From: Candidatus Woesearchaeota archaeon
GTDB lineage: Archaea; Nanobdellota; Nanobdellia; SCGC-AAA011-G17; JACPIM01
NCBI GenBank assembly: GCA_964513145.1
Contig: CAZELK010000001.1
Span: forward strand, 64,001 to 128,000
DNA: 64,000 nt
Reading direction: 5' to 3'
Part shown: piece after piece, positions 1 through 64,000 of the stretch
How positions within the stretch are numbered: the stretch's first letter is position 1
How the letters are laid out: every line of letters starts with the position of its first letter
The notes under the pieces: generated by a model
Told to the model about the DNA's origin: nothing
Databases searched by the model: none
Seen by the model: only the letters and a program-made list of their open reading frames with translations
Made by a program: the position numbers and the translations under genes

Positions 1-217
1 CGCATTTGTTAATGTTCCCGAGAAGATCAATTTTAGCAACACCGCCTTTATTATTTTCCGTATATTTTATTTCACCAAGATAATTATTATTTTTCATAAT
101 TTCAAGGATTACTTTAACTGTTTTTGACATCGGTCGAACTAAACAGAACTGCTTTCCTATTTTTTCTGCATTGTATATATTTGACAACGCAGTTGATAAT
201 ATATCATTCATTGACAT
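1..217 (-). CDS. rps8: 30S ribosomal protein S8 (uS8), runs off the window edge
   Basis: Hand translation from ATG at 217: MSMNDILSTALSNIYNAEKIGKAVCLVRPMSKTVKVILEIMK...; follows rps14 as in the archaeal spc-like cluster. Confidence 0.93.
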   Translation of the reverse strand, partial: MSMNDILSTALSNIYNAEKIGKQFCLVRPMSKTVKVILEIMKNNNYLGEIKYTENNKGGVAKIDLLGNINKC

Positions 218-218
218 T

Positions 219-449
219 TTAGCTGTATTTTTTGAAGCCTATATTTTTTGCAATTTCCCTGAAACATTGCCTGCAAAGTTCAAGATTGTATTTGCTTATA
301 TGAGCTCCTGTTCTCCCACATCTTCTACATTTTTTTAACATATCACCAACGCTTCTTTTTTTTGGAGCATTATGCTTTATGTATTTCTTTAATTTGTGAG
401 GCTTATTTTTTAGCTGCTTAAAAACTTTTTTAAAATTGCTTGTTGTCAT
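219..449 (-). CDS. rps14: 30S ribosomal protein S14 (zinc-binding, N-terminally extended)
   Basis: CRRCG...LCRQCFREIA..IGFKKY zinc motif; operon position. Confidence 0.96.
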   Translation of the reverse strand: MTTSNFKKVFKQLKNKPHKLKKYIKHNAPKKRSVGDMLKKCRRCGRTGAHISKYNLELCRQCFREIAKNIGFKKYS

Positions 450-955
450 TAGTTTACCCCTAAATTATATTTTTTATTAATGAAATTTACTGCTTCTTCT
501 TTTGTTATTTTATGGCTTGCTGATATTTTTCTTTTTCTTAAGGCTCTTTTTTTAACTCTAAAACCTGGTCTTTCCAATGTGACTGCAACATTTAACCCAA
601 TTATTCCTATAGTTGAATCATACGGTACGCCGGGAATATCTATATATTCTGGAACACCAAAGGATAAATTTCCATGATTATCAAATTTTAATGAAGTTAT
701 ATTTTCAACATTTGCTTTTAATAGTCTTCCCAATAATTCTTCTGCCTTTTTTCCTCTTACAGTCACTTTGCACCCAACTTGCAGTCCTGGTCTGATTTCC
801 CATGTAGGAATTCTTTCGTTAGTTGTTGTTGGTACTGCTTTCATGCCAGTTATTTTGTTTAATAATTTTAATCCTTTTTCTAGCCGATCTCCTGGACCGC
901 CTGTACCCATATTCAAGGTAACTTTCTCTATCCTGATTTCTTTCATTATATTCAT
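449..955 (-). CDS. rpl5: 50S ribosomal protein L5 (uL5)
   Basis: IRIEKVTLNMG, GCKVTVRG, GNLSFG motifs. Confidence 0.97.
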   Translation of the reverse strand: MNIMKEIRIEKVTLNMGTGGPGDRLEKGLKLLNKITGMKAVPTTTNERIPTWEIRPGLQVGCKVTVRGKKAEELLGRLLKANVENITSLKFDNHGNLSFGVPEYIDIPGVPYDSTIGIIGLNVAVTLERPGFRVKKRALRKRKISASHKITKEEAVNFINKKYNLGVN

Positions 956-1623
956 TTTTCTAAAACATAAGCATAGTCTGCAAGAGTCTCGTGAGTTTCG
1001 TTATCTACTTTAAATACAAGGACATCTTTTGATATACCTGGGTATTTTTTTATTTCGATTATCTTTCCCTTGTTACCAATATGCTTCCCTCCAGTTAAAT
1101 ATACCAAAGAATCTTTTCCAAATTTCAAGTGCTTTATAATTTTTTTATCCTTTAAAATTAATGAATCCCTAACTTTGTAAGAATCTTTATCCACAATCAA
1201 ATTTCTGCCGTCATAAAGATTTAATTGAACTTTGCCTTTTTTCAGAATTGTTTTCCCAATTATTTTGCAAGTTTTATTATCTGTTTCTTCTTTATTTATT
1301 TCCATTAAATTTAATTTTCCCTTATTATTATACATAATTCTATAATACTTATTTAATTCCGGAATAGAAAGACTGTCTAATATACCGACAGCAAAATCAA
1401 ATTCTTTTCTTACTTTGTTATCTATGAGAATATTTTTATTATTTAATATATGTTTGATATCTCTTTTTTTATTTCCTATTTTTAATATTTCTCTTAATAT
1501 TACGCCTAAGGGCATACTCTCTTCTAATTTGTGGGGACCTGGAGATGGCTTTGTTATAAATTTATTTGTTTTTCTTTCAATAGGCCAACTTTTTGGTGCA
1601 TTTATTCTTTTCAGGTGTGTCAT
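952..1623 (-). CDS. rps4e: 30S ribosomal protein S4e
   Basis: HLKRINAPKSWPIERK...PSPGPH N-terminus; TGGKHIG. Confidence 0.97.
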   Translation of the reverse strand: MTHLKRINAPKSWPIERKTNKFITKPSPGPHKLEESMPLGVILREILKIGNKKRDIKHILNNKNILIDNKVRKEFDFAVGILDSLSIPELNKYYRIMYNNKGKLNLMEINKEETDNKTCKIIGKTILKKGKVQLNLYDGRNLIVDKDSYKVRDSLILKDKKIIKHLKFGKDSLVYLTGGKHIGNKGKIIEIKKYPGISKDVLVFKVDNETHETLADYAYVLEK

Positions 1624-2015
1624 TTTGCTATCCTTTCAATTGCTTTTTTTCTTTCCTTATCTTCCAGGTTTAATTCCTTAATCATAACTTTTGACGGATG
1701 TATGGGGTAGAATGTTTTGGTGCCATCTTTTTTAATTACTTCTGCACCATCAACGTAAATTCTTATTTTTTTCATGCTTACTTTATTTATTGCTCCTGAA
1801 GTCCCTTTAAATTGCCCTCTCATAATTGTTACTTTATCTCCTTTTTTAACTGGAAAATTTCTTTTTTTGTATTTTTTTATTAATTCTTCAGTTAAATGAG
1901 CTGAGAGGAATTTATGCCTAATATTTAATGGAGCATTGTGGACATATTTTCTCTGCTTTCTTGGCTGCTTGCTTGATTTCCATTTTCTTGAAAATTTATT
2001 TCTCATTTTATTCAC
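1620..2015 (-). CDS. rpl24: 50S ribosomal protein L24 (uL24)
   Basis: SKQPRKQRKY..NAPL; KGDKVTIMRG KOW motif; PIHPSKV. Confidence 0.97.
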   Translation of the reverse strand: MNKMRNKFSRKWKSSKQPRKQRKYVHNAPLNIRHKFLSAHLTEELIKKYKKRNFPVKKGDKVTIMRGQFKGTSGAINKVSMKKIRIYVDGAEVIKKDGTKTFYPIHPSKVMIKELNLEDKERKKAIERIAK

Positions 2016-2385
2016 TCAAATTCCTTTCAAGTTCTTTAAACCCTTTTTCATATTTTATCATAACATAATCCTTTAATGCTTCGCCATATCCGCCCCTTAT
2101 TAAATTGAATCCAAATACATTTAACATTACTCCATAAACAACATCTTTCTGTACTTTTGCTCCAACTCCCATTATCAAACCAGCCTGGCTTATATTTTTT
2201 GTTTCTTTAACAATTTTAACTGCCCTGTCAATAAACATACCTAATTTGCTTAATTCAAATAAAAGGCTGTTGAAACTTTCATCCCCCATTATTTGAGGCA
2301 ACTGAGCAACATCTAAATTTCTCTCAGACAAGAAAGTTTCAAGATTTTTTCTTTCTTTATCATTAGGAATATGAGTTTTTACCAT
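2008..2385 (-). CDS. Hypothetical protein (126 aa) inside the r-protein operon
   Basis: ATG at 2385 lies 1 nt after the rpl14 stop and its stop overlaps the rpl24 start; the track's longer version overlaps rpl14; no recognisable motif. Confidence 0.75.
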   Translation of the reverse strand: MVKTHIPNDKERKNLETFLSERNLDVAQLPQIMGDESFNSLLFELSKLGMFIDRAVKIVKETKNISQAGLIMGVGAKVQKDVVYGVMLNVFGFNLIRGGYGEALKDYVMIKYEKGFKELERNLSE

Positions 2386-2386
2386 T

Positions 2387-2788
2387 TTATACCACAATGC
2401 TTGCGACTTTTGCAATTGCTGGCCATCGCTCAGCAACCTCCTTAGCTATAGGTCCCTTGAAAATTGTACCTTTTGGATTACCTTTATCATCTTTTAATAT
2501 TACAACAGCGTTGTCTGCAAATTTTATTCTTGTGCCATCTTTTCTCCGATATTCTTTTTTTTGCCTTACTACAATAGCAGGAACAACCTGTTTTCTCATT
2601 TCTGTTTCACCTTTTAATACAGAAACCAAGATTTCATCCCCAACACCGCATGAAGGCTTTCTTCTTCTTACTGTTTTCGAACCTTTTATTGAGACAATCC
2701 TAACTATTTTAGCGCCTGAATTATCACAAGTCTCTACGACACTACCATGATTCAAACATTTTGTTATTCTTGCCTTAAGAGCTTTCAT
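2387..2788 (-). CDS. rpl14: 50S ribosomal protein L14 (uL14)
   Basis: CDNSGAKIV, DNAVV, PKGTIFKGPIAKEVAERWP. Confidence 0.98.
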   Translation of the reverse strand: MKALKARITKCLNHGSVVETCDNSGAKIVRIVSIKGSKTVRRRKPSCGVGDEILVSVLKGETEMRKQVVPAIVVRQKKEYRRKDGTRIKFADNAVVILKDDKGNPKGTIFKGPIAKEVAERWPAIAKVASIVV

Positions 2789-3110
2789 TTTCTATTACCA
2801 CAAAATTTTTCATTTTTGAAATTGGCTTGCATTCCATAATTTTTACTATATCACCTATTTTTATGTCTATGCAAGGAGTGCTATGAACATGTATTCTTGA
2901 TTTTCTTTTTTCATATCTTTCATATTTAGGCAAGAAATGAAGCCTAGGAAATTCAACTTGTGCTGTTTTTGCTGAACTTACTTTAGTAATTTCTCCAGTA
3001 AACAAATTACCCCTTAATTTAAGTCCGCTATGGAATGGGCAATGCTTGTCATCACATTTCTTTATAGGTAATTTTACTTGTACTCCTATATTTTTTTGTT
3101 TTTCTTTCAT
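2775..3110 (-). CDS. rps17: 30S ribosomal protein S17 (uS17)
   Basis: CDDKHCPFH, KYERYEKR, GDIVKIMECKPISKMKNFVV. Confidence 0.97.
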   Translation of the reverse strand: MKEKQKNIGVQVKLPIKKCDDKHCPFHSGLKLRGNLFTGEITKVSSAKTAQVEFPRLHFLPKYERYEKRKSRIHVHSTPCIDIKIGDIVKIMECKPISKMKNFVVIENESS

Positions 3111-3364
3111 TTTTTTAACCTATCCTCGGGCCTGCCTATTAATAATTCCCCATTAGTTTGTATTTCGTTTTTTCCATTTGAAATTTTTAATGTAACTTGT
3201 TTTTTTAGTATTGTCATTATTTTGTCATTATTTTTTATCTTGATTGTATTTTTAGTTTCATCTATTATTTCGCCCTGAATCCCAATCAAGTTCTTGTTTT
3301 GTGAATCTATTACTTCCATTTTTAACCCTATTAATTCGCCACGCAAAAAATCTTTTAAAACCAT
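3107..3364 (-). CDS. rnp1: Ribonuclease P protein component 1 (Rpp29/Pop4)
   Basis: ELIGL..EV, G.IIDETKNT, L.GRPEDRLK; conserved position between SUI1 and S17. Confidence 0.94.
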   Translation of the reverse strand: MVLKDFLRGELIGLKMEVIDSQNKNLIGIQGEIIDETKNTIKIKNNDKIMTILKKQVTLKISNGKNEIQTNGELLIGRPEDRLKK

Positions 3365-3366
3365 TT

Positions 3367-3675
3367 TTATCTTGTTTCTATTGAATCTGATGAAAAACCT
3401 AATTTTGTAAGTTCTTCCTTTGTTTTTTCTGCGTGCTCACCTTGGAGCTCTATTGTATCTCCCTTGACTGTTCCTCCACATGCGAATTTTGTTTTCAACT
3501 CTTTTGCGAGCTCTTTTAAATCAATCTCTTTTTTGTTTATTCCGTAAATGACTGTGATTAGTTTACCGAACTTTCTTTTTTCAATTTTGACTTTGATCCT
3601 TTGCCCTTCTTTAGCTATTGTCTGACAAACACAAAGGTCTCTAGGAAGACCGCATTTTGAGCAGATTTCATTCAT
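3367..3675 (-). CDS. sui1: Translation initiation factor SUI1 (aIF1)
   Basis: [30 protein letters not shown]. Confidence 0.96.
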
Positions 3676-3895
3676 TCTTTTTCATACCTTTTCCTGAGTC
3701 TTTTGCTTGACTCTTTATTTTAGCTATTGTCAATATTCTTGCAATAGTTCTTCTTGTATTTTTTATTAGGGCTGGCTTTTCCAATGTGCTTCCCCTGGCT
3801 CTTTTTGCATTCAATATTATGAGTTCTTTTTTTAAATCTATTAACTTATTTTTCAAACTTTCCTCGCTTAGTTCTTTTATTTCACTTATTTTCAT
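3668..3895 (-). CDS. rpl29: 50S ribosomal protein L29 (uL29)
   Basis: [19 protein letters not shown]...[13 protein letters not shown]; ATG at 3895 preferred because the track's TTG at 3901 lies in the putative IS left end. Confidence 0.94.
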
Positions 3896-3896
3896 T

Positions 3897-3937
3897 GGCA
3901 AGGATACCCCATCAGCTTGCTGTGGGGAGGAATTGCC
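3897..3937 (+). repeat. IS left-end imperfect hairpin
   Basis: GGCAA..CCCCA-T-CAG-CTTG-CTG-TGGGG..TTGCC inverted repeat read directly from the sequence. Confidence 0.75.
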
Positions 3938-3948
3938 CCTTTGTTAAG

Positions 3949-3958
3949 TTTATAAATA
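3949..3958 (+). promoter_or_regulatory. Putative TATA box of tnpB (leaderless transcript, opposing the r-protein operon)
   Basis: TTTATAAATA ending about 20 nt before the tnpB ATG at 3979. Confidence 0.55.
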
Positions 3959-3978
3959 TTTAAATCCTGATAATTAAG

Positions 3979-5073
3979 ATGTTGATTAGGGCAACTGCAA
4001 AAATTAAGATTGAAACTAGACCTGAAATTATAGAAACTATTAGCCTCTATAGAAAAGGTCTGCAATTCTGTGTAAATTCTGCTTGGGAATTGAGGATTAA
4101 AAATAATATTAGATTGCATCCCTTTGTTTACAAAACTCTTAAAGAAAGTGGATTGCAAAGTCAACTGGCTATTGCATGTATTAAACAAGCCTGTGGGATT
4201 GTCAAAAAAGCCAAATCCAAACCGATTATTAATTTCTCTTTCATGGAATATGACTTCCCTAGGAGTGCTAGTTTCAAGAATAATATTTTGAGTCTTTCTA
4301 CAATAAAGGGCAGGATCAAGATTCCATTCCAAATCCCTGAATGCTATCAAATTTATTTTCAGGACTGGAGAGTTTGTGAAAGCATTTTGAACATTGACAA
4401 AAGGGGAAGATGTTTTTTTAATTTCAGTTTCTCCAAAGAGGTCAGCACAAAAGTCCCTAATCAACAATTCAGGGTTCTTGGTATTGATCTCGGAGTAAAT
4501 AATCTTGCTGTGACAAGTGACAACAAATTCTTCGGACAAAAGATTAAGCAACAAAGGATCAGGCATGATAAATTGATTAGTGAAATCCAAACTAAATGCA
4601 CAAAATCTGCTAAGAGAAAACTCAGAAAGATTTCTGGCAGATGGAGAAAGTTGATGGCTTGGACTAATCATAACATCAGTAAAAGTATTGTTGAACCATT
4701 GGATCAAGGAGATGTTATAGTAATGGAAGATTTGGTTAATATCAGAAAGACTGCTAAATACAATAAGTGGATTCATAAATGGGCTTTCTTCCAGTTGAGA
4801 AGCTTTATTGAATACAAAGCTTTCAGAAAAGGAATTAGGGTTGTCTATATTAATCCTGCTTATACTTCCAAAACTTGCAACAGATGTCATAATTTAGATA
4901 CCTCTAGACACAATGGTTTTTTCAAGTGCAATACTTGTAATCATTCCTTGAATTCCGACATTAACGGAGCAAGGAACATAGCTCAACTCTACACGAGTAA
5001 AATGAGCTTGGCTTTTGTAAACAAGCCAACTATAACATGTGATGATGCCAAAGCATCTACAATTTCCGTATGA
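3979..5073 (+). CDS. tnpB: RNA-guided endonuclease TnpB (364 aa)
   Basis: RuvC-I LGIDLGVNN, RuvC-II VIVMEDL, zinc finger TSKTCNRC...FKCNTC, RuvC-III NSDINGARNI; the catalytic D/E/D are all present. Confidence 0.96.
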   Translation: MLIRATAKIKIETRPEIIETISLYRKGLQFCVNSAWELRIKNNIRLHPFVYKTLKESGLQSQLAIACIKQACGIVKKAKSKPIINFSFMEYDFPRSASFKNNILSLSTIKGRIKIPFQIPECYQIYFQDWRVCESILNIDKRGRCFFNFSFSKEVSTKVPNQQFRVLGIDLGVNNLAVTSDNKFFGQKIKQQRIRHDKLISEIQTKCTKSAKRKLRKISGRWRKLMAWTNHNISKSIVEPLDQGDVIVMEDLVNIRKTAKYNKWIHKWAFFQLRSFIEYKAFRKGIRVVYINPAYTSKTCNRCHNLDTSRHNGFFKCNTCNHSLNSDINGARNIAQLYTSKMSLAFVNKPTITCDDAKASTISV

Positions 5074-5091
5074 TGAATTGAAGTTAAGCAT
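4894..5091 (-). other. Antisense ORF (65 aa), same frame as 3892-4890 and separated from it by one stop
   Basis: ATG 2 nt after the rps3 stop; the single stop is the reverse complement of the one TTA Leu codon of tnpB (4894-4896). Confidence 0.3.
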
Positions 5092-5154
5092 AGTTATAAA
5101 TGCCCCGCATCTTGATGCGATTGGTGTGGTTTACTTTCTGGTTTTACTTCTTTT
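5030..5154 (+). ncRNA. Predicted omegaRNA (reRNA) scaffold plus guide of TnpB
   Basis: TnpB omegaRNAs are known to derive from the 3' end of tnpB plus the right end; hairpin CGCAT-CTTG-ATGCG at 5106-5119; the guide would be the flank from about 5134. The 5' limit is a guess. Confidence 0.5.
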
Positions 5155-5885
5155 GTTTTTTTGGCACGAGTCTTTTTTGGCTTTTCTTCTTTTACCAATT
5201 CTTTAAGTTCTTCAACTGCCTTTGTATCCTCGATTTTTATTTCTTCTGCAGTTTTTTCAGATTCTTTTTTTAAAACAAGCTCTGCATTTTTATCTACTAT
5301 ATATACTCTATCAGGCAATGTTATATCTGGGGTCATTATACTAACTTTAATTCCGACAGTTCCGGATTTTAGGTTTGCTGTTGCTATCGCCCTTTTAATC
5401 TGATTAGCTGAAATATCCCCTGATTTTTTTAAATGGCCAGCTTTAAATCTCCAGCTTCTTGCCCTGGCACTAGGGACTTTTCCTGAAATTACTATTTCTG
5501 CTCCTGATGCGCCATGATCAAGAATGTCCTGCAATGTTTTGTATCCAATTGACTTGAATCTTTTAGAACCAAACTTTACCAATGTAGCTGATATTTTGTC
5601 AGCGACATAATAAGCGTCTAACATAGGGCTTTCTATTTCCCCAATTTCAATCTGGGGATTTTCCATTTTGAATCTTTTCTTCAATACATTTGTAAGTTTT
5701 TTTATGTTCTCTCCTTTTCTACCAACTACAAGACCAGGACGAGCTGTAAAAATTATTACTTTTTCTCCAAGGGGTGTTCTCTGTATTTCTATGTGGGAGA
5801 ATCCAGTTCCAACTAATTGAGATTTTATATGTTCTTGAACTTGAAATTCTTTTATTTTCTGGCTAACAAATTGTCTTTCTATCAT
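5094..5885 (-). CDS. rps3: 30S ribosomal protein S3 (uS3) with a K/E-rich tail whose last ~12 residues come from the IS
   Basis: IEIQRTPLG, RPGLVVGRKG KH motif, ISGKVPSARAR; tail SKPHQSHQDAGHL is encoded by the IS right end. Confidence 0.97.
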   Translation of the reverse strand: MIERQFVSQKIKEFQVQEHIKSQLVGTGFSHIEIQRTPLGEKVIIFTARPGLVVGRKGENIKKLTNVLKKRFKMENPQIEIGEIESPMLDAYYVADKISATLVKFGSKRFKSIGYKTLQDILDHGASGAEIVISGKVPSARARSWRFKAGHLKKSGDISANQIKRAIATANLKSGTVGIKVSIMTPDITLPDRVYIVDKNAELVLKKESEKTAEEIKIEDTKAVEELKELVKEEKPKKTRAKKTKEVKPESKPHQSHQDAGHL

Positions 5886-6295
5886 TTTTCCTGCTCTGCC
5901 AATATAATAACATGACTCCTTTTCATTCTTCTTCCCCTATGTCTTGAATAATGCCAAGAGATTGGGGCCCTGTTTGCAAATGCATTTTGTATTATTAATT
6001 TTTCAACATTGAACCCTTTATTTTTTGCATTTCCTTCTAATGTGTTTAGCAAATTAAGGAAGTGCTTTGATGCTTTTTTAGGATAAAAACCTGGACCCAA
6101 ATGTCCTTTTTTGTGACCTCTTTTATGCTTAAATCTTTTTAAAGGTACGACAAATTTTTCATCCAGGACCATGTTTAATTTTGCTTTTATCTTCGAAATA
6201 TTTTTTCCTTTTATGAAGCTGCATAATTCTATTGCATGCTTTGTTGAGATAGGCAAATCAAATCCAGAAACCTTGACTAAGTCTTTTTCTTCCAT
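5882..6295 (-). CDS. rpl22: 50S ribosomal protein L22 (uL22)
   Basis: PISTKHAIELC, GFYPKKAS, N.LEGNA..KG. Confidence 0.96.
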   Translation of the reverse strand: MEEKDLVKVSGFDLPISTKHAIELCSFIKGKNISKIKAKLNMVLDEKFVVPLKRFKHKRGHKKGHLGPGFYPKKASKHFLNLLNTLEGNAKNKGFNVEKLIIQNAFANRAPISWHYSRHRGRRMKRSHVIILAEQEK

Positions 6296-6296
6296 T

Positions 6297-6695
6297 TTAC
6301 TTCTTGCTTACTGCTCCTGCGCTTGATTTTGTTGCACCAATACCTGGTGCTGAATGCTGTACTTTTCTTCTTGTAAGAGCAAATTCACCAAGGCAGTGCC
6401 CTAATGTTTCTACTGTTATAGGGACTGGGACAAATTCCTTTCCATTATAAACATGAATTATTAATCCCAAAAATTCAGGAAGCACAGGCATATCCCGACA
6501 GTGAGTTTTGACGATCTTTTTATATGTACCATCTTTGAATTTTTTAACTTTATTTAAGAATTTTTTTTCCTGATCTGTGAATCCTCTTTTTAATTGTCTT
6601 CTTTGTCTTGAATTTGCAATTAACATAAAATCATTTACACTCATATTTTTGAAATCTTTTTCAGTTTTTCCCTTATACATTAACTCTTTAGCCAT
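6297..6695 (-). CDS. rps19: 30S ribosomal protein S19 (uS19)
   Basis: KTHCRDM, VYNGKEF, GHCLGEFALTR, APGIGATKSS. Confidence 0.97.
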   Translation of the reverse strand: MAKELMYKGKTEKDFKNMSVNDFMLIANSRQRRQLKRGFTDQEKKFLNKVKKFKDGTYKKIVKTHCRDMPVLPEFLGLIIHVYNGKEFVPVPITVETLGHCLGEFALTRRKVQHSAPGIGATKSSAGAVSKK

Positions 6696-7412
6696 TTACT
6701 TTCTTCCTGTTCTTCTTGCTGCAACTTTACCAACCTTTCTTCCAGGCGGTGTGCCCCTTCCAACAACTTTTATTTTTGAGTGATGCCTTCCACGACCAGA
6801 ACCATAGGGATGATTTAATGCGTTCATAGCTACACCAGATGTTCTTGGATATAATTTATTTCTGGCTCTCATGTAATGCATTCTCTTACCAGCTTTAACA
6901 AATGGCTTGTCTTTTCTGCCATGACCAGCAACTATGCCTATTGTTGCCCTGCATTCTGGCAAAAATTTTCTTTGTTTTTTAGAAGGCAATTCTATTAATA
7001 CAGATTCTGCTGTTGAGCTTAAAATTTTAGCAAAAGTTCCTGCTGCCCTACAATATTTTCCACCATCACCTGGGAAACTTTCTAAATTATAAATCAATGT
7101 TCCTTCTGGAATTGATTTTAAAGGCAAAGTATTTCCTGTGTTTAAAGATGAGTTTAAACCACTTTCAACTTGGTCATTTACCCTTATGTTTGCAGGAGCA
7201 ATTAAAAATAATTCTTCATTATTATCATACAAAACTTTTACTAATGGTGCTGTGTGCCCAGGGCATTTTATTATATCAATTATTTTCCCCCTGACTAAAG
7301 ACTCATTTTTATCATATTTTTTATATTTTACATCAGCTTTATACTTGTGTGAACTAGATCTATATACTGGCGAACCAGTTCCACGCCTTCTTTGAATTAT
7401 TCTCTTTCCCAT
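6696..7412 (-). CDS. rpl2: 50S ribosomal protein L2 (uL2)
   Basis: MGKRIIQRRRG, GVAMNALNHPYGSG, GRKVGKVAARRTG. Confidence 0.98.
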   Translation of the reverse strand: MGKRIIQRRRGTGSPVYRSSSHKYKADVKYKKYDKNESLVRGKIIDIIKCPGHTAPLVKVLYDNNEELFLIAPANIRVNDQVESGLNSSLNTGNTLPLKSIPEGTLIYNLESFPGDGGKYCRAAGTFAKILSSTAESVLIELPSKKQRKFLPECRATIGIVAGHGRKDKPFVKAGKRMHYMRARNKLYPRTSGVAMNALNHPYGSGRGRHHSKIKVVGRGTPPGRKVGKVAARRTGRK

Positions 7413-7413
7413 T

Positions 7414-7671
7414 TTACATTAAACCTAATCTTGTTGCCATATCCATGGCATTGAAATCCTTTGTTAATTTTATAAATGCTTTTTTTCCTTCAACACCAAT
7501 TAAAGTGTTTACCTTGCTTACTTTTACTTTGAACATTTCTTCAACAGCTTTTTTTATTTCCGGTTTTTTTGCTTTTCTATCAACTATAAAAACTATTTTA
7601 TTTTCCTGTTCCATTATCTTTAAACATTTTTCAGTTGATACAGGATATTTTAAAATTTCAGTTTGTTCCAT
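7414..7671 (-). CDS. rpl23: 50S ribosomal protein L23 (uL23)
   Basis: PVSTEK, N..VFIVD, KVNTLI...KKAFIKL. Confidence 0.97.
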   Translation of the reverse strand: MEQTEILKYPVSTEKCLKIMEQENKIVFIVDRKAKKPEIKKAVEEMFKVKVSKVNTLIGVEGKKAFIKLTKDFNAMDMATRLGLM

Positions 7672-7672
7672 T

Positions 7673-8584
7673 TTACTTCTTTATCTTTTTCCCTGCTGTT
7701 TTTTTAACATTTTCTTTAATAATTTGAACTTCTTTTTTAGGTACTTTAATTTCGACTTTATTTTCTTTTGAAATTTTTTTATCCAAGAATAATTTTTTAT
7801 CTTCAAGCATATTTATAGCATCTTTTGCAAAAAAAGTTAATCTTCCTGGCATTCCTCCAGGAGCCAATAATTCAACATTTATGTTATTTACAAGTATACA
7901 ATCAAAACCTTTAATTGATTTTAGAATTTTCACAACATGGCTGTTTTTTCCCAATACAAATAACGGGCCTTTTTTATTTTGGTATTTTCTACCTCTTTTG
8001 CTTCCCTGACCTGCCCTTACTTTTTTAGTTTGCAATCTTTCTAATTCTTTTTCCAAGCCAACTTTGGTTAATAATTTTATTAATTCACTAGTTTTATTTA
8101 AATTATAAATATCATTGTCTAAAATCAAAGGAAGTTCTTTGAATTCATAGCCTCTTTCCTTAACGAATTTTTCACTTGCTACTGCAGCCAATGCAGACCT
8201 TATTGCTTTTCTATTTTCTTTGATATTTATTTTTTCTTTATGAATCTTAGATCCTTTAGGCGGATTAGCACGTCGACCTTTATACATTCCAGGAGCAAAT
8301 GCCCCGATCCAACCCATTTGACGACCTCTTTTCCATATTGTTTTTCTTGGCACTCTTGACATTGCTTTACCATAAGAAGTTTTGTAGTCTCTTCTTCTTC
8401 TGGATAATTTTGCAGATACTCTTTCACCTGCATGGGGAAATGAACCATAACTTTGTCTTTTATTTGCCCTAATTGCCAAAAATGCCCTTTCAATCAGATC
8501 TGTTCGAATATTTTCATTGAACTGAATAGGCAAGTCAATGTTTCCTGTTTTATTTCCCTGTGTATTGTATATATTAGCTTTCAT
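7673..8584 (-). CDS. rpl4: 50S ribosomal protein L4 (uL4)
   Basis: SYGKAMSRVPR, GRRANPPK, LLAPGGMPGRLT. Confidence 0.97.
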   Translation of the reverse strand: MKANIYNTQGNKTGNIDLPIQFNENIRTDLIERAFLAIRANKRQSYGSFPHAGERVSAKLSRRRRDYKTSYGKAMSRVPRKTIWKRGRQMGWIGAFAPGMYKGRRANPPKGSKIHKEKINIKENRKAIRSALAAVASEKFVKERGYEFKELPLILDNDIYNLNKTSELIKLLTKVGLEKELERLQTKKVRAGQGSKRGRKYQNKKGPLFVLGKNSHVVKILKSIKGFDCILVNNINVELLAPGGMPGRLTFFAKDAINMLEDKKLFLDKKISKENKVEIKVPKKEVQIIKENVKKTAGKKIKK

Positions 8585-9536
8585 TGTTTATGTTTAAATT
8601 TAATATTTCAAATTGTTCTGTTCTTTTTGGAGCTCTTACAGGCTCAGTTAATATTATTGCTCGTTTATTTGTACCTGGCAATGAACCTTTAATAAAAATA
8701 TAATTATGCTTTATTGTTCCATATTTGTGAAAACCGCTTTTTGGATTTATGTTCTTTACATCGTCATTTATTTTTAACAATAATTTGTTATATTCTGTTC
8801 TTTGGTGGTAACCCATTTTTCCAGTATTTGGAACTGAGTATCTTACTTTATGCGGGTTCCATGGACCCATAGTACCTATGCCACGAACTTTCTTTTTGGA
8901 TTTATGCCTTAATCTTTTAACTCCAAATCTCTTTATTGTACCCTGGAATCCTTTTCCCTTTGTTACTCCGTGAATATCAATCATTTGATTGTTTTTGAAG
9001 ACATCATTTATTTTTATTTCTTTATCCAAAATATTTTTCAAAAATTCCAGTTTTTCATTTAAACTTTTTCCACCAACACCAATTTCGATAATTTCTGGTT
9101 TTTTTCTTTCTACTTTTGTCAATCTTGGCTTTGTGTAAACAACGAGCCTTACATCATCAAATTCTTTTGGTATTTCATTATTTTTTTTACTAAAACTTGT
9201 TCTTCTTCTAACATCTTTGTCTATATTTTTTGAAAAAACTTCAGAAACAATTTTTAAACCGTCAAAATTTTGTTTGTAAAATCGTAAAGAAAGAGGCTTT
9301 AAAGGGGGACATTCAATAATTGTAATTGGGATTGAAATATTTTGCCCTTTTGTGATTGAAAATTGTGTATTGTCTTTGACTATTGCATGAGTCATGCCTA
9401 CTTTATACCCTATAAAACCCAAGAGTTTTGATTCTTCTCTTTTGACCCAGTTTCTTATCCTAGCATAAGGTCTTTTAGATCTCTTTCTAGGCCAAACCTG
9501 CAGGCTTCCTCTTCTTGGATGACTCCACTTTGACAT
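8574..9536 (-). CDS. rpl3: 50S ribosomal protein L3 (uL3)
   Basis: PRRGSL, GYKVGMTH, TKGKGFQG, GKMGYHQRTE, KGSLPG. Confidence 0.98.
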   Translation of the reverse strand: MSKWSHPRRGSLQVWPRKRSKRPYARIRNWVKREESKLLGFIGYKVGMTHAIVKDNTQFSITKGQNISIPITIIECPPLKPLSLRFYKQNFDGLKIVSEVFSKNIDKDVRRRTSFSKKNNEIPKEFDDVRLVVYTKPRLTKVERKKPEIIEIGVGGKSLNEKLEFLKNILDKEIKINDVFKNNQMIDIHGVTKGKGFQGTIKRFGVKRLRHKSKKKVRGIGTMGPWNPHKVRYSVPNTGKMGYHQRTEYNKLLLKINDDVKNINPKSGFHKYGTIKHNYIFIKGSLPGTNKRAIILTEPVRAPKRTEQFEILNLNINNES

Positions 9537-9672
9537 TTTAGTTTTTTACCTAATTATTTATATATCTACCTCTAGAATCAGTGGCCTAATATATACAGTA
9601 AAGGGTGAATTTTAAGAAAAATTACGCGTATATAAAGGTTTTTATATTCAAGTCTATATACTAAATATAAAA

Positions 9673-10824
9673 ATGAGGTATGATTTTGTAGTTTTAGGAG
9701 CTACTGGAATTCAGGGCAGAATAGTTACACGTGATTTGATAGAAAACGGGTATTCTGTTTTAATGTGCGGAAGAGATAAGTCCAGAATAGAATCTATTTT
9801 AAATAAATATGAAAAAACTTCATTTCAATATGTTGATATAAGGGATTTTAGCAATGCTGTAAATGTAATTAAAAGAGCAAAAGCAAATGTTGTTGTAAAC
9901 TGCATGGAGGGAGATTTTAATTTAACTGCTTTGAAAGCTTCGATGAAAGCAAAGGCAAACTGTTTGGATCTGGGATCAGAAATATGGATGACTAAAGAAC
10001 AATTTAAATTACATTCTTTATTACAAAACAGAGATCTTGTTTCTATAACTGGGTGCGGGTCTGTACCTGGGGTTGGGAATGTAATGCTTAAACATGCTGC
10101 AGAGAAATTAGACAAGATAGATACAATAAATGTTGGATTTAGCTGGGATTCAAATATTAAAAAATTTGTAGTTCCCTTTTCAATAAAAAGCATAATTGAG
10201 GAATTTACTGATCCAGCACCTATAATCGAAAATAAGAAATTTATTAATAAAACACCTTTAGATTCTGTTATTGTTGACCATCATAGAGAAATAGGAAAGC
10301 AAAAAGAGTTTTTTGTAAGACACCCAGAAACTTACACTTTTTATAAATACTTTAAAAGCAAGGGAGTAAAAAATGTTAAATTTTATGCTGGATTTCCACA
10401 GCATTCATTTGACATAATACTGGCTATGATAGATTTAGGCCTAGCTAGCAAAGAAGAAATTTTATTCAATGGCTCAAAAATAATTCCTGTAGATTTTTTA
10501 ACTGAACTTCTGAAAAAAATTGAAATTCCCAAAGGATATACAGAAGAAGAAAATTTATGGGTTAAAATTACAGGAAGCAGAAATAGTGAAAAGAAAACAA
10601 TTTCAATGGAATGCATTGTTCCAACACTAGACGGGTGGCGTGATGCTGGGTGCAATATTGATACTGGAATGCCTGCAAGTATCATGGCTCAAATGGTAAA
10701 AAATGATATTATTAAAGAAAAAGGAAGCTATGCCCCAGAAGCTATTGTTCCAACAGAGTCTTTTTTTAAGGAACTGAGAAATAGAAAAATGGTTGTGTAT
10801 GAGAATGGAAAAGTTATAAATTAA
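9673..10824 (+). CDS. Saccharopine dehydrogenase-family oxidoreductase (carboxy(nor)spermidine synthase/lysine 6-dehydrogenase-like)
   Basis: VLGATGIQG Rossmann motif, GCGSVPG, HPETYT; substrate cannot be assigned. Confidence 0.8.
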   Translation: MRYDFVVLGATGIQGRIVTRDLIENGYSVLMCGRDKSRIESILNKYEKTSFQYVDIRDFSNAVNVIKRAKANVVVNCMEGDFNLTALKASMKAKANCLDLGSEIWMTKEQFKLHSLLQNRDLVSITGCGSVPGVGNVMLKHAAEKLDKIDTINVGFSWDSNIKKFVVPFSIKSIIEEFTDPAPIIENKKFINKTPLDSVIVDHHREIGKQKEFFVRHPETYTFYKYFKSKGVKNVKFYAGFPQHSFDIILAMIDLGLASKEEILFNGSKIIPVDFLTELLKKIEIPKGYTEEENLWVKITGSRNSEKKTISMECIVPTLDGWRDAGCNIDTGMPASIMAQMVKNDIIKEKGSYAPEAIVPTESFFKELRNRKMVVYENGKVIN

Positions 10825-10895
10825 TGCTTTTTTAACTATACATGATTTCTACAAAATAATAAACTTTAATAATATCTTATGAAGACCATGTTAAA

Positions 10896-11894
10896 ATGAA
10901 AAAAATTCTTATAACTGGGGGAGCTGGATTTATAGGACATCATTTTGTAAATCATTTATTAATTAGTACTGACTGGGATATTATTGTTCTTGACAAATTA
11001 AATTATGCCAGCGGGGGTTTGGACAGACTAAGAGACATAAATGTTTTTGATGGCAACAGGGTTTTTATATTCACCACGGATTTTACCAAACAAATAGAAC
11101 CTGGAATAGTGAAAGAACTAAGAGACATTGATTATATTGCCCATCTTGGTGCTGAGACGCATGTGGACAATAGCATAATTAACCCAGAACCTTTTGTAAT
11201 GTCAAATGTTATTGGCACTATGAGAATTTTAGATTTAGCAAGAAAATTACCAAATGTCAAAAAGATAAATTATTTTTCAACTGATGAAGTTTTTGGACCT
11301 GCACCAGAAGGCACTAACTATAAGGAGTGGGACAGGTATAATTCAACAAACCCTTATTCAGCAACCAAGGCTGGAGGTGAAGAATTAGCTTTAGCTTATG
11401 CAAATACATATGGATTACCTATTTTCATTACTCATACGATGAATGTATTTGGAGAAAGACAACATCCTGAGAAATTTGTTCCAATGGCAATTAATAAAAT
11501 ATTAAATAATGAGAAAATCTTAATTCATTCTGATCCAACTAAAATAAAAGCAGGAAGCAGATTTTGGATACATGCCAGAAATGTTGCTTCTGCTATAATG
11601 TTTTTACTTGAAAAAGCAAAGAATAGGGATAAGTATAATATTGTCGGTGAAAAAGAAATCAACAACTTAGAACTTGCACAATTTATTGCAAATACTTTAG
11701 GAAAAAAATTAAATTATGAAATGGTAGATTTTCATTCAAGCAGACCAGGTCATGATTTAAGGTATGCTTTGGATGGAACAAAATTAAAAGAACTTGGCTG
11801 GAATATTCCCATGGCTGTTGAACAATCATTAACCAAAACAATTAACTGGAGTATTAACAACCCCAGATGGTTAGAGATTAAAACTTATGAATAA
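10896..11894 (+). CDS. rfbB: dTDP-glucose 4,6-dehydratase-like extended SDR
   Basis: ITGGAGFIG, AETHVDNSI, STDEVFG, YSATK, RPGHDLRYALD. Confidence 0.9.
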   Translation: MKKILITGGAGFIGHHFVNHLLISTDWDIIVLDKLNYASGGLDRLRDINVFDGNRVFIFTTDFTKQIEPGIVKELRDIDYIAHLGAETHVDNSIINPEPFVMSNVIGTMRILDLARKLPNVKKINYFSTDEVFGPAPEGTNYKEWDRYNSTNPYSATKAGGEELALAYANTYGLPIFITHTMNVFGERQHPEKFVPMAINKILNNEKILIHSDPTKIKAGSRFWIHARNVASAIMFLLEKAKNRDKYNIVGEKEINNLELAQFIANTLGKKLNYEMVDFHSSRPGHDLRYALDGTKLKELGWNIPMAVEQSLTKTINWSINNPRWLEIKTYE

Positions 11895-11896
11895 TT

Positions 11897-13285
11897 TTAT
11901 GACAAACCTTCTAATTTAATCCCATATAATTGATTGTCTTTATAACTTCTATATTTATTGTAAACTGATTTGTAAAAGTTTTTAACATATTTATTGTTTG
12001 GCATTTTAATTATTAATTTTAATAAACCTGATTTTAATAAGAATGGATGTGATGCAGCTACTGCAAACCATTTTTGCAAGTGTTCTATTTCTTTTTTATT
12101 TTCTAATTTAACTATTGTTGTTTCAAAGAATTTTGGTCCTATATCTTTATAGTCTCCTTCCAATAAACCCCTGTTTGCTGCATAATCTGTCAACGGCAAA
12201 CTTGGATATGGCTGGAAAATAGAACACCAAGCATATAATGGCTTGCATTCAATATTCATTTTTAATGTTTCCAAGTCTGTTTCCAGACTACTTTCAGGCA
12301 AACCCAGAATATTTTGGAGCATTATTTTTATTCCATTTTGATTTAATAAACGAGCTGCTCTGTAAACTGTTTCTTTATCCATCTCTCTTTTAATAATTAC
12401 GTTTCTTATATAATCATCAGCAGCTTCCAATGCCATATGCACAGAGTAGCAACCAGCTTCTTTTAACAACCTAGCAGAAGTTTCATCAACTAAATTAGGA
12501 CGAACATGACAATGAAATGGGAGATTAATTTCTTTTTTATATTTCTCAGCAAAGTTTTTTAACCATGGCTTATTCATAATAAAAATATCATCCTGAAAAT
12601 AAACTACTTTTCCGCCGTATTTTTTTATTACTTCTTTGATTTCAGCAATTAAATTATCCACTGATCTCCATCTAACCCACCTTCCCTTTCCACCATATAT
12701 CTTATCTATAGCTGAATTGAAACAATATGAGCATTTATAGGCGCAGCCTCTGCAAGCAATGAAATGTCTTATTGGTTCATCTCTCCATAATTTATGCTCA
12801 TATGCAACTTCTCTGTCTGGAAAAGGCAATGTGTCAATATTCTCATTTAAGTTTCTTATTTCATTTTTGTAAATTTTTCCATCTTTTTTTACCCAGAGAT
12901 TTTTTATTTTTGTAATTGGCTTATTCTTTTCCAAATTGTTAGCTAACTCTGCTATTGCTTCTTCACATTCTCCTTGTGCTATTATATCACAGCCTTCTTC
13001 TTCAATTACTTGTGGATGGAATGTTGGATGCGATCCACCCATTAAAGATAAGAACTTGAATTTACTTTTTAATTCATTTATAATTTTTAGAAATTCTGTC
13101 TGACCACCTGTCATTACAGAACCAGCTATTACGTCTGGACCAAATGCTGCAACAGCCTGATTTAAATCATCTTCACCAATTACTGCTATTTTCGTTTTAT
13201 GGTTATATTTTTTAAGAATACTACTAATGTATAGAATACCCAAAGGTTCTACAGGATGTTTCCAAGCTAAGAATAAAAATTTCAT
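11897..13285 (-). CDS. B12-binding radical SAM enzyme (#1)
   Basis: N-terminal PLGILYI...GGSHPT cobalamin-binding domain; RGCAYKCSYC. Confidence 0.9.
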   Translation of the reverse strand: MKFLFLAWKHPVEPLGILYISSILKKYNHKTKIAVIGEDDLNQAVAAFGPDVIAGSVMTGGQTEFLKIINELKSKFKFLSLMGGSHPTFHPQVIEEEGCDIIAQGECEEAIAELANNLEKNKPITKIKNLWVKKDGKIYKNEIRNLNENIDTLPFPDREVAYEHKLWRDEPIRHFIACRGCAYKCSYCFNSAIDKIYGGKGRWVRWRSVDNLIAEIKEVIKKYGGKVVYFQDDIFIMNKPWLKNFAEKYKKEINLPFHCHVRPNLVDETSARLLKEAGCYSVHMALEAADDYIRNVIIKREMDKETVYRAARLLNQNGIKIMLQNILGLPESSLETDLETLKMNIECKPLYAWCSIFQPYPSLPLTDYAANRGLLEGDYKDIGPKFFETTIVKLENKKEIEHLQKWFAVAASHPFLLKSGLLKLIIKMPNNKYVKNFYKSVYNKYRSYKDNQLYGIKLEGLS

Positions 13286-13440
13286 TTTGACTCTAAACTA
13301 TAGTTAATTACTATTTCGCTTATAAATATTTCTGTGATTACACTTTTTGATTTTTTTTCATGTACCAGATTATTCGCTTTATGAAGACTTTCGTGAGTTT
13401 CGGTATAAGTCCACCATCCGCTTATTTCTGTTACTTTCAT
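13282..13440 (-). CDS. Small hypothetical peptide (52 aa)
   Basis: ATG at 13440 lies 11 nt after the upstream stop; TGA overlaps the ATG of the rSAM gene; fills the gap exactly. Confidence 0.45.
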   Translation of the reverse strand: MKVTEISGWWTYTETHESLHKANNLVHEKKSKSVITEIFISEIVINYSLESK

Positions 13441-13451
13441 TAGACATTGAT

Positions 13452-15296
13452 TTATTTTTTTATTATTACATTTAACCACATTGTTAATCTTGCGAAGAAT
13501 AATAATATTGTCCAGTAAAGTTCTTTAATTGTTTTAGGATAAGACAGAGCAGATATAGTTCCTTTTATTATTTCATTTGTGAAAGATTTTACTTTTAAAT
13601 TTTCTTTTATATTCAAATGCTTTAATAAATTTTCATGCTTTCTTGCATTAATTGTTTTTTGATCAAGCCAATTATTTAAAGTCATAGGATTTTTAATGAA
13701 AACTTTTGCATTTTCAACATATTTTACCTTATATCCTTTCTTCCAAAAGATATACGGAATTATATGATCTTCTGCAATATTTGAAGGTATATCATTGACA
13801 AAACCATTTTTAAAAGCAAACAAGTAATTAGAACATTCTAAGAACTGCTCTTTGGATGATAATTCTTTTCTTATTCTATGGGCACCAGCATCCAAAAGAA
13901 GATGAGACCAATAACCAAATATATTATTTTTTGAATTTAAGGACAAAGGTCTTCCAGTTATACAGCCTACTCCCGGATCTTCAAAGGATTTTATTATTTC
14001 ATTAATGGAGTTAGTTTCTAGAACTGCCTTGTCTGTTGTTACTATTATTAATTTATTTCTTGCTTCTTTTAATCCAGCTGCCAATAAATTATAATCAGCC
14101 CCCTGGTCAATTATTATTTTAATTTCTTTTTTATTTAATTTTTTTATTTCCTTGTTTTTACTGACAACGATTATATCATTAGGAATATTTATTTTTTGTT
14201 TTAATATAGAATTAATTGTTTTTTCACTTTCTAAAATATTTTCTGCCAAAATAATGGTTGTAATCGACTGCTTTCTTACTTCATTTACTGCCTTAAATAA
14301 ATCTTTTACATGGACACCATCCATACAATTTGGAGTTCTGCCGTCGTAAGAAGAGTAACATCCGACGCAGTCTGAGGGAGTAAAAACTTTAATTCCCTGG
14401 TTGTACATTTCTATTTCCTGGGGTGCTGTCTGCCCGAAAAATACAACAACATTTCTTTTCAAAGCCAGTGCAATATGAAGACCCAATGAATCACTTGTTA
14501 CAATTGTGTTACAAACAGACATCAAAGAAGCCATTTCAAAAAGATAATTGCCGCAGCCTGCGTTGATTATAGGAATTTTTGATAATGATATTATTTGGTT
14601 GTTTCTTTCAACTTCATCAGGACCGCCAAAAAGAATTATTTTAGCGTTTAATTCTTTGTACAGCTTTTGAATTAATTCAACTGCTTTATCCATGGGCAAT
14701 TTTTTTAATGGCCACCTTTCGCCAGCACCAGTGTTTACGCCAATTATTAAATCATTTTTCTTTAGATTGTATCTTCTTAGAAAATCCTGGGCAAATCTTT
14801 TTTGTTCTTTTGTCAAAACTAAAATTGGCGGGTCTTTTTTATAGTCCAATTCTGCAAGTTCGTAAATAAGCTCTGGGTAAGTCTTTTTGTTTGCTTTTTT
14901 TAATATGTCATTTTTCGGCTTTTCTCCAAGAAGACTCATATCAAAGTAGTATTTTGCTGAAACAGATGGAACAATTTTATTTTCCTTATTTATATAATAG
15001 CCATAAACTTTTGATTTTTTATTTAAGAAATGGGTTGTTAAATAACAGGCTTCATAATCTTCATCTAAATTTATCACTATATTGAATTTTAATTCTTTTA
15101 ATCTTGATATGCTTTCTTTACTGTATAGAAATATTTTGTTGATATATGGATTTGTTCTTACTAGATCCAAAGCACTTTTTTTTGTAAACCAAGCTATTTT
15201 TGAATTAGGATACTTTCTTTTTACACCACTAAGTATGCAGGTTGTTCTTAATACATCACCTAATGCACTTTGTTTTATTATTAATATATTTATCAT
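13452..15296 (-). CDS. Fused GT9 (heptosyltransferase-like) plus GT2-like glycosyltransferase
   Basis: ALGDVLRTT, GVNTGAGERWPLKK, DSLGLHIALA in the N-half; C-half with GCITGRPL, AED, KNP (GT-A like). Confidence 0.85.
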   Translation of the reverse strand: MINILIIKQSALGDVLRTTCILSGVKRKYPNSKIAWFTKKSALDLVRTNPYINKIFLYSKESISRLKELKFNIVINLDEDYEACYLTTHFLNKKSKVYGYYINKENKIVPSVSAKYYFDMSLLGEKPKNDILKKANKKTYPELIYELAELDYKKDPPILVLTKEQKRFAQDFLRRYNLKKNDLIIGVNTGAGERWPLKKLPMDKAVELIQKLYKELNAKIILFGGPDEVERNNQIISLSKIPIINAGCGNYLFEMASLMSVCNTIVTSDSLGLHIALALKRNVVVFFGQTAPQEIEMYNQGIKVFTPSDCVGCYSSYDGRTPNCMDGVHVKDLFKAVNEVRKQSITTIILAENILESEKTINSILKQKINIPNDIIVVSKNKEIKKLNKKEIKIIIDQGADYNLLAAGLKEARNKLIIVTTDKAVLETNSINEIIKSFEDPGVGCITGRPLSLNSKNNIFGYWSHLLLDAGAHRIRKELSSKEQFLECSNYLFAFKNGFVNDIPSNIAEDHIIPYIFWKKGYKVKYVENAKVFIKNPMTLNNWLDQKTINARKHENLLKHLNIKENLKVKSFTNEIIKGTISALSYPKTIKELYWTILLFFARLTMWLNVIIKK

Positions 15297-15395
15297 TTTT
15301 TGACCTAAGATATTCGCACTTTATAAATTTAGGGTGCAATATTTTTATTTATTATAGTATCTTCTTAGTAATAATTCTTTCGGGATATTACAAAC

Positions 15396-16547
15396 CTAAT
15401 TCTTAGATTTTATAACTTCTTTATATAAACTCATTGTCTTATCTGCAATTAAATCCCAGGAATATTTCTTTGCTTTCTCAATATTATTTTTAGATATTTC
15501 TTTTGAAAGCTTTTTATTATTTAATAAAAATATAATTTTTTCTTTTAATCCGTTAATGTCGCCGTAATTTACGAAAAAACCATTTTCAGGCTCTTTTATT
15601 TCAAATGGTATTCCATTTACTGGTGAAGCTATAATTGGCAAACCAGAAGCTAAGGCTTCGAATAATGTTAAAGGTAAGCCTTCTCTAAATGATGGCATAA
15701 CGTAAATATCTGATGCTTGGTACATCTCAGCTATTTTTGATTTTTCTCTTATTGGTTCTAAAATAAGTATATTTTCTTCATCTTTACTTAATTCTTTTAC
15801 TTTACTTAACATTCCTTCATCAGGACCAACAATTAAAAATTTTATATTCTTATTTTCTTTCAATATTTCTTTGGCAGCCAATACAAATTTATCAGGACCC
15901 TTTGTCGGGTTTAATCTCCCGAAGAATAAGACTATCTGGTCTTTTATGCCAAATTGTTTTTTGAAATTATTATTTTTTATTTTATTAAAAAATATATTAT
16001 CCACACCATTTGGAATTACAATTATTTTTTCTTTTTTTCCGCCGTATTTTTCTATAAATGGAATTTCCCATGGAGTAATTGCTATAATTTTATTTGACCA
16101 TTTAAAACTCAGCTTGTTTAAAGTTTTGTAAGATAGTTTAACTAGAAGTTTTCCTGTAAAAGACCTGAAACTATCTGTCCATGGGCAATGTGTAGTATGA
16201 ATTAAAGGTGTTTTTGTTAATTTTGCAATTAGAGAACCAAAAAAAGTATGTGCATGGCCAGAAACGTGGGTATGGATTATATCGAATTTATATTTTGACA
16301 AAGACCATAAAACAGAAGGAAAAACTGTTGCGAAATTTGCAACTCTTAAAATATGATAATGCCTATGAACTTTTACTCCATTGATTATTTCTTCTTTTAT
16401 TTTTATTCTTTTATTTTTATTCCAGTCTGAAGTAAACACATGAACTTCATGGCCTTGTTTAACATAACGTTCTGCTAATTCCTTAACTACCTGCTCTACA
16501 CCACCAATAGTCGGGTAATAAAATGCAGTTACATAAGCTATTTTCAT
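15396..16547 (-). CDS. Glycosyltransferase family 4
   Basis: YYPTIGGVE, FGRLNPTKG, PSFREGLPLTLFEALASG. Confidence 0.93.
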   Translation of the reverse strand: MKIAYVTAFYYPTIGGVEQVVKELAERYVKQGHEVHVFTSDWNKNKRIKIKEEIINGVKVHRHYHILRVANFATVFPSVLWSLSKYKFDIIHTHVSGHAHTFFGSLIAKLTKTPLIHTTHCPWTDSFRSFTGKLLVKLSYKTLNKLSFKWSNKIIAITPWEIPFIEKYGGKKEKIIVIPNGVDNIFFNKIKNNNFKKQFGIKDQIVLFFGRLNPTKGPDKFVLAAKEILKENKNIKFLIVGPDEGMLSKVKELSKDEENILILEPIREKSKIAEMYQASDIYVMPSFREGLPLTLFEALASGLPIIASPVNGIPFEIKEPENGFFVNYGDINGLKEKIIFLLNNKKLSKEISKNNIEKAKKYSWDLIADKTMSLYKEVIKSKN

Positions 16548-16586
16548 AGAAAAAGGCTTAAAAATGAAAGTTTATATAAGTTTGGA

Positions 16587-17465
16587 ATGAAAAAACTTTG
16601 CATATTAATTGTTAATTATAACAGTACAAGTGATACGCTTGAATTAATTGAAAATCTAAAAAAATCAACTTACAATAAGTTTGATATTTTAGTTTTTGAT
16701 AATAATTCCAAAGAAGATTTAAGCAGATTAGAAAATGTTAAAGGAATTAAATTTGTCAAAAGCGATATTAATCATGGGTTAACTGGCGGGGTAAATAGGG
16801 CTTTAAGCTTTATAAAAAATAAATATGTTTTACTTTTAAACCCAGACATCAACATTGATGTGGATTCTGTTAATGAAATGTTAACATTTATTGAGACTGA
16901 TGATAAAATTGCTTTTGTAGGCGGGGCAATTTATAATTTTAATAATAGAAATAAAGTTGATGCTTTTGGTGGTAAAATGAATTTTTATACTGGACTGGCA
17001 AAACCTTTAAAAAATGAATCTAATATTAGAGAATTAAAATTCGGGGAATATTCTGATGCCTGTATTCTTATGTTTAATAGAGAAATATTTCAAAAGCTGA
17101 AAGGATATGATGAAACATATTTTATGTATGTAGAAACAGAAGATATTTTATTGAAAGCAATGAAAGCAGGCTATAAAGTTTTTATTAATCCGAATGCTAA
17201 AGTATGGCATAAGGTTTATGGTAGTTTTGGCGGTAAAAAAAGCAAGTTTTCTGTTTATCACCTAAACAGAAACAGGTATTTATTTATGAAAAAACATGTT
17301 TCATTTTTAAGATATTTACTTTTTATTTTGATAAATTTTTTATTTGTTTATCCTGTTCAATTACTTTTATTTGTAAAAAGAGGACAATTTAATTTAATTT
17401 GTTCTTTTTTTAAAGGAATATATCATGGAATTATAGGAAAATATGGGGCTAGTTTTTTTAAATAA
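16587..17465 (+). CDS. Glycosyltransferase family 2
   Basis: IVNYNS, DNNS, NHGLTGGVN, LLNPD, GYDETYFMYVETED. Confidence 0.9.
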   Translation: MKKLCILIVNYNSTSDTLELIENLKKSTYNKFDILVFDNNSKEDLSRLENVKGIKFVKSDINHGLTGGVNRALSFIKNKYVLLLNPDINIDVDSVNEMLTFIETDDKIAFVGGAIYNFNNRNKVDAFGGKMNFYTGLAKPLKNESNIRELKFGEYSDACILMFNREIFQKLKGYDETYFMYVETEDILLKAMKAGYKVFINPNAKVWHKVYGSFGGKKSKFSVYHLNRNRYLFMKKHVSFLRYLLFILINFLFVYPVQLLLFVKRGQFNLICSFFKGIYHGIIGKYGASFFK

Positions 17466-18555
17466 AATGAAAATATTATATTCAAACAAATCTTTGTATC
17501 CTTTTGAGGGTGGGGGAGATATCTCAGCTTTAAATTTACTTGAATATTTGTCTAAAGAGCATGATGTTGTTGCAGTTTATAATGGAACTAGTTTAGAGAA
17601 CATAAAAATCAAGTCTTATCCACAGAATGCAAAACAATTTCCAGGATTATGGATAAATTCTTATTTTCTTAATAAAAAATTTGAAAGAATTTTAACTGAT
17701 ATTGTTGAAAAAGAAAAACCTGACTTAATTATTTGCCAAGATTATTTAATTCCAGCAAGTGTTAAAATTGCAAAAAAATTCGGAATTAAAGTTATTGCTT
17801 TTTTACGCAGTTATATTCATATAAGCATAGATGGTTTCATGACTTACAAACCTGAAGACAATAAACCAGGAAAAACTTCTTTATTTGTTTATAAAATTCA
17901 ATATCCATTTTACTTGAAGGTTATTAAACAATTTCAAAAAGCTCTTAAAAATGCTGATTTAGTAATTGCACCAAGTCATTATTTAAGTGATATTACATTT
18001 AAATATTGCGGGGTAAAATGTGAAGTTTTGAGACCCTTTGTTTTTCTTGACAAATCTGATACAAATGGAAATTATATTACTTATATTAATCCGGATTTAC
18101 ACAAGGGAGTAAAAATTTTTGAGGAAATTGTTGGCAAGCTCCCTGACAAGAAATTTCTAGTAGTTGGAAAGAATAATTATAAATTAAATAAACAAAATGT
18201 TAAAATTCTCGGCTGGATTAAAAATATGAAAGAAATCTATTCTGAAACAAGACTTATTATTGTGCCTTCAATATGGCCAGAAGGATGTCCAAGAGTTGGA
18301 ATTGAAGCTATGGCAAATGGAATACCTTTTATTGTAAGCGGAATAGGGGGGTTAAAAGAAGAGGCTGGGGGCTGCGGTTTTATTATAGATGATTATTTAA
18401 ATTCTGATTCCTGGGTTCGGGCGATAAATAAATTTGATGACAAAGAATTCTATGAAAAAATGTCAAAAAATGCCAAATTAAAATACAAAGAGTTTGAAAT
18501 AAATACACAATTTAAAAAATTTGATGTTTTTTTAGAGGACTTATTTAAAAATTAA
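17443..18555 (+). CDS. Glycosyltransferase family 4
   Basis: HKG, VPSIWPEGCPRVGIEAMANG; true start may be ATG 17468. Confidence 0.88.
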   Translation: MGLVFLNKMKILYSNKSLYPFEGGGDISALNLLEYLSKEHDVVAVYNGTSLENIKIKSYPQNAKQFPGLWINSYFLNKKFERILTDIVEKEKPDLIICQDYLIPASVKIAKKFGIKVIAFLRSYIHISIDGFMTYKPEDNKPGKTSLFVYKIQYPFYLKVIKQFQKALKNADLVIAPSHYLSDITFKYCGVKCEVLRPFVFLDKSDTNGNYITYINPDLHKGVKIFEEIVGKLPDKKFLVVGKNNYKLNKQNVKILGWIKNMKEIYSETRLIIVPSIWPEGCPRVGIEAMANGIPFIVSGIGGLKEEAGGCGFIIDDYLNSDSWVRAINKFDDKEFYEKMSKNAKLKYKEFEINTQFKKFDVFLEDLFKN

Positions 18556-20045
18556 TATTTTTTTAAATTCTTTATTAACTCTATATCTTCATTCTCAATT
18601 ATTTTTAATTTAAATAATAAAGTGATATAAACTATGCTTATTAAAATAATAAAAATTATTATATTTAATACTGGAGAAAATCCCATATATCTTTTAATTA
18701 AAATTGCCATTATGGATGTTATTAAAAAAGCAACTAATATTTTTTTATATTTAAACATAAACGGGTGCATTTTACTATATTTATGAGATACTTTTATCAT
18801 TAAAACTCCGCCAATTATGAAAGAAATTGATGTTGAAATTGCCGCGCCTATCAAACCATATGTTTGTATAAGAAAATAATTCATAATACCATTGCAAATC
18901 GCAAAGAAGGCAATAACTCCAAATATTGTTTTAGTTTTATTTAATGAAGATAATATATTCATGCTTATATCGCTTAAAGAATAAATAAAGTAACCAAAAC
19001 TCAAAATTATTAATGGAATAACTGCTTTTATGTATTCTTCCCCAAATAATAATCTAATAATATCTTGAGATAAAACAGATATTATCAAGAACAACGGCAA
19101 AGTAACCAGCAAGATATATTTTGATATTCTCTTATAAATATTTTTTATTTCTTCTAAATTTCCTGCGCCACCAAGCTCGTTTATTATTGGAAAAAATAAG
19201 TACATTATTCCATATACTGGAATAATAATTAAGTTAGCAGTAGGCAAGGCAACATTGTATATGCCGACGTCAGAAGTTGTTTTAAAATAACCTATCATCA
19301 ACAAGTCTGTCCAGGCTATAATAAACCACATAAAATTTTTTAATAATAATGGCAGCGAGTAATTTAATAATTCTTTGTTGCTTATTTTTGATATTGTTTC
19401 TTTAGCAAATATATTTAATATTTTTACATTAAATACAGACAGAACTACGAGAAACATTATTAGTGCTGCCAAAAAGAAACCTAACAAAGCACCAACTAAC
19501 TTAAACCCAAAACCAATTAATACAACTGTTATTATTAGGCGGGATGATTTTTCAAGTACTTCCTTTATTGAGACTTCATATACTGGCTTTTGGAATGCCC
19601 TGAAAGAAGATAAGAATATTTGCGCTGTTGATGTTAAAGGAAGAGTTAGGGCCATAAAAAAAAGAACCTGGCTTAATTTGTATTCATTAAAGACTTTATC
19701 TGATATAAAATCTGAAAATACAATTAATAAAATACTTAAAAATATACTTGTGTTCAAAACTTTCTTGAATGATTTATATATTGTTTCTTTTGCTGAATCC
19801 AAATCATTTTTTCCCCTGAAATAAGAAACAAATCTTATTACACCTTCGTCCAGACCAAGCAATGAAAATGCATTTAGAAACGACAATATTGCCATTCCAA
19901 TACTCAAGATACCGTATTCATGAGAACCCAGCTTTGTAGCAACCAAGATAACATATAAATAAGAAAATAATTTACCCAAAATCATTGAAACCAGAACTAG
20001 GAAAGCTCCTTTTACAATTTTTTCTATGTATGCAGTATTTGACAT
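18552..20045 (-). CDS. Wzx/MOP-type oligosaccharide flippase
   Basis: Many TM helices; LG..EYG, GIYNVA, LLFGEEY, GLIGAAI. Confidence 0.9.
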   Translation of the reverse strand: MSNTAYIEKIVKGAFLVLVSMILGKLFSYLYVILVATKLGSHEYGILSIGMAILSFLNAFSLLGLDEGVIRFVSYFRGKNDLDSAKETIYKSFKKVLNTSIFLSILLIVFSDFISDKVFNEYKLSQVLFFMALTLPLTSTAQIFLSSFRAFQKPVYEVSIKEVLEKSSRLIITVVLIGFGFKLVGALLGFFLAALIMFLVVLSVFNVKILNIFAKETISKISNKELLNYSLPLLLKNFMWFIIAWTDLLMIGYFKTTSDVGIYNVALPTANLIIIPVYGIMYLFFPIINELGGAGNLEEIKNIYKRISKYILLVTLPLFLIISVLSQDIIRLLFGEEYIKAVIPLIILSFGYFIYSLSDISMNILSSLNKTKTIFGVIAFFAICNGIMNYFLIQTYGLIGAAISTSISFIIGGVLMIKVSHKYSKMHPFMFKYKKILVAFLITSIMAILIKRYMGFSPVLNIIIFIILISIVYITLLFKLKIIENEDIELIKNLKKY

Positions 20046-20099
20046 AAAAGCATTAAAAATGTTAATTTTATAAACTTTCTTTTACCTTATTTTTCCAAA

Positions 20100-21977
20100 A
20101 TGTGCGGAATATCCGGATTTAATTTTGATGATAAAGAACTTATTAAAAAGATGTGCACTAGAATAGAGCATAGGGGACCAGATGATTATGGTTATTATAC
20201 AGACAAATTTGCAAGTCTAGGCCATAGAAGATTAAGCATAATAGACTTAAGCAAGAAGGGAAAGCAACCAATTTTTAATGAAGACAAAACAATTTGCGTA
20301 GTTTTTAATGGAGAAATTTACAATTATAAAGACATAAAAGATGAACTAGAAAAAAGAGGGCACACTTTTTCTACAAATACTGACACTGAAGTAATAGTAC
20401 ATTCTTATGAAGAATATAAAGAAGACTGCGTTAAATTATTTAGGGGCATGTTTGCTTTCTGCATTTATGACAGAAATGAAAAGAAATTATTTATTGCGAG
20501 AGACAGGATGGGAAAGAAGCCAATTTATTATACAGACAATGCTGAAAGATTTATTTTTGCTTCTGAACTAAAAGCCATACTTTGTGATAATGAATTTAAA
20601 AGAGAAATTAATTTAGAATCTTTGCATCATTACCTTACTTTTGGCTATGTACCGACGCCTTTAACTATTTTGAAAGGCATTAAAAAACTTGAACCAGGGC
20701 ATTATTTAATTTTTAAGGATGAAGAAATACATGTAGAAAAGTATTGGGATGTTAATTTCAATGAAATTAAAAGCGATGAAAAATATTATTTAAGCAGGTT
20801 ATTTGAAATATTAAAAGACAGCGTAAATGCAAGATTAATAAGCGATGTTCAGCTCGGGGCTTTGCTTTCTGGTGGAATTGATTCAAGTGTAGTGGTTGGA
20901 TTAATGGCTAATCTTACAAGCAATGTAAAAACATTTTCAATAGGTTTCGATGAAAAAGATTTTGATGAATTAAAATATGCGAAAATTGTCAGCAACCATT
21001 TCAATACAGACCATAAGGAGTTTAATGTAAGAGTCAATTTAATTAATGATTTACCAAAAATAGCCTGGCAACTTGACGAGCCTTTTGTTGATCCATCAGC
21101 TTTGCCAACTTATTATGTTTGCAATTTAGCCAGGAAGCATGTTAAAGTTGTTTTAAGCGGGGATGGGGGGGATGAATTATTTGCCGGATATACCCGATAT
21201 AATAATTGGGATCAAGACAAAGCTATAAGATACTACAAAATATTGCCATTTTTTTTAAGAAATGGAATAAGCATGGCTTCAAATTTATTTTATTCAAAAA
21301 CAGGAAAGCCATTTTTCAGAAAAGTCAAAAAAGTAGGTGATTTAAGCAACTTAAACAAAGAAGAAAGATGGATCTCCAAACTTAACATATTTAATGATGA
21401 AGAAAAAAGAGAATTATATAAAAATTATCCTGAAGTGCCTAATTCTTTTAGTGTTTTAAATTATCATTTTAAGAAGTGCAATTCCAATATTTTTTTAAAT
21501 AAAATGCTTTATGCTGACATGAAAACTTTTCTTTTAGATGATTGCTTAGTTAAGGTAGATAGAATGAGCATGCTTAATTCTCTTGAAGTCAGGTGCCCAT
21601 TTTTAGATACATATGTAATAGATATTGCTACAAGCATACCTTCTTACTTAAAGATTAAGAATAATGTAAATAAATATATTCTTAAAAAGGCTTTTTCTAA
21701 CATGCTTCCAAGAGAAATATTAGAAAGGAAAAAGCAAGGATTTGATGTACCGATAAAACACTGGATTAAAAATGAATTAAAAGATTTTGTAAATACTTCC
21801 CTGATAAATGATATCAAGGCGAGGGATTACTTTAACTCTAACTATGTTAAAAGAATTATTGATGAACATAATTCTGACAGAAGAGACAATTCAAGAAGAA
21901 TCTGGGCTTTGTTAATGTTTGAAATTTGGAACAAGATGTATATTGATAATATTAAACCAGAAAAAATAAAAATTTAG
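20100..21977 (+). CDS. asnB: Asparagine synthase (glutamine-hydrolysing)-type amidotransferase
   Basis: MCGI Ntn cysteine, HRGPD, GHRRLSIID, NGEIYN, LSGGIDSS, SGDGGDELFAGY; the glycan context suggests sugar amidation. Confidence 0.93.
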   Translation: MCGISGFNFDDKELIKKMCTRIEHRGPDDYGYYTDKFASLGHRRLSIIDLSKKGKQPIFNEDKTICVVFNGEIYNYKDIKDELEKRGHTFSTNTDTEVIVHSYEEYKEDCVKLFRGMFAFCIYDRNEKKLFIARDRMGKKPIYYTDNAERFIFASELKAILCDNEFKREINLESLHHYLTFGYVPTPLTILKGIKKLEPGHYLIFKDEEIHVEKYWDVNFNEIKSDEKYYLSRLFEILKDSVNARLISDVQLGALLSGGIDSSVVVGLMANLTSNVKTFSIGFDEKDFDELKYAKIVSNHFNTDHKEFNVRVNLINDLPKIAWQLDEPFVDPSALPTYYVCNLARKHVKVVLSGDGGDELFAGYTRYNNWDQDKAIRYYKILPFFLRNGISMASNLFYSKTGKPFFRKVKKVGDLSNLNKEERWISKLNIFNDEEKRELYKNYPEVPNSFSVLNYHFKKCNSNIFLNKMLYADMKTFLLDDCLVKVDRMSMLNSLEVRCPFLDTYVIDIATSIPSYLKIKNNVNKYILKKAFSNMLPREILERKKQGFDVPIKHWIKNELKDFVNTSLINDIKARDYFNSNYVKRIIDEHNSDRRDNSRRIWALLMFEIWNKMYIDNIKPEKIKI

Positions 21978-22363
21978 GCTTCTGGAAATTTTTCTTTAAC
22001 TGCATCTATTAAATCTTTAATAGTATATGGCTTTAGAAAAAACTTATCAACTTTACTTTCTCCAACCCATAATCTTTTATTTTCTTGATTCCCAGAACTA
22101 GCTATTACTAAATCAATATCATAACTTAAACTTCTTGCAAGTTTCAATATCCTTGGGCCATATCCTGGTTCAGGACAATCAGTATCTAAAACCATTATAT
22201 TATAATTTTTTTTGGGTGTTTTTAAAAGCAAGTTTTCTGCATCTTCCTGATGCAAACTAATGTCAATATCTCTGATTCCAGATATTTCCAAGCTTCTTTG
22301 AATTACTTTAGCTAAAATAGATTCGTCTTCTAAGACAAACGCCCTAATTTCGTTTCTTTTCAT
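21974..22363 (-). CDS. Stand-alone response regulator receiver (REC) domain
   Basis: VLEDE, VLD phospho-acceptor, IASS, FLKP. Confidence 0.8.
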   Translation of the reverse strand: MKRNEIRAFVLEDESILAKVIQRSLEISGIRDIDISLHQEDAENLLLKTPKKNYNIMVLDTDCPEPGYGPRILKLARSLSYDIDLVIASSGNQENKRLWVGESKVDKFFLKPYTIKDLIDAVKEKFPEA

Positions 22364-22495
22364 AATATTTACTTCTAAATAGTGGTATATAAACCTTTTG
22401 ATTTTTTATAATTTACAATTTATTATTTTCTAATTTTTTAGTTAATTATAGTTAATTTTATATACTTTCTTGAATTTTTTAGGCAAGGAGTTACT

Positions 22496-23635
22496 ATGTC
22501 TTCATTAAATCAATTTTCTGTTATTGAAAGGACTGCGTATGGATTAATTAGAAAGATTCCTGGAGCTATAAGAAACCCATTTATTAAACAAATAAATAAA
22601 GTAAGACTAAATAAAGTAAATAATTTTCAGACTCCGCAGAATATGATTTTTTATGCTACTGACTACTGCAATGCAAGATGTTCTCATTGCTTTTACTGGA
22701 AAAACCTGAATAAAAGACAGGATGAAATGACTCTTGACCAAATTAAAACCATGATTAAGTCATTAAAAACACAATTGAACATGCTGGTAATAACTGGGGG
22801 TGAACCTTTTATTAGAAAAGATCTTTATGAAATCTGTACTGCTTTTTATAAAATAAACAATACAAAGAGAATAAATATTGTAACAAATGGTTTGTTAGGA
22901 ACAAAGATAATGGATATAGTAACAAGATTATTAAGAGAAAATTCAAATAAGAGACTAACTATTATTGTTTCTTTGGACGGCTTAGAAGAAACACACAATA
23001 AAATAAGAAGGGTTCCTGATATCTGGAATAAAGACATTAGCTTAATCAAAGAACTGAAAAAGTTAGAAGAAAAATATTCTAAATTGTCTTTATTTGTGAA
23101 TCTGACAATGACAAAAACAAATATTCATGAAGTAAAGCCTCTTGCTAAATTTGTCACAGAAGAACTGAAAATAAATTTTAAAGCGAATGTTCTGAGAACT
23201 GGAAAAAATTATTACGATGTTCCAAAAGATATTTTGATGGATTATGAACCTGAAATTTCTAACCAACCTTCAACAGAAGAGCTGGAAGAAGTTTATGAAT
23301 GGCTTGCAAAAGAAGCAAAGGATTTACCATCTAAAGTTGAAGTTTTAAAATTAAGGCATTCTATTGACATGATAAAACATGAGAAACCAACTTTAAAATG
23401 CCTGGCTGGTTTAAATGACGGGGTTGTTTTTCCAACTGGCAAGGTTGCTGTTTGTGAGCCTACAAAGCCATTTGGTGATTTAAGAGACTATAATTATGAT
23501 TTTGCAAAATTATGGAATTCCAAAGAAGCAGAAACAAGAAAAATGCAAACAAGCAAGTGTTTTTGTTTACAATCCTGCAACTTGTTAAACTCCATGAAAT
23601 ATGACACAAATACACTTAAAAACCTTTTTAACTAG
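22496..23635 (+). CDS. Radical SAM protein with Twitch/SPASM-like C-terminus
   Basis: CNARCSHC, ITGGEPF, VSLDG; C-terminal C...G..AVC...C.C..C. Confidence 0.9.
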   Translation: MSSLNQFSVIERTAYGLIRKIPGAIRNPFIKQINKVRLNKVNNFQTPQNMIFYATDYCNARCSHCFYWKNLNKRQDEMTLDQIKTMIKSLKTQLNMLVITGGEPFIRKDLYEICTAFYKINNTKRINIVTNGLLGTKIMDIVTRLLRENSNKRLTIIVSLDGLEETHNKIRRVPDIWNKDISLIKELKKLEEKYSKLSLFVNLTMTKTNIHEVKPLAKFVTEELKINFKANVLRTGKNYYDVPKDILMDYEPEISNQPSTEELEEVYEWLAKEAKDLPSKVEVLKLRHSIDMIKHEKPTLKCLAGLNDGVVFPTGKVAVCEPTKPFGDLRDYNYDFAKLWNSKEAETRKMQTSKCFCLQSCNLLNSMKYDTNTLKNLFN

Positions 23636-23655
23636 TCTTTTTCTAATTTTAGAAT

Positions 23656-24801
23656 ATGAAAACTACTTTAATATCAAGCACTTTATCAAGCAATCCTTTT
23701 ATTAGAGTATATCCTTTTGGAAAAATATTATCTGAGAAATTTGAAACAAAAATAATAGGACCAGTTAATTCCAATGGAATTTATGAGCCTTTGAAAAATG
23801 AGGAATGGAATATCCAGCCAATCAGAGAGAAAAAGATATTTCCTTTTTATTTAAAAACTTTTTATGATATTTTTAAAAATGTTAATTCTGATATTGTCCA
23901 TGTTTTTAAGCCAAAATTTTACAGTCTTGGGGCTGGACTAATCTTAAAATTATTAAAAAACAAGAAGATTATTTTGGATATTGATGACTGGGAGAGCCAA
24001 TATGTGCTTGACAATTATTTCTCTTTTAACCCAATTGATTTAGTTAAATTCTGCTTAGTTGACTTTTACATGCCTGAAAGCTATTTTTCAAAGAAAATTT
24101 TAGAAAAATTAAGAAACTATTCAGACAGAATAATAGTTGATGCCTTAGTTTTACAAAAAATGTTTGGGGGAACATATATACCTTCTGGAGCAGACACAGA
24201 CTTATTTGACCCTGATAAATATAATGCAAAAAAAATCAGAGACAAATATGGAATTGAAAAAAATGATATTTTAATTTCTTTTACTGGAACACCGAGAAAA
24301 CATAAGGGAATACTTGAATTAATCCAATCTATTGATGAAGCAAGAAAAGAAAATGAGAACATTAAATTAATGATTGTAGGAGCAAGCAATGACAATCCTT
24401 TCGCAAGTGAGCTAAGAAAAAAAGAGGGAATTATAGTTGAAAATTACCAGCCGCACAACGAAATTCCTTATTATATTTCTGCTGCAGATATAATTGCCAT
24501 ACCATTAAAAAACAATCCATCAGCAATGAAACAAATGCCTTATAAAGTATTTGAGATGATGTCTATGGCTAAACCAATTATTGCAACTGGGGTTGCTGAT
24601 ATTCCTATAGCATTAAATAATTGCGGAAAGGTAATAGAACCGAATAATGCTGTACAATTAAAGAATGGGATTTTAGAATATGCTGAAAATAAAAGATTAA
24701 GATTAAATGATGGAAGAAAGGCCAGAGAAAAATGCATTAAAGAATATAGCTTTAAAATTGTAAGAAAAAGAATTTTTGAAGTTTATGATAAATTTACTTG
24801 A
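23656..24801 (+). CDS. Glycosyltransferase family 4
   Basis: FTGTPRKHKG, PYKVFEMMSMAKPIIAT. Confidence 0.88.
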   Translation: MKTTLISSTLSSNPFIRVYPFGKILSEKFETKIIGPVNSNGIYEPLKNEEWNIQPIREKKIFPFYLKTFYDIFKNVNSDIVHVFKPKFYSLGAGLILKLLKNKKIILDIDDWESQYVLDNYFSFNPIDLVKFCLVDFYMPESYFSKKILEKLRNYSDRIIVDALVLQKMFGGTYIPSGADTDLFDPDKYNAKKIRDKYGIEKNDILISFTGTPRKHKGILELIQSIDEARKENENIKLMIVGASNDNPFASELRKKEGIIVENYQPHNEIPYYISAADIIAIPLKNNPSAMKQMPYKVFEMMSMAKPIIATGVADIPIALNNCGKVIEPNNAVQLKNGILEYAENKRLRLNDGRKAREKCIKEYSFKIVRKRIFEVYDKFT

Positions 24802-25861
24802 TAACTGCAGTTTGCATTTTTTTTATGTCATTGCATAATATATCTGCTGCCAAAATACAGGTACCTATTTTTCCAGAAAATATAGAAAATTCTTTATCAG
24901 AAATTTTTTGAACTATTGTGGGCCTTGCATCATCGTGTTCTCTATTTGGGAATACTGTACGAACTGTGTACATAGATCCTATATGAACTGCCTTCTCAAT
25001 ATCTGTAAAATACTCTTTAGCAACTTCGAAAAATTTATTTATATTTGTTACTGGCGGATTTTTTATAATGCCTTTATTTAATAATGACTTAAATTCTGAT
25101 GGTATTTCTGGGGTTTTCCCTATATTTGTTTTATGGATAGCATGAACAACATTACCCATTACATGATAACTTGTATTTCCCAACGGGTCTATGCACATAA
25201 ATGGGCCATCTAAAATTACTATACTTTGATTTTTGTAAATTTCAGGCAATTTAATTATTGGTTTTTCGCATAATTCAAATTGGAGATTTTTTTGCAATCT
25301 GGGCTTGTTTTGGAAAGGCAAATTACTATTGGCATAAAGGGCATAAATAACAATGTTATACTTTTGAAGAGAATTAAAATCAGCTTCTTGAAATATTAAA
25401 TTTACTTTATGTGTTTTTAATTTTTCCTTACAAATTAATTTTAATTTTTCCAAATCAAAAATACTTTCTTCTACTTTTAATGATGCTGTTATTGAATCTT
25501 TATTTACAACACGGCAGTGCTCTTCTTTAAACGGCAAATTGTGGCGACTGCAAAATTCCATGAATTGTTCCTTAGATGTAAGACTGTCTCTTTTTGATAT
25601 GCAGTAAAAGTTTTCTGTATTTTTTACTATACAACCACCATATTCTTCTTGAAAACTTTTTGAACCGATTTTTGAATCTATGGCTGTTTCATCACTTCTT
25701 GGATAATGATAACCCATATGAAGCCTATATTGATTTATACCAGAAGCAGCCTGCAAAATATCCTTTTCACGCTCGTATAAATCCACATTATAACCTAAAC
25801 TTCCCAATTTCCAAGCTGCTGTTACTCCAAATATTCCAGCGCCTATAACTCCTATCTTCAT
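24794..25861 (-). CDS. FAD-dependent oxidoreductase
   Basis: VIGAGIFG; ASGINQYRLHMGYHYPR. Confidence 0.85.
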   Translation of the reverse strand: MKIGVIGAGIFGVTAAWKLGSLGYNVDLYEREKDILQAASGINQYRLHMGYHYPRSDETAIDSKIGSKSFQEEYGGCIVKNTENFYCISKRDSLTSKEQFMEFCSRHNLPFKEEHCRVVNKDSITASLKVEESIFDLEKLKLICKEKLKTHKVNLIFQEADFNSLQKYNIVIYALYANSNLPFQNKPRLQKNLQFELCEKPIIKLPEIYKNQSIVILDGPFMCIDPLGNTSYHVMGNVVHAIHKTNIGKTPEIPSEFKSLLNKGIIKNPPVTNINKFFEVAKEYFTDIEKAVHIGSMYTVRTVFPNREHDDARPTIVQKISDKEFSIFSGKIGTCILAADILCNDIKKMQTAVIK

Positions 25862-25881
25862 TTTAAAATCCTATTAATATT

Positions 25882-26892
25882 TTAATTTAAATTTATTTCC
25901 TTATTTAATTCAGATGATTTATAAATTGATAATATCAATTCCAATGCTTTTTTTCCATCATAACCAGTGACAAATGGCTCCTTACTATATATTATTGAAT
26001 TATTAAAATCCTGGATTTGATCTTTAATTGTCCCGTTTTTAAGCTTAAAGTAACTTAATAATCTTTTTTTAACTTGGTTTTTCTCAGTATTAATGGTTTT
26101 TATCTTGCTATATAATTTTGTTCCTTCTAGAATTATAGACCCTTTTGTTCCATGTATTTCAAATTTATCTTTTAATGTTTTTATTGATGCAGTTGTTGCT
26201 TCAATTGTTGCAACAGCCCCGGATTTGAATTTTATAATAGCAACAGCAGTATCTTCTCCCTCAATATCGTGCATTTTTGTTTCTATTTTTCCATAAACAC
26301 TTTTTACTTCACCAAAAAACCATAATAACAAATCAATATAATGAATTGCCTGCATTATTAAAACTCCGCCGCCTGCAAATTTATTTAGTTTTCTCCATTT
26401 CTCTGATGATTCATAATAATTTTTAGACCGGTTCAATTTTATTGAAACATTTCCCAAATTTAAGTCTCCTAATGTATTTTTTTCTACTTCTTTTTTTGCC
26501 CATTGTACAGCATAATCAAACCTATGCTGTGAGACCACACTTAATTTTACATTATTTTCTTTGCATGATTTTATTAATTCATCTGCTTTTTCTACAGAGG
26601 TATCAATTGGTTTTTCTATTAAAATATGCTTACCTGATTTTGCTGCTAGTACTCCTAATTCTGCGTGCAAATTGTTTATTGTTACAATGTCAACTGCAGT
26701 TATTTCTTTATTTTTTAACAATTCTTTATAATCTGTGTATTCTTTTATTTTATATTTATGTGCAAAATTTTCAGCTCTTTCTTTTGCGCTACTATATACA
26801 GCTACTAATTCTGTATCTTTTATGGACATTATTGCTTTTGCGTGCTTATGAGCTATATTTCCAGTTCCAATTATAGCGAACTTAATTTTCAT
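25882..26892 (-). CDS. Gfo/Idh/MocA oxidoreductase (WlbA/WbpB-like nucleotide-sugar dehydrogenase)
   Basis: IIGTGNIA, GKHILIEKP, GGGVL..QAIHYID. Confidence 0.9.
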   Translation of the reverse strand: MKIKFAIIGTGNIAHKHAKAIMSIKDTELVAVYSSAKERAENFAHKYKIKEYTDYKELLKNKEITAVDIVTINNLHAELGVLAAKSGKHILIEKPIDTSVEKADELIKSCKENNVKLSVVSQHRFDYAVQWAKKEVEKNTLGDLNLGNVSIKLNRSKNYYESSEKWRKLNKFAGGGVLIMQAIHYIDLLLWFFGEVKSVYGKIETKMHDIEGEDTAVAIIKFKSGAVATIEATTASIKTLKDKFEIHGTKGSIILEGTKLYSKIKTINTEKNQVKKRLLSYFKLKNGTIKDQIQDFNNSIIYSKEPFVTGYDGKKALELILSIYKSSELNKEINLN

Positions 26893-26969
26893 TTTTTTAT
26901 ATTATTTAGTAAGATTTAAAAAGTAAATGGAATTAACAATAGTTATTGATTTTTAAATTTGGGGGCTAA

Positions 26970-28406
26970 ATGAAGGTTTTAATTGCTAATCCACCATGGC
27001 CTGGACCAGGTTATGGGACAAGGAGTAATGTAAGATGGCCTCATAGAAGGGGGGACAAGGTTCTAACTTATCCAATTTATTTAGCTTATGCTACATCAAT
27101 GCTGAAACAAGACGGATTTATAACTTGGGGTGTAGATGCTGTTGACAAAGAATGGGGAATTAGTGAATTTGTGCAGAAGGTAAAAGAATTTAAGCCAAAT
27201 ATTGTTTTTATGGAAGTGTCTACGCCTTCTATAGTCTATGATTTAGAAACAGCGCAAAGAATTAAAGAAGAGGCTGGGTGCATAATTGTTTTTTGCGGTC
27301 CGCATTTAAATTTCTTTCATGAAAAGACTATAAAAGATTATAATTTTGTTGATATATGCATTAGAGATGAATTTGACATTACAATCAGGGAGATTTGCAG
27401 AGTTTTATCTGACAATAAGCCTTTGTCTTCTGTACCTGGAATTACTTACAGGGAAATGGGCAGAGTAATCGTCAATCCTTCGAAATCTTTTGACATTAAT
27501 CTGGATGAACTTCCTTTTCCAGACAGGGATGACTGGCCAATTGAAAGTTATATTCAAGGATTTTATGCTGGAAAAAAAACAGCAATGATGCTTCAAAGCA
27601 GGGGTTGTCCTGCAAGATGCACTTTTTGTATATGGCCGCAGACAATGACTGGTCATTCTCATAGAAGAAGATCACCAAAGAATGTTTGCGATGAAATTGA
27701 ATACTTAAAAAATAAATATGGTGTTGATGAGGTTTTTTTTGATGATGATACTTTTATAATTGACAAAAAAGCAGGAATTGAACTTCTTGATGAGATGATA
27801 AACAGAAAATTAAATATCCCATGGATGTGCATGTGCAGAGTAAATTCTGTTGATTCTGAAATCTTAGCAAAAATGAAGGAAGCTGGATGCACACAAGTTT
27901 ATTATGGATTTGAGTCTGGATCGCAAAAAATATTAAACTCCATTAAAAAAGGAGCTACTTTAGATCAAGCTTTTAATATTGTAAGAGAAACACAGAAATT
28001 AGGAATGTATGCTACAGGGAGTTTTATTATTGGATTGCCAGAAGACGATATGCAATCAATCAATGAAACTATTAAATTTGCAATTAAATTAAAAGCAAAT
28101 TATGTTCAGTTTGTTTTAACAGAAGCTTTGCCAGGAACTGAATTATATGATACAGTAACAAAAGAAAATCTGTTGAAAATAAATTCCTGGTCAGATTTAG
28201 ATGGGACGCATGGGAGCATGTTAAGGACTAAATATCTTACAAATAAAGAACTAAAAGGCATGCTAAGAAAATGCTACATAAAGTATTATACTGCACCAAG
28301 CATTGTTTTTGAAAATCTCAAGAAAGTAAGAAGCATGAATGATGCAAGAAAAATAGTGAGGGGAGCAAAATCAGTTTTAGCACGTATTTTATTCTACAAG
28401 GATTAA
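26970..28406 (+). CDS. B12-binding radical SAM enzyme (#2), HpnJ-like
   Basis: NPP...GTRSNVRWP N-terminus recalls the HpnJ NPP...GSRWP pattern; SRGCPARCTFC; FDDDTF; GFESGSQ. Confidence 0.88.
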   Translation: MKVLIANPPWPGPGYGTRSNVRWPHRRGDKVLTYPIYLAYATSMLKQDGFITWGVDAVDKEWGISEFVQKVKEFKPNIVFMEVSTPSIVYDLETAQRIKEEAGCIIVFCGPHLNFFHEKTIKDYNFVDICIRDEFDITIREICRVLSDNKPLSSVPGITYREMGRVIVNPSKSFDINLDELPFPDRDDWPIESYIQGFYAGKKTAMMLQSRGCPARCTFCIWPQTMTGHSHRRRSPKNVCDEIEYLKNKYGVDEVFFDDDTFIIDKKAGIELLDEMINRKLNIPWMCMCRVNSVDSEILAKMKEAGCTQVYYGFESGSQKILNSIKKGATLDQAFNIVRETQKLGMYATGSFIIGLPEDDMQSINETIKFAIKLKANYVQFVLTEALPGTELYDTVTKENLLKINSWSDLDGTHGSMLRTKYLTNKELKGMLRKCYIKYYTAPSIVFENLKKVRSMNDARKIVRGAKSVLARILFYKD

Positions 28407-28464
28407 TTTTTTTAAAATTTTAAAACATAGATTTTATAAATAGTTAGCTTGGATTTAATAATTT

Positions 28465-29643
28465 ATGGAAACTATTACTTTAGTAACTAATGAATATCCG
28501 CCTTTATCTTTTGGTGGTGGGGGAAATACTGCAAGACTTTTAGTAAAGAAACTAAAAGAAACTAACAATAAAATAAATTTAGTTACTGTAAAGTTTGGGA
28601 AATATTCTTCTCTTCCCGAAGTAGAAGAAGACGGCAATTTGACTATTTACAGAATAAACATGGATAATATTTTGTTGAATAAAATTTACAAACCACATTT
28701 AGCGTTATTTGCCAAAATACCTTTTTTTTCCAGATCACATAAGAAATTATTTAATGAAAGCGACTTAATTCATGTGCTGAGTTTTAGGGATGCTGCTTTT
28801 TTACCCAAATTTAACAAGAAATTAGTTGTCAATGTAAATGACCATTATGCTGCTTTAGTCGAATTAAATCCTTTTAAATATCCTTATCCTGGCGGGGGAA
28901 AATTTAGAAAATACTTGAATTACAGGTTTTTTAGAATTTTAGATAAATTATCTTTGGACAAATGCGATTTTTTTGCAACAAATGCAGAATATGTAAAAAG
29001 AACTGTTTCAAATGAATATAATATTGATCCGAACAAAGGCAAGTGTGTTCACAAAGGGGTTGATGTTTCAGAATTTAAAGGAGAATTTGAAAAAGACATT
29101 GATATTTTATTTATAGGCTCGAGATTTATAGAAAAGGGAGCTATTGATTTAATAAATGCAGTAGAGAAATTAAAAAAAGACTATCCAAAATTAAAATGCG
29201 TTATGATAGGGGGCGGATCTAAGATTGATATTGATTATGATGCTTACATTAAATCTTTAGGTTTAAGTGAAAACATAGAAATTAAACCTTTTTTAGACAA
29301 TAAAGAAGTTATAAAATACCATTTAAGATCTAAAATACATATCTTGCCGACTAAAATAGAAGCATTAGCACAAGTAATGCTTGAAGCAATGGCAGCAAAG
29401 GTACCAGTTATTGCAACTGATGTCGGAGGAAATTCTGAAGCGATTACACATGGAGAGAATGGGTTTTTAATTAAAGTAGGTGATGTAGATGGAATTGTCA
29501 AATATGCTAAAGTTTTACTAGATGACAGCAAATTAAGAAAAAAAATGGGACTAAATGGGTTTAATAAGGTACTAAATCATTTTAATGTAGAAAGAATGGT
29601 AAATGACTATGTACAAATTTATAATAATTTATTAAACAAATGA
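28465..29643 (+). CDS. Glycosyltransferase family 4
   Basis: NEYPP..GGG, EKG, EALAQVMLEAMA, TDVGG. Confidence 0.9.
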   Translation: METITLVTNEYPPLSFGGGGNTARLLVKKLKETNNKINLVTVKFGKYSSLPEVEEDGNLTIYRINMDNILLNKIYKPHLALFAKIPFFSRSHKKLFNESDLIHVLSFRDAAFLPKFNKKLVVNVNDHYAALVELNPFKYPYPGGGKFRKYLNYRFFRILDKLSLDKCDFFATNAEYVKRTVSNEYNIDPNKGKCVHKGVDVSEFKGEFEKDIDILFIGSRFIEKGAIDLINAVEKLKKDYPKLKCVMIGGGSKIDIDYDAYIKSLGLSENIEIKPFLDNKEVIKYHLRSKIHILPTKIEALAQVMLEAMAAKVPVIATDVGGNSEAITHGENGFLIKVGDVDGIVKYAKVLLDDSKLRKKMGLNGFNKVLNHFNVERMVNDYVQIYNNLLNK

Positions 29644-29644
29644 C

Positions 29645-30544
29645 ATGATAAATATTTTTTATATATTAATTATTTTGGTAATTAATTTAATTAGTGCTGT
29701 TTTTTTTAGCCTGAGATATAGATATGTTTTAAATTATCTTGGGGAACATATTAAAGCGACTAGCGCATTTCTTATTTTTTGTTTATCAGGAACTATAAAT
29801 TATTTAATTCCATTTAAAGGCGGGATTTTTGTTGGAGGACCAACTGCTGCAAAGTTAAAAGAGAACATAAGTGTAGAAAAAAGTTCTATAGTACTTATTT
29901 TTGAACAATTATTTGAGGCTATATGGCAATTGATTTTTATTATTTTCTTCTTTATTTTTGCAGGCAATAAAATTTTTAAAAATCACCCATTATTTAACAT
30001 TATCTTTTTAAGTATTATGCTAATTATTATTCTTTATTTTGTGTTTAGACATGACAAGTTACTTAATATATTAATTAAAATTCATGTCTTTCTTCCAAAA
30101 AAATTAAAAAATTTTATCAATAAAATCGGGATAAAAAAGGAGAATACAAGCGAAGCATTTAAGAATTTAAAATTGTTATTTACAAAAAAAAGTTTTCTTT
30201 TAAATTACAGCTTAAGAACTGTTTTCCTCATTTTTTTTACACCTTTAAATTTACTTTTTATTTTAATGGCTTTCTCTTATTATTTTTCTTATTTAGATAT
30301 TATAATTATGTTTTGGACTAGCTTTATTTTAGGAAAGTTAAGCGGTTTACCAGGGGGTTTAGGATTAAGAGATTTGGCAATAGGGGCTTTTTTAGTAAAT
30401 TTAGGCATATCAACTACTTTAACTGTCCAAATTGTATTTCTTCACAGAATTTTGAGTTTATTTCCAGTAATACCAGTAGGCGGTACTTTACTGATATATT
30501 TAAGCAAGGGAAAATTAACAGAATTTTATAAAAGATTTTTGTAA
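29645..30544 (+). CDS. Lysylphosphatidylglycerol-synthase TM domain/UPF0104 putative flippase
   Basis: Multi-TM; NYLIPFKGG, LPGGLGLRD, HR. Confidence 0.8.
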   Translation: MINIFYILIILVINLISAVFFSLRYRYVLNYLGEHIKATSAFLIFCLSGTINYLIPFKGGIFVGGPTAAKLKENISVEKSSIVLIFEQLFEAIWQLIFIIFFFIFAGNKIFKNHPLFNIIFLSIMLIIILYFVFRHDKLLNILIKIHVFLPKKLKNFINKIGIKKENTSEAFKNLKLLFTKKSFLLNYSLRTVFLIFFTPLNLLFILMAFSYYFSYLDIIIMFWTSFILGKLSGLPGGLGLRDLAIGAFLVNLGISTTLTVQIVFLHRILSLFPVIPVGGTLLIYLSKGKLTEFYKRFL

Positions 30545-30552
30545 AGCAATTT

Positions 30553-31236
30553 CTATTTATCTGCAATTACATAATATCCGCGACAATATATTTCCTGGGG
30601 GGTAAATCTGTCTAATTTTACCAATAGATATGCCAAAGGATAAAATAAAACCCTTATTATAAAACCAATATCTTTTAATGGGGCAGTAGATTCATTAAAC
30701 ATTTTAACTAAAATAGAAAAGAAACCACCAGCTGGAATAATTTTTACATTCTTGTATTTTCTGAAAAGGTGTTTTAGTCCATCTTCTGTAAATCTCCAAT
30801 AATCTCCATAAGTTGCATGAACTCTATATATAAATGGCACCCAATGTATGGTTCGACCCCCCCCCATTAATGCAATATAACATTGATCTATAACTTTCTG
30901 TGGTTCTTTTATATGCTCCAATAATCCGAGACTAATTATAACATTAAACTTTTTCTTTAAATTACATTTCTCTGCAAACTCATGAGCATCTGCTATGTAG
31001 TCTGGATTTCTACTTGGGTCTATATCCAATGTAAAATAATTTTTACTTAATTTTGTTTTAAATGTTTTATTTATCCCAACTGAACAACCAATATCAAGGA
31101 CAAAATCATCTTCCTTAATATAATTTGGAAAAAACTTTGCCGGGATTATTTCTCTTGGAGGCAACCAGGTAGAGTAGAAAAGCCTTCCTAATCTTCCATT
31201 CATTCGCTTGTCAAAATATTTATTTCCCCTATCCAT
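30553..31236 (-). CDS. Class I SAM-dependent methyltransferase
   Basis: VLDIGC, LLEHI, DYWRFT. Confidence 0.87.
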   Translation of the reverse strand: MDRGNKYFDKRMNGRLGRLFYSTWLPPREIIPAKFFPNYIKEDDFVLDIGCSVGINKTFKTKLSKNYFTLDIDPSRNPDYIADAHEFAEKCNLKKKFNVIISLGLLEHIKEPQKVIDQCYIALMGGGRTIHWVPFIYRVHATYGDYWRFTEDGLKHLFRKYKNVKIIPAGGFFSILVKMFNESTAPLKDIGFIIRVLFYPLAYLLVKLDRFTPQEIYCRGYYVIADK

Positions 31237-31263
31237 TTTTTTTAACGAAAGATTAATTTTTAA

Positions 31264-32703
31264 TTAAATTTTATTGTTTACAACTGTTTTTTTAAAATAC
31301 ATAGTTCCCTGTCTTGCATAACGTTTTACATCTTCAATAGTCCTTACTTTCTTAACCAAAGCATTTAGGATATATTTCGGTCTGAAGTAAAATTCTCTAT
31401 ATGCTTCTTTTTGTGCTTTTTGGAGCCATTTTCTATCCACTCCTTTTGGTGAATATACTGGGTTACTTGCATGACCAGACATGTTATTAAAATCTTCTGC
31501 AAAAAACTGCCCGCCGCTTTCAATTGCAAAATTATAAAACTCAGTTCCTGGATATGGAACTGGGAGATTGAATTGAACTCCATCTAATGGCAAGCTCTTT
31601 GCAAAATCTATTGTTTCTTTAATTGTTTCTTCTGTATCTGTGGGCAGACCTAACATAAAATATCCCTTTGTAAATATCCCGCTTTTTTGGCATTCTTTTA
31701 AAACTGCTCTTACATTTTCCAGACTTTGAATCTTAGTTGCCTGATTATTTTTTAGAATGTTGATATTTCCGCTTTCCAATCCAAAGCCAATATACCAGCA
31801 TCCTGCTTTGGCCATTTTTGGTATTAATTTTAAACCATTTCCACATAAACTAGCAATTGTTACACCAGCGCATGACCAAGTTATGTCAAGCTTATTTTCA
31901 ATAATCAAGTCACATATTTTTTCAACCCTAGGATTTAAAATTGCAAAATTTTCATCAGTTATATAAAATTCCTTTATTCCAAATCTTTCTCTTAAATATT
32001 TTAATGAATTAAAAACATATTCTGCAGAATTATATCTGTAACCTGAAATTCTAGATGAACAGAATAGACAAGTATGAGGACAGCCACGGGACGTGTTAAT
32101 ACTTATCATAGGCAATCTTTTATATCTAAATGCCGGCTTGTACATTTTTATTGCTGGCAATAAATCAAAAGCTGGTGGGGGCAGTTTATCCAAATCTTCC
32201 AATAATTCTCTTGGATGTGTACATTTAATCTGTTTTTTGTCCCTATATGCTATGCCTCTAATTTTTGACAATGATTTCTTTTCTTTCATGGCGTTTACTA
32301 CATCCAACATTGTAAATTCAGCTTCACCACGCATTACTATGTCTATTTCTTTATTTTCTTTTAATATATTTGAATAATTATCGCTAGCATATGGACCGCC
32401 AATAATTATTGTTGTTTTGTTATTTAATTTTTTAATCATAGTGCTTACTTCAATTGTAGTATTGTGAAGAACAGGAGAAATGCAACCTATGCCTACGATA
32501 TCTGGCTTTGATATTTCTAATTTTTCCTTTAGCTGGTCTTTATTTATTTTTAATACAGGACAATCTATAATTTCTACTTCGTATTTTCCTACATCTCTTA
32601 ATACAGAAGCGATGTAACAAAGTCCTAAAGGTGGGTATACAGATGTATTACCTTGCCACCTAAGGTCGAATGTTAATGGCAAATTTATAAGACTTATTTT
32701 CAT
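31264..32703 (-). CDS. B12-binding radical SAM enzyme (#3)
   Basis: PPLGLCYIA, IGGPY, SRGCPHTCLFC, GLESG. Confidence 0.9.
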   Translation of the reverse strand: MKISLINLPLTFDLRWQGNTSVYPPLGLCYIASVLRDVGKYEVEIIDCPVLKINKDQLKEKLEISKPDIVGIGCISPVLHNTTIEVSTMIKKLNNKTTIIIGGPYASDNYSNILKENKEIDIVMRGEAEFTMLDVVNAMKEKKSLSKIRGIAYRDKKQIKCTHPRELLEDLDKLPPPAFDLLPAIKMYKPAFRYKRLPMISINTSRGCPHTCLFCSSRISGYRYNSAEYVFNSLKYLRERFGIKEFYITDENFAILNPRVEKICDLIIENKLDITWSCAGVTIASLCGNGLKLIPKMAKAGCWYIGFGLESGNINILKNNQATKIQSLENVRAVLKECQKSGIFTKGYFMLGLPTDTEETIKETIDFAKSLPLDGVQFNLPVPYPGTEFYNFAIESGGQFFAEDFNNMSGHASNPVYSPKGVDRKWLQKAQKEAYREFYFRPKYILNALVKKVRTIEDVKRYARQGTMYFKKTVVNNKI

Positions 32704-32865
32704 TTTAAAATTTTAAGACTAAACGTCCCTCTTTGATTTTTTATATAAGTTGCATATTTAAAGTTTCCTCTGATTCTTAAATACATTTCCTTGTAATTTA
32801 GCAATATTTATATTATGGATAATCTATGTTCGCTGTATGTTAAATTAATTTTTTCTTAAGAAGGG

Positions 32866-34677
32866 TTGTTATTTATGATTAATGATCAAAAATGGAAAAA
32901 AAGATTTCAAGCTTTTAAGCTCGCACTTAGCTGGACTTATAAGGCTTCAAAGACTTTAACTATTTTAATAATTTTAATTTCTATTTTTGGGGGTTTATTG
33001 TCTATTATTGAACCTTATATATTCAAATTAGTGATAGATTCTTTAACAACAGATTTATCTAATAAAGCTAAATTGGGTTTTGGGTTATTTGGCATATTTG
33101 TACTTTATGCACTTATCAGAATTTTAGAAAATATTTTCTGGGATATTGCAAATTTAATAAAAAGGGCGCATTCTTACAGAAATGAAGAAAATACACATTA
33201 TAATATTATGAAACATATTTCTTCATTAGATGTAGTTTATTTTGAAGACCCGAATTATTATAATACTTTATCCAGGGCTACATCAAATATCTGGAGAGTA
33301 ATAGAAGTTTTTTGGTCTATGACTTTTTTAACAAATAATTTTGTCAGTGTTTTCGTTATCATAAGCGCGTTAATTTTTTTTGACTGGAGAATTATTTTAA
33401 TAGTTACTTTGAGTGCAATACCGAGCATAATTTTGGCACTAAATACATCTGAGTTAATATGGAGTGCATTTACTGAAAGCTCACCAATTTCAAGACATGC
33501 TTATTACTATAAATCTTTATTGACTGAACAACCTGATGCTATTAAAGAGATAAGGTCATTTGGACTGAAAGAACATTTTCTAAAAAGATTTAAAAATTTG
33601 TTCGGGACTTTCATAACAAAACAAAATAATGTAGCCAAAAGACAACTTAAATGGTATTTTATTATTTCAATTGTTGAGGGGTCATGTTCGGTTTTAGCAG
33701 CTTATTTGGTTGTTCAATCTTATTTTGATGGAAAAATTTCTCTAGGGACTTTAACTTTTTACTGGGCCTTATTGTTTCAATTTGCAGAACACGTAAGATG
33801 GCTGGTAAGACTTTTAAGTGATATAAATACACATGCAACTTTTTTAACACCTTTAATTGATGTTTTAAATTTTAAGTCTACTATTATTGAACCTGAGAAA
33901 CCCAAGAAATTTCCTTCTAAAATTGAATACGGAATTGAATTTAGAAATGTTACTTTTTATTATCCAAGATCAAAGAAACCAGCTTTAGAAAAAATAAATT
34001 TATTTATTAGACCTAAAGAAAGTATTGCTTTAGTTGGGGAAAATGGATCTGGCAAAACTACTTTAATAAAATTATTATCCAGACTTTATGATGTTAAAGA
34101 TGGGGAGATTTTAATTGATGGAGTTAATATCAAGGAATTTAAATTAGATGATTTATACAGACATATAGGTGCAATATTTCAAGACTTTATGAAATATGAA
34201 GCTTTAATTGAAGAAAATATTGGTTTTGGAAGACTAAAAAATAAAAATAAACAAGATATACATGCCTCTGCTGTTAAAACTGGGGCTTGGGAGTTTATTA
34301 AGAAATTTGAAGAACAGTATAAGACACAATTAGGAAAACGGTTGAAGGATGAAGGAGTAGAATTGTCTGTTGGTCAATGGCAAAAAATAGCTTTAGCAAG
34401 GGCTTTATTTAGAAATGCAGATATATTAATTTTAGATGAACCTACTTCAGCAGTAGATGCAAAAGCAGAATATAAATTATTCAGAAGATTTAAAGAAATA
34501 ACTAAAAACAATATTGCTATTTTAATCTCTCACAGGTTCTCAACTGTTAGAATGGCTAATGAAATAATTGTAATGCACAATGGAAAAATAATTGAAAAAG
34601 GAAGCCATAAACATTTGTTAAAGAAGAATGGGCATTATTCTAAATTGTTTAGATTACAAGCAAAAGGTTATGAATAA
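32866..34677 (+). CDS. ABC exporter half-transporter (TMD plus NBD)
   Basis: N-terminal TM helices; GENGSGKT, LSVGQWQK, ILILDE, ISHR; ATG 32875 is the more likely start. Confidence 0.92.
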   Translation: MLFMINDQKWKKRFQAFKLALSWTYKASKTLTILIILISIFGGLLSIIEPYIFKLVIDSLTTDLSNKAKLGFGLFGIFVLYALIRILENIFWDIANLIKRAHSYRNEENTHYNIMKHISSLDVVYFEDPNYYNTLSRATSNIWRVIEVFWSMTFLTNNFVSVFVIISALIFFDWRIILIVTLSAIPSIILALNTSELIWSAFTESSPISRHAYYYKSLLTEQPDAIKEIRSFGLKEHFLKRFKNLFGTFITKQNNVAKRQLKWYFIISIVEGSCSVLAAYLVVQSYFDGKISLGTLTFYWALLFQFAEHVRWLVRLLSDINTHATFLTPLIDVLNFKSTIIEPEKPKKFPSKIEYGIEFRNVTFYYPRSKKPALEKINLFIRPKESIALVGENGSGKTTLIKLLSRLYDVKDGEILIDGVNIKEFKLDDLYRHIGAIFQDFMKYEALIEENIGFGRLKNKNKQDIHASAVKTGAWEFIKKFEEQYKTQLGKRLKDEGVELSVGQWQKIALARALFRNADILILDEPTSAVDAKAEYKLFRRFKEITKNNIAILISHRFSTVRMANEIIVMHNGKIIEKGSHKHLLKKNGHYSKLFRLQAKGYE

Positions 34678-34717
34678 TTAGGAAAGTTTTATAATTTATC
34701 TTTTTATAAGTGAATTT

Positions 34718-35464
34718 ATGAAAACACCAGGAATTTTAGTTTTAAAGCAAACTCTTGGATATGAGAGATGCAGACTTGTAAGGAAGACTGTATCTGGGGG
34801 TAAGGTTTTGGATATAGGCTGCGGAACAGGCCATAATTTAATATTGATTTCTAAAAAAATAAATCACGGCTTGGGAATAGATATTGGCGAGGATAGATTG
34901 GAAATTGCAAGAAGAGTTGCTGAACTGAATAATTTAAAAAATTTAAGTTTTGAAAACAAATCAGCTTTAAGAAATGATTTAAAAAAAGAGTCTTTTGACT
35001 GGATAATTTGCACTGAAGTTATAGAACATTTAAAAGATGATGATCTTCTTTTGGACAATATGACGAAATGGCTCAATGTCAATGGAAAATTAATAATTAC
35101 TACACCAGCAAAGAAAATGTTTACTATAATAAACCAAAAATTAAGGGATTTTGTAGGTGAGCCTGATCATGTCAGGTCAGGATATACAATAAAAGAATTA
35201 ACTGAAAAACTAGAAAAAAGAAATTTTACTGTTGAATATGCTGAATACTATGGGCAGTTTTTTTCCACTTTTATACATTATATGTCATCTTTTTTTGCAA
35301 AAAATAAAGACGTGAAAATAGAAAAAGGAGAACCAAAATTATTTATTTACAATTTATATAAAATTATTTGGCCGTTATTATTTTTAATTTCCAGATTAGA
35401 CTATTTTGTTCCCAGAAAAACAGAAGGCGGATTTATTTTTTTAGTAGCTAAGAAATTAAAATAA
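34718..35464 (+). CDS. Class I SAM-dependent methyltransferase
   Basis: VLDIGCGTG, EVIEH, LIITTP. Confidence 0.9.
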   Translation: MKTPGILVLKQTLGYERCRLVRKTVSGGKVLDIGCGTGHNLILISKKINHGLGIDIGEDRLEIARRVAELNNLKNLSFENKSALRNDLKKESFDWIICTEVIEHLKDDDLLLDNMTKWLNVNGKLIITTPAKKMFTIINQKLRDFVGEPDHVRSGYTIKELTEKLEKRNFTVEYAEYYGQFFSTFIHYMSSFFAKNKDVKIEKGEPKLFIYNLYKIIWPLLFLISRLDYFVPRKTEGGFIFLVAKKLK

Positions 35465-37051
35465 TTATTCTGTGATCATTGGCTGAATCACTTTATTCTC
35501 TTGGGTAATTTTCACGTTAATTTCTGATGGTTCTGATTTAGGCTTATTTTTTATTTTTTTTCTATAATATTTCTCCAATATTTTAATTTCATAGAATTTA
35601 TCATAAATTCCCAAAGTCCATCTTAATTTGCACCAGAAAGCAAATGCATAAATAAATAATTTTGGCGCTTTTATTGCATTAGCGCTAGAAACATATCTGT
35701 CCCTAATTTGTTTCCAGTTATTTGATGCAAATTTTGTATATAACAGCAAATAATCTACAAAAACAGGATCTTCAATCCATGGAAAGAATTTAGATGTAGG
35801 AGAGAATTCCATTTCAGAATATAATCTTGGCCAATCTTCTAGTTTTTGAGGTGATTTCCATCCTAATCTAACAGCATCATTAAACATTTCTCCACCAGGA
35901 TAAGGTCTGTAAGGCTGGGGGCCAAGAATATTTGAATTAGGATTTAATTTCTTAATTTTTTTAATAACTTTTATTGTTTCTATCATTTCTTTTTTTGTCT
36001 CAAAAGGCAGACCTATCATGAATGAGTATAAACCTCTTATGCCATATTTTTGCAAAGTTTTAGCAGTTATTAAAATGTCTTCAACAGTTCCATCCTTGTG
36101 CATTAAATCCAGCATTCTTTGGCTACCGCTTTCAGCACCAATATTTATTTCTTCGCAATTAGTTTTGTTCATTAAATCCAGGACTTCTTCATCCATTAAC
36201 CCTCTTCTGAAATAATCTGCCTTGCTATTTGCCTGCCATTGTATCTTGACATTATTTGCAATTAATCCTTTTAGTATTGCCTTGACTCTTGGAATACTTA
36301 CGAAAAATAATTCATCCCTAATTCTTATTTTAGAAATTCCTAAATTATGATAAACATTTGATAATTCATTTACTACTTTTTCGGGAGATTTCCCACGCCA
36401 TCTATTTTGCGTAACAACATTTATACAAAAAGAACATCTGTGAGGACAACCCCTGCTTGTTGATACTGGGAAATACATTTGTGTATTATTTGACCTGAAT
36501 CTTTCAAGCATTTCTTCATCTATCAAGCTCCAGTCAGGAGAAGGCATTTTGTCTACATCTATTAAAGGCTGGGGCGGATTAATTACTAATTTTCCATCTT
36601 TTTTATAACCCAGACCCAAAATCTTTTCATAAGATTTTTTATTTTTTAGAGCCATATATAAATTGTATAATGGTTCCTCGCCTTCACCTTTAATAATAAA
36701 ATCTACATATTTATGCTCCAGGGTTTGTTCTGCATATAAAGTTGCGTTAGGACCACCCCAAACAAATTTGACTTTTGGATTTACAGATTTTATTGCTTCA
36801 GTAATTTCAAATGCAGAAGCAATCTGGGCATTCATTACACCCAAGCCAACTAAAATTACATCCTTTCCCAATTCTTTTATATAATCAATATAATCTGATT
36901 TAACAGAGCAGTCAGCTAATTTAACTTTGATACCTTTAGAAATTAAATATGAACCTACTTCAACTAAATCAGGGGGTATATTTTGAAAAAATTCGAATCC
37001 TTTCTGATTAAAACTCGGATTTATAAGCAAGACGTCAAAACTTTTTTCCAT
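35465..37051 (-). CDS. B12-binding radical SAM enzyme (#4)
   Basis: WGGPNAT, SRGCPHRCSFC, GAESGSQ, PYPG. Confidence 0.9.
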   Translation of the reverse strand: MEKSFDVLLINPSFNQKGFEFFQNIPPDLVEVGSYLISKGIKVKLADCSVKSDYIDYIKELGKDVILVGLGVMNAQIASAFEITEAIKSVNPKVKFVWGGPNATLYAEQTLEHKYVDFIIKGEGEEPLYNLYMALKNKKSYEKILGLGYKKDGKLVINPPQPLIDVDKMPSPDWSLIDEEMLERFRSNNTQMYFPVSTSRGCPHRCSFCINVVTQNRWRGKSPEKVVNELSNVYHNLGISKIRIRDELFFVSIPRVKAILKGLIANNVKIQWQANSKADYFRRGLMDEEVLDLMNKTNCEEINIGAESGSQRMLDLMHKDGTVEDILITAKTLQKYGIRGLYSFMIGLPFETKKEMIETIKVIKKIKKLNPNSNILGPQPYRPYPGGEMFNDAVRLGWKSPQKLEDWPRLYSEMEFSPTSKFFPWIEDPVFVDYLLLYTKFASNNWKQIRDRYVSSANAIKAPKLFIYAFAFWCKLRWTLGIYDKFYEIKILEKYYRKKIKNKPKSEPSEINVKITQENKVIQPMITE

Positions 37052-37111
37052 TAGCTATAGTTAAGCTGACTTATTTAAATATTTTTTGTTATTGTTTTTT
37101 GGTAAAATTAA

Positions 37112-37699
37112 CTACTTTTCAGCATAAACCACGAAACCACAAGGAATCCTTGTTTTTTTAGATTTAATCATGGCTATTAAAGGATTAAAAAAATTTAACA
37201 CTAATTTAATAATGCCTATGTTTAACAACTGCCATATTGACTGGAGCTTGTTACCATGATGGTAAATTTCAACTTTTTTAAAATCTTTAAACAACAATTT
37301 TAATGAATCTTGAGTAAATCTATAATAATCTTTTGGGTTTGGATGAAAATGTTCAATAAATGGTGCTGATAAAATGCAAACTCCGCCATTTTTTAATACC
37401 CTATAAATTTCATTTATTGTTTTTTCCGGATTTTCAAGATGTTCAATAAGGTGGGTTGCTATTACTGCATCAAAATAACTTGAATTATAAGAACATTTGA
37501 AATTATCTTTCCCTTTAAGATCCAGCTTTATTAATTTTGTATTTGGCATATTTATTTTTTCTAGGCTTATGTCCAATACAATGCCTGGCTTTAATTTTTT
37601 GAACTGTTTTTTAAGCAAAGAGTTTAAACCTAATCTGTAAACAGAGGGAATTTTTAATTGTGGAAGAAATTTTGCTATATGTTCGAAAGATTTTTCCAT
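37112..37699 (-). CDS. Methyltransferase type 11-like protein (SAM motif I degenerate)
   Basis: HLIEHLENP, RVLKNGG, DYYRFT; VLDISL in place of VLDxG. Confidence 0.75.
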   Translation of the reverse strand: MEKSFEHIAKFLPQLKIPSVYRLGLNSLLKKQFKKLKPGIVLDISLEKINMPNTKLIKLDLKGKDNFKCSYNSSYFDAVIATHLIEHLENPEKTINEIYRVLKNGGVCILSAPFIEHFHPNPKDYYRFTQDSLKLLFKDFKKVEIYHHGNKLQSIWQLLNIGIIKLVLNFFNPLIAMIKSKKTRIPCGFVVYAEK

Positions 37700-37703
37700 T
37701 TGT

Positions 37704-38870
37704 TCAATTAGGCAAAATTATTTGTTCTTTTTTATTTGGTTTTTCAACAACTATTAATTTTTCACAGGTAATACAAATCGGGAGAATCGGGTTATTTACA
37801 AATTTCTTCCTAAATTCTTCAAGCTCTTTTCCATACCATATCTCTTCAAAAGACTGCTTTAATATATTTCCAAAACTTTTTTTAATTGCAAAACAAAATA
37901 TGAACTCGCCGGAGCAGTCAATTCTAGGCGCAAGCAAATGCTTACAAAAATGCTCTTCATTTTTATATAATCTGTAAAAATATTTATTCAACCTTTTTTT
38001 AAGAAAAAATGGGTAATAACCGAAAGGAAGGTTTAATTTGTCAGCTGTGTCTTCATATTCATTTAATGCAACTTTTAATTCTTCAATTGAATATGGCGGC
38101 ATTACATCATCACCAACAGACAATGGAAAATTATTTATTGTATTTTCCAGATTTAACATTTTTGCTGTTTCTTCAATTATTTCTTTAGTATATCTTTTTT
38201 CAAATTTAAGCTCCATGTAATTTGCGCCAGAGTTTTTTATTTCTTTTACTAATTCTTTAATATGGCTTAAATTTTCTTTTGTAATTATAGAAGAAACATT
38301 AACTAAAATACCTTTTTTTCTCATTAACTTTATGCTTTCCATTGCTCTTTGATAGGCTTTATCCCAACCCCGGACAATATTGTGTATTTTTTCAGGTCCA
38401 TCTATAGAAACAGTAACTGATGTCATGTCTTTATGCTCTGCTATATTTTTTATTAAATTTTCAGACATTAATGTGGCGTTTGTTATCATGTTAATCTGAA
38501 CATGTTTTTCTTTGCAATATTTTATTATATCAATTAAGTCAGACCTTAATGTGAGTTCTCCGCCGACCATGTTAATATGCTTAATGAATGGCATTTTTTC
38601 CATCATTATCTTAAAATCATTAAAATCCATCTCTTTAACTTTTGCAGTGGAATCAAAATTTATAAAACAAAAATTACATCTTAAATTGCATTTGCCTGTG
38701 GGCTCCCAAATTATTGAATCTGGCAATGGCATAACATTATTTGAAATATATTTCTTATAATCTCTGTATAAACCATTAAAATATTTTTTCATGTATCTAT
38801 CTCTAGCAAAATGCAGCAATCCAATTCTAGAAGCAAAGTTTTTTAATTTATTTGAAACAATTAATCTCAT
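37704..38870 (-). CDS. Radical SAM protein with SPASM/Twitch domain
   Basis: CNLRCNFC, GGE, VSIDG; C-terminal C..IDCSG..FC....CITC. Confidence 0.9.
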   Translation of the reverse strand: MRLIVSNKLKNFASRIGLLHFARDRYMKKYFNGLYRDYKKYISNNVMPLPDSIIWEPTGKCNLRCNFCFINFDSTAKVKEMDFNDFKIMMEKMPFIKHINMVGGELTLRSDLIDIIKYCKEKHVQINMITNATLMSENLIKNIAEHKDMTSVTVSIDGPEKIHNIVRGWDKAYQRAMESIKLMRKKGILVNVSSIITKENLSHIKELVKEIKNSGANYMELKFEKRYTKEIIEETAKMLNLENTINNFPLSVGDDVMPPYSIEELKVALNEYEDTADKLNLPFGYYPFFLKKRLNKYFYRLYKNEEHFCKHLLAPRIDCSGEFIFCFAIKKSFGNILKQSFEEIWYGKELEEFRKKFVNNPILPICITCEKLIVVEKPNKKEQIILPN

Positions 38871-38906
38871 AATGTTAAAATTATCATATTCTATTTAAAT
38901 TTTCCT

Positions 38907-40637
38907 TTATAATTTATAAACATTAAAATTCTCTGTCTGCTTTACTAATTTTAAGCTCAATTTATGCGTTGAAATTACATAATCCATTCTTTTAGTTTTA
39001 TTAGTATCATCAAAAAATAGATTATTATTCATCCAAAATCCTGCCAAAGCCAAATATTGTTCCTTATACTGAGATTCTTTTATTTTGGCAAACAGGGCTT
39101 TTTTATTTTCTAAAGGGTTGCCTTCATCCCTTATGTCAAACAATATGTTTTTATTTACTATATTGTTTTCATCAAACCACAACCCAAGATTTAATTGTTC
39201 ATTATTTTTTAAAGTTTCATTTTTATAAAACGCAATTCCAAAATTTAATGTTAATGTTATTATGTTTACTGCAACAATTATATAGAATACTTTTTTGAAA
39301 TTTAATTTGTTTATTAATAATATTGAAAGCGGAATTAGTGCAAATATAATCAACATTATTATGTATACTGAAATATTAAATTCGGGATTTAAAGTTTTTT
39401 TAATAATAAAATCGAAAAAGCTTTTTATTGCACCAAAAATTGTTAATGACAGATTATTTATCGGGAATAAAGGCGTAAGATTTAGCTGAGATCCTATAAT
39501 AAAAAATGGCAGGCTTGAAATTATAATTTTTTTTAATGTCTTTTTATTTGGTTGTACATAATATCTATTAAGTCCTATTGTCCCAATAATAAATACGAGC
39601 GGGATTAATACATCAGTGTATCTTAAAATTGGTCTTCCTGCAAAATAACTAAATATCTTTGGCAGATTTTCTGGCTGCGGACCCAGCGCATTATTGGACA
39701 AAGCAAGAGTAAATGTTACAATAGTTATAATAGACAGCATTACAAAAATCCTGACTTTATTTTCTTTTATTTTTAATGCAAAAAATGAACCAAAAAAGAA
39801 GAAAATACCAGAAGATATTGCCAAAGCAATTGTATGCAATATTATCCAATTAAATAAAGATAAAAAATAATAACCTTTATGCTTCTCAGGGCTTAAAGCA
39901 GATTCCACATTATCCTTAAATGTTTCCCCTAACACTCCTTTTATGCTCGGCTCCAAAACTAAATAATTTCTTATTAACCATGGAGATATAATCAAAATTA
40001 TGATAAATAAACAGAGGATTAAATTTTTAATTTTTAATTTTTCTTTAAATAATAACTTATTTGCTATATGACTTATAAAATAAATTATTATTAATGATAA
40101 CCCTAATTCTTTAGTTAAATAACTTAACGATATAAATAGTCCAGCAAAGAAATTATTTTTTGCATTGTTTTCTTTTAATGAGTTATATATAAAATATATT
40201 GATGTTAAGAACAATGGATAGAACAGGTTTTCGGATAAAAGATAATATGAAAATGAGAAGCTTACAGGCAATAAAGCTATTAAAATTGCGATTGGAATTA
40301 TCTGTTTTTCTTCCAAAAATTCTTTAGCCAATAAATAGGCTGGAATGATTATTGAAGTTGAGACAAATGCATTTATAATTTTCATTGATAAATATACAAA
40401 CTGCATTTTATCAAATAAATATGATATTGACAGCACTATAGGGTATAAAGGCTGATAAAATGGAGATGGATTTTGAGACAAACTAAAATCCAGATTATAA
40501 AAAAAACTTCTTGCCAGTTTTGAATAAATATATTCATCCCAAAATCCTGTCGGAGAATTAATAAAATATGATAAAATTATTTTAGTTAAAACTATTATTG
40601 AGTATATTAACATTAGTTTTTTTGCTACTGGTTTCAT
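38907..40637 (-). CDS. GT-C fold (ArnT/PMT-like) integral membrane glycosyltransferase
   Basis: WDEYIY, YQPLYP, SENLFYP, TKE, PWLIRN, multi-TM. Confidence 0.75.
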   Translation of the reverse strand: MKPVAKKLMLIYSIIVLTKIILSYFINSPTGFWDEYIYSKLARSFFYNLDFSLSQNPSPFYQPLYPIVLSISYLFDKMQFVYLSMKIINAFVSTSIIIPAYLLAKEFLEEKQIIPIAILIALLPVSFSFSYYLLSENLFYPLFLTSIYFIYNSLKENNAKNNFFAGLFISLSYLTKELGLSLIIIYFISHIANKLLFKEKLKIKNLILCLFIIILIISPWLIRNYLVLEPSIKGVLGETFKDNVESALSPEKHKGYYFLSLFNWIILHTIALAISSGIFFFFGSFFALKIKENKVRIFVMLSIITIVTFTLALSNNALGPQPENLPKIFSYFAGRPILRYTDVLIPLVFIIGTIGLNRYYVQPNKKTLKKIIISSLPFFIIGSQLNLTPLFPINNLSLTIFGAIKSFFDFIIKKTLNPEFNISVYIIMLIIFALIPLSILLINKLNFKKVFYIIVAVNIITLTLNFGIAFYKNETLKNNEQLNLGLWFDENNIVNKNILFDIRDEGNPLENKKALFAKIKESQYKEQYLALAGFWMNNNLFFDDTNKTKRMDYVISTHKLSLKLVKQTENFNVYKL

Positions 40638-40675
40638 ATATTAAGACTTATATTTTCCTTTCTTAAATCTTTTTG

Positions 40676-41362
40676 CTAGAATTTTATGGTTTTATTTTTA
40701 ATTAAGTGCCTGCATTTTATTGAAGTGTCTGCGTATATTTTGAAATTTAGTTTCCGAGCATCATAACAGAACCAGGTATCATCACATGAATCATTATTTT
40801 CTTCAACCCTGAATTTTACTTTTTCCAAAACAGACCTGTGAATTAACACACATCCAAGACCGCATATTGCGACTTCCTTTAAATTATTATCTTCAACTTC
40901 TCCCGATGTTAATTGTATTACTTCGTCTTTATTGACTTGTTTCCATAAAAGAGGGAGAATTACTTTTTTGTTTATATTTTTGTTATTTACTTCGACATCA
41001 TATTCTTTATAATAAACTGCAGAAACAATTTCTTTTTTATGACTTAATAATCTCTCAATTAAGTTTATTGGCGGAATTACATCTATTTCCAGACTTAAGA
41101 AATAATCATAATTTTCATTTAATACTTTTTCACGCAGAATATTTCTATCTCTAGCAACTAATTCCCTTAAATTTTCCATTCTTTCTGTTTTTATTACCGG
41201 GATTTTAGATTTTAATTCGTTAAAGTAAGAGTTATCTTTAGAATTATCTATTAATAAGAAATCTGCATTTTTATATGCCAATGACTTAACTGCATTTAAG
41301 TAATCTTCTTTACAATACTTGTAATAATCTGCTGTTGGACAGCCAACTAATATTTTTATCAT
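40676..41362 (-). CDS. GT-A fold glycosyltransferase-like protein
   Basis: IDNS, ARDRN, LEIDV, CGLGCVLI, DDTWFC. Confidence 0.75.
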   Translation of the reverse strand: MIKILVGCPTADYYKYCKEDYLNAVKSLAYKNADFLLIDNSKDNSYFNELKSKIPVIKTERMENLRELVARDRNILREKVLNENYDYFLSLEIDVIPPINLIERLLSHKKEIVSAVYYKEYDVEVNNKNINKKVILPLLWKQVNKDEVIQLTSGEVEDNNLKEVAICGLGCVLIHRSVLEKVKFRVEENNDSCDDTWFCYDARKLNFKIYADTSIKCRHLIKNKTIKF

Positions 41363-41440
41363 TCTTTTTTCTTGTTGCTTTCAATATAAAAGATTTCTCA
41401 TAGATATTTTTATAAAAGCGTGTTTTTATCAAATAGGTTT

Positions 41441-42460
41441 ATGAGAAATGAATTTTACCTAGAACTTGTAAATAATGGGGTTACAAAACTTCTCAATTTT
41501 CAAGATACAAGGCTAAATTCCTTAACTGAAGGATGTTTTTTTTACCCTTACTGGAGATTAAGAAAAGAATCATTTGTAAATTCAAGATGGCAAGAGGCTG
41601 TTTTGACATTAAGCTGGTTTTATAATAAATATAATTCAGAGGACATTTGGACAAAAATAATCAAAGGAATAGACTTTTGGTGCAAATTACAACATAGAAA
41701 CGGTGCTTTTCCTGAATATTCCAGATTAGACAGAAGTTTTTCAGCAACTGCTTTTTCTACATTGGCTATGATAAATTCCATTATACTTTTGAATTATTCG
41801 AAAGAAAAATGGATTGAAAAAATAACAAAAAGCTGTGAATATTTGATGAAGAATGATGAGTTTTTTTTAACTAGCCAAGAGGCTGCGGCTGCATTAGTTT
41901 TATTAAAATTTGGAAATTATACAAACAATATAAAATACATTAAAGAAAGTGAAAGAAAAATAAAATTAGTCTTAAAAAATCAAAATGCCAAAGGTTATTT
42001 TAAAGAAAACAACAGGTTTGATTTTAACCACAGTACTTTAACTTTAGAATTGTTGGGGCAATACTATTTAGCTACTGATGAAAAATTTATTTTAGATTCA
42101 GTTTCAAAATTTATTGATTTTACAGTTAATCTTGACTTTAGACCTTTAAAAAATATTAACTGGGTTGTTGTAAGCGGCTTTGAAATATCTTCAGACAAGA
42201 CTTTAAATGGAAACCAGGCTTTAATCAAGATTTTAAATAATTTTGATGTAAGACATTTAGAATCTGATAAAAATTACTGCACTGATTTATACAGGTTATG
42301 TTATGCTTATGATAATTTTAAAACTGACTTGGAACATACTGATTTAGAGAAGAATATTAATACACAGAAAAATAATCTTATTTACAGACCTTCGAGATTT
42401 TTAAATTTGATAAGACCTTTTGGGATTCATAACTTTAGAAAATTGAAATATTTATTTTAG
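41441..42460 (+). CDS. Hypothetical alpha/alpha-toroid-like protein
   Basis: Repeated Q.x.x.G.F motifs (LQHRNGAF, NQNAKGYF); ATG 41441 follows a TATA box, track start is GTG 41420. Confidence 0.6.
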   Translation: MRNEFYLELVNNGVTKLLNFQDTRLNSLTEGCFFYPYWRLRKESFVNSRWQEAVLTLSWFYNKYNSEDIWTKIIKGIDFWCKLQHRNGAFPEYSRLDRSFSATAFSTLAMINSIILLNYSKEKWIEKITKSCEYLMKNDEFFLTSQEAAAALVLLKFGNYTNNIKYIKESERKIKLVLKNQNAKGYFKENNRFDFNHSTLTLELLGQYYLATDEKFILDSVSKFIDFTVNLDFRPLKNINWVVVSGFEISSDKTLNGNQALIKILNNFDVRHLESDKNYCTDLYRLCYAYDNFKTDLEHTDLEKNINTQKNNLIYRPSRFLNLIRPFGIHNFRKLKYLF

Positions 42461-42904
42461 TTTTCTTATTGCATCTACAATTTTGTTGAAAGCATCAGGA
42501 GTATTTGCACAAGATTCAACTCTGATTGTTTTCTCGTTTTCATTAAAGTAAGTTTTCAATAAAATACTAGAACAATCTGAACCAGCACCCTCCATATAAG
42601 GCGGAATTGAGTTAAATTCCTTGCTTTGAACCAAAGATTTCAAATAATTTAAATCTGACTCCGACAACTGACTTTCTGTTTTAGTTTCCTGCTTATTTTT
42701 ATTTATTAATGTTATAAAATATTTTCCAGAATTATAAATTTCATATTTTTGTTCTACTTGGCTGAATCCAGCTAGATCATTTAGAGAGATTATAACATAA
42801 TCTTTTTCTTCTTGCTGGTATATTGTTTCAGGCTCTTTAGGAGCACAACCATTTAAAACTAATAAAGCCAATAATCCTAAAATGAAGTAAATTTTTGTTT
42901 TCAT
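42452..42904 (-). CDS. Putative lipoprotein
   Basis: MK..hydrophobic..VLNGC lipobox-like signal. Confidence 0.65.
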   Translation of the reverse strand: MKTKIYFILGLLALLVLNGCAPKEPETIYQQEEKDYVIISLNDLAGFSQVEQKYEIYNSGKYFITLINKNKQETKTESQLSESDLNYLKSLVQSKEFNSIPPYMEGAGSDCSSILLKTYFNENEKTIRVESCANTPDAFNKIVDAIRKLK

Positions 42905-42985
42905 AATATTTTGTAAATATTTCTATTTTTAAAGGTTTCTTAATAAAATAGTAATTTATTAGTGGTAACCTACGAAAGATTTAAT

Positions 42986-44425
42986 TTATTCGTGAGCTCT
43001 TCCTGAACCACCAGCTGCCAATGCCAAGGCACCCAAGACGTATTTTTTTAGAATAGGCAGGTTGTCAATATTTGTGATTTTTCTAAGTATTATTTTTGGT
43101 CTGAAATAGAAACTTCTTAATGCCAATCTTTGCATTGCCTTCAAGTCTTTTGATTCACGACCATTAGTTACCCAAGGCAATTCGCCATCTGAAAAACCAC
43201 CCCAAGTTTGGTAATTGTCCCAATCTGCCTGGCTTGAAGTTAAAGTACCAAATTCTTTTGCATCTTTATACAATTGGGTTCCTGGATATGGAACTGTGAC
43301 TGTGAATTGGGCCCAATCAGGATCTAATTCTTTTGCAAAATTTATTGTTGCTAAATCATCTTCTTTTGTTGCACCTGGCAAACCAATCATGAAATAGCCT
43401 CTTGTTTCCAAGCCAGCTTCCCTAGCCCACTTGAAAGCATTTCTTATTTGATCCAGTGTTGCATCTTTATGGATTGTGTCTATTAATTTTTGAGTTCCGC
43501 CTTCAACACCAAAATGAATTCCGCAACAACCAGCATCTTTCATTTTTTTTAACAAGTCCAAGTCAACTAAACCTGCTCTTGTAATACAGTCCCAAATTAC
43601 CTGCTTATGAAGACCTGTTTTTATAATTTCATTGCATAAGTCTACAGTTCTTTTTTTGCTTAATGTGAAAGTGTCGTCCCTAATTAAAATTTCTTTAGCA
43701 CCATATTTCTCAACCAGAATTTTCATTTCTTCTATTACTCTTGGAACTGAATGCATTCTGTAGCCTGTATTGGCTGTTGCACAAAAAGTACATCTATAAG
43801 GACAGCCTCTTGTTGTTATCATTGTATATGCTGGCAGTCTTTTATAGTAAGAAACTGACGGCCTGTATAAATTCATTTTAATCAAGCTTCTATCTGGGAT
43901 TGGAAATGTATCCAGATCCTGTATTTTTGGAGAAGGCTCATTTTTTATCACTTTATTTTTTTCCTTGTAAACTATGCCTGGAATATTTTTTAAAGATTTT
44001 TTATTTTCAAAAGCATCCAAGATTTTTTTAAATGTTATTTCAGCTTCGCCTATAGCTACAATATCAATACATGATTCTTCTGCTGTTTCTACTGGACGTA
44101 CTGAAGCATGAGAACCTCCAACAATTACTTTTATATCAGGATTAACTTTTTTTGCTGTTTTACAAACTTCCAAAGACTGAGAGAACATTGAAGTTAACAT
44201 TGCAACGCCAACAACATCGTAATTTCCTTTTTTTATATGATCTTCAAGTTCTTCATTAGAAATTCCCTCTGCTTCACAATCCAGAATTTCAGATTCATGA
44301 TTATTAGAATTAAGATATGTGGCAATATATAAAAGACTTAATGGCTCTGATTTTGGGCCTACTTTCTTCCCAAGTTTTTTCCAGTAGCCATTATCCATAG
44401 ATGGCATGACTAACAGTGCTTTCAT
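42986..44425 (-). CDS. B12-binding radical SAM enzyme (#5)
   Basis: EPLSLLYIA, VGGSHAS, TRGCPYRCTFC, GVEGG, PYPGT. Confidence 0.9.
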   Translation of the reverse strand: MKALLVMPSMDNGYWKKLGKKVGPKSEPLSLLYIATYLNSNNHESEILDCEAEGISNEELEDHIKKGNYDVVGVAMLTSMFSQSLEVCKTAKKVNPDIKVIVGGSHASVRPVETAEESCIDIVAIGEAEITFKKILDAFENKKSLKNIPGIVYKEKNKVIKNEPSPKIQDLDTFPIPDRSLIKMNLYRPSVSYYKRLPAYTMITTRGCPYRCTFCATANTGYRMHSVPRVIEEMKILVEKYGAKEILIRDDTFTLSKKRTVDLCNEIIKTGLHKQVIWDCITRAGLVDLDLLKKMKDAGCCGIHFGVEGGTQKLIDTIHKDATLDQIRNAFKWAREAGLETRGYFMIGLPGATKEDDLATINFAKELDPDWAQFTVTVPYPGTQLYKDAKEFGTLTSSQADWDNYQTWGGFSDGELPWVTNGRESKDLKAMQRLALRSFYFRPKIILRKITNIDNLPILKKYVLGALALAAGGSGRAHE

Positions 44426-44519
44426 TTTATAATTAAGTTTTTACAGATGATTTCTTTTAAATTTAATGTATCTTAATATGGTTATACTTTTTATAGTTTA
44501 CTATAGTTAATTGTTTAAT

Positions 44520-45401
44520 TTATTTTCTCAAGCTATCTGCAAAGAAACCGAACAATATTATCTGGACGCCAATTAAGATTAACAACATAGTTAAAATTGT
44601 AGATGGGGTATGGCCTACTCTTCCGGTTCTAATAAAAATAGAAAATAACCATAAACCAATAATAAAACCTAAACTTATAAACATGAAACCTATAGTTCCA
44701 AAAAACTTTAAAGGCTCATAATCACGGTAAATCCTTAAGATATTTATCCATGCTTTTATAGCATAGTCAAATGGACTTTTGAATAATTTGCTTGGTCTTG
44801 TGTTGTTTGTTGTTATTGGAATTTCAGTGATAAATCTTCTTGCCTTGCCTGCTCTTATCAATTGCTCTTGAGTATATGTAAAGTTATTTATCAATGGCAA
44901 TTCAGCCACTTCTTTTCTAAAAGCCCTGAAACCTGTAGTTGTATCTCTTATTTTTATTTTTAACAAACTAGAAAATGTCTTGGCAAAGGCTACATTGCCT
45001 AATTTTTTCATTAAAGAACCGCTATATTGCCCTTGCCCAAATCTTGACCCCAATACCAAGTCATAGCCTTCTTCAATTTTTTTTATTAAATTAGGGATGT
45101 AATGAGAAGGATATTGGCCGTCAGCATCTGTATGAACTATTATATCTGCATTTAATTCCAGGCATTTTTTCATTTCTGTCTTGAATGTTTCTGCCAAGCC
45201 CAAATTAAATTTATGAGAAAATACTACAGCACCTTTACTTTTCGCTATTTCTGCTGTCTTGTCTCTTGAACCATCGTTTATAACCTGAATTTTGTAATTG
45301 TACTTGTTTTCATCCATTACTTTTTTTATATCATCTATTACTCTTCCTATTGTTTTCTCTTCATTATATGCTGGTATTGTAACTACAATTAGTTCTTTCA
45401 T
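44520..45401 (-). CDS. GT2 dolichol-phosphate-sugar synthase-like glycosyltransferase with C-terminal TM helices
   Basis: IPAYNEE, NDGSRD, DADGQY, GSRF, DTTTGFRAF. Confidence 0.92.
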   Translation of the reverse strand: MKELIVVTIPAYNEEKTIGRVIDDIKKVMDENKYNYKIQVINDGSRDKTAEIAKSKGAVVFSHKFNLGLAETFKTEMKKCLELNADIIVHTDADGQYPSHYIPNLIKKIEEGYDLVLGSRFGQGQYSGSLMKKLGNVAFAKTFSSLLKIKIRDTTTGFRAFRKEVAELPLINNFTYTQEQLIRAGKARRFITEIPITTNNTRPSKLFKSPFDYAIKAWINILRIYRDYEPLKFFGTIGFMFISLGFIIGLWLFSIFIRTGRVGHTPSTILTMLLILIGVQIILFGFFADSLRK

Positions 45402-45487
45402 TTTAACCTTTTTAGCGAAAAAGCTTAACCAAAAATGTGAGTTAAAGATTTAAAAAGATTTCTTTTAGAATCTGCTAAAACGCATTT

Positions 45488-45955
45488 TTAAAAATATTTG
45501 GGTTTCCAAGGAAAAGCATCTGCAAATATAAGAAACATTTCTTCATTTATAAATAAATCGACTCTTCTTTCAGAATCAAATTTTCTATAGTCTTTATGCG
45601 GTGTGGAAATTCTTATTTCGTCTCTTCTTACGGCGCTTAAACTCTCTAGAGTTTCTACTATTTCTTCTAATTTATCTTCAGTTTTGAACAATTCTTTAAT
45701 AAATAAGCCAGCATCTATATAATCCAGATCTTTTTCATTTAACAAGCGATTTATCTGTCTACTGTTTAATTCTGGGACAATAATACTTTCAGACGGCTTA
45801 TAGCCATTATGCGTGATAACTGCTTTTAGATCACTTTTATTGAATCTTATTTTTGTACTTGTTCTAATATGCTTTTCATTTGAATCTAGGACATAAGAAT
45901 CACAATCTTTTCTTGCCTTATAGATATCTGCTAATGAGACTGCTGTTTCTATCAT
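45488..45955 (-). CDS. Hypothetical protein
   Basis: 155-aa open frame with an upstream TATA-like sequence; no motif. Confidence 0.65.
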   Translation of the reverse strand: MIETAVSLADIYKARKDCDSYVLDSNEKHIRTSTKIRFNKSDLKAVITHNGYKPSESIIVPELNSRQINRLLNEKDLDYIDAGLFIKELFKTEDKLEEIVETLESLSAVRRDEIRISTPHKDYRKFDSERRVDLFINEEMFLIFADAFPWKPKYF

Positions 45956-46365
45956 TTATTATTAAAACTTTTATTTAGTTTAAATACATTTCTTTATGAC
46001 AGTCATATCCAAGAAAACCATATTCTTCAGAACATGGATGAATTGGGGTATCTTTTTTAATATCATTTTTTCTTCTTAAACATTTCTGCAGTTAATCTCA
46101 TATCGGAAACTTTTCATAAATCCCGTAAGCCTTCCGAAGAAACCGAAAATCTTCCGAGAATTTCTCATGAATAGCACTGAATCACAATAACATTTAAATA
46201 TGCTGGTTCTTTAATATCATTCACTGCATCAGCAGTCTATCGCTGGACAAGCGAAAAGTAACGCCTGTTTGAGATAATGTAAGACCAGCAGTTTTGGCTA
46301 TTGTCGTTGATTCAGGAACTATATGCAAGTCAGACATATTTGACCTCTGCTGGAAACCACGCCAT

Positions 46366-46881
46366 TCATGGAGTGGAGGACGTCATTAAGCCTAAATTAG
46401 TTTTTACATTTTTTATTAAGTCATTAGTTTCTATATAAATTCCTGGGGCGTATTTTCCCCATATTCTGCTTTTGAAAAAATACCTGTGATAAATCTTCAT
46501 AAAGACAGGACCTAATTTTTTTCCAAAGGTTTTTTCAAATGTATTTTTGTAATCCAGTTCCATGGCGCCTTTAAATCTAAATTGTATTTCACCATTGACT
46601 AAATTTTTTTCACCTTTTATTGGGACAGTTCTTAATGTCCAGATTTCAACATTTATAGTATATTTTACATAATCGTCAACTCTTCTCTCGCCAATAAAAT
46701 TTATAATATGATCTTTTCCAGTTGATTTTACAGCTTCAATATGGGTTTTTTCATGAAAGAAGTAACCATGTTTTTTAAACCAGTTAACTGCGTTTCTATA
46801 AACTTTGCTGTAATCATAGACGCCGTTATAACTTACTTTGATCCAATTCTTAGCACCCCCAACTATAGTTAGTTCCATCAA
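46366..46881 (-). CDS. Hypothetical protein
   Basis: 171-aa open frame with ordinary composition; no motif assigned. Confidence 0.7.
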   Translation of the reverse strand: MMELTIVGGAKNWIKVSYNGVYDYSKVYRNAVNWFKKHGYFFHEKTHIEAVKSTGKDHIINFIGERRVDDYVKYTINVEIWTLRTVPIKGEKNLVNGEIQFRFKGAMELDYKNTFEKTFGKKLGPVFMKIYHRYFFKSRIWGKYAPGIYIETNDLIKNVKTNLGLMTSSTP

Positions 46882-46968
46882 TCAATTAATTAAAAACTAT
46901 ATTAATAAGCTTTTCTTAAGAAAACATTAAAAGATAATATAATGTGCGACGAAAAATTCTTTTAGAAA

Positions 46969-47517
46969 TTATGCATTTTTTAATTCAGCACATTCATCGC
47001 AAATCCACTTATAATCAAAATAATGAAGTATTGAAAAGTTTCCGCAAATTTCGCAGTCATTTTCAAGCCTTCTTTTATAAAAGACTGGCTTGTTGAATTC
47101 TTCTTTTAACTCAAATTTATCAACTATTAATTCAAATAACTGGGGTTGTATTTTTAAAATGTCTTTAATTGTTAAAAAACCAATTAAATCTCCATTTTGT
47201 ACAACTGGCAAATGCCTTATATTTTTATCTCTCATTAAAACCATGGCATCATAAATGTCCTCTTTTCCAGTAATTGTAAATAAATTAGTTTCCATTACTG
47301 ATTTAATTTCTGTTGTTTCAGGATTAAGGTCTTTTGCAACAACTTTTCTTACTATATCCTGCTCTGTAACTATGCCCATTGTTGCACCTTCTTTAATAAT
47401 CAAACTTCCTATGTGGTTTGTTTCCATTAATTTTGCACATTGAGAAACAGAAATATCTGGCTTTATTACTATTGGACTTTTGGTCATAGCATCTGCAACT
47501 TTTACACCAATTTTCAT
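46969..47517 (-). CDS. CBS-pair protein with C-terminal zinc ribbon
   Basis: VADAMT, GIVTEQDI, HLPVV..GFLT..D; CEICG...CDEC. Confidence 0.9.
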   Translation of the reverse strand: MKIGVKVADAMTKSPIVIKPDISVSQCAKLMETNHIGSLIIKEGATMGIVTEQDIVRKVVAKDLNPETTEIKSVMETNLFTITGKEDIYDAMVLMRDKNIRHLPVVQNGDLIGFLTIKDILKIQPQLFELIVDKFELKEEFNKPVFYKRRLENDCEICGNFSILHYFDYKWICDECAELKNA

Positions 47518-47576
47518 TTTCCTTTTTATTAAGTTTTTATATTTATATAAATTTTGGAAAGAGAATATATATTAAA

Positions 47577-47924
47577 TTAAGCAACAGCAGCCAGTGCTTT
47601 TTTTATTTCTTTTATCTGTAATTTTTCCTTTTTTTCATTTGGTATGTCAATATCGATAACTTTTATATCTGGCTTCATGTTTTCTACATATTTTTTGCCA
47701 GTTTCTGTGATTTTAATTTTTCCATCAATTGATGTGACGTATGTTGGAGCTAATTCTGTAAGAAGATAAGAGCCACTGTTTGTTTTGGAAATATTCATTA
47801 GATCATTTCTATCAGCCATTCTATTTGAACCATATAAATTTTTAAGAATTTCTTCAGCTTCTTTTAACATACCAAGATTAAGTCGTTTCTCGATTGGTAT
47901 TTTGCTTCTTTCTTCGTAACTCAT
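47577..47924 (-). CDS. Hypothetical protein, possibly winged-helix
   Basis: KITETGKKYV resembles a wHTH wing/helix; weak. Confidence 0.55.
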   Translation of the reverse strand: MSYEERSKIPIEKRLNLGMLKEAEEILKNLYGSNRMADRNDLMNISKTNSGSYLLTELAPTYVTSIDGKIKITETGKKYVENMKPDIKVIDIDIPNEKKEKLQIKEIKKALAAVA

Positions 47925-48020
47925 TAATTTTTATAGCTATTATGTTATTTATATGTTTTATTGTTTTTTAGCACTTTTTTACTTAAATAAATTTAAATAC
48001 AAATTAAGTTTCTTCTTTTT

Positions 48021-50891
48021 ATGGGTTTTAATGAAATAGAGAAAAAGTGGCAGAACAAATGGGAAAAAGAAGGGATTTTTAAAACAAAAAAAGATTCGAA
48101 AAAAAAGAAGTTTTTTTGCCTTGAAATGTTTCCCTATCCAAGCGCAAGCTATTTACATATGGGTCATGTAAGAAACTATACTATAGGGGATATAATTGCC
48201 AGGTTTAAAAGAATGCAGGGATTTAATGTTCTATACCCAATGGGTTATGATTCTTTTGGCTTACCTGCTGAAAATGCTGCGAAAAAACAAAATATTCATC
48301 CTAAAACCTATACTGAAGAAGCAATTAAAAAAATAATTGAATATCAGAAAGCTTTAGGAAATTCTTATGACTGGTCAAGAAAAATATCGACACATGAGCC
48401 AGATTATTATAAGTGGAACCAATATTTTTTCTTGAAGTTCCTGGAAAAAGGCTTAGTTTACAGGAAGAAAGCGCCAGTAAACTGGTGTCAATCATGTAAT
48501 TCAACTTTAGCAAATGAAGAAGTTGTTTCTGGAAAATGCTGGAGACATGAAGACACAGAAGTGCAGCAAAAGGAATTAGAGCAATGGTTTTTGAGAACAA
48601 CAGAATATGCTGATGAAATTCTTAGAGACATAGACAAATTAGAATGGTCTGATAGAATAAAAATATTGCAAAAAAACTGGATAGGAAAAAGTGAAGGTGT
48701 TTTAATTAATTTTCCCGTAAAAAATACCAATCATAAAATACAGGTTTTTACAACAAGACCAGACACTATTTTTGGAGTTACTTTTTTAGTTGTTTCTCCG
48801 AAACACAAATTAGTTAATGAGCTGTTAAAAATAAATAAAAATGAATTTGAAGATCTTAATAAAAAAGTTCAGAATGAAGAGCAGAAAGACAAAGAAGGAG
48901 TTTTTTTAGGTTCTTATGCAATAAATCCTTTAACAAATGAAGCAGTTCCTATTTATGCTGCTAACTTTGTAGTTGCAGAATATGGAACTGGGGCGATTAT
49001 GTGCGTACCTAGCCATGATAAAAGGGATTATGAATTTGCAATTAAATATGACATAAAAATTAAACAAGTTATTGCCCCCCATTTTATTTCAAAAGGAAAT
49101 GATGCTCCTAAAAAAGGAAAGAAAGTTGTTAAAAGGAACACAGTTTATTCCATTCTAAGAAATCCAAAAACAGATGAATTTTTATGCCTGAATTGGAAAA
49201 AATTTAATTGGCATACTTTTATCATAGGCGGTGTTAATAAAAATGAAGACCCAGTTGAAGCTGCTGAAAGGGAATTAAAAGAAGAAACTGGCTATAAAAA
49301 TATAAAGTTAATTAGTTCTTTAAAATTCTGCTATGCAGAATATTTTGCTGCACATAAAGATGAGAACAGGGAAGCTTTAGCACAGGCATTTGTATTTGAA
49401 TTAATTAATGATGATTATGAAAAAACAAAAGAAGAAGATACAAAAAACCATGATTTAGTCTGGTTAGAAAAAGACAAGGTTGCTAATTTTTTAAATTTAG
49501 AATCTCAAAAATTTACATGGGACAATTATTTAAAGGATTCAGCTTATACTGGGGAAGGTATTTTAATTAATTCTGAAAAATTTAATTATTTAAATTCCAA
49601 AGATGCTATTAATAAAATTTCTGAATTTATTGAGAAAAACAAACTTGGGAAAAAAATTACACAATTTAAATTAAGAGACTGGCTGATTTCGAGACAAAGA
49701 TATTGGGGAACACCCATACCTATTATATATTGTGAAAAATGCGGAATTGTTCCTTTGAAAGAAAAAGACTTGCCAATTTTACTGCCTGAAAAAGTTAGAT
49801 TTGATGTTGAAGGAAATCCCTTGAACTATGTCAAGGAATTTGTAGAAGTTAAATGTCCCAATTGTCATTCTAAAGCTAGAAGAGAGACTGATACAATGGG
49901 GGGGTTTGTTGATTCATCATGGTATTTTTTAAGATTTTGTTCACCTACTGAGAAAAATAAACCTTTTGACAAGAAAGATGTTAAATATTGGATGCCTGTA
50001 GACCAGTATATTGGCGGGATAGAACATGCTGTAGGACATTTAATTTATTCAAGATTTTTTACAAAGGCACTTAGGGATTTAAAGATGATAAATATTTCAG
50101 AACCTTTTACACGATTATTTAATCAGGGTATTGTTTACAAAGATGGACACAAGATGAGCAAGAGTTTTGGGAATATAGTTACACAGACTGAAATTTCCGG
50201 AAAATATGGAATTGATACTGCGAGAATTTTTTTGATGTCTGTCGCAAATCCAGAATCTGACATGGAATGGTCTGACAAAGGTGTTGATGGAAGCTTTAGG
50301 TTTTTACAAAAAGTGTCCAGAGTTTTAGAACTTGAAATGAAAAAACCAAATGAAAAAGATTTACATAAAATGAATTTAACTGTAAAAAATTATACTAGCT
50401 TTTTAGAAAATTTTCAATTTAATCTGGCTGTAATTGAGCTAATAAAATATTGCGATTATATTTCTGAGAACCCTACAAAAGAAGGATATGAAACTTTAAT
50501 TAAATTGATTTCCCCATTTGCTCCACATACTGCTGAAGAATTATGGCATAATTTAAAGAACAAGTCTTTTGTTTCTATAGAGAAATGGCCTGCTTGTGAC
50601 GAGAAAAAAATTAATTTTAAAATAGAAGAACAGGAAAAAAATATTGAAAAATTAGTTGAAGATATCCAGAATGTAATTAAAATATTCAAAGACAAATCAA
50701 AAGAAGTCTTAAAAGTATTTATTTATGTCCTGCCAAATGAAGAAAATATTTATTCAAATAATCTGGAAAATATACAAAAAAGAATAAACCTGGATATAAA
50801 AATTTTTACAGTCAATGACAAGAAAAAATATGATCCCGAGAATAAATCTTCGAAAGCGAAAGTAAATAAACCAGCAATTTATCTTGAGTAA
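48021..50891 (+). CDS. leuS: Leucine--tRNA ligase, bacterial-type core with inserted NUDIX domain
   Basis: MFPYPS, HMGH, DWLISRQRYWG, KMSKS; Nudix box GGVNKNEDPVEAAERELKEETGY at 49227-49295. Confidence 0.97.
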   Translation: MGFNEIEKKWQNKWEKEGIFKTKKDSKKKKFFCLEMFPYPSASYLHMGHVRNYTIGDIIARFKRMQGFNVLYPMGYDSFGLPAENAAKKQNIHPKTYTEEAIKKIIEYQKALGNSYDWSRKISTHEPDYYKWNQYFFLKFLEKGLVYRKKAPVNWCQSCNSTLANEEVVSGKCWRHEDTEVQQKELEQWFLRTTEYADEILRDIDKLEWSDRIKILQKNWIGKSEGVLINFPVKNTNHKIQVFTTRPDTIFGVTFLVVSPKHKLVNELLKINKNEFEDLNKKVQNEEQKDKEGVFLGSYAINPLTNEAVPIYAANFVVAEYGTGAIMCVPSHDKRDYEFAIKYDIKIKQVIAPHFISKGNDAPKKGKKVVKRNTVYSILRNPKTDEFLCLNWKKFNWHTFIIGGVNKNEDPVEAAERELKEETGYKNIKLISSLKFCYAEYFAAHKDENREALAQAFVFELINDDYEKTKEEDTKNHDLVWLEKDKVANFLNLESQKFTWDNYLKDSAYTGEGILINSEKFNYLNSKDAINKISEFIEKNKLGKKITQFKLRDWLISRQRYWGTPIPIIYCEKCGIVPLKEKDLPILLPEKVRFDVEGNPLNYVKEFVEVKCPNCHSKARRETDTMGGFVDSSWYFLRFCSPTEKNKPFDKKDVKYWMPVDQYIGGIEHAVGHLIYSRFFTKALRDLKMINISEPFTRLFNQGIVYKDGHKMSKSFGNIVTQTEISGKYGIDTARIFLMSVANPESDMEWSDKGVDGSFRFLQKVSRVLELEMKKPNEKDLHKMNLTVKNYTSFLENFQFNLAVIELIKYCDYISENPTKEGYETLIKLISPFAPHTAEELWHNLKNKSFVSIEKWPACDEKKINFKIEEQEKNIEKLVEDIQNVIKIFKDKSKEVLKVFIYVLPNEENIYSNNLENIQKRINLDIKIFTVNDKKKYDPENKSSKAKVNKPAIYLE

Positions 50892-50894
50892 AAA

Positions 50895-51137
50895 ATGGAT
50901 GGGTTGGAAAAAAAACTAAATGACATGACTTCTTCAAGTGACAGCAACAGATTATTTGCACAACTACCATATGGCAATCAGCAAGATAAGGACGCAGTGA
51001 TTTTTATAGACAAATATACTAAATTTCAAAGTTATCTTGGAATGTCAGCACTTGTATATTTTACTATTGACTTTGGTTGTTTTATTCTTAAAAATAAAAG
51101 CCTGTTATTTGACTGGCTTGAATATTTATATAAATAG
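50895..51137 (+). CDS. Small hypothetical protein with one C-terminal TM segment
   Basis: Starts 3 nt after the leuS stop; hydrophobic stretch. Confidence 0.5.
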   Translation: MDGLEKKLNDMTSSSDSNRLFAQLPYGNQQDKDAVIFIDKYTKFQSYLGMSALVYFTIDFGCFILKNKSLLFDWLEYLYK

Positions 51138-51249
51138 GCAGAGAGGGAAGGTGGGCAGTAACAGAAAAAAGGCCGGAGAAAGCTTTATATATTAAATTTT
51201 AGATAAATTCTTTACTTTAATCTTAAACAAATATAACACGGGGGTTAAA

Positions 51250-52890
51250 ATGACACAACAGCAAGGAAATCAACCAATCTTTATTTTAGCTGAAAATACT
51301 CAAAGGAGCAAGGGCAGAGATGCACAAAGAAATAATATAATGGCTGCAAAGCTAGTAGCTGAAACAGTCAGATCCACATTAGGTCCAAAGGGAATGGATA
51401 AAATGCTAGTTGATTCTGTTGGTGATATTGTTGTTACAAATGATGGTGTTACAATTTTAGAAGAAATGCAGATTGAACATCCTGCAGCTAAAATGATTGT
51501 TGAAGTTGCTAAAACACAGGAAGAAGAAGTTGGAGACGGGACAACTACTGCTGTAATCTTGTCAGGAGAATTATTGAAAAATGCCGAGACTTTGCTTGAA
51601 AAGGATGTTCACCCTACTGTCATAACAAGGGGTTATGCTCTGGCTGCTGGTAAGGCAATAGAGATTTTAAATAAAATTTCTGAGCCAATTTCTAAAACTG
51701 ATGATGAAATTTTAAAGAAGATAGCTGCAACAGCTATGACTGGAAAAGGGGCTGAATCAGCAAAAGAAGTTTTATCTGAATTAGCAATCAATGCTGTAAA
51801 GCAAGTTCTTGAAGAAGGACAATTAGATATTGAAGACATAAAAATAGAAAAGAAAGTTGGCGGTGGAGTTGAAGATTCTGAATTAATTAAAGGGATAGTT
51901 CTGGATAAAGACAGGGCTCATCCCGGAATGCCAAAGTCCTTGAAAAATGCAAGAATCGCACTTTTGGATGTAGCTTTGGAAATAAAAAATACTGAAACAG
52001 ATGCAAAGATACAAGTTTCAGATCCAACACAATTACAGTTATTTATGGAGCAGGAAGAAAAAATTCTGAAAGACATGGCTGACAAGGTAATAAAGTCAGG
52101 AGCCAATGTAATATTTACACAAAAAGGAATTGATGATTTAGTGACTCATTTTTTGGCAAAGGCAGGAATTTATGCTGCCAAAAGGATTAAAAAATCTGAT
52201 ATGGAAAAATTAGCCAGAGCAACAGGTGCAAAAATTGTAAGCAAGCTAAGTGATTTAACTAAAGAAGATTTAGGAAAATCAGGAACAGTTGAAGAAGTTA
52301 AAATCGGGGATGAACAAATGACTTATGTTAAGGACTGCGTAAATCCAAAGGCAGTTACTTTATTGATCAAAGGCGGAACAGAACATGTTATTGATGAAAT
52401 TGAAAGGGCAATGAAGGATGCTTTAGGAGACATAGCTGCAGCATTGAAAGTTGGAAAAGTTGTTGCTGGTGCTGGTTCAACTGAAATGGAAGTTTCAAAA
52501 CAATTAAGGGAATATGCAGCAAAATTATCTGGCAGAGAACAATTAGGAGTATTAGCTTTTGCTGATTCTTTGGAGATTATACCAAGAACTCTGGCTGAAA
52601 ATGCAGGCTTAGATCCCATAGATATTTTAACAGAATTAAAAGTTCAACATGACAAGGGAAATAAATGGGCTGGTGTTGATGCGAATTCTTCCAAAATAAT
52701 GGACTCATGGAAATCTGGAGTAATTGAACCTTTGAAAACAAAGACACAGGCAATAAAATCAGCAACAGAAGTGGCTGAATTGTTATTAAGAATTGATGAT
52801 GTAATAGCTGCATCAAATTTATCCAAGGGCGGCGGTGGAATGCCTCCTGGCGGAATGGGCGGAATGCCTGACATGTCTGGGATGATGTAA
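51250..52890 (+). CDS. ths: Thermosome subunit (group II chaperonin)
   Basis: [24 protein letters not shown]-rich tail. Confidence 0.98.
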
Positions 52891-53256
52891 ATGAAATTAG
52901 ATGATTTAAAATATTTGCCGATTTTAACTGAAAATGTTTATTTTGCTAAACAAGAAAGAAGAGAAATTCAAGAAATTGCAGAAGTGAAAGTTGTGCCTGT
53001 TTCTAAGTCCAGAGAAATAGTTTCTGATAATTATGTTGCGTATATTTTGGGTTTAATAAAGCCCGGGTTTTATTTTGATGATTTTAATGGTATAGTAAAG
53101 AAAAATGAAAACTGGGAAGAGCATACTCTAGTTTGGTGTAATGAAACTATGGAATTATCAAATGGGGTTAGACTGCCGCTTGAAGCGAGAAGTAATTTAT
53201 GCTACGCCGGCTTATCAGAGATATTAGAGTACAAAACCTTTAAAAAATTTGAATAA
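52891..53256 (+). CDS. Hypothetical protein
   Basis: Starts immediately after the thermosome stop; 121 aa. Confidence 0.6.
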   Translation: MKLDDLKYLPILTENVYFAKQERREIQEIAEVKVVPVSKSREIVSDNYVAYILGLIKPGFYFDDFNGIVKKNENWEEHTLVWCNETMELSNGVRLPLEARSNLCYAGLSEILEYKTFKKFE

Positions 53257-53265
53257 AACTATTTT

Positions 53266-53280
53266 TCGGAAACTTTTCGA
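53266..53280 (+). promoter_or_regulatory. Repeated upstream motif TCGGAAACTTTTCGA
   Basis: Near-identical copy at 53618-53632 with the same spacing to TATAAA and ATG. Confidence 0.55.
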
Positions 53281-53325
53281 TTTTTTCTGAGCAATTATTA
53301 TAAATTGTTAAATTAAAATTAATAT

Positions 53326-53553
53326 ATGGACAACAAATTTTTGGATGAACATCCTTTAATAACTTCAATAACAACAATCGGTGTAATTGATTTAATTTTA
53401 ACCCTGTTAGGTTTTGATAAAAATCAACTCTTAGTAGTCACTTTCTTTACATCTTTAATAATAATGTTTATATATTTTGATAAACGTATTGAAAAATTAG
53501 AAAAATCTAAAGAGGGTGAAATAAAATTAATAAAAAAGGCATATCACAGTTAA
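53326..53553 (+). CDS. Small two-TM membrane protein
   Basis: Two hydrophobic segments; TATAAA 27 nt upstream of the ATG. Confidence 0.65.
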   Translation: MDNKFLDEHPLITSITTIGVIDLILTLLGFDKNQLLVVTFFTSLIIMFIYFDKRIEKLEKSKEGEIKLIKKAYHS

Positions 53554-53617
53554 CTTTATTTATAATAATCATATTAATTATCATATTAATTATCTTTTTA
53601 AGAAATCAATAATTATT

Positions 53618-53632
53618 TCGGAAAGTTTTCGG
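53618..53632 (+). promoter_or_regulatory. Repeated upstream motif TCGGAAAGTTTTCGG
   Basis: Second copy; same offsets as 53266. Confidence 0.55.
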
Positions 53633-53677
53633 AATTTCTTACATAACGCATATAAATAATAAAATAATTTATTTTAT

Positions 53678-53839
53678 ATGGTAAACCCAATTAAAATAAG
53701 CGGCGGTGCTTTTTTCGTTTTTTTAGGAATAGTGTTGTTGAGCAAATTTGAAAATAATTTAACTTGGTCTGTTTTTGGCGCGCTTTCTATAGCAATTGGA
53801 ATGGGTTTAATAGCTTGGGTGTTTAATGAAAAAAATTGA
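53678..53839 (+). CDS. Small two-TM membrane protein (53 aa, below the ORF-track cutoff)
   Basis: Hand translation MVNPIKISGGAFFVFLGIVLLSKFENNLTWSVFGALSIAIGMGLIAWVFNEKN; TATAAA 27 nt upstream; overlaps the next gene. Confidence 0.7.
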   Translation: MVNPIKISGGAFFVFLGIVLLSKFENNLTWSVFGALSIAIGMGLIAWVFNEKN

Positions 53840-54086
53840 TCTTGAAAAGAATTGTTTGGATCTTGAATATCAGAAAAACTTACAGTTATTGAATGCTATT
53901 TTGATAACAAGCTCAGGCGGTTTAATAGCTTATTTAGCCAGCCTAATTTTAAATATAAGTCAATGGCGCGAATATTCTATAATTATAGCTGGAATTTTAT
54001 TGATAAGTATACTTGCTTATGCTAAAACAATTAGTAATTTAAATTTATTATCTAGCAAAATCAGAAATTTGAAAATGGAACAATAA
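53826..54086 (+). CDS. Small membrane protein
   Basis: Two hydrophobic segments. Confidence 0.65.
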   Translation: MKKIDLEKNCLDLEYQKNLQLLNAILITSSGGLIAYLASLILNISQWREYSIIIAGILLISILAYAKTISNLNLLSSKIRNLKMEQ

Positions 54087-54118
54087 GGTATATAAATAAG
54101 TAATTCTAATAATAAGTT

Positions 54119-54421
54119 ATGTCAAAAGAGGTAATGCAGGAATTAATTAAGACAAATATTTCTCTAGAAAAAAAAGTTATTGAATTACTTGGATCTGTAA
54201 ATGAATTAGCTAAAAGAGTGGATCAAATGGTTGGCATTTTTACAAAAGCAGCAGAACATATTGAGAGGGGGGATGTAAAAGAACCCTTGGCTGCAAAATT
54301 AACTGAATTATTAGATCAAAACAAGAAAATTGCACGCGGTTTGTTATTACTTGAGAGATATGTGAAGGAAAAATCTTCTTTTTCATCATCATTGTATAAA
54401 GAAGAAAATCCTGAGTTTTGA
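54119..54421 (+). CDS. Hypothetical coiled-coil protein
   Basis: Heptad-like pattern; ATGA overlap with the next gene. Confidence 0.7.
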   Translation: MSKEVMQELIKTNISLEKKVIELLGSVNELAKRVDQMVGIFTKAAEHIERGDVKEPLAAKLTELLDQNKKIARGLLLLERYVKEKSSFSSSLYKEENPEF

Positions 54422-55296
54422 TTATGGGTATTAAATTTCTTTTTGATGAAGAACTAGAAACAAGCAGAAAAGAGCTTCAAGAAGTTATAGACTCACTAGA
54501 CCAGGAAGATAATTCTGGTGTTGAAAAAAAAGCAGATGTGCTCAAAAAATTTTCCTATGCAATTGTTCATTCTCTGATGAAACCACAATTTGTCAAGAAA
54601 GAGGAACTTTTAAAACCAAATATTGAGCAAAGAAAAATCTCTTTATTGAGCAGATTTTTTACAAAAGACATTCATCCCATTGTAAAAAAAATAGAGCCAA
54701 AGCAAATACAAATTGAGAAGCCTGTTTTAAAACCAGCAGAAAAGAAACCAGAAATAATACAGAAAGACCTGATTCTGGACAAGATTACAAACAAAGTTCT
54801 TGCTTATGTAAAATTAACAGACAAGTACTATATTATAGAACCAATTCTAGATGAGAATGATACAAAAGTCCTGAACAAAGTATTATATAAAAGACCGAAA
54901 AATATGGAAAAAGGATGGAAACTTATTTCAAAATATGGCAGTAAATTTAATGTTACACCAGATCATTTTACAAATATAAAATATTTTGTTGTTAATTTTT
55001 TGTATGGACTGGGGAGAATAGAACCTTTAGTTTATGACAAGGATATAAAAGAGATTTATTGTGATGGATTTAACAAACCAGTTAAAATAAAGTATATTGA
55101 TAAGCCTGTTGATACAAACATTATTTACCCAACTAAAGAAGAACTTAATAATTTTATCTATGATTTATCTTTTAAAGTAAAACAGAAAATAAAGAGGGAT
55201 AACCCAACAATAACCTTTAATTACAGAGACTTATACTTTGAGTGTACAATAAGCTTTTCAGAATTAACAGATTCAAAGTTTGTAATCAAGAAATAA
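54418..55296 (+). CDS. Protein resembling the N-terminal domain of type II/IV secretion (FlaI/TadA/CpaF) ATPases, with no ATPase domain
   Basis: GLGRIEPLVYDKDIKEIYCDG.NKPV...TNI.Y...EELNNFI; no Walker A before the stop. Confidence 0.7.
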   Translation: MIMGIKFLFDEELETSRKELQEVIDSLDQEDNSGVEKKADVLKKFSYAIVHSLMKPQFVKKEELLKPNIEQRKISLLSRFFTKDIHPIVKKIEPKQIQIEKPVLKPAEKKPEIIQKDLILDKITNKVLAYVKLTDKYYIIEPILDENDTKVLNKVLYKRPKNMEKGWKLISKYGSKFNVTPDHFTNIKYFVVNFLYGLGRIEPLVYDKDIKEIYCDGFNKPVKIKYIDKPVDTNIIYPTKEELNNFIYDLSFKVKQKIKRDNPTITFNYRDLYFECTISFSELTDSKFVIKK

Positions 55297-55313
55297 TCTT
55301 TTAAAAAATTTTA

Positions 55314-55338
55314 GTGCCCAAATTTTTAGTAAGGGCAC
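55314..55338. terminator. Hairpin between convergent genes (possible bidirectional terminator)
   Basis: GTGCCC-13 nt-GGGCAC flanked by A/T runs. Confidence 0.5.
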
Positions 55339-55349
55339 AAGAATAATTT

Positions 55350-55433
55350 TTATCGTCTTCTCTTTGTTGATCGTCGTGCACTACTCTTTCGTTTAGTAGT
55401 TCTTCTTGCAGATGCTTTTCTTCTTGCTGCCAT
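55350..55433 (-). CDS. 27-aa protamine-like basic peptide
   Basis: MAARRKASARRTTKRKSSARRSTKRRR; GAGGTGA Shine-Dalgarno 10 nt upstream; TATA-like TATTTAAAT near 55489-55497. Confidence 0.75.
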   Translation of the reverse strand: MAARRKASARRTTKRKSSARRSTKRRR

Positions 55434-55552
55434 TTTTTTTAATTCACCTCTTTTTCTAATAATTATTAAGAAATATATGCTTTTTTTCATTTAAATATTT
55501 TTTGTTTTCTTATTTTAGGAAAATTTTTAAAATACAAATGATTATTAATTGC

Positions 55553-55855
55553 ATGATAAAAAAATTTTTCAAAACAACTTTGATTGTTATAGGAATTTTT
55601 TTGCTGATCATGATTGTAACATTGATCATGAAGGTTATAAATAAAAATTGCAATGCTGAAAATTCACTTTGCCAGCAAGGATACACATGCAACTTTAGAG
55701 AACAAAAATGTGTTGTTGCTGAAATGTGTCCTGATTTGAAACCAGAATTTTGCATTGCATTATATGATCCTGTCTGCAGTGAAGGAGAAGAATACAGCAA
55801 TGGATGTGCAGCGTGCAGAGAAGGAGTGAAAAATTATTATAAAGGCAAATGTTAA
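55553..55855 (+). CDS. Membrane-anchored Cys-rich protein with a Kazal-type domain
   Basis: N-terminal TM; CIALYDPVC...YSNGCAAC Kazal pattern; ATG 55553 preferred over TTG 55502. Confidence 0.75.
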   Translation: MIKKFFKTTLIVIGIFLLIMIVTLIMKVINKNCNAENSLCQQGYTCNFREQKCVVAEMCPDLKPEFCIALYDPVCSEGEEYSNGCAACREGVKNYYKGKC

Positions 55856-56046
55856 AATAAAATAGGTGATAAGAATTAAAAAAAGAGAGTGTGAAAATTG
55901 CGGTATAGAATACCCAATCAAGGAAAATGAAAAAGAGATAGACCTTTTTTATTGTCTTAATTGCAGAAGTGAATAGGCTTATTATTTGCGTTTTTATGGG
56001 CTTTTTAATCAAAAATATTATAAATCATCAGCTAGTAATAAAAATC

Positions 56047-56244
56047 ATGAAAATAACTGCTTATTTAGAAAGGACTAAAGAAACAAAAGAAATTGACATC
56101 AAGGATTTTAAAGACATATTTATGAAATTAAATTTAAATCCCGAGGCAATGCTGGTTTTAAGAGACAATCAATTAATTACTGAGAAGACAAAATTGAAAG
56201 AAAATGATAAAGTAAGAATAATGCCAGTTATATCAGGCGGTTAA
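56047..56244 (+). CDS. Ubiquitin-like sulfur carrier (ThiS/MoaD/SAMP/TtuB-like)
   Basis: C-terminal VISGG; about 65 aa from ATG 56047; directly upstream of thiI. Confidence 0.88.
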   Translation: MKITAYLERTKETKEIDIKDFKDIFMKLNLNPEAMLVLRDNQLITEKTKLKENDKVRIMPVISGG

Positions 56245-56245
56245 A

Positions 56246-57400
56246 ATGTTTAATTCTATTGTAGTTCATTATGGAGAAATCGGGTTAAAAGGAAACAACC
56301 GCTCTTTTTTTGAGAAGAAATTAGTTGAGAACATAAGATGGAACTTAAAAAATATAAATTTTATTTCAGTAAAAAGAATTTTTGGGAGAATAATTATTGA
56401 AATAGATGAATCAACAAAAATTAATGAAATTAAAGACAAATTGAGCAATATTTTTGGAATAGCGCATTTTTCTTTTGCTGTAAGGACAGGATTAACTATA
56501 GAAGAAATAAAACAAGTATCTTTAAAACTAATTTCAAATAAGAATTCATTTAGAGTAAAAACGATGAGAGCTAATAAGATTTTTACTTATTCATCTTCAG
56601 AAGTAAACAATATTGTTGGCGAATTTATTGTGAAAAATAAAAAATTGAAAGTTGATTTAAATAATGCTGATGAAACTATATTTATAGAAATAACTGACAA
56701 AGATGCTTTTATTTATAATGAAAAAATAAAATCTCTTGGCGGTTTGCCTGTAGGGGTTTCTGGAAAAGTAGTTTCTTTAATATCTGGTGGCATTGATTCA
56801 CCAGTATCTTCTTATTTGATGATGAAAAGAGGATGCAGCGTAATTTTTGTACATTTTTTTAATAGCACTATAAATACTAAGCAATCTTTAGAAAAAGTAA
56901 TTAGTCTAGTTGATGTTCTTAGTAAATATCAATTTAAAACTAAGTTGTATTTAGTACCTTTTGAAAATATACAGAAAGAAATAATAAAATATGTTAATTC
57001 GAAATACAGGATGATTGTTTACAAGAGATTTATGCTTAAGATCTCTGAGAAAATACTTGAAACTGAAGAAGCCTTATCTTTAGTTGATGGTTGTAATATT
57101 GGGCAAGTTGCGAGTCAAACTTTATCGAATATAAATGTTATAAACAAAGCTTCGGATTTTCAGGTATTATCTCCATTATTGAGTTTTGATAAAGATGAAA
57201 TAATACAAATTGCCAAAAAAATACATACTTTTGAGGTTTCAATATTGCCATATCAAGACTGCTGTTCTTTTTTAATTTCAGAACATCCAGCTACCAAGTC
57301 TAATTTAAAAGAAATAGAAGAATTTGAGAAAAAACTAAATGAAAAAGAATTAATAGAGCGAGCAATAAGAAATGCAACTGTGAAAAAAATACTAAATTAA
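56246..57400 (+). CDS. thiI: tRNA 4-thiouridine synthase ThiI (THUMP plus PP-loop, no rhodanese domain)
   Basis: HYGEIGLKGNNR, GLPVG, SGGIDSPV, GQVASQT, DCC. Confidence 0.95.
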   Translation: MFNSIVVHYGEIGLKGNNRSFFEKKLVENIRWNLKNINFISVKRIFGRIIIEIDESTKINEIKDKLSNIFGIAHFSFAVRTGLTIEEIKQVSLKLISNKNSFRVKTMRANKIFTYSSSEVNNIVGEFIVKNKKLKVDLNNADETIFIEITDKDAFIYNEKIKSLGGLPVGVSGKVVSLISGGIDSPVSSYLMMKRGCSVIFVHFFNSTINTKQSLEKVISLVDVLSKYQFKTKLYLVPFENIQKEIIKYVNSKYRMIVYKRFMLKISEKILETEEALSLVDGCNIGQVASQTLSNINVINKASDFQVLSPLLSFDKDEIIQIAKKIHTFEVSILPYQDCCSFLISEHPATKSNLKEIEEFEKKLNEKELIERAIRNATVKKILN

Positions 57401-57401
57401 A

Positions 57402-58310
57402 ATGCCCTGCAGAAATTGTGAAAATAACCCAGTAATAAAACTTCCGAATAGCAATATTTACCAATGTAAAAAATGCTTTAATAGGTATTTAGAGAAAAAA
57501 GTAAGAAAAACAATAAGAATTCACAAATTAATTGGCAAGAAAGATGTTATTGGTTGTGCTTGCAGCGGTGGCAAGGATAGCATGACAACTTTATATATTT
57601 TAAATAATATATTAAAACCACAAGGACTGAAAATAATTGCCCTAGCAATTGATGAAGGAATTGAAGGTTATAGGGATTTAACATTTTTAAAGAATTTCTG
57701 CAGTAAGAATAAAATAAAATTACATACTTTTTCATATAAAAAAGAATTTAACAAGACTTTAGACACCATGCTGAAATTAACAAATGAAAAGCCCTGTTCA
57801 ATTTGCGGTGTTTTCAGAAGATATCTACTAAATACAAAAGCAAGAAAATTAGGAGTTACTAAATTAGCAACAGGACATAATTTAGATGATGAAGCTCAGA
57901 CAATCTTAATGAACCAGTTCAGAAGGAATATTGCTGCTTCCGCACGTTTAGGGCCAATTACAGGAACTATTAATGATGAAAGATTTGTAAGAAGAATAAA
58001 GCCTCTTTATTTTTTAACTGAAAGGGAGGTTGCTGTTTTTGCTATTTTAAATAATTTAAAGGATGACTACAATGAATGTCCGAATGCTGCTTTATCTTAT
58101 AGGTGTAACATAAGGGACATGTTGAATGATATAGAAGCAAAATATCCAGGTACGAAACATTCAATTGTAAATTCTTTTATGGAAATACAACCGATGCTAA
58201 GGAAATTTTTTAACACAAAAAAAATCAAAACATGCAAATATTGTTTCGAACCTTGTTCACAAGATGTGTGCCAGGCGTGCAAATTAGCTATGAAATTAAA
58301 ATTATTATAG
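57402..58310 (+). CDS. ttuA: tRNA 2-thiolation enzyme TtuA/NcsA
   Basis: N- and C-terminal Zn-finger Cys clusters, SGGKDS, CSIC, TGHNLDDE, ECP. Confidence 0.9.
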   Translation: MPCRNCENNPVIKLPNSNIYQCKKCFNRYLEKKVRKTIRIHKLIGKKDVIGCACSGGKDSMTTLYILNNILKPQGLKIIALAIDEGIEGYRDLTFLKNFCSKNKIKLHTFSYKKEFNKTLDTMLKLTNEKPCSICGVFRRYLLNTKARKLGVTKLATGHNLDDEAQTILMNQFRRNIAASARLGPITGTINDERFVRRIKPLYFLTEREVAVFAILNNLKDDYNECPNAALSYRCNIRDMLNDIEAKYPGTKHSIVNSFMEIQPMLRKFFNTKKIKTCKYCFEPCSQDVCQACKLAMKLKLL

Positions 58311-58317
58311 GATTAAA

Positions 58318-60150
58318 TTATTTGAACATGTTAAACATGCCTTCTTTGAAGCTGCTTTCTTCCTTTCTTCTTTTTAAATAAGAACTATTTTTCCTGAAAC
58401 TATCAAGATTTTCTTTTTTTGCCTTTACTTCAACATAATCTCTGTAATTTCTTTCTGGCTTAAATTTCATGTGCTGCAATTCTTTTTTAACATAATTCTC
58501 GTTTTTTTCAATTTTATTTTGCAACATTTTTTTTACTTCGCTGGCATATTCAGCTACTGTTCTTTCATTTCTCTTTTTTGCTTGAAAGAATTTTCTTTTC
58601 TTTAGGAATAATAAAATTCCAAGAATAATTAAGACAGATATTGTAAATATTAGGCTTGAATTGTTTTTATAGTATACAATTTTATCACCATCTATTTTTA
58701 TATTATTAAATATTTTGTCATTAATAGTTACTTTGTACAGTCCAGTTTTTGCTTCTGTACCAAGATCCAAGCTAAAACTTTCTCCTGGTTCAAGGTTAAC
58801 TTTTTTTGATGTTGTTAAACTTTCAGTAACGCCGTCTAATTTTATATTTAATGCTTCATTATAATCAACATTTCCTGTATTTGTTACTACCAAAGTCTGC
58901 CCTTGCAGATTGATTGCTATTTTTTTTACTTCACTAATATAAAACTTTTTTTCAGCTTTTAAATCATCTGAGCGTGCTTTTATTATCCATTCGCCTGGTC
59001 TGGCCACTGCTGGTAAAATGAACTCAACAGAGTCTTTTATAGTCTGATCAAATTTATTTGCTGTACTAGAGTCTTTTATCTCTATATTTACATCTCTGCT
59101 TATTAAATCACCACCTTGATCATAAACTAAAGCCTTGATTTTTATTTTTTCCCCAGGTTTATAGGAATCTTTATCTAAATTTATTTCTATTCTTTGCGAA
59201 ATTGCAGAAATGATAATATTTACTGAATTACTACCTTTATTTCCAGAACTATCAGTAGCTTCCACAACAACATTCTGAGACCCTGCTTTTATATTGTCAT
59301 CAACTTTTATTTTATGTGATATATCACCAAGAAGAATATTGCCATCAAATTCTTTATTATCAAATTTTATTTTATATGAACCAGAATTAACTCTTTTACC
59401 ATAAATATCCTTAACCTGGCCATTTATTTCGAATTCTTCACCAGGATTTATTTTATCTTTGCTTAATTTTACTTCCAAATTTAATAAATTTGTAATAGTA
59501 AATTTTATAGCTTCTGTAAATGAGTTTTCATTACTGTTTACATCTCTTACATTAAAGTCAATAGAATATTCCCCAATTGATGTATAATTGGATGGTATTT
59601 TAAACAATAAATTTCCGTCCTTTATATTGAGAGTATCTATGAAAAGTATATTTTTATCTCTTTTCAAGTAAACATTTGCAATTCCATTAATTTTCTTTCC
59701 ATTAACTTTAAATATCTCGCCCCTTACATCAACATCATCGCCTAACTGCACTTTGCTATTTACAAGAATAAAATTTCCCTTTAATTCTTTTGTAATTATG
59801 ATTAAATCACTTAATTTTTCTTCAATTAAATTATTGTTTTCTTCTAAAGTGCTTTTTAGGTTACACTCGCCCTCTATTATATTTGGGATTGTAAACTCCT
59901 CCTGAAAATTGTACTTTTCATTGGCATTAATATTTATTGTTCTAGTCATTAATGGTATGCTGCTTTCTTTGCAAATTAAAATTACCTTGAATAAGCCATT
60001 AAAATTATTTTCCCTGGAAATAAAGCCTACAAAGTTCATTATGTCACCAAAGTTATATGTTTTTGGGTTAATTTCATTAAATGATATTGCAGCATAAATA
60101 TTTGGCAGCAAAACGAGCATTAAAACTACTAATAAAAGACCTCTTTTCAT
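58318..60150 (-). CDS. Large secreted, C-terminally anchored beta-sandwich (Ig-like) surface protein
   Basis: Signal peptide, repeated beta-rich modules (Y.PGE.I.I, VTNTGN), C-terminal TM plus basic tail. Confidence 0.75.
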   Translation of the reverse strand: MKRGLLLVVLMLVLLPNIYAAISFNEINPKTYNFGDIMNFVGFISRENNFNGLFKVILICKESSIPLMTRTININANEKYNFQEEFTIPNIIEGECNLKSTLEENNNLIEEKLSDLIIITKELKGNFILVNSKVQLGDDVDVRGEIFKVNGKKINGIANVYLKRDKNILFIDTLNIKDGNLLFKIPSNYTSIGEYSIDFNVRDVNSNENSFTEAIKFTITNLLNLEVKLSKDKINPGEEFEINGQVKDIYGKRVNSGSYKIKFDNKEFDGNILLGDISHKIKVDDNIKAGSQNVVVEATDSSGNKGSNSVNIIISAISQRIEINLDKDSYKPGEKIKIKALVYDQGGDLISRDVNIEIKDSSTANKFDQTIKDSVEFILPAVARPGEWIIKARSDDLKAEKKFYISEVKKIAINLQGQTLVVTNTGNVDYNEALNIKLDGVTESLTTSKKVNLEPGESFSLDLGTEAKTGLYKVTINDKIFNNIKIDGDKIVYYKNNSSLIFTISVLIILGILLFLKKRKFFQAKKRNERTVAEYASEVKKMLQNKIEKNENYVKKELQHMKFKPERNYRDYVEVKAKKENLDSFRKNSSYLKRRKEESSFKEGMFNMFK

Positions 60151-60195
60151 AACTTTAACATAGTATATTCCTTTAAATATTTTATTATTATTTGG

Positions 60196-60411
60196 CTATA
60201 ATTCTTGGATCCTTTCTTCTATAATCCTTGATATTGGCTTTTTGTTTTTCTCACTTAAGTCTTTTAATTTGTTTATAGTTCTAATTGATAAAGTTAGGTC
60301 TATTCTTTTTCTCTGAAATGGCAATTTTCGAGTTTTATCATAGTTCTCTAGACTATCAAAAACGTACTTATATTTCTTTTTCATTCTTTTAATGTCTTTA
60401 TTTGATTGCAT
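60196..60411 (-). CDS. Ribbon-helix-helix protein, putative antitoxin
   Basis: KRIDLTLS..TINKLKDLS....PISRIIEE RHH pattern; overlaps the Doc-like gene. Confidence 0.7.
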   Translation of the reverse strand: MQSNKDIKRMKKKYKYVFDSLENYDKTRKLPFQRKRIDLTLSIRTINKLKDLSEKNKKPISRIIEERIQEL

Positions 60412-60733
60412 TTTTTAGTCTCCAAATAATATCGTCAATATCAGTAATATTTTTTTTAGCTATTGAAACTATATGGTGCAGTAATAAATCAAAATCCGAA
60501 GTTTTTCCTTCCTGCTCAGCCAAAAATAAAACAATATAGGCTGCTGTTCTTTTATTTGCATCTGTAAATGGGTGATCAACCAAAATTGCTCTTATAAGAT
60601 AAGATAATTTTCTATAATTTCCAAATTTTTTGTTATTTAACATGTCTAAAGCAAAATCTAAACTAGATTCGCTTCTTAAACTTCCTCCAAAGGCCTTGTT
60701 TATTCTAATTATATCTTCCTTACTAATATTCAT
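60398..60733 (-). CDS. doc: Fic/Doc-family toxin (Doc-like)
   Basis: HPFTDANKRTA matches the Doc-type HxFx(D/N)ANKR motif; ATG 60733 preferred. Confidence 0.85.
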   Translation of the reverse strand: MNISKEDIIRINKAFGGSLRSESSLDFALDMLNNKKFGNYRKLSYLIRAILVDHPFTDANKRTAAYIVLFLAEQEGKTSDFDLLLHHIVSIAKKNITDIDDIIWRLKNAIK

Positions 60734-60807
60734 ACACATAAATATTAGTAACTTATTTATAAATATTTGCAATAATCTTTATATAGAACTGATTTGTTTA
60801 TTAAGAT

Positions 60808-62982
60808 ATGAAGATATTGACAATTCATGCTGATTATCTTAAGTTTAAGCCTTTAAAACAGGCAATAAAGGAAGCTGAAGAAGCCAGCAAAAAAGAGACA
60901 GATGTCAAGGAATGCCTAGTAGTATTTACAGCAGTGGAACAAGGAGATGAAAAAGACCCAAAAATTTTAGTTGATAATTTATTTAAAGAAGTAGACAATA
61001 TTGCAAAACAAGTTAAAACAAAAAGTATTGTACTTTATCCTTATGCACATTTAAGCTCTAAATTAGCATCGCCGAAATTTGCATTGCAAGTTTTAAAAGA
61101 TGCAGAAGAAAAATTAAAAAAATCTTTTAAAGTCACAAGAGCTCCTTTTGGGCATTACAAATCTTTTGAGATTTCATGCAAAGGCCACCCATTGTCGGAA
61201 TTATCAAGGGAAATACTGGCTGATTCCAACGGGACTGAAAAAATTGACAAGCCTTTAGAGATCAATATAAAAGAATTAAACAAACTAGACAAATTAAGAA
61301 ATACTTTTAATATTTTATTGGCGAAGTCAATTTTATCTTTATTTCCAAATACAAAACCAGCTTTATCTTTTTTAGACGAAGACAAGTTTTATTATGATTT
61401 TGAAAAGCAACACCCGTTTACACCTGATGATTTAAAAAAAATAGAAAACAAAATGCAGGAATTATTGAATAGGGGAATAAAATTAAAGAAGATCACTAAA
61501 AATCCGGAACTTTTGTTTAAAGAAAATAAATACAAATTAGAAATCCTGAAAGATGTTAAAAAAATTAAATTTTATGAACTAGACAATTTTAATGATGTAA
61601 TTATAGGTGGTGCTTTGGAAGAGATTCCGAAAAACTCATCTTTTAAATTATTAAATTCGTCAGGAGTCTATTGGAAAGGTTCTTCTTTAAACAAGCAACT
61701 ACAAAGGGTTTATGGAATAGCTTTTGAAAATAAACAAGACTTAGAAAAATATCTTAAAAATTTAGAAGAACTACAAAAAAGAGACCATAGAAAACTGGGC
61801 GAGCAATTAGGATTATATTTTTTCCATGAATATTCGCCTGGTGCACCAATATTTTTACCAAAAGGAGCTTTAATTTATAATGAATTAATTAATTTATTAA
61901 GGGAGGAATATAAAAAGAGAGGATATCAGGAAGTTATAACTCCGTTACTGTATGAAAAGAGTTTATGGGAAACTTCGGGTCATTGGGAACATTATAAGGA
62001 AAATATGTTTTTAATGGAAAGCGAAAAGAGAATATTTAGTCTTAAACCAATGAATTGCCCATCTCATTGCTTAATTTTCAAGCATAACTTAATCAGCTAT
62101 AAAGACCTCCCTTTAAGAATTGCTGATTTTGCGCCTTTGCATAGAAATGAATTATCAGGAACTTTGAGCGGATTAACAAGGGTAAGAAAATTTTCCCAGG
62201 ACGACGCCCACATATTTGTCTCAGAAAATTTATTAGAAAAAGAAATTGAAAATGTCCTTGATTTTGAAAAATTTGTTTATAATAAAATTTTTAATTTAGA
62301 TTATTATATGAGACTGGGGACAAGACCTGATAATTTTATGGGTGATAAGCACTTATGGGACAAAGCAGAAAAATTTCTGGAGAAAATATTGAAGAATAAA
62401 AAAATAAATTACAAGATTGTTGAAAAAGAGGGGGCATTTTATGGACCAAAAATAGACATGCTTGTAAAGGATGTCCTTGGAAGGGAATGGCAATTAGCTA
62501 CAATACAATTGGATTTTCAGATTCCCTTAAGATTTGGTTTAACATACGAAGGAAGTGACGGCAATAAACATCATCCAATAATGATTCATAGGGCTGTTTT
62601 TGGATCTATGGAAAGATTTTTTGCTTTAATGGTAGAAAATTTTGCAGGAAAATTTCCTTTATGGTTATCCCCGGTTCAAGCATCAATAATAACAGTTACT
62701 GACAGAAATGTTGAATTTGCAAAACAAATTGAAGAGAAATTGAAAGAATTTAATATAAGGGCAGAGTTAAATGATGCACAAGAAACTTTAGGAAAAAAAG
62801 TTTTGGAAGCTACAAAGCAAAAAATTCCTTATGTTATTACCATAGGAGACAAGGAAGTTGAAAGCAAGACTTTAGCAGTAAGAAACAGGGATGGCAAAGT
62901 TAAATTTAATGTAAGAGTTGATGAATTTTTAAAATTGTTAAATGAAGAAATAAAAACAAGAAGCTTAAGTTCTAAATTATAA
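60808..62982 (+). CDS. thrS: Threonine--tRNA ligase (archaeal editing domain, degenerate N2 domain, bacterial-type core)
   Basis: YPYAHLSS, APFGHYK, CKGHPLSELSR; RDHRKLG, KPMNCP, QDDAH, YGPKID, IHRA. Confidence 0.97.
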   Translation: MKILTIHADYLKFKPLKQAIKEAEEASKKETDVKECLVVFTAVEQGDEKDPKILVDNLFKEVDNIAKQVKTKSIVLYPYAHLSSKLASPKFALQVLKDAEEKLKKSFKVTRAPFGHYKSFEISCKGHPLSELSREILADSNGTEKIDKPLEINIKELNKLDKLRNTFNILLAKSILSLFPNTKPALSFLDEDKFYYDFEKQHPFTPDDLKKIENKMQELLNRGIKLKKITKNPELLFKENKYKLEILKDVKKIKFYELDNFNDVIIGGALEEIPKNSSFKLLNSSGVYWKGSSLNKQLQRVYGIAFENKQDLEKYLKNLEELQKRDHRKLGEQLGLYFFHEYSPGAPIFLPKGALIYNELINLLREEYKKRGYQEVITPLLYEKSLWETSGHWEHYKENMFLMESEKRIFSLKPMNCPSHCLIFKHNLISYKDLPLRIADFAPLHRNELSGTLSGLTRVRKFSQDDAHIFVSENLLEKEIENVLDFEKFVYNKIFNLDYYMRLGTRPDNFMGDKHLWDKAEKFLEKILKNKKINYKIVEKEGAFYGPKIDMLVKDVLGREWQLATIQLDFQIPLRFGLTYEGSDGNKHHPIMIHRAVFGSMERFFALMVENFAGKFPLWLSPVQASIITVTDRNVEFAKQIEEKLKEFNIRAELNDAQETLGKKVLEATKQKIPYVITIGDKEVESKTLAVRNRDGKVKFNVRVDEFLKLLNEEIKTRSLSSKL

Positions 62983-62983
62983 A

Positions 62984-63415
62984 ATGTTAATTGTAAGTTT
63001 TGATGAACTGACTAAAGCTGATTTGACTAATTATGCCTTTTCAATAGGCGATGAACAAATTCTAAGATTTTGTATTGATATTAAACACAAACTTCTTTGT
63101 TTTGGTTCTGAAAAAGAAGACCATATTAAACAAGGGGAAACTCTTCTAAATCAAGAACAGAATACAGAATGTTTAGATGAAAAAGAGATTGCTAAATTGT
63201 TGCTCGATCATATTGTTGGGGGAAGTATTTTTCTTGAAAACTCAAATCCTAAAAATGCCTTTATTTTATTAGGCGGTTCTTCAGTTGAGCAGGGCTTAAA
63301 TCTTATACTAAAACAGTCTCATAGTAAACACTCATTTGTTACAGCTCAAAATTATGCAGATAGGGTTTTCAAAAAATTCCATTCTTTTTTAAGAATTAAA
63401 GTTAATTTTAAATAA
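62984..63415 (+). CDS. Hypothetical protein
   Basis: Starts 1 nt after the thrS stop; 143 aa. Confidence 0.6.
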   Translation: MLIVSFDELTKADLTNYAFSIGDEQILRFCIDIKHKLLCFGSEKEDHIKQGETLLNQEQNTECLDEKEIAKLLLDHIVGGSIFLENSNPKNAFILLGGSSVEQGLNLILKQSHSKHSFVTAQNYADRVFKKFHSFLRIKVNFK

Positions 63416-63475
63416 AAAGAAAGCTTTTTAAATTACTATTTAGTAGTAATTATATAATAATTAGAACTTATAAAC

Positions 63476-64000
63476 ATGAAACTCTTATTAAATTTAATGG
63501 ATGAAAAAGGAGAGAATATTGCTGATCGTTTGCATACACAAGCTAGGCTTTCTTTAGTATCATATTTAAACCCTGAAAAAAGAGAAAAAGCTCTAATAAG
63601 TATATATGGTTCAGATTTTAGAAAAGCAGAAACCTTTCCAATAAAAAATGTTTCTCTAATTTTAAGGAATTATAACCTTAAAAAAGCTGACAGCCCTTTA
63701 GTAATTGAAGAATATAGACGTCTTGAACGCGTTTTAGATTATCAAAGGAGAGTTTTTTGTCTTGATCTTGATGGGTTGATAATAGAAGAAGGTAAAACTA
63801 TCAAAGGAATTGAACAAGCAATTTTAGAAATAAGAAAAAAACACGGTGTTGTTATTTCTACGGCAGCTCCTGAAAAAGAAGCAATCGAAATGTTATCAAG
63901 AACAAATATTAATGCCCTTATTTTTGGTGATTTAGTTTCTCCTAAAGGTAAAAATTACAAATCTATAGATGAATTTTTTGGTTATGCTCATCCCCAAGAA
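63476..64000 (+). CDS. HAD-like hydrolase domain protein, runs off the window edge
   Basis: Hand translation is open to the window end; FCLDLDGLI (DxD motif I), VISTA, PKGK. Confidence 0.6.
   Translation, partial: MKLLLNLMDEKGENIADRLHTQARLSLVSYLNPEKREKALISIYGSDFRKAETFPIKNVSLILRNYNLKKADSPLVIEEYRRLERVLDYQRRVFCLDLDGLIIEEGKTIKGIEQAILEIRKKHGVVISTAAPEKEAIEMLSRTNINALIFGDLVSPKGKNYKSIDEFFGYAHPQE

Follow-up and report, generated by a model that had tools for sequence, protein, structure and literature searches.

A stop-free frame opposite tnpB as a putative translational bridge across a transposon in archaeal operons

Within a 64,000-nucleotide stretch of DNA from a Candidatus Woesearchaeota archaeon (hereafter the window, to which all coordinates refer), a TnpB-only transposon interrupts a ribosomal-protein operon, and the strand opposite its tnpB gene carries an open frame leading towards the next host gene. 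This reverse frame is probably a translational bridge which makes the transposon non-polar. We describe here the anatomy of the frame, the selection acting on it and the insertion pattern of the elements that carry it. The features of the window are collected in Table 1.

Table 1. Features of the element, its reverse frame and the adjoining host genes
Feature	Position	Strand	Description
rpl29	3668..3895	-	75 aa; Pfam Ribosomal_L29; first gene downstream of the insertion
Target/TAM motif TTCAT	3891..3895	+	From sequence; adjoins the left end
Main reverse ORF (putative bridge)	3892..4890	-	332 codons; ATG 3 nt past the stop of the short reverse ORF; in the codon register of tnpB
IS200/IS605-type TnpB-only (IS1341-like) element	3896..5134	+	1239 bp; reversed within the ribosomal-protein operon
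Left-end imperfect palindrome/hairpin	3896..3939	+	Carries the conserved GGATACCC motif; from sequence and relatives
TATA-like A/T box	3949..3965	+	Presumed tnpB promoter, ~14-30 nt upstream of the tnpB ATG; from sequence
tnpB	3979..5073	+	364 aa, 364 codons; Pfam OrfB_IS605 and Cas12f1-like TNB domain
Short reverse ORF	4894..5091	-	65 codons; ATG 2 nt past the rps3 stop
Predicted omega-RNA scaffold	4894..5134	+	Overlaps the 3' end of tnpB; from fold and synonymous conservation; 5' limit uncertain
rps3	5094..5885	-	263 aa; Pfam KH_2 and Ribosomal_S3_C; stop TAA 5096-5094
Right-end terminal hairpin	5104..5125	+	From covariation
Flank expected to match the omega-RNA guide	5135..5150	+	TTTCTGGTTTTACTTC; antisense to the 3' end of rps3

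The element and its insertion site

The tnpB product matches PF07282 (1.4e-21) and PF01385. Its RuvC residues (D170, E250 and D327) and its zinc-finger cysteines (C300, C303, C317 and C320) are intact, and they are invariant in the alignment of its clade. The element shares several traits with the described IS200/IS605 TnpB-only elements (IS1341 type; ISDra2, ISGst), namely a TnpB with a RuvC triad and a zinc finger, hairpins in both ends, and a 5-nt motif 3' of which it is inserted without target duplication (bioRxiv 10.1101/2023.03.14.532601; PMC4615843). The structured RNA region that these elements have over the 3' end of tnpB may be present as well. This putative omega RNA is suggested by the RNA fold of positions 4894..5134 (z = -3.8) and by the synonymous codon conservation of tnpB codons 306-364 (0.63 observed vs. 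0.445 expected), and no Rfam family was matched between positions 3700 and 5300 at E <= 1. The window element is non-autonomous, tnpB being its sole gene, and a Y1 TnpA (PF01797) was absent from the profile search of the genome (98.8% complete). Such a non-autonomous, tnpB-only make-up is usual for the IS1341 type.

The left end begins directly after TTCAT, as it does in the relatives, most of which present TTTCAT or TTCAT immediately before it. On the reverse strand, this motif reads ATGAA and contains both the ATG of rpl29 and the TGA stop of the main reverse ORF. TTCAT is also a proven TAM of ISGst5 IscB, which belongs to the same IS family (bioRxiv 10.1101/2023.03.14.532601). On the other side, the terminus ..GGTTTAC aligns with that of the relatives. 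In the empty site rebuilt from these two ends, rps3 ends in ..KPENENK* and overlaps rpl29 by 14 nt, as in genomes of the same genus. It contains zero duplicated bases, and the element is therefore inserted 3' of TTCAT without target duplication. A right end at position 5097, with an ATGA empty site, was also considered and was dropped because the conserved hairpin and the ..GTTTAC terminus of the relatives lie further out.

Both ends contain hairpins. The left one keeps its position among loci, with compensatory changes in the stem (judged by eye), and in the right one compensatory changes were found in 6 out of 7 predicted pairs (9 relatives). The TATA-like box is nearly palindromic, and relatives carry a similar 'tttataaata' box. 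Following the IS200/IS605 model, in which the guide corresponds to the DNA beside the right end, and given the boundary at 5134, the sequence at 5135..5150 should be the guide-matched flank. Finally, the left-end motif GGATACCC (GGGTATCC on the host strand) was examined as a Shine-Dalgarno site of the host gene and rejected, as it has two mismatches and its usual distance to the ATG is 13-14 nt; the pairing was made with a generally known 16S 3' end and not with that of this genome.

The reverse frame in the window

The preliminary description of this DNA reported a nearly continuous chain of coupled ORFs running on the reverse strand from rps3 to rpl29. The coordinates of these ORFs, the gaps between them (2 nt, then 3 nt, then -4 nt along the chain) and the exact codon register with tnpB are all as it had given them. 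At the last junction, the TGA of the main reverse ORF (3894-3892) overlaps the ATG of rpl29 (3895-3893), and the same 4-nt overlap, which had been announced at four other junctions of the operon, was located at 5882-5885, 3107-3110, 1620-1623 and 952-955. The ORFs and junctions of the chain therefore stand, with one correction. The right end of the element (5134-5094) encodes the rps3 stop together with the 13 codons preceding it, so that this stop belongs to the element; the rps3 of relatives aligns only to residue ~253 and ends in ..ENENK*. A Pfam search with the 65-codon and the 332-codon reverse ORFs gave no match.

The avoidance of TTA, CTA and TCA codons by tnpB, already reported there, was confirmed by counting. 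Among its 364 codons, TTA is used once and CTA and TCA never, despite 24 leucines and 29 serines. In 696 long ORFs of the genome, used as a reference, TTA represents 55% and CTA 6.9% of the leucine codons, and TCA 28.6% of the serine codons. Together, the three codons account for 8.06% of all codons in these ORFs vs. 0.27% in tnpB, which is the most extreme of the 696 genes in this respect (1.1% for the next one). The probability of such avoidance is ~1.7e-13 under host codon usage. An internal model, built on the A-ending usage of tnpB itself in other codon families, predicts 18.3 of these codons where 1 is observed (P ~8e-12). When the reading frames are compared with one another, only the register frame is depleted, the other two reverse frames holding 46 and 17 stops. 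Moreover, tnpB prefers AAA, GAA and CAA to their G-ending synonyms (52:16), yet its TTA:TTG ratio is 1:13.

Conservation of the frame and of its junctions in the clade

In the tree, these TnpBs form a single clade of 108 distinct proteins, 37-65% identical and mostly from DPANN archaea; the frame statistics cover 102 of its members. The in-register reverse frame is open over at least 300 codons in 99 of the 102, with a length of 330-380 codons. Over the 38,040 codons of these members, 181 in-register reverse stops were found vs. 1,582 expected, while control TnpBs display 597 vs. 710 expected. In addition, 177 of the 181 residual stops lie within the last 65 codons, which overlap the predicted guide RNA, leaving 4 in the remaining 31,410 codons. 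Donor codon bias had been put forward as the explanation that would undo any role of the frame, should homologs show the same avoidance. The homologs do share it, yet A-ending codons are otherwise frequent in these genes (GC 0.29-0.52) and the effect is frame-specific, the other two reverse frames being rich in stops.

Codon identity at conserved TnpB residues is 0.50 vs. 0.44 expected in the clade and 0.44 vs. 0.41 in controls. Synonymous sites have thus nearly reached saturation between members, and the frame is held open by ongoing selection rather than by common descent. Six nested members of the clade have lost the frame and contain 5-34 reverse stops; some of the stop-rich exceptions (L010, L182, L195, L069, L083 and L055) are found in looser or non-operon contexts, on a small sample. 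Conversely, the same architecture is present in some of the bacterial relatives (Parachlamydiales, Verrucomicrobiota and others). The open frame is a property of the element family and not an adaptation to the ribosomal-protein operon.

T-runs are terminator signals in archaea. A-runs in tnpB, which are T-runs on the host strand, are also scarce in the clade (285 observed vs. 601 expected), with an observed/expected ratio of 0.81 in control TnpBs and 1.17 in host genes.

The frame also continues beyond tnpB. As first noticed in the window, it stays open past the tnpB ATG through the non-coding left end, with a median of 34 open codons, the other frames reaching 10 and 3. Of 78 loci, 51 close the reverse ORF with ATGA on TCAT and 2 with TAATG, 6 have an ATG no more than 8 nt from its stop, and in 19 the stop is inside the left end or no ATG is nearby; these loci are related and a few share one insertion, so that the counts overstate independence. 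The ATGs in the target motif often open real genes (PolD DP2, RtcB, glycosyltransferases, epimerase, RimK and LPG synthase), whose Pfam profiles begin at residues 1-16. At the opposite end, in 33 out of 37 loci, the upstream host ORF terminates after 4 nt of element, at a TAA in its terminal bases, as the reading frame of an ATGA junction would predict. Near the right end, most relatives present gaps of 20-40 nt and irregular short ORFs. Crossing the whole element requires a chain of 2-3 ORFs in the clade vs. ~12 in controls. Finally, the genes on either side of the element both run opposite to tnpB in 44 out of 56 clade loci vs. 7 out of 31 for control TnpBs; these 44 elements lie antisense between co-directional host genes.

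A putative bridge for host ribosomes

From these comparisons, we infer that ribosomes use the reverse frame and that polarity is thereby prevented. Read on the other strand, the target motif TTCAT is ATGAA, and copies therefore sit directly in front of a start codon and opposite in direction to the gene that it opens, typically where two coupled genes share a 4-nt ATGA stop/start overlap. A new TAA for the truncated upstream gene comes from the outermost bases of the right end (..GTTAC, or GTAAC when read along the host strand). The host-strand frame, comprising ~310 tnpB codons and the entire left end, is kept free of stops through the strict avoidance of TTA, CTA and TCA, and terminates in the TGA of the ATGA at the host start codon. 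Host transcripts would then pass through the element, and ribosomes from the upstream gene would restart on the reverse ORFs and terminate at the downstream start codon. Thanks to these crossing ribosomes, translation-dependent shielding from premature termination or decay would be retained, as would the termination-reinitiation coupling of the next gene. ATGA overlaps mediate such coupling in both archaea and bacteria, and overlaps or very short gaps are required (PMC6728339, PMC10666635). The junctions in the window, with their overlap or gaps of 2-3 nt, resemble the ATGA/TGATG overlaps of these studies but differ from ordinary coupled pairs in that one partner would be a non-gene bridge frame on a mobile element. 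That the element is designed to relay ribosomes across its insertion, as initially proposed, is probable in the light of this comparative anatomy. Counted against the bridge are the 20-40 nt gaps at the right end, the 19 out of 78 loci without a fitting junction and the six frame-less members. The near-palindromic TATA-like box is counted against it as well, as it might fire outward and drive the downstream genes.

Reverse translation might instead serve the element itself. Ribosomes would coat the read-through RNA that is complementary to the tnpB mRNA and omega RNA, and would thereby block duplex formation, RNase attack or silencing. Elements do sit reversed in transcribed operons, and a frame without sequence constraint whose product does not fold suits any model in which translation is what matters; ribosome loading has been proposed for the reverse ORF of narnaviruses (PMC8316113). 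However, the omega-RNA region is precisely the least covered by the frame, as the distribution of residual stops indicates, and a benefit to the element leaves unexplained the open left end, the exact ending on the host ATG and the provision of the upstream stop by the right end. We consider this explanation unlikely.

A functional accessory protein of the transposon, encoded by the 332-codon reverse ORF as a true overlapping gene, would account for the conserved length and for the maintenance of the frame across more than 50% protein divergence. The start of this ORF generally falls on the CAT (His) codon within the second CxxC motif, a codon present in 87 of 102 members, but this histidine may be retained for the zinc finger. 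Moreover, the codons used at conserved TnpB residues are nearly unconstrained, the reverse proteins of relatives are only 27-47% identical, the C-terminus is set by the target motif of the host, and Pfam detects no domain. An AlphaFold2 model of the reverse protein, based on a 41-sequence alignment, reached a pLDDT of 37 and a pTM of 0.15. According to these alignments and this model, the reverse protein is barely constrained in sequence and does not fold, and a role as an accessory protein is doubtful, even more so than a benefit to the element.

Many IS elements carry outward promoters, and the near-palindromic TATA-like box (3949-3965) is located ~55 nt from the rpl29 ATG. A left-end promoter could therefore drive the downstream genes, the open frame being a by-product or a relic without any role in the operon. 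This would give no reason for the near-absolute avoidance of stops over 31,410 codons, for the conservation of the frame in the left end or for the avoidance of T-runs, and it is very improbable. Lastly, chance or donor-genome codon bias is already refuted: long in-register reverse ORFs arise without selection in GC-rich genes, but the genes concerned are AT-rich and favour A-ending codons except TTA, the avoidance is specific to one frame and the non-coding left end is likewise open.

The translational bridge finds a close parallel in ambigrammatic narnaviruses, which have a reverse ORF opposite their RdRp (PMC6884476, PMC8316113, PMC8155312). In both cases, the register frame is maintained through the avoidance of TTA, CTA and TCA, and the frame is conserved while the reverse protein is seemingly non-functional, translation rather than its product being thought to matter. 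In tnpB, the register frame is open beyond what codon bias produces, and it is the frame that is kept while the protein sequence is unconstrained. Unlike narnaviruses, the present element is a DNA transposon in cellular genomes, and its ORF is bounded by host genes and coupled to them. This coupling on both sides offers a concrete purpose, the continuity of the operon. The clade also differs from the described IS200/IS605 elements by its conserved in-register reverse ORF, by copies located at start codons or ATGA junctions and reversed to the operon, by the supply of the upstream stop by the right end and by the avoidance of T-runs on the reverse strand. A literature search (TnpB antisense, overlapping, ambigrammatic, translational coupling, DPANN) retrieved no prior description of such elements. 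To our knowledge, no cellular DNA counterpart of ambigrammatic narnaviruses has been reported earlier. IStrons, in which a group I intron is fused to IS605/IS607 TnpB elements, represent another way for a TnpB transposon to make insertion into genes less costly. They lie in the sense orientation and splice themselves out of the RNA, whereas the present element is proposed to stay in the RNA and to be translated across.

With slightly better than even confidence, we suggest that translational transparency has arisen in a lineage of TnpB transposons that spans two domains. The TTCAT TAM of this lineage would target ATGA junctions, its right end would re-supply a stop, its stop-free and T-run-poor frame would carry host ribosomes, and the TGA of the TAM would re-create the coupling, so that the element could live in essential operons at almost no cost.

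Some consequences are practical. For TnpB genome editors, this clade now offers a defined TTCAT TAM and a defined, compact right end. Gene callers may choose the wrong strand in such elements or stretch host genes into them, as with the rps3 tail. In archaea, translation-dependent transcription termination and termination-reinitiation could also be examined cleanly with these elements, which would serve as a natural tool and test system. If the bridge is real, it would constitute the first known cellular DNA counterpart of ambigrammatic narnaviruses, with a testable purpose which may illuminate that unsolved case. It would be a new route by which a mobile element cancels its own polarity, being translated across instead of spliced out or placed in a safe site, and therefore a third strategy beside neutral-site targeting and the self-splicing of IStrons. 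It would allow a nearly costless life inside essential operons, among them those for ribosomal proteins, PolD and RtcB, in tiny genomes that are densely packed with genes, and would account for the survival of TnpB elements where intergenic DNA is almost absent.

An open reverse frame opposite tnpB

The window's element belongs to the TnpB-only IS200/IS605 group, of which it is an ordinary representative, and in the alignment of its clade the RuvC residues of TnpB (D170, E250, D327) and its two CxxC pairs are invariant. On the host strand, the chain of ORFs of 65 and 332 codons seen in the preliminary description to lead from rps3 to rpl29 was confirmed. Codon for codon, this reverse frame is in exact register with tnpB, so each of its stops corresponds to a sense TTA, CTA or TCA. 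The scarcity of these codons described earlier was also found: tnpB contains 24 leucine and 29 serine codons, yet only one TTA and neither CTA nor TCA.

Features of the element and its surroundings (positions in the window), and distant TnpB paralogues elsewhere in the same genome (contig:positions)
Feature	Location	Strand	Description
Element	3896-5134		1,239 bp
tnpB	3979-5073	+	364 aa; Pfam OrfB_IS605 and Cas12f1-like TNB domain
rps3	5885-5094	-	ribosomal-protein operon
Element-encoded end of rps3	5094-5134	-	final 13 residues of Rps3 (SKPHQSHQDAGHL) and stop; right end of the element
65-codon ORF	ATG 5091, end 4894	-	starts 2 nt past the rps3 stop
332-codon ORF	ATG 4890, TGA 3894-3892	-	starts 3 nt past the stop of the 65-codon ORF
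rpl29 ATG	3895-3893	-	overlapped by the TGA of the 332-codon ORF
Paralogue L002	C7:14232-14870		28-32% identical (all three paralogues)
Paralogue L003	C12:5714-6310
Third paralogue	C7:19233-19802

We compared this usage with that of 696 long ORFs from the host genome (978 kb, completeness 98.8%), where TTA represents 55% of the leucine codons, CTA 6.9% of the leucine codons, TCA 28.6% of the serine codons, and the three together 8.06% of all codons. With a share of 0.27%, tnpB is the most extreme of the 696 genes (runner-up: 1.1%; P ~1.7e-13 under the host codon usage model). The preliminary description had named donor codon bias in homologues as an explanation that would refute its reading. 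In tnpB, AAA, GAA and CAA outnumber their G-ending forms (52:16), and 33% of the codons in four-fold families end in A. A model built on this internal usage, ignoring that of the host, predicts 18.3 TTA/CTA/TCA codons vs. one observed (P ~8e-12), and the two remaining reverse frames contain 46 and 17 stops. Donor codon bias is therefore rejected as the cause of the avoidance. The window's tnpB is single-copy, and its paralogues L002 and L003, used as within-genome controls, have 26 and 17 reverse stops, which is normal. Elsewhere in this genome, outside the window, a gene run (C1:5,000-24,000) also contains unusually few TTA, CTA and TCA codons, e.g. C1:8433-9239 (3/268) and C1:22640-23608 (6/322), and may be a foreign island or a set of highly expressed genes.

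Conservation of the open frame among TnpB relatives

Searching whole genomes of relatives and scanning contigs from genomes and metagenomes provided 207 loci. In the TnpB tree, one large clade gathers 108 distinct proteins that share 37-65% identity with the query; many Woesearchaeota/Nanoarchaeota MAGs contribute to it, as do metagenomes of groundwater or sediment. In 102 of these members, 181 in-register reverse stops were observed vs. 1,582 expected in 38,040 codons, totals that are slightly flattering since the six other members (L009, L055, L083, L069, L182 and L195) were set aside on the very feature counted; when they are added, about 269 stops are still around six-fold under expectation. 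The last 65 codons hold 177 of the 181 stops and the other 31,410 codons only 4. Relatives keep the antisense ORF: 99 of the 102 members have 300 or more consecutive codons open. Reverse stops are at normal levels in more distant TnpBs, among them those located in the same genomes (597 observed vs. 710 expected).

The six omitted members, with 5-34 reverse stops each, are nested in the clade and look like secondary losses of the frame. L010 is also listed among the members having lost it (5-34 stops). A low, host-like GC content (0.26-0.29) characterizes L010, L182 and L195, the contexts of L195 and L083 are looser and intergenic, and the left-side neighbour of L069 is on the same strand. Members with a lost frame may be decaying or immobilised copies.

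We then compared codon choice at conserved TnpB residues between members 30-60% identical. Codon identity over codons 1-295 was 0.50 in the clade (0.44 expected) and 0.44 in control TnpBs (0.41 expected). Over codons 306-364 of the clade, it reached 0.63 (0.445 expected), a positive control since the predicted omega RNA overlaps there. Synonymous sites of the main region are nearly free while reverse stops are still avoided, which shows ongoing selection on the open frame and not on the reverse protein. Reverse proteins are 27-47% identical to each other, a Pfam search of the reverse ORFs gave no match, and an AlphaFold2 model (41 sequences) reached a pLDDT of 37 and a pTM of 0.15.

The trait also extends beyond DPANN archaea. 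Several bacterial and other archaeal TnpBs at 33-36% identity have 1-5 reverse stops vs. 9-24 expected and a reverse ORF of 350-375 codons. They belong to Parachlamydiales (L093, L110), Verrucomicrobiota (L090), Micrarchaeota (L096), Methanothrix (L102/L103), Acidobacteriota and Nitrospirae, and include L100, L106, L118 and L121. ATGA on the host gene ends the reverse ORF in L093, L090, L100, L106 and L096.

Element ends and host genes

In relatives, the left end directly adjoins TTCAT and a GGATACCC hairpin comes next; TTCAT is a proven TAM of ISGst5 IscB, from the same IS family (bioRxiv 10.1101/2023.03.14.532601). The right end, in the window's subclade, extends beyond the tnpB stop to ..GGTTTAC; on the way come a conserved GCATAGTTA box and then a hairpin in which 6 of 7 pairs show compensatory changes. 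These ends define the tabulated limits of the element. The rebuilt empty site joins ..CCA GAA A to ATGAAAATAAGTGA, restoring an rps3 tail ..KPENENK before the stop and a 14-nt overlap with rpl29, and three same-genus genomes show the same pattern (..IENENK, ..ENENQ, 14-nt overlap). No base was duplicated at insertion, which fits IS200/IS605 peel-and-paste transposition, and no Y1 transposase was found in this 98.8% complete genome. The last four rps3 codons were replaced by 13 element-encoded codons and an element-encoded TAA. Instead of the genus-typical NENK, the essential ribosomal protein Rps3 has a transposon-derived tail.

Compared with the very similar left end of L081, that of the window lacks 6 nt (3896-3901; CAT-TGGCAA.. 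vs. CAT-TAAAGT-TGGCAA..); despite this difference, the reverse ORF ends in a stop/start overlap at the host ATG in both (ATGA and TAATG, respectively). The distance from CAT to GGATACCC, typically 13-14 nt, is only 6 nt in the window, and because of this unusually short left end its copy may be less mobile.

Beyond the tnpB ATG, the register frame meets no stop over a median of 34 codons of non-coding DNA (10 and 3 for the other frames). Left-end lengths vary widely (60-246 nt), so the frame was preserved through indels. Of 78 loci, 51 have it ending as TCA followed by T, which reads ATGA on the target motif; the others show TAATG (2), a stop no more than 8 nt from an ATG (6) or another end (19). 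Genes for PolD DP2, RtcB, glycosyltransferases, an NAD-dependent epimerase, RimK and LPG synthase have their genuine start codon at the motif, and Pfam profiles of host genes starting there begin at residues 1-16. The genes directly downstream of L063 and L060 (a DHH/DHHA1 protein and RtcB) contain inteins with LAGLIDADG domains.

At the opposite end, most elements terminate with ..ATGTTAC (GTAACAT.. on the host strand). The upstream host ORF stops 4 nt into the element in 33 of the 37 loci with a long upstream ORF, the frame predicted for an ATGA-overlap site (n1n2A-TGA becoming n1n2G-TAA). The window is one of the four exceptions: with its former 14-nt overlap, the upstream ORF reads 41 nt into the element.

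Proposed translation across the element

Antisense placement within operons is common: the genes on both sides point opposite to tnpB in 44 of 56 loci, compared with 7 of 31 loci of control TnpBs. To cross the element, 2-3 chained ORFs are sufficient vs. about 12 in controls, the tightest chain being that of the window (gaps of 2 and 3 nt). In archaea, intrinsic termination is signalled by oligo-T. In clade tnpB genes, A-runs of 5 or more (T-runs on the host strand) number 285 vs. 601 expected from codon-order shuffles, an observed/expected ratio of 0.47; the ratio is 0.81 for control TnpBs and 1.17 for host genes. This avoidance is a second, independent signature.

At the level of comparative genomics, these results demonstrate that selection keeps the frame open exactly up to the host start codon, that the element prefers reversed positions at coupled gene junctions and that its right end supplies the stop to the upstream gene. 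Termination-reinitiation at ATGA overlaps was demonstrated in Haloferax and Escherichia coli, and requires that the genes overlap or lie very close together (PMC6728339, PMC10666635). A weak point of a ribosome relay is the stretch adjoining the right end, only loosely bridged in most relatives. The stop cluster in the last 65 codons possibly reflects a three-way constraint (protein, omega RNA and reverse frame) or, possibly, a deliberate reset of incoming ribosomes. An outward promoter in a near-palindromic TATA-like box (3949-3965) is a possible alternative to the relay.

No description of such a reverse-frame design in TnpB or any insertion sequence was found in the literature searched; its parallel is in ambigrammatic narnaviruses (PMC6884476, PMC8316113, PMC8155312). 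The clade-wide frame, the ATGA ends, the supplied stop and the orientation support the ribosome relay put forward in the preliminary description. Host transcripts would read through the element, and ribosomes would resume translation on the reverse ORFs, with termination at ATGA. Translation of the bridge frame would thereby keep both translation-coupled RNA protection and termination-reinitiation of the next gene.

Follow-up and report, generated by a model that had tools for sequence, protein, structure and literature searches.

The window analysed here, a 64,000-nt stretch of the Candidatus Woesearchaeota archaeon assembly GCA_964513145.1 (contig CAZELK010000001.1, positions 64,001–128,000, forward strand), comes from a groundwater DPANN archaeon with a genome of ~1 Mb (29% GC, 98.8% complete). 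Between its ribosomal-protein genes rps3 and rpl29 lies a transposable element whose tnpB runs antisense to the ribosomal operon and which sits directly in front of the rpl29 ATG. The features at the locus, in window coordinates, are as follows.

3668–3895, minus strand: rpl29, 75 aa, intact (Pfam Ribosomal_L29).
3891–3895, plus strand: TAM/target pentamer TTCAT, host sequence that reads as ATGAA, the start of rpl29, on the opposite strand (from congener junctions and family flanks).
3892–4890, minus strand: ORF332, codon-aligned to tnpB, its ATG 3 nt past the ORF65 stop.
3896–5134, plus strand: IS200/IS605-type TnpB-only element, 1239 bp (413 × 3) (from the congener empty site, the right-end consensus and its single copy).
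3896–3978, plus strand: left end, with an outer stem, GGATA, an inner hairpin, AGGAA and an AT-rich TATA-like box.
3979–5073, plus strand: tnpB, 364 aa, its RuvC triad and CxxC...CxxC zinc finger intact.
4894–5091, minus strand: ORF65, with its ATG 2 nt past the rps3 stop and its stop TAA at 4896–4894.
5010–5134, plus strand: 3′ part of the predicted omega-RNA scaffold (RNAalifold and covariation on 44 relatives).
5094–5885, minus strand: rps3 as it now stands, 263 aa.
5135–5150, plus strand: predicted guide/target TTTCTGGTTTTACTTC, 16 nt of host DNA next to the right end (from the TnpB mechanism).

As the preliminary description had noted, TTCAT is the reverse complement of the first five bases of rpl29, and the final three bases of the TAM double as the rpl29 ATG (3895–3893). 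The left end holds an outer stem (GGCAA at 3897–3901 with TTGCC at 3933–3937), an inner hairpin (3907–3915 with 3920–3927, loop CTTG at 3916–3919) and, ~25 nt ahead of the tnpB ATG, the TATA-like AT-rich box (3948–3965), which one might speculate to be a bidirectional TATA box; this layout recurs in relatives, and their outer stems covary. The right-end hairpin (5106–5110 with 5115–5119) indeed carries the same CTTG loop as the left-end hairpin, and it is followed by ...GTGGTTTAC, the last base being 5134 and the terminus GTTTAC occupying 5129–5134. Both subterminal hairpins are kept in relatives with compensatory changes, and there are no terminal inverted repeats.

The empty site was fixed by comparison with three genomes of the same genus (G001–G003, n = 3), none of which holds a copy of the element. 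Their S3 proteins end in ENENK* or ENENQ* within a 14-nt overlap with rpl29 (...GAAAATGAAAATAA.TGA), which places the empty site at 3895|5135. Two joins had been proposed, both computed correctly: 3895|5134, by which rps3 would end KPER*, and 3895|5135, by which it would end KPENENK*. The congeners settle on the second, since excision of 3896–5134 restores their junction to the base and reveals no target-site duplication, as had been expected of an IS200/IS605 insertion 3′ of its TAM. Joins at 5134 (KPER*) and at 5137 (KPE*) were rejected, for neither keeps the GAAA|ATGAAAATAA match or the ENENK tail common to the congeners. Because 3896 and 5135 are both T, the boundary could formally shift by 1 nt, an ambiguity resolved by the family right-end consensus ...TTAC: relatives terminate in ...GTTTAC or ...TGTTA(C/T), and the right end is therefore at 5134. 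Present-day rps3 thus draws its final 13 codons and its stop (5094–5134) from the right end of the element, in place of the ancestral NENK* tail. Searches of the genome with the left and right ends for a second copy gave AT-rich chance matches only, so that multi-copy confirmation of the ends is not available there. The joint 3895>5135 of an empty allele was not seen in the contigs of four sequencing runs; contigs drop rare variants, and its absence from them is therefore no proof that the empty allele is missing. In sample X4, the depth differs between the element and its flanks, by contig-level figures. Taken together, the locus is an intact, single-copy, transposase-less IS200/IS605-type element inside the rps3/rpl29 overlap.

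The protein encoded by tnpB matches the Pfam families OrfB_IS605 (E 6e-9) and Cas12f1-like_TNB (E 1e-21), and its nearest solved structures, by sequence match to the PDB, are Cas12f proteins and one TnpB (E 5e-23 to 1e-18). The catalytic residues D170, E250 and D327 and the cysteines C300, C303, C317 and C320 align to the catalytic motifs of a solved Cas12f and are invariant in 31 homologues, which bears out the earlier reading of a 364-aa protein with a complete RuvC site; TnpB is predicted to be an active nuclease. The clade comprises 864 proteins at E ≤ 1e-30. The docked relatives discussed below have TnpB identities of 46–66%, and their elements are mutually related, so that family counts are not fully independent. 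In the closest homologue (P0002, 74% identity), minus-strand genes abut both ends of the element, a gene layout that fits the docking pattern described below. The absence of tnpA was likewise confirmed: the element leaves just 83 nt between the TAM and the tnpB ATG, too little to hold the gene, and a search of the genome (98.8% complete) for the Y1 transposase domain PF01797 gave no match; the domain was found in 11/40 relatives. IS200/IS605 elements are mobilised by a Y1 TnpA in cis or in trans, and neither source was found here. The lack of a cis-encoded tnpA is the defining trait of the TnpB-only group.

The 3′ part of the predicted omega RNA was folded with RNAalifold across 44 relatives, and its pairs were counted there and, as controls, in shuffled and slid alignments. 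The predicted helices (5010–5014/5023–5027, 5033–5040/5088–5096, 5047–5049/5082–5084 and 5054–5056/5073–5075, followed by the terminal hairpin 5107–5111/5114–5118) show compensatory change at 22/24 pairs; 93% are paired, as opposed to 61% in shuffled and 29–37% in slid alignments, and none of 500 shuffles did as well. By this covariation, the alignments demonstrate a structured 3′ RNA that extends over the 3′ end of tnpB and through the right end; no Rfam family matched 3600–5400 at E ≤ 1. The proposal of a TAM of about TTCAT held up across the family: TCAT lies within 30 nt upstream of 60/69 related left ends versus 13/60 control windows, and T is preferred at –5 (45/59 related loci), with the left-end boundaries of relatives assigned by a rule that demands TCAT. 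These flanks establish, at the comparative level, a TAM of (T)TCAT. Both this TAM and the target have been published before: TTCAT is the TAM of the ISGst5 IscB (Meers et al., 2023; PMC10055086), and IS605 elements with an N|ATGA target were described by Kapitonov et al. (2016; PMC4810608). As TnpB takes its guide from the DNA adjoining the right end (Meers et al., 2023; PMC10055086), the predicted guide would be host sequence antisense to the final rps3 codons, and TnpB would by analogy use it. Of the guide proposed in the preliminary description, the position in the right flank stood and the leading C did not: with the empty site at 3895|5135, the guide begins at 5135 as TTTCTGGTTTTACTTC and the C is excluded. 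No further copy of TTCAT followed by the guide was found in the genome.

The preliminary description had also predicted that a TAM equal to the reverse complement of ATGAA would bias insertions to gene starts, and the family supports this; the cause would be either targeting or the survival of harmless insertions. Relatives occupy many unrelated sites, at start codons and usually between two co-directional genes. An ORF of at least 60 aa begins at the flanking ATG in 34/53 loci, compared with 21% of other TTCAT sites, and most reconstructed empty sites have an in-frame stop 0–15 codons upstream. The co-directional upstream gene ends within 60 nt at 28/36 loci and exactly at +4, as an ATGA overlap, at 14/36 (~39%); the census of one genome (G000) gives an expectation of ~5.5% for such overlaps among non-intragenic TTCAT sites. 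At the ATGA-overlap sites, the right-end TTAC or TTAT supplies a replacement TAA, in the 14 loci and in one more (L064, making 15) whose element sits between rpl5 and rps14. These comparisons show, as far as gene layout can, a DPANN-wide clade docked at start codons between co-directional genes.

On the minus strand the locus reads as a chain: the rps3 stop, 2 nt, ORF65, 3 nt, ORF332, ATGA, rpl29. ORF332 crosses the left end, and its TGA (3894–3892) overlaps the rpl29 ATG as ATGA. Archaeal coupling by termination-reinitiation requires overlaps or very short gaps (PMC6728339; PMC10666635), and the 2-nt, 3-nt and –4-nt joints seen here would fit the published distances. At 52/59 family loci, the antisense strand holds an open frame of 300 codons or more that ends on the host start codon; at 49/59 it passes the left-end hairpin and the promoter region and stops precisely on the host start. 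Neither this conserved frame nor the right-end stop codon figured in the preliminary description of the element. TTA, CTA and TCA make up 0.34% of family tnpB codons versus 5.6% in flanking genes, a 16-fold depletion that is frame-specific (69, 2375 and 750 counts in the three frames of the family tnpB). The present tnpB has 1 such codon against 23.3 expected (P ~2e-9), and a comparable antisense run occurs in only 1/306 long host ORFs; as a control, distant TnpB paralogues of the same order hold 17–48 of these codons. The left ends of the family take 20 distinct lengths between 73 and 137 nt, the length is 2 mod 3 at 52/59 loci, and the left-end exit frame is stop-free at 48/59 loci versus 2/59 and 8/59 for the other two frames. 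Entry into the frame is less regular: in relatives, 9–250 nt separate the stop of the upstream gene from the main antisense ATG, and the last ~60 codons, over the omega-RNA region, often contain 1–4 stops, so that not every relative would have a strict relay that sets out from the gene upstream. We take the codon depletion and the exit frame to demonstrate, from codon statistics, selection for an open antisense frame. A literature search of partial coverage yielded no paper on the start-codon docking of TnpB elements or on an antisense open frame in tnpB.

We think it likely that the locus is a TnpB-only (IS1341-like) element docked before rpl29, with an antisense frame that would relay host ribosomes. 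Insertion sequences are a textbook source of polar mutations, so that one sitting amid an essential ribosomal operon, in a genome of ~1 Mb, calls for an explanation. The element integrated without duplication 3′ of the top-strand TTCAT, within the 14-nt rps3/rpl29 overlap. Under the established TnpB mechanism, the omega RNA would include the 16 nt beyond the right end (from 5135) and guide TnpB to cleave the allele that lacks the element, TTCAT plus TTTCTGG.... In the clade, the TAM preserves the downstream ATG, and the right-end TTA(C/T), read backwards, serves the upstream gene as TAA in place of the TGA of an ATGA overlap. The antisense strand, including the non-coding left end, is kept open and stops on the TGA of the host ATGA; this frame may hold ribosomes on the host operon mRNA across the element and pass them to the downstream gene by termination-reinitiation, and the insertion would therefore be neither polar nor uncoupling. 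More tentatively, and with odds we would put a little under even, the DPANN-wide TnpB clade may have evolved ‘transparency’ to host operons, the TAM being a start codon, the right end a stop, and the open antisense strand carrying ribosomes over ~1.2 kb. Such a clade would keep translation coupling, and possibly transcription-translation coupling, even in ribosomal-protein operons (rps3|rpl29 here and rpl5|rps14 in L064).

The alternative that fares best, and which we still hold to be unlikely, is an ordinary IS insertion in which docking reflects survivorship in gene-dense genomes and the antisense frame has no role in host translation. With 84% of the TTCAT sites of G000 intragenic, survivors must lie at gene edges, and the irregular entry into the antisense frame in relatives is in line with such an account; it leaves unexplained, however, (i) the 16-fold, frame-specific depletion of TTA/CTA/TCA in tnpB, (ii) the left-end length of 2 mod 3 together with the stop-free exit frame, (iii) the excess of exact ATGA overlaps over their expectation at non-intragenic sites and (iv) the lack of the feature in distant TnpB paralogues of the same genomes. 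We give still less credence to a true overlapping gene, in which the antisense frame would encode a protein of ~350–400 aa serving the element and the ATGA exit would be incidental. The length of the frame, its conservation across 46–66% TnpB identity and a main start at a conserved ATG are what such a gene would predict, but neither ORF332 nor ORF65 has a Pfam match at E ≤ 0.1, their sequence is wholly set by the reverse complements of tnpB codons, and the frame reaches through the left-end hairpin and the promoter region as far as the host start; moreover, it is often broken by a stop and an immediate restart, which is tolerable for a bridge but not for one protein. That TnpB has been domesticated to regulate the ribosomal operon by RNA guidance, in the manner of TldR, and is no longer part of a mobile element appears very improbable: the single copy, the missing transposase, the essential operon and a guide antisense to the rps3 3′ end would suit it, yet TldR-like nuclease-dead TnpB proteins have lost the RuvC residues and the transposon ends, whereas here the triad is intact and invariant and both ends are kept, three congeners lack the element and its relatives lie at many unrelated sites. 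As for a chimeric assembly in which an IS contig was fused to the ribosomal operon, a caveat raised at the outset, the Logan contigs of X4 do break inside the region, where their ends at 3814 and 4909 look adapter-like, but its chance is negligible given that one X2 contig covers 3200–5783, X4 contigs bridge both junctions and the right junction is also crossed by an X5/X6 contig of a second study, each with 0 differences (three samples, two studies), and that the rps3 and rpl29 halves match the congener junction to the base.

If the antisense frame of the docked element is indeed a ribosome bridge, it would be a transposon-encoded anti-polarity device and a new way to cut the cost to the host, and it would account for the persistence of TnpB-only elements in streamlined genomes with almost no intergenic space. 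It would also be an unusually clear case of a triple constraint on one DNA, by the TnpB protein, the omega RNA and the open antisense frame. The clade offers compact (~360 aa) nuclease candidates with a TAM of (T)TCAT and a scaffold supported by covariation. The docking rule (ATGAA starts and a TAA supplied by the right end) aids the annotation of gene ends that are read into transposon ends; the 13 foreign C-terminal residues of S3 are an example.

The TnpB of ISDra2 is an RNA-guided RuvC nuclease whose omega RNA (reRNA) scaffold overlaps the tnpB 3′ end and the right end. Here, the ISDra2-like layout of the scaffold is backed by covariation; ISDra2 TnpB was absent from the PDB sequence matches to the present TnpB at E ≤ 1e-3. 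Akin to our element, those of the IS605B/IS1341 type (Kapitonov et al., 2016; PMC4810608) are transposase-less, carry tnpB alone between subterminal hairpins, have neither inverted repeats nor target duplications and insert beside ATGA (top-strand TCAT). The text of that study leaves start codons, a right-end stop codon and an antisense open frame unmentioned, and its families are cyanobacterial and proteobacterial whereas the present clade belongs to DPANN archaea. In the ISGst2 and ISGst5 elements of Geobacillus stearothermophilus (TnpB/IscB; Meers et al., 2023; PMC10055086), the TAM equals the transposon target on the 5′ side of the left end, DNA 3′ of the right end provides the guide, as predicted here, and the nuclease cuts the empty donor site and so retains the element, as we propose for the present one. 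The Geobacillus elements share their genome with TnpA partners and have been studied by experiment; ours has no TnpA, is known from sequence and, unlike ISGst2/ISGst5, lies inside an essential operon and antisense to it. In light of studies on coupled ATGA/TGATG gene pairs (Huber et al., 2019, PMC6728339; PMC10666635), the joints at this locus fall within coupling distances; those pairs consist of host genes, whereas two of the three frames whose coupling is predicted here are antisense to a mobile element.

The archaeal ribosomal-protein operon on the minus strand of the window is interrupted between rps3 and rpl29 by a TnpB-only element of IS200/IS605 type, whose tnpB runs antisense to the operon.

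Minus strand, operon order: L3, L4, L23, L2, S19, L22, S3, then L29, SUI1, RNase P Rpp29, S17, L14, L24, S4e, L5, S14, S8
3979-5073, antisense to the operon: tnpB ORF, 364 aa, matching OrfB_IS605 and Cas12f1-like_TNB
5096-5094, minus strand: rps3 stop
5091-4894, minus strand: ORF65, 65 codons (ATG 5091-5089, 2 nt past the rps3 stop; stop 4896-4894)
4890-3892, minus strand: ORF332, 332 codons (ATG 4890-4888, 3 nt past the ORF65 stop; TGA 3894-3892, overlapping the rpl29 ATG)

ORF332 lies codon-aligned antisense to tnpB, an arrangement that leaves it open only where tnpB is free of TTA, CTA and TCA codons. In the host, 55% of Leu codons are TTA and 29% of Ser codons are TCA, but tnpB holds one such codon against 23.3 expected (P about 2e-9), while its other two frames hold 46 and 17 of these triplets; a comparable antisense run occurs in only 1/306 long host ORFs. 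We collected about 110 related loci (46-66% protein identity) from genomes and metagenomes, 59 of which had a defined left boundary after removal of duplicates. In 52/59 an antisense frame of 300 codons or more terminates at the host start, the exits being ATGA (45), TAATG (4) or 20-31 nt upstream (4, including one 315-codon run on a truncated contig). The three codons make up 0.34% of family tnpB codons vs 5.6% in flanking genes, with counts by tnpB frame of 69, 2375 and 750. Distant TnpB paralogues from the same archaeal order (25-35% identity) carry 17-48 such codons and antisense runs of 34-87 codons. We regard the non-coding left end as an independent test of the frame: its length takes 20 values within 73-137 nt, yet is 2 mod 3 in 52/59 loci, and the exit frame is stop-free in 48/59 vs 2/59 and 8/59 for the other frames. 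The ORF listings of two relatives (L100 and L064) directly confirmed the layout. On this comparative evidence, the open antisense frame is a property of the clade and not of this copy alone. Two other contigs of the genome (C7, C12) hold three more TnpB genes (L002-L004) at 28-32% identity to that of the element; the two examined, L002 and L003, show ordinary codon usage (29 and 19 TTA/CTA/TCA codons, respectively) and lack a long antisense frame.

The boundaries of the element were fixed by comparison with relatives. rpl29 directly follows rps3 in 30/30 related genomes examined, and in three genomes of the same genus S3 ends in ...ENENK* or ...ENENQ*, overlapping the start of rpl29 by 14 nt. 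Of the two joins computed in the preliminary description, that of 3895 to 5135 gives ...KPENENK* and keeps the same GAAA in front of the ATG; since this exactly recreates the same-genus tail and overlap, the join at 5134 (KPER*) was rejected. The right end reads ...GTGGTTTAC up to 5134, and the right ends of related elements (...GTTTAC or ...TGTTA(C/T)) remove the last 1-nt ambiguity. By these alignments the element is placed at 3896-5134 (1239 bp), without target duplication. TTCAT at 3891-3895, the reverse complement of the rpl29 ATGAA, was correctly proposed as the TAM (the host motif 5' of the left end): TCAT lies just upstream of the left end in 60/69 relatives where that end is recognisable, vs 13/60 control windows, with T preferred at -5. 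The guide had been drawn from the right flank with an optional leading C; the right flank stands, and the predicted guide is 16 nt from 5135. A genome-wide match search found no other copy of TAM plus guide. TTTAC plus guide (right end plus flank, 5129-5150) differs from TTCAT plus guide by two bases, so that the occupied site would be a near-target shielded by TAM mismatch. A subclade at 49-50% identity (L141-L148) has TCAC, not TCAT, before the left end (e.g. ...TTCAC|GGCTCC...); as TCAC reads GTGA on the opposite strand, these copies may be docked at GTG starts overlapping a TGA stop.

The genome measures 978 kb (18 contigs, 98.8% complete, 29% GC), and DNA of the window occurs in groundwater metagenomes. 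An assembly chimera, named beforehand as a reason to discard the locus, is ruled out: a single 2.7-kb contig of run X2 covers 3200-5783, contigs of run X4 bridge each junction and a contig of a second study (X5/X6) bridges the right one, all with zero differences. An X4 Logan contig (3814-4909) carries Nextera adapter-like sequence (CTGTCTCTTATACACAT) at each end, an artefact of that assembly and no feature of the genome. Elsewhere in the operon, a 142-aa ORF (2008-2436, minus strand) without Pfam match occupies the gap between rpl14 (2387-2788) and rpl24 (1620-2015), overlapping the rpl14 3' end by 50 nt; because these genes are usually neighbours in archaeal operons, it could represent a further insertion or a gene specific to this lineage.

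Hairpins with a common CTTG loop lie at the left (3907-3927) and right (5106-5119) ends. All RuvC catalytic residues are present, as first described (D170, E250 and D327), and are invariant in 31 homologues, as are four zinc-finger cysteines; in an alignment with a solved Cas12f they fall on its GIDLG, MEDL and SD.N motifs. There is too little room for tnpA between the left end and tnpB, and a search of the genome for a Y1 transposase found none. Every sequence statement first made about the element proved correct. Aligned over their last 160 nt, 44 related elements yield a consensus omega-RNA (TnpB guide RNA) scaffold of 24 pairs in five helices over the tnpB 3' end and right end, with compensatory changes at 22/24 pairs; paired cells reach 93%, vs 61% when shuffled and 29-37% when partners are slid. 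No Rfam family matched it.

A bias towards gene starts, predicted from this copy, is supported as a family-wide pattern of occupied sites: in 34/53 evaluable loci a minus-strand ORF of 60 aa or more begins at the CAT of the TAM, vs 21% of the other TTCAT sites in those flanks. True N-termini are among the docked starts, as with signal peptides, a GT2 domain from residue 6 and rps14. Once the element is removed in silico, an in-frame stop lies 0-15 codons upstream of the ATG in most loci; a co-directional gene ends at most 60 nt away in 28/36, its stop exactly at +4 (ATGA overlap) in 14/36. TTCAT sites in the host genome fall inside genes in 84% of cases, between genes in 9% and on start codons in 6%, and ATGA overlaps amount to about 39% in the family vs about 5.5% of non-intragenic sites in this census. 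At occupied sites the upstream stop is a TAA from the right-end TTAC/TTAT reversed (GTAA/ATAA; 14 loci plus L064, a second ribosomal-operon case, between rpl5 and rps14), so that at an ATGA junction insertion alters no more than the final base of the last codon and exchanges the TGA stop for TAA. Here the frame differs because of the 14-nt overlap, and the NENK tail of S3 is replaced by 13 residues read from the right end. One member with typical DPANN-type ends (L083, JAYEFL010000044.1) lies on a contig binned as 'Bacteroidota bacterium', reflecting either mis-binning or a rare bacterial host.

Host genes joined by ATGA depend on termination-reinitiation, a process limited to overlapping or very closely spaced genes (PMC6728339, PMC10666635). 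Insertion at such a pair would break this coupling and leave 1.2 kb of operon mRNA untranslated; an antisense frame ending on the same ATGA would again deliver ribosomes to the downstream start and keep the mRNA across the element translated. We therefore propose that the frame is a ribosome bridge. Its weak point is entry: the joints are 2 and 3 nt here; in relatives 9-250 nt separate the main antisense ATG from the upstream stop, and one to four antisense stops are common within the omega-RNA region, so that ribosomes might enter through small intermediate ORFs, at alternative starts or by independent initiation. This main ATG is the reverse complement of CAT, the conserved His codon of the zinc-finger CxxCH motif (here H304, 4888-4890), and often has a stop 1-4 codons ahead of it, so that a stop-restart point is embedded in the motif. 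Rival explanations, besides the chimera, are pure survivorship with a functionless frame, a true overlapping gene, and a domesticated TnpB.

The element is single-copy. It was acquired after the species split, since three same-genus genomes lack it and its closest homologues (54-74% identity) lie in other families or unbinned contigs; homologues of its protein are labelled Woesearchaeota, Nanoarchaeota, Pacearchaeota and Aenigmatarchaeota. Because no TnpA was found in the genome and one was found in 11/40 relatives, any transposase presumably acts in trans or is gone.

Element, TAM and guide logic follow the established IS200/IS605/TnpB model, from which we infer nuclease activity and guide use. 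TTCAT is already published as the TAM of ISGst5 IscB, and N|ATGA as an IS605B/ISC target; these parts alone are an ordinary addition to a known family. Our literature search found no paper describing the clade-wide design, and it is this design that is distinctive: the TAM is a start codon, the right end supplies a stop codon, and an antisense frame over the full length, kept open by selection, exits on the host ATGA.
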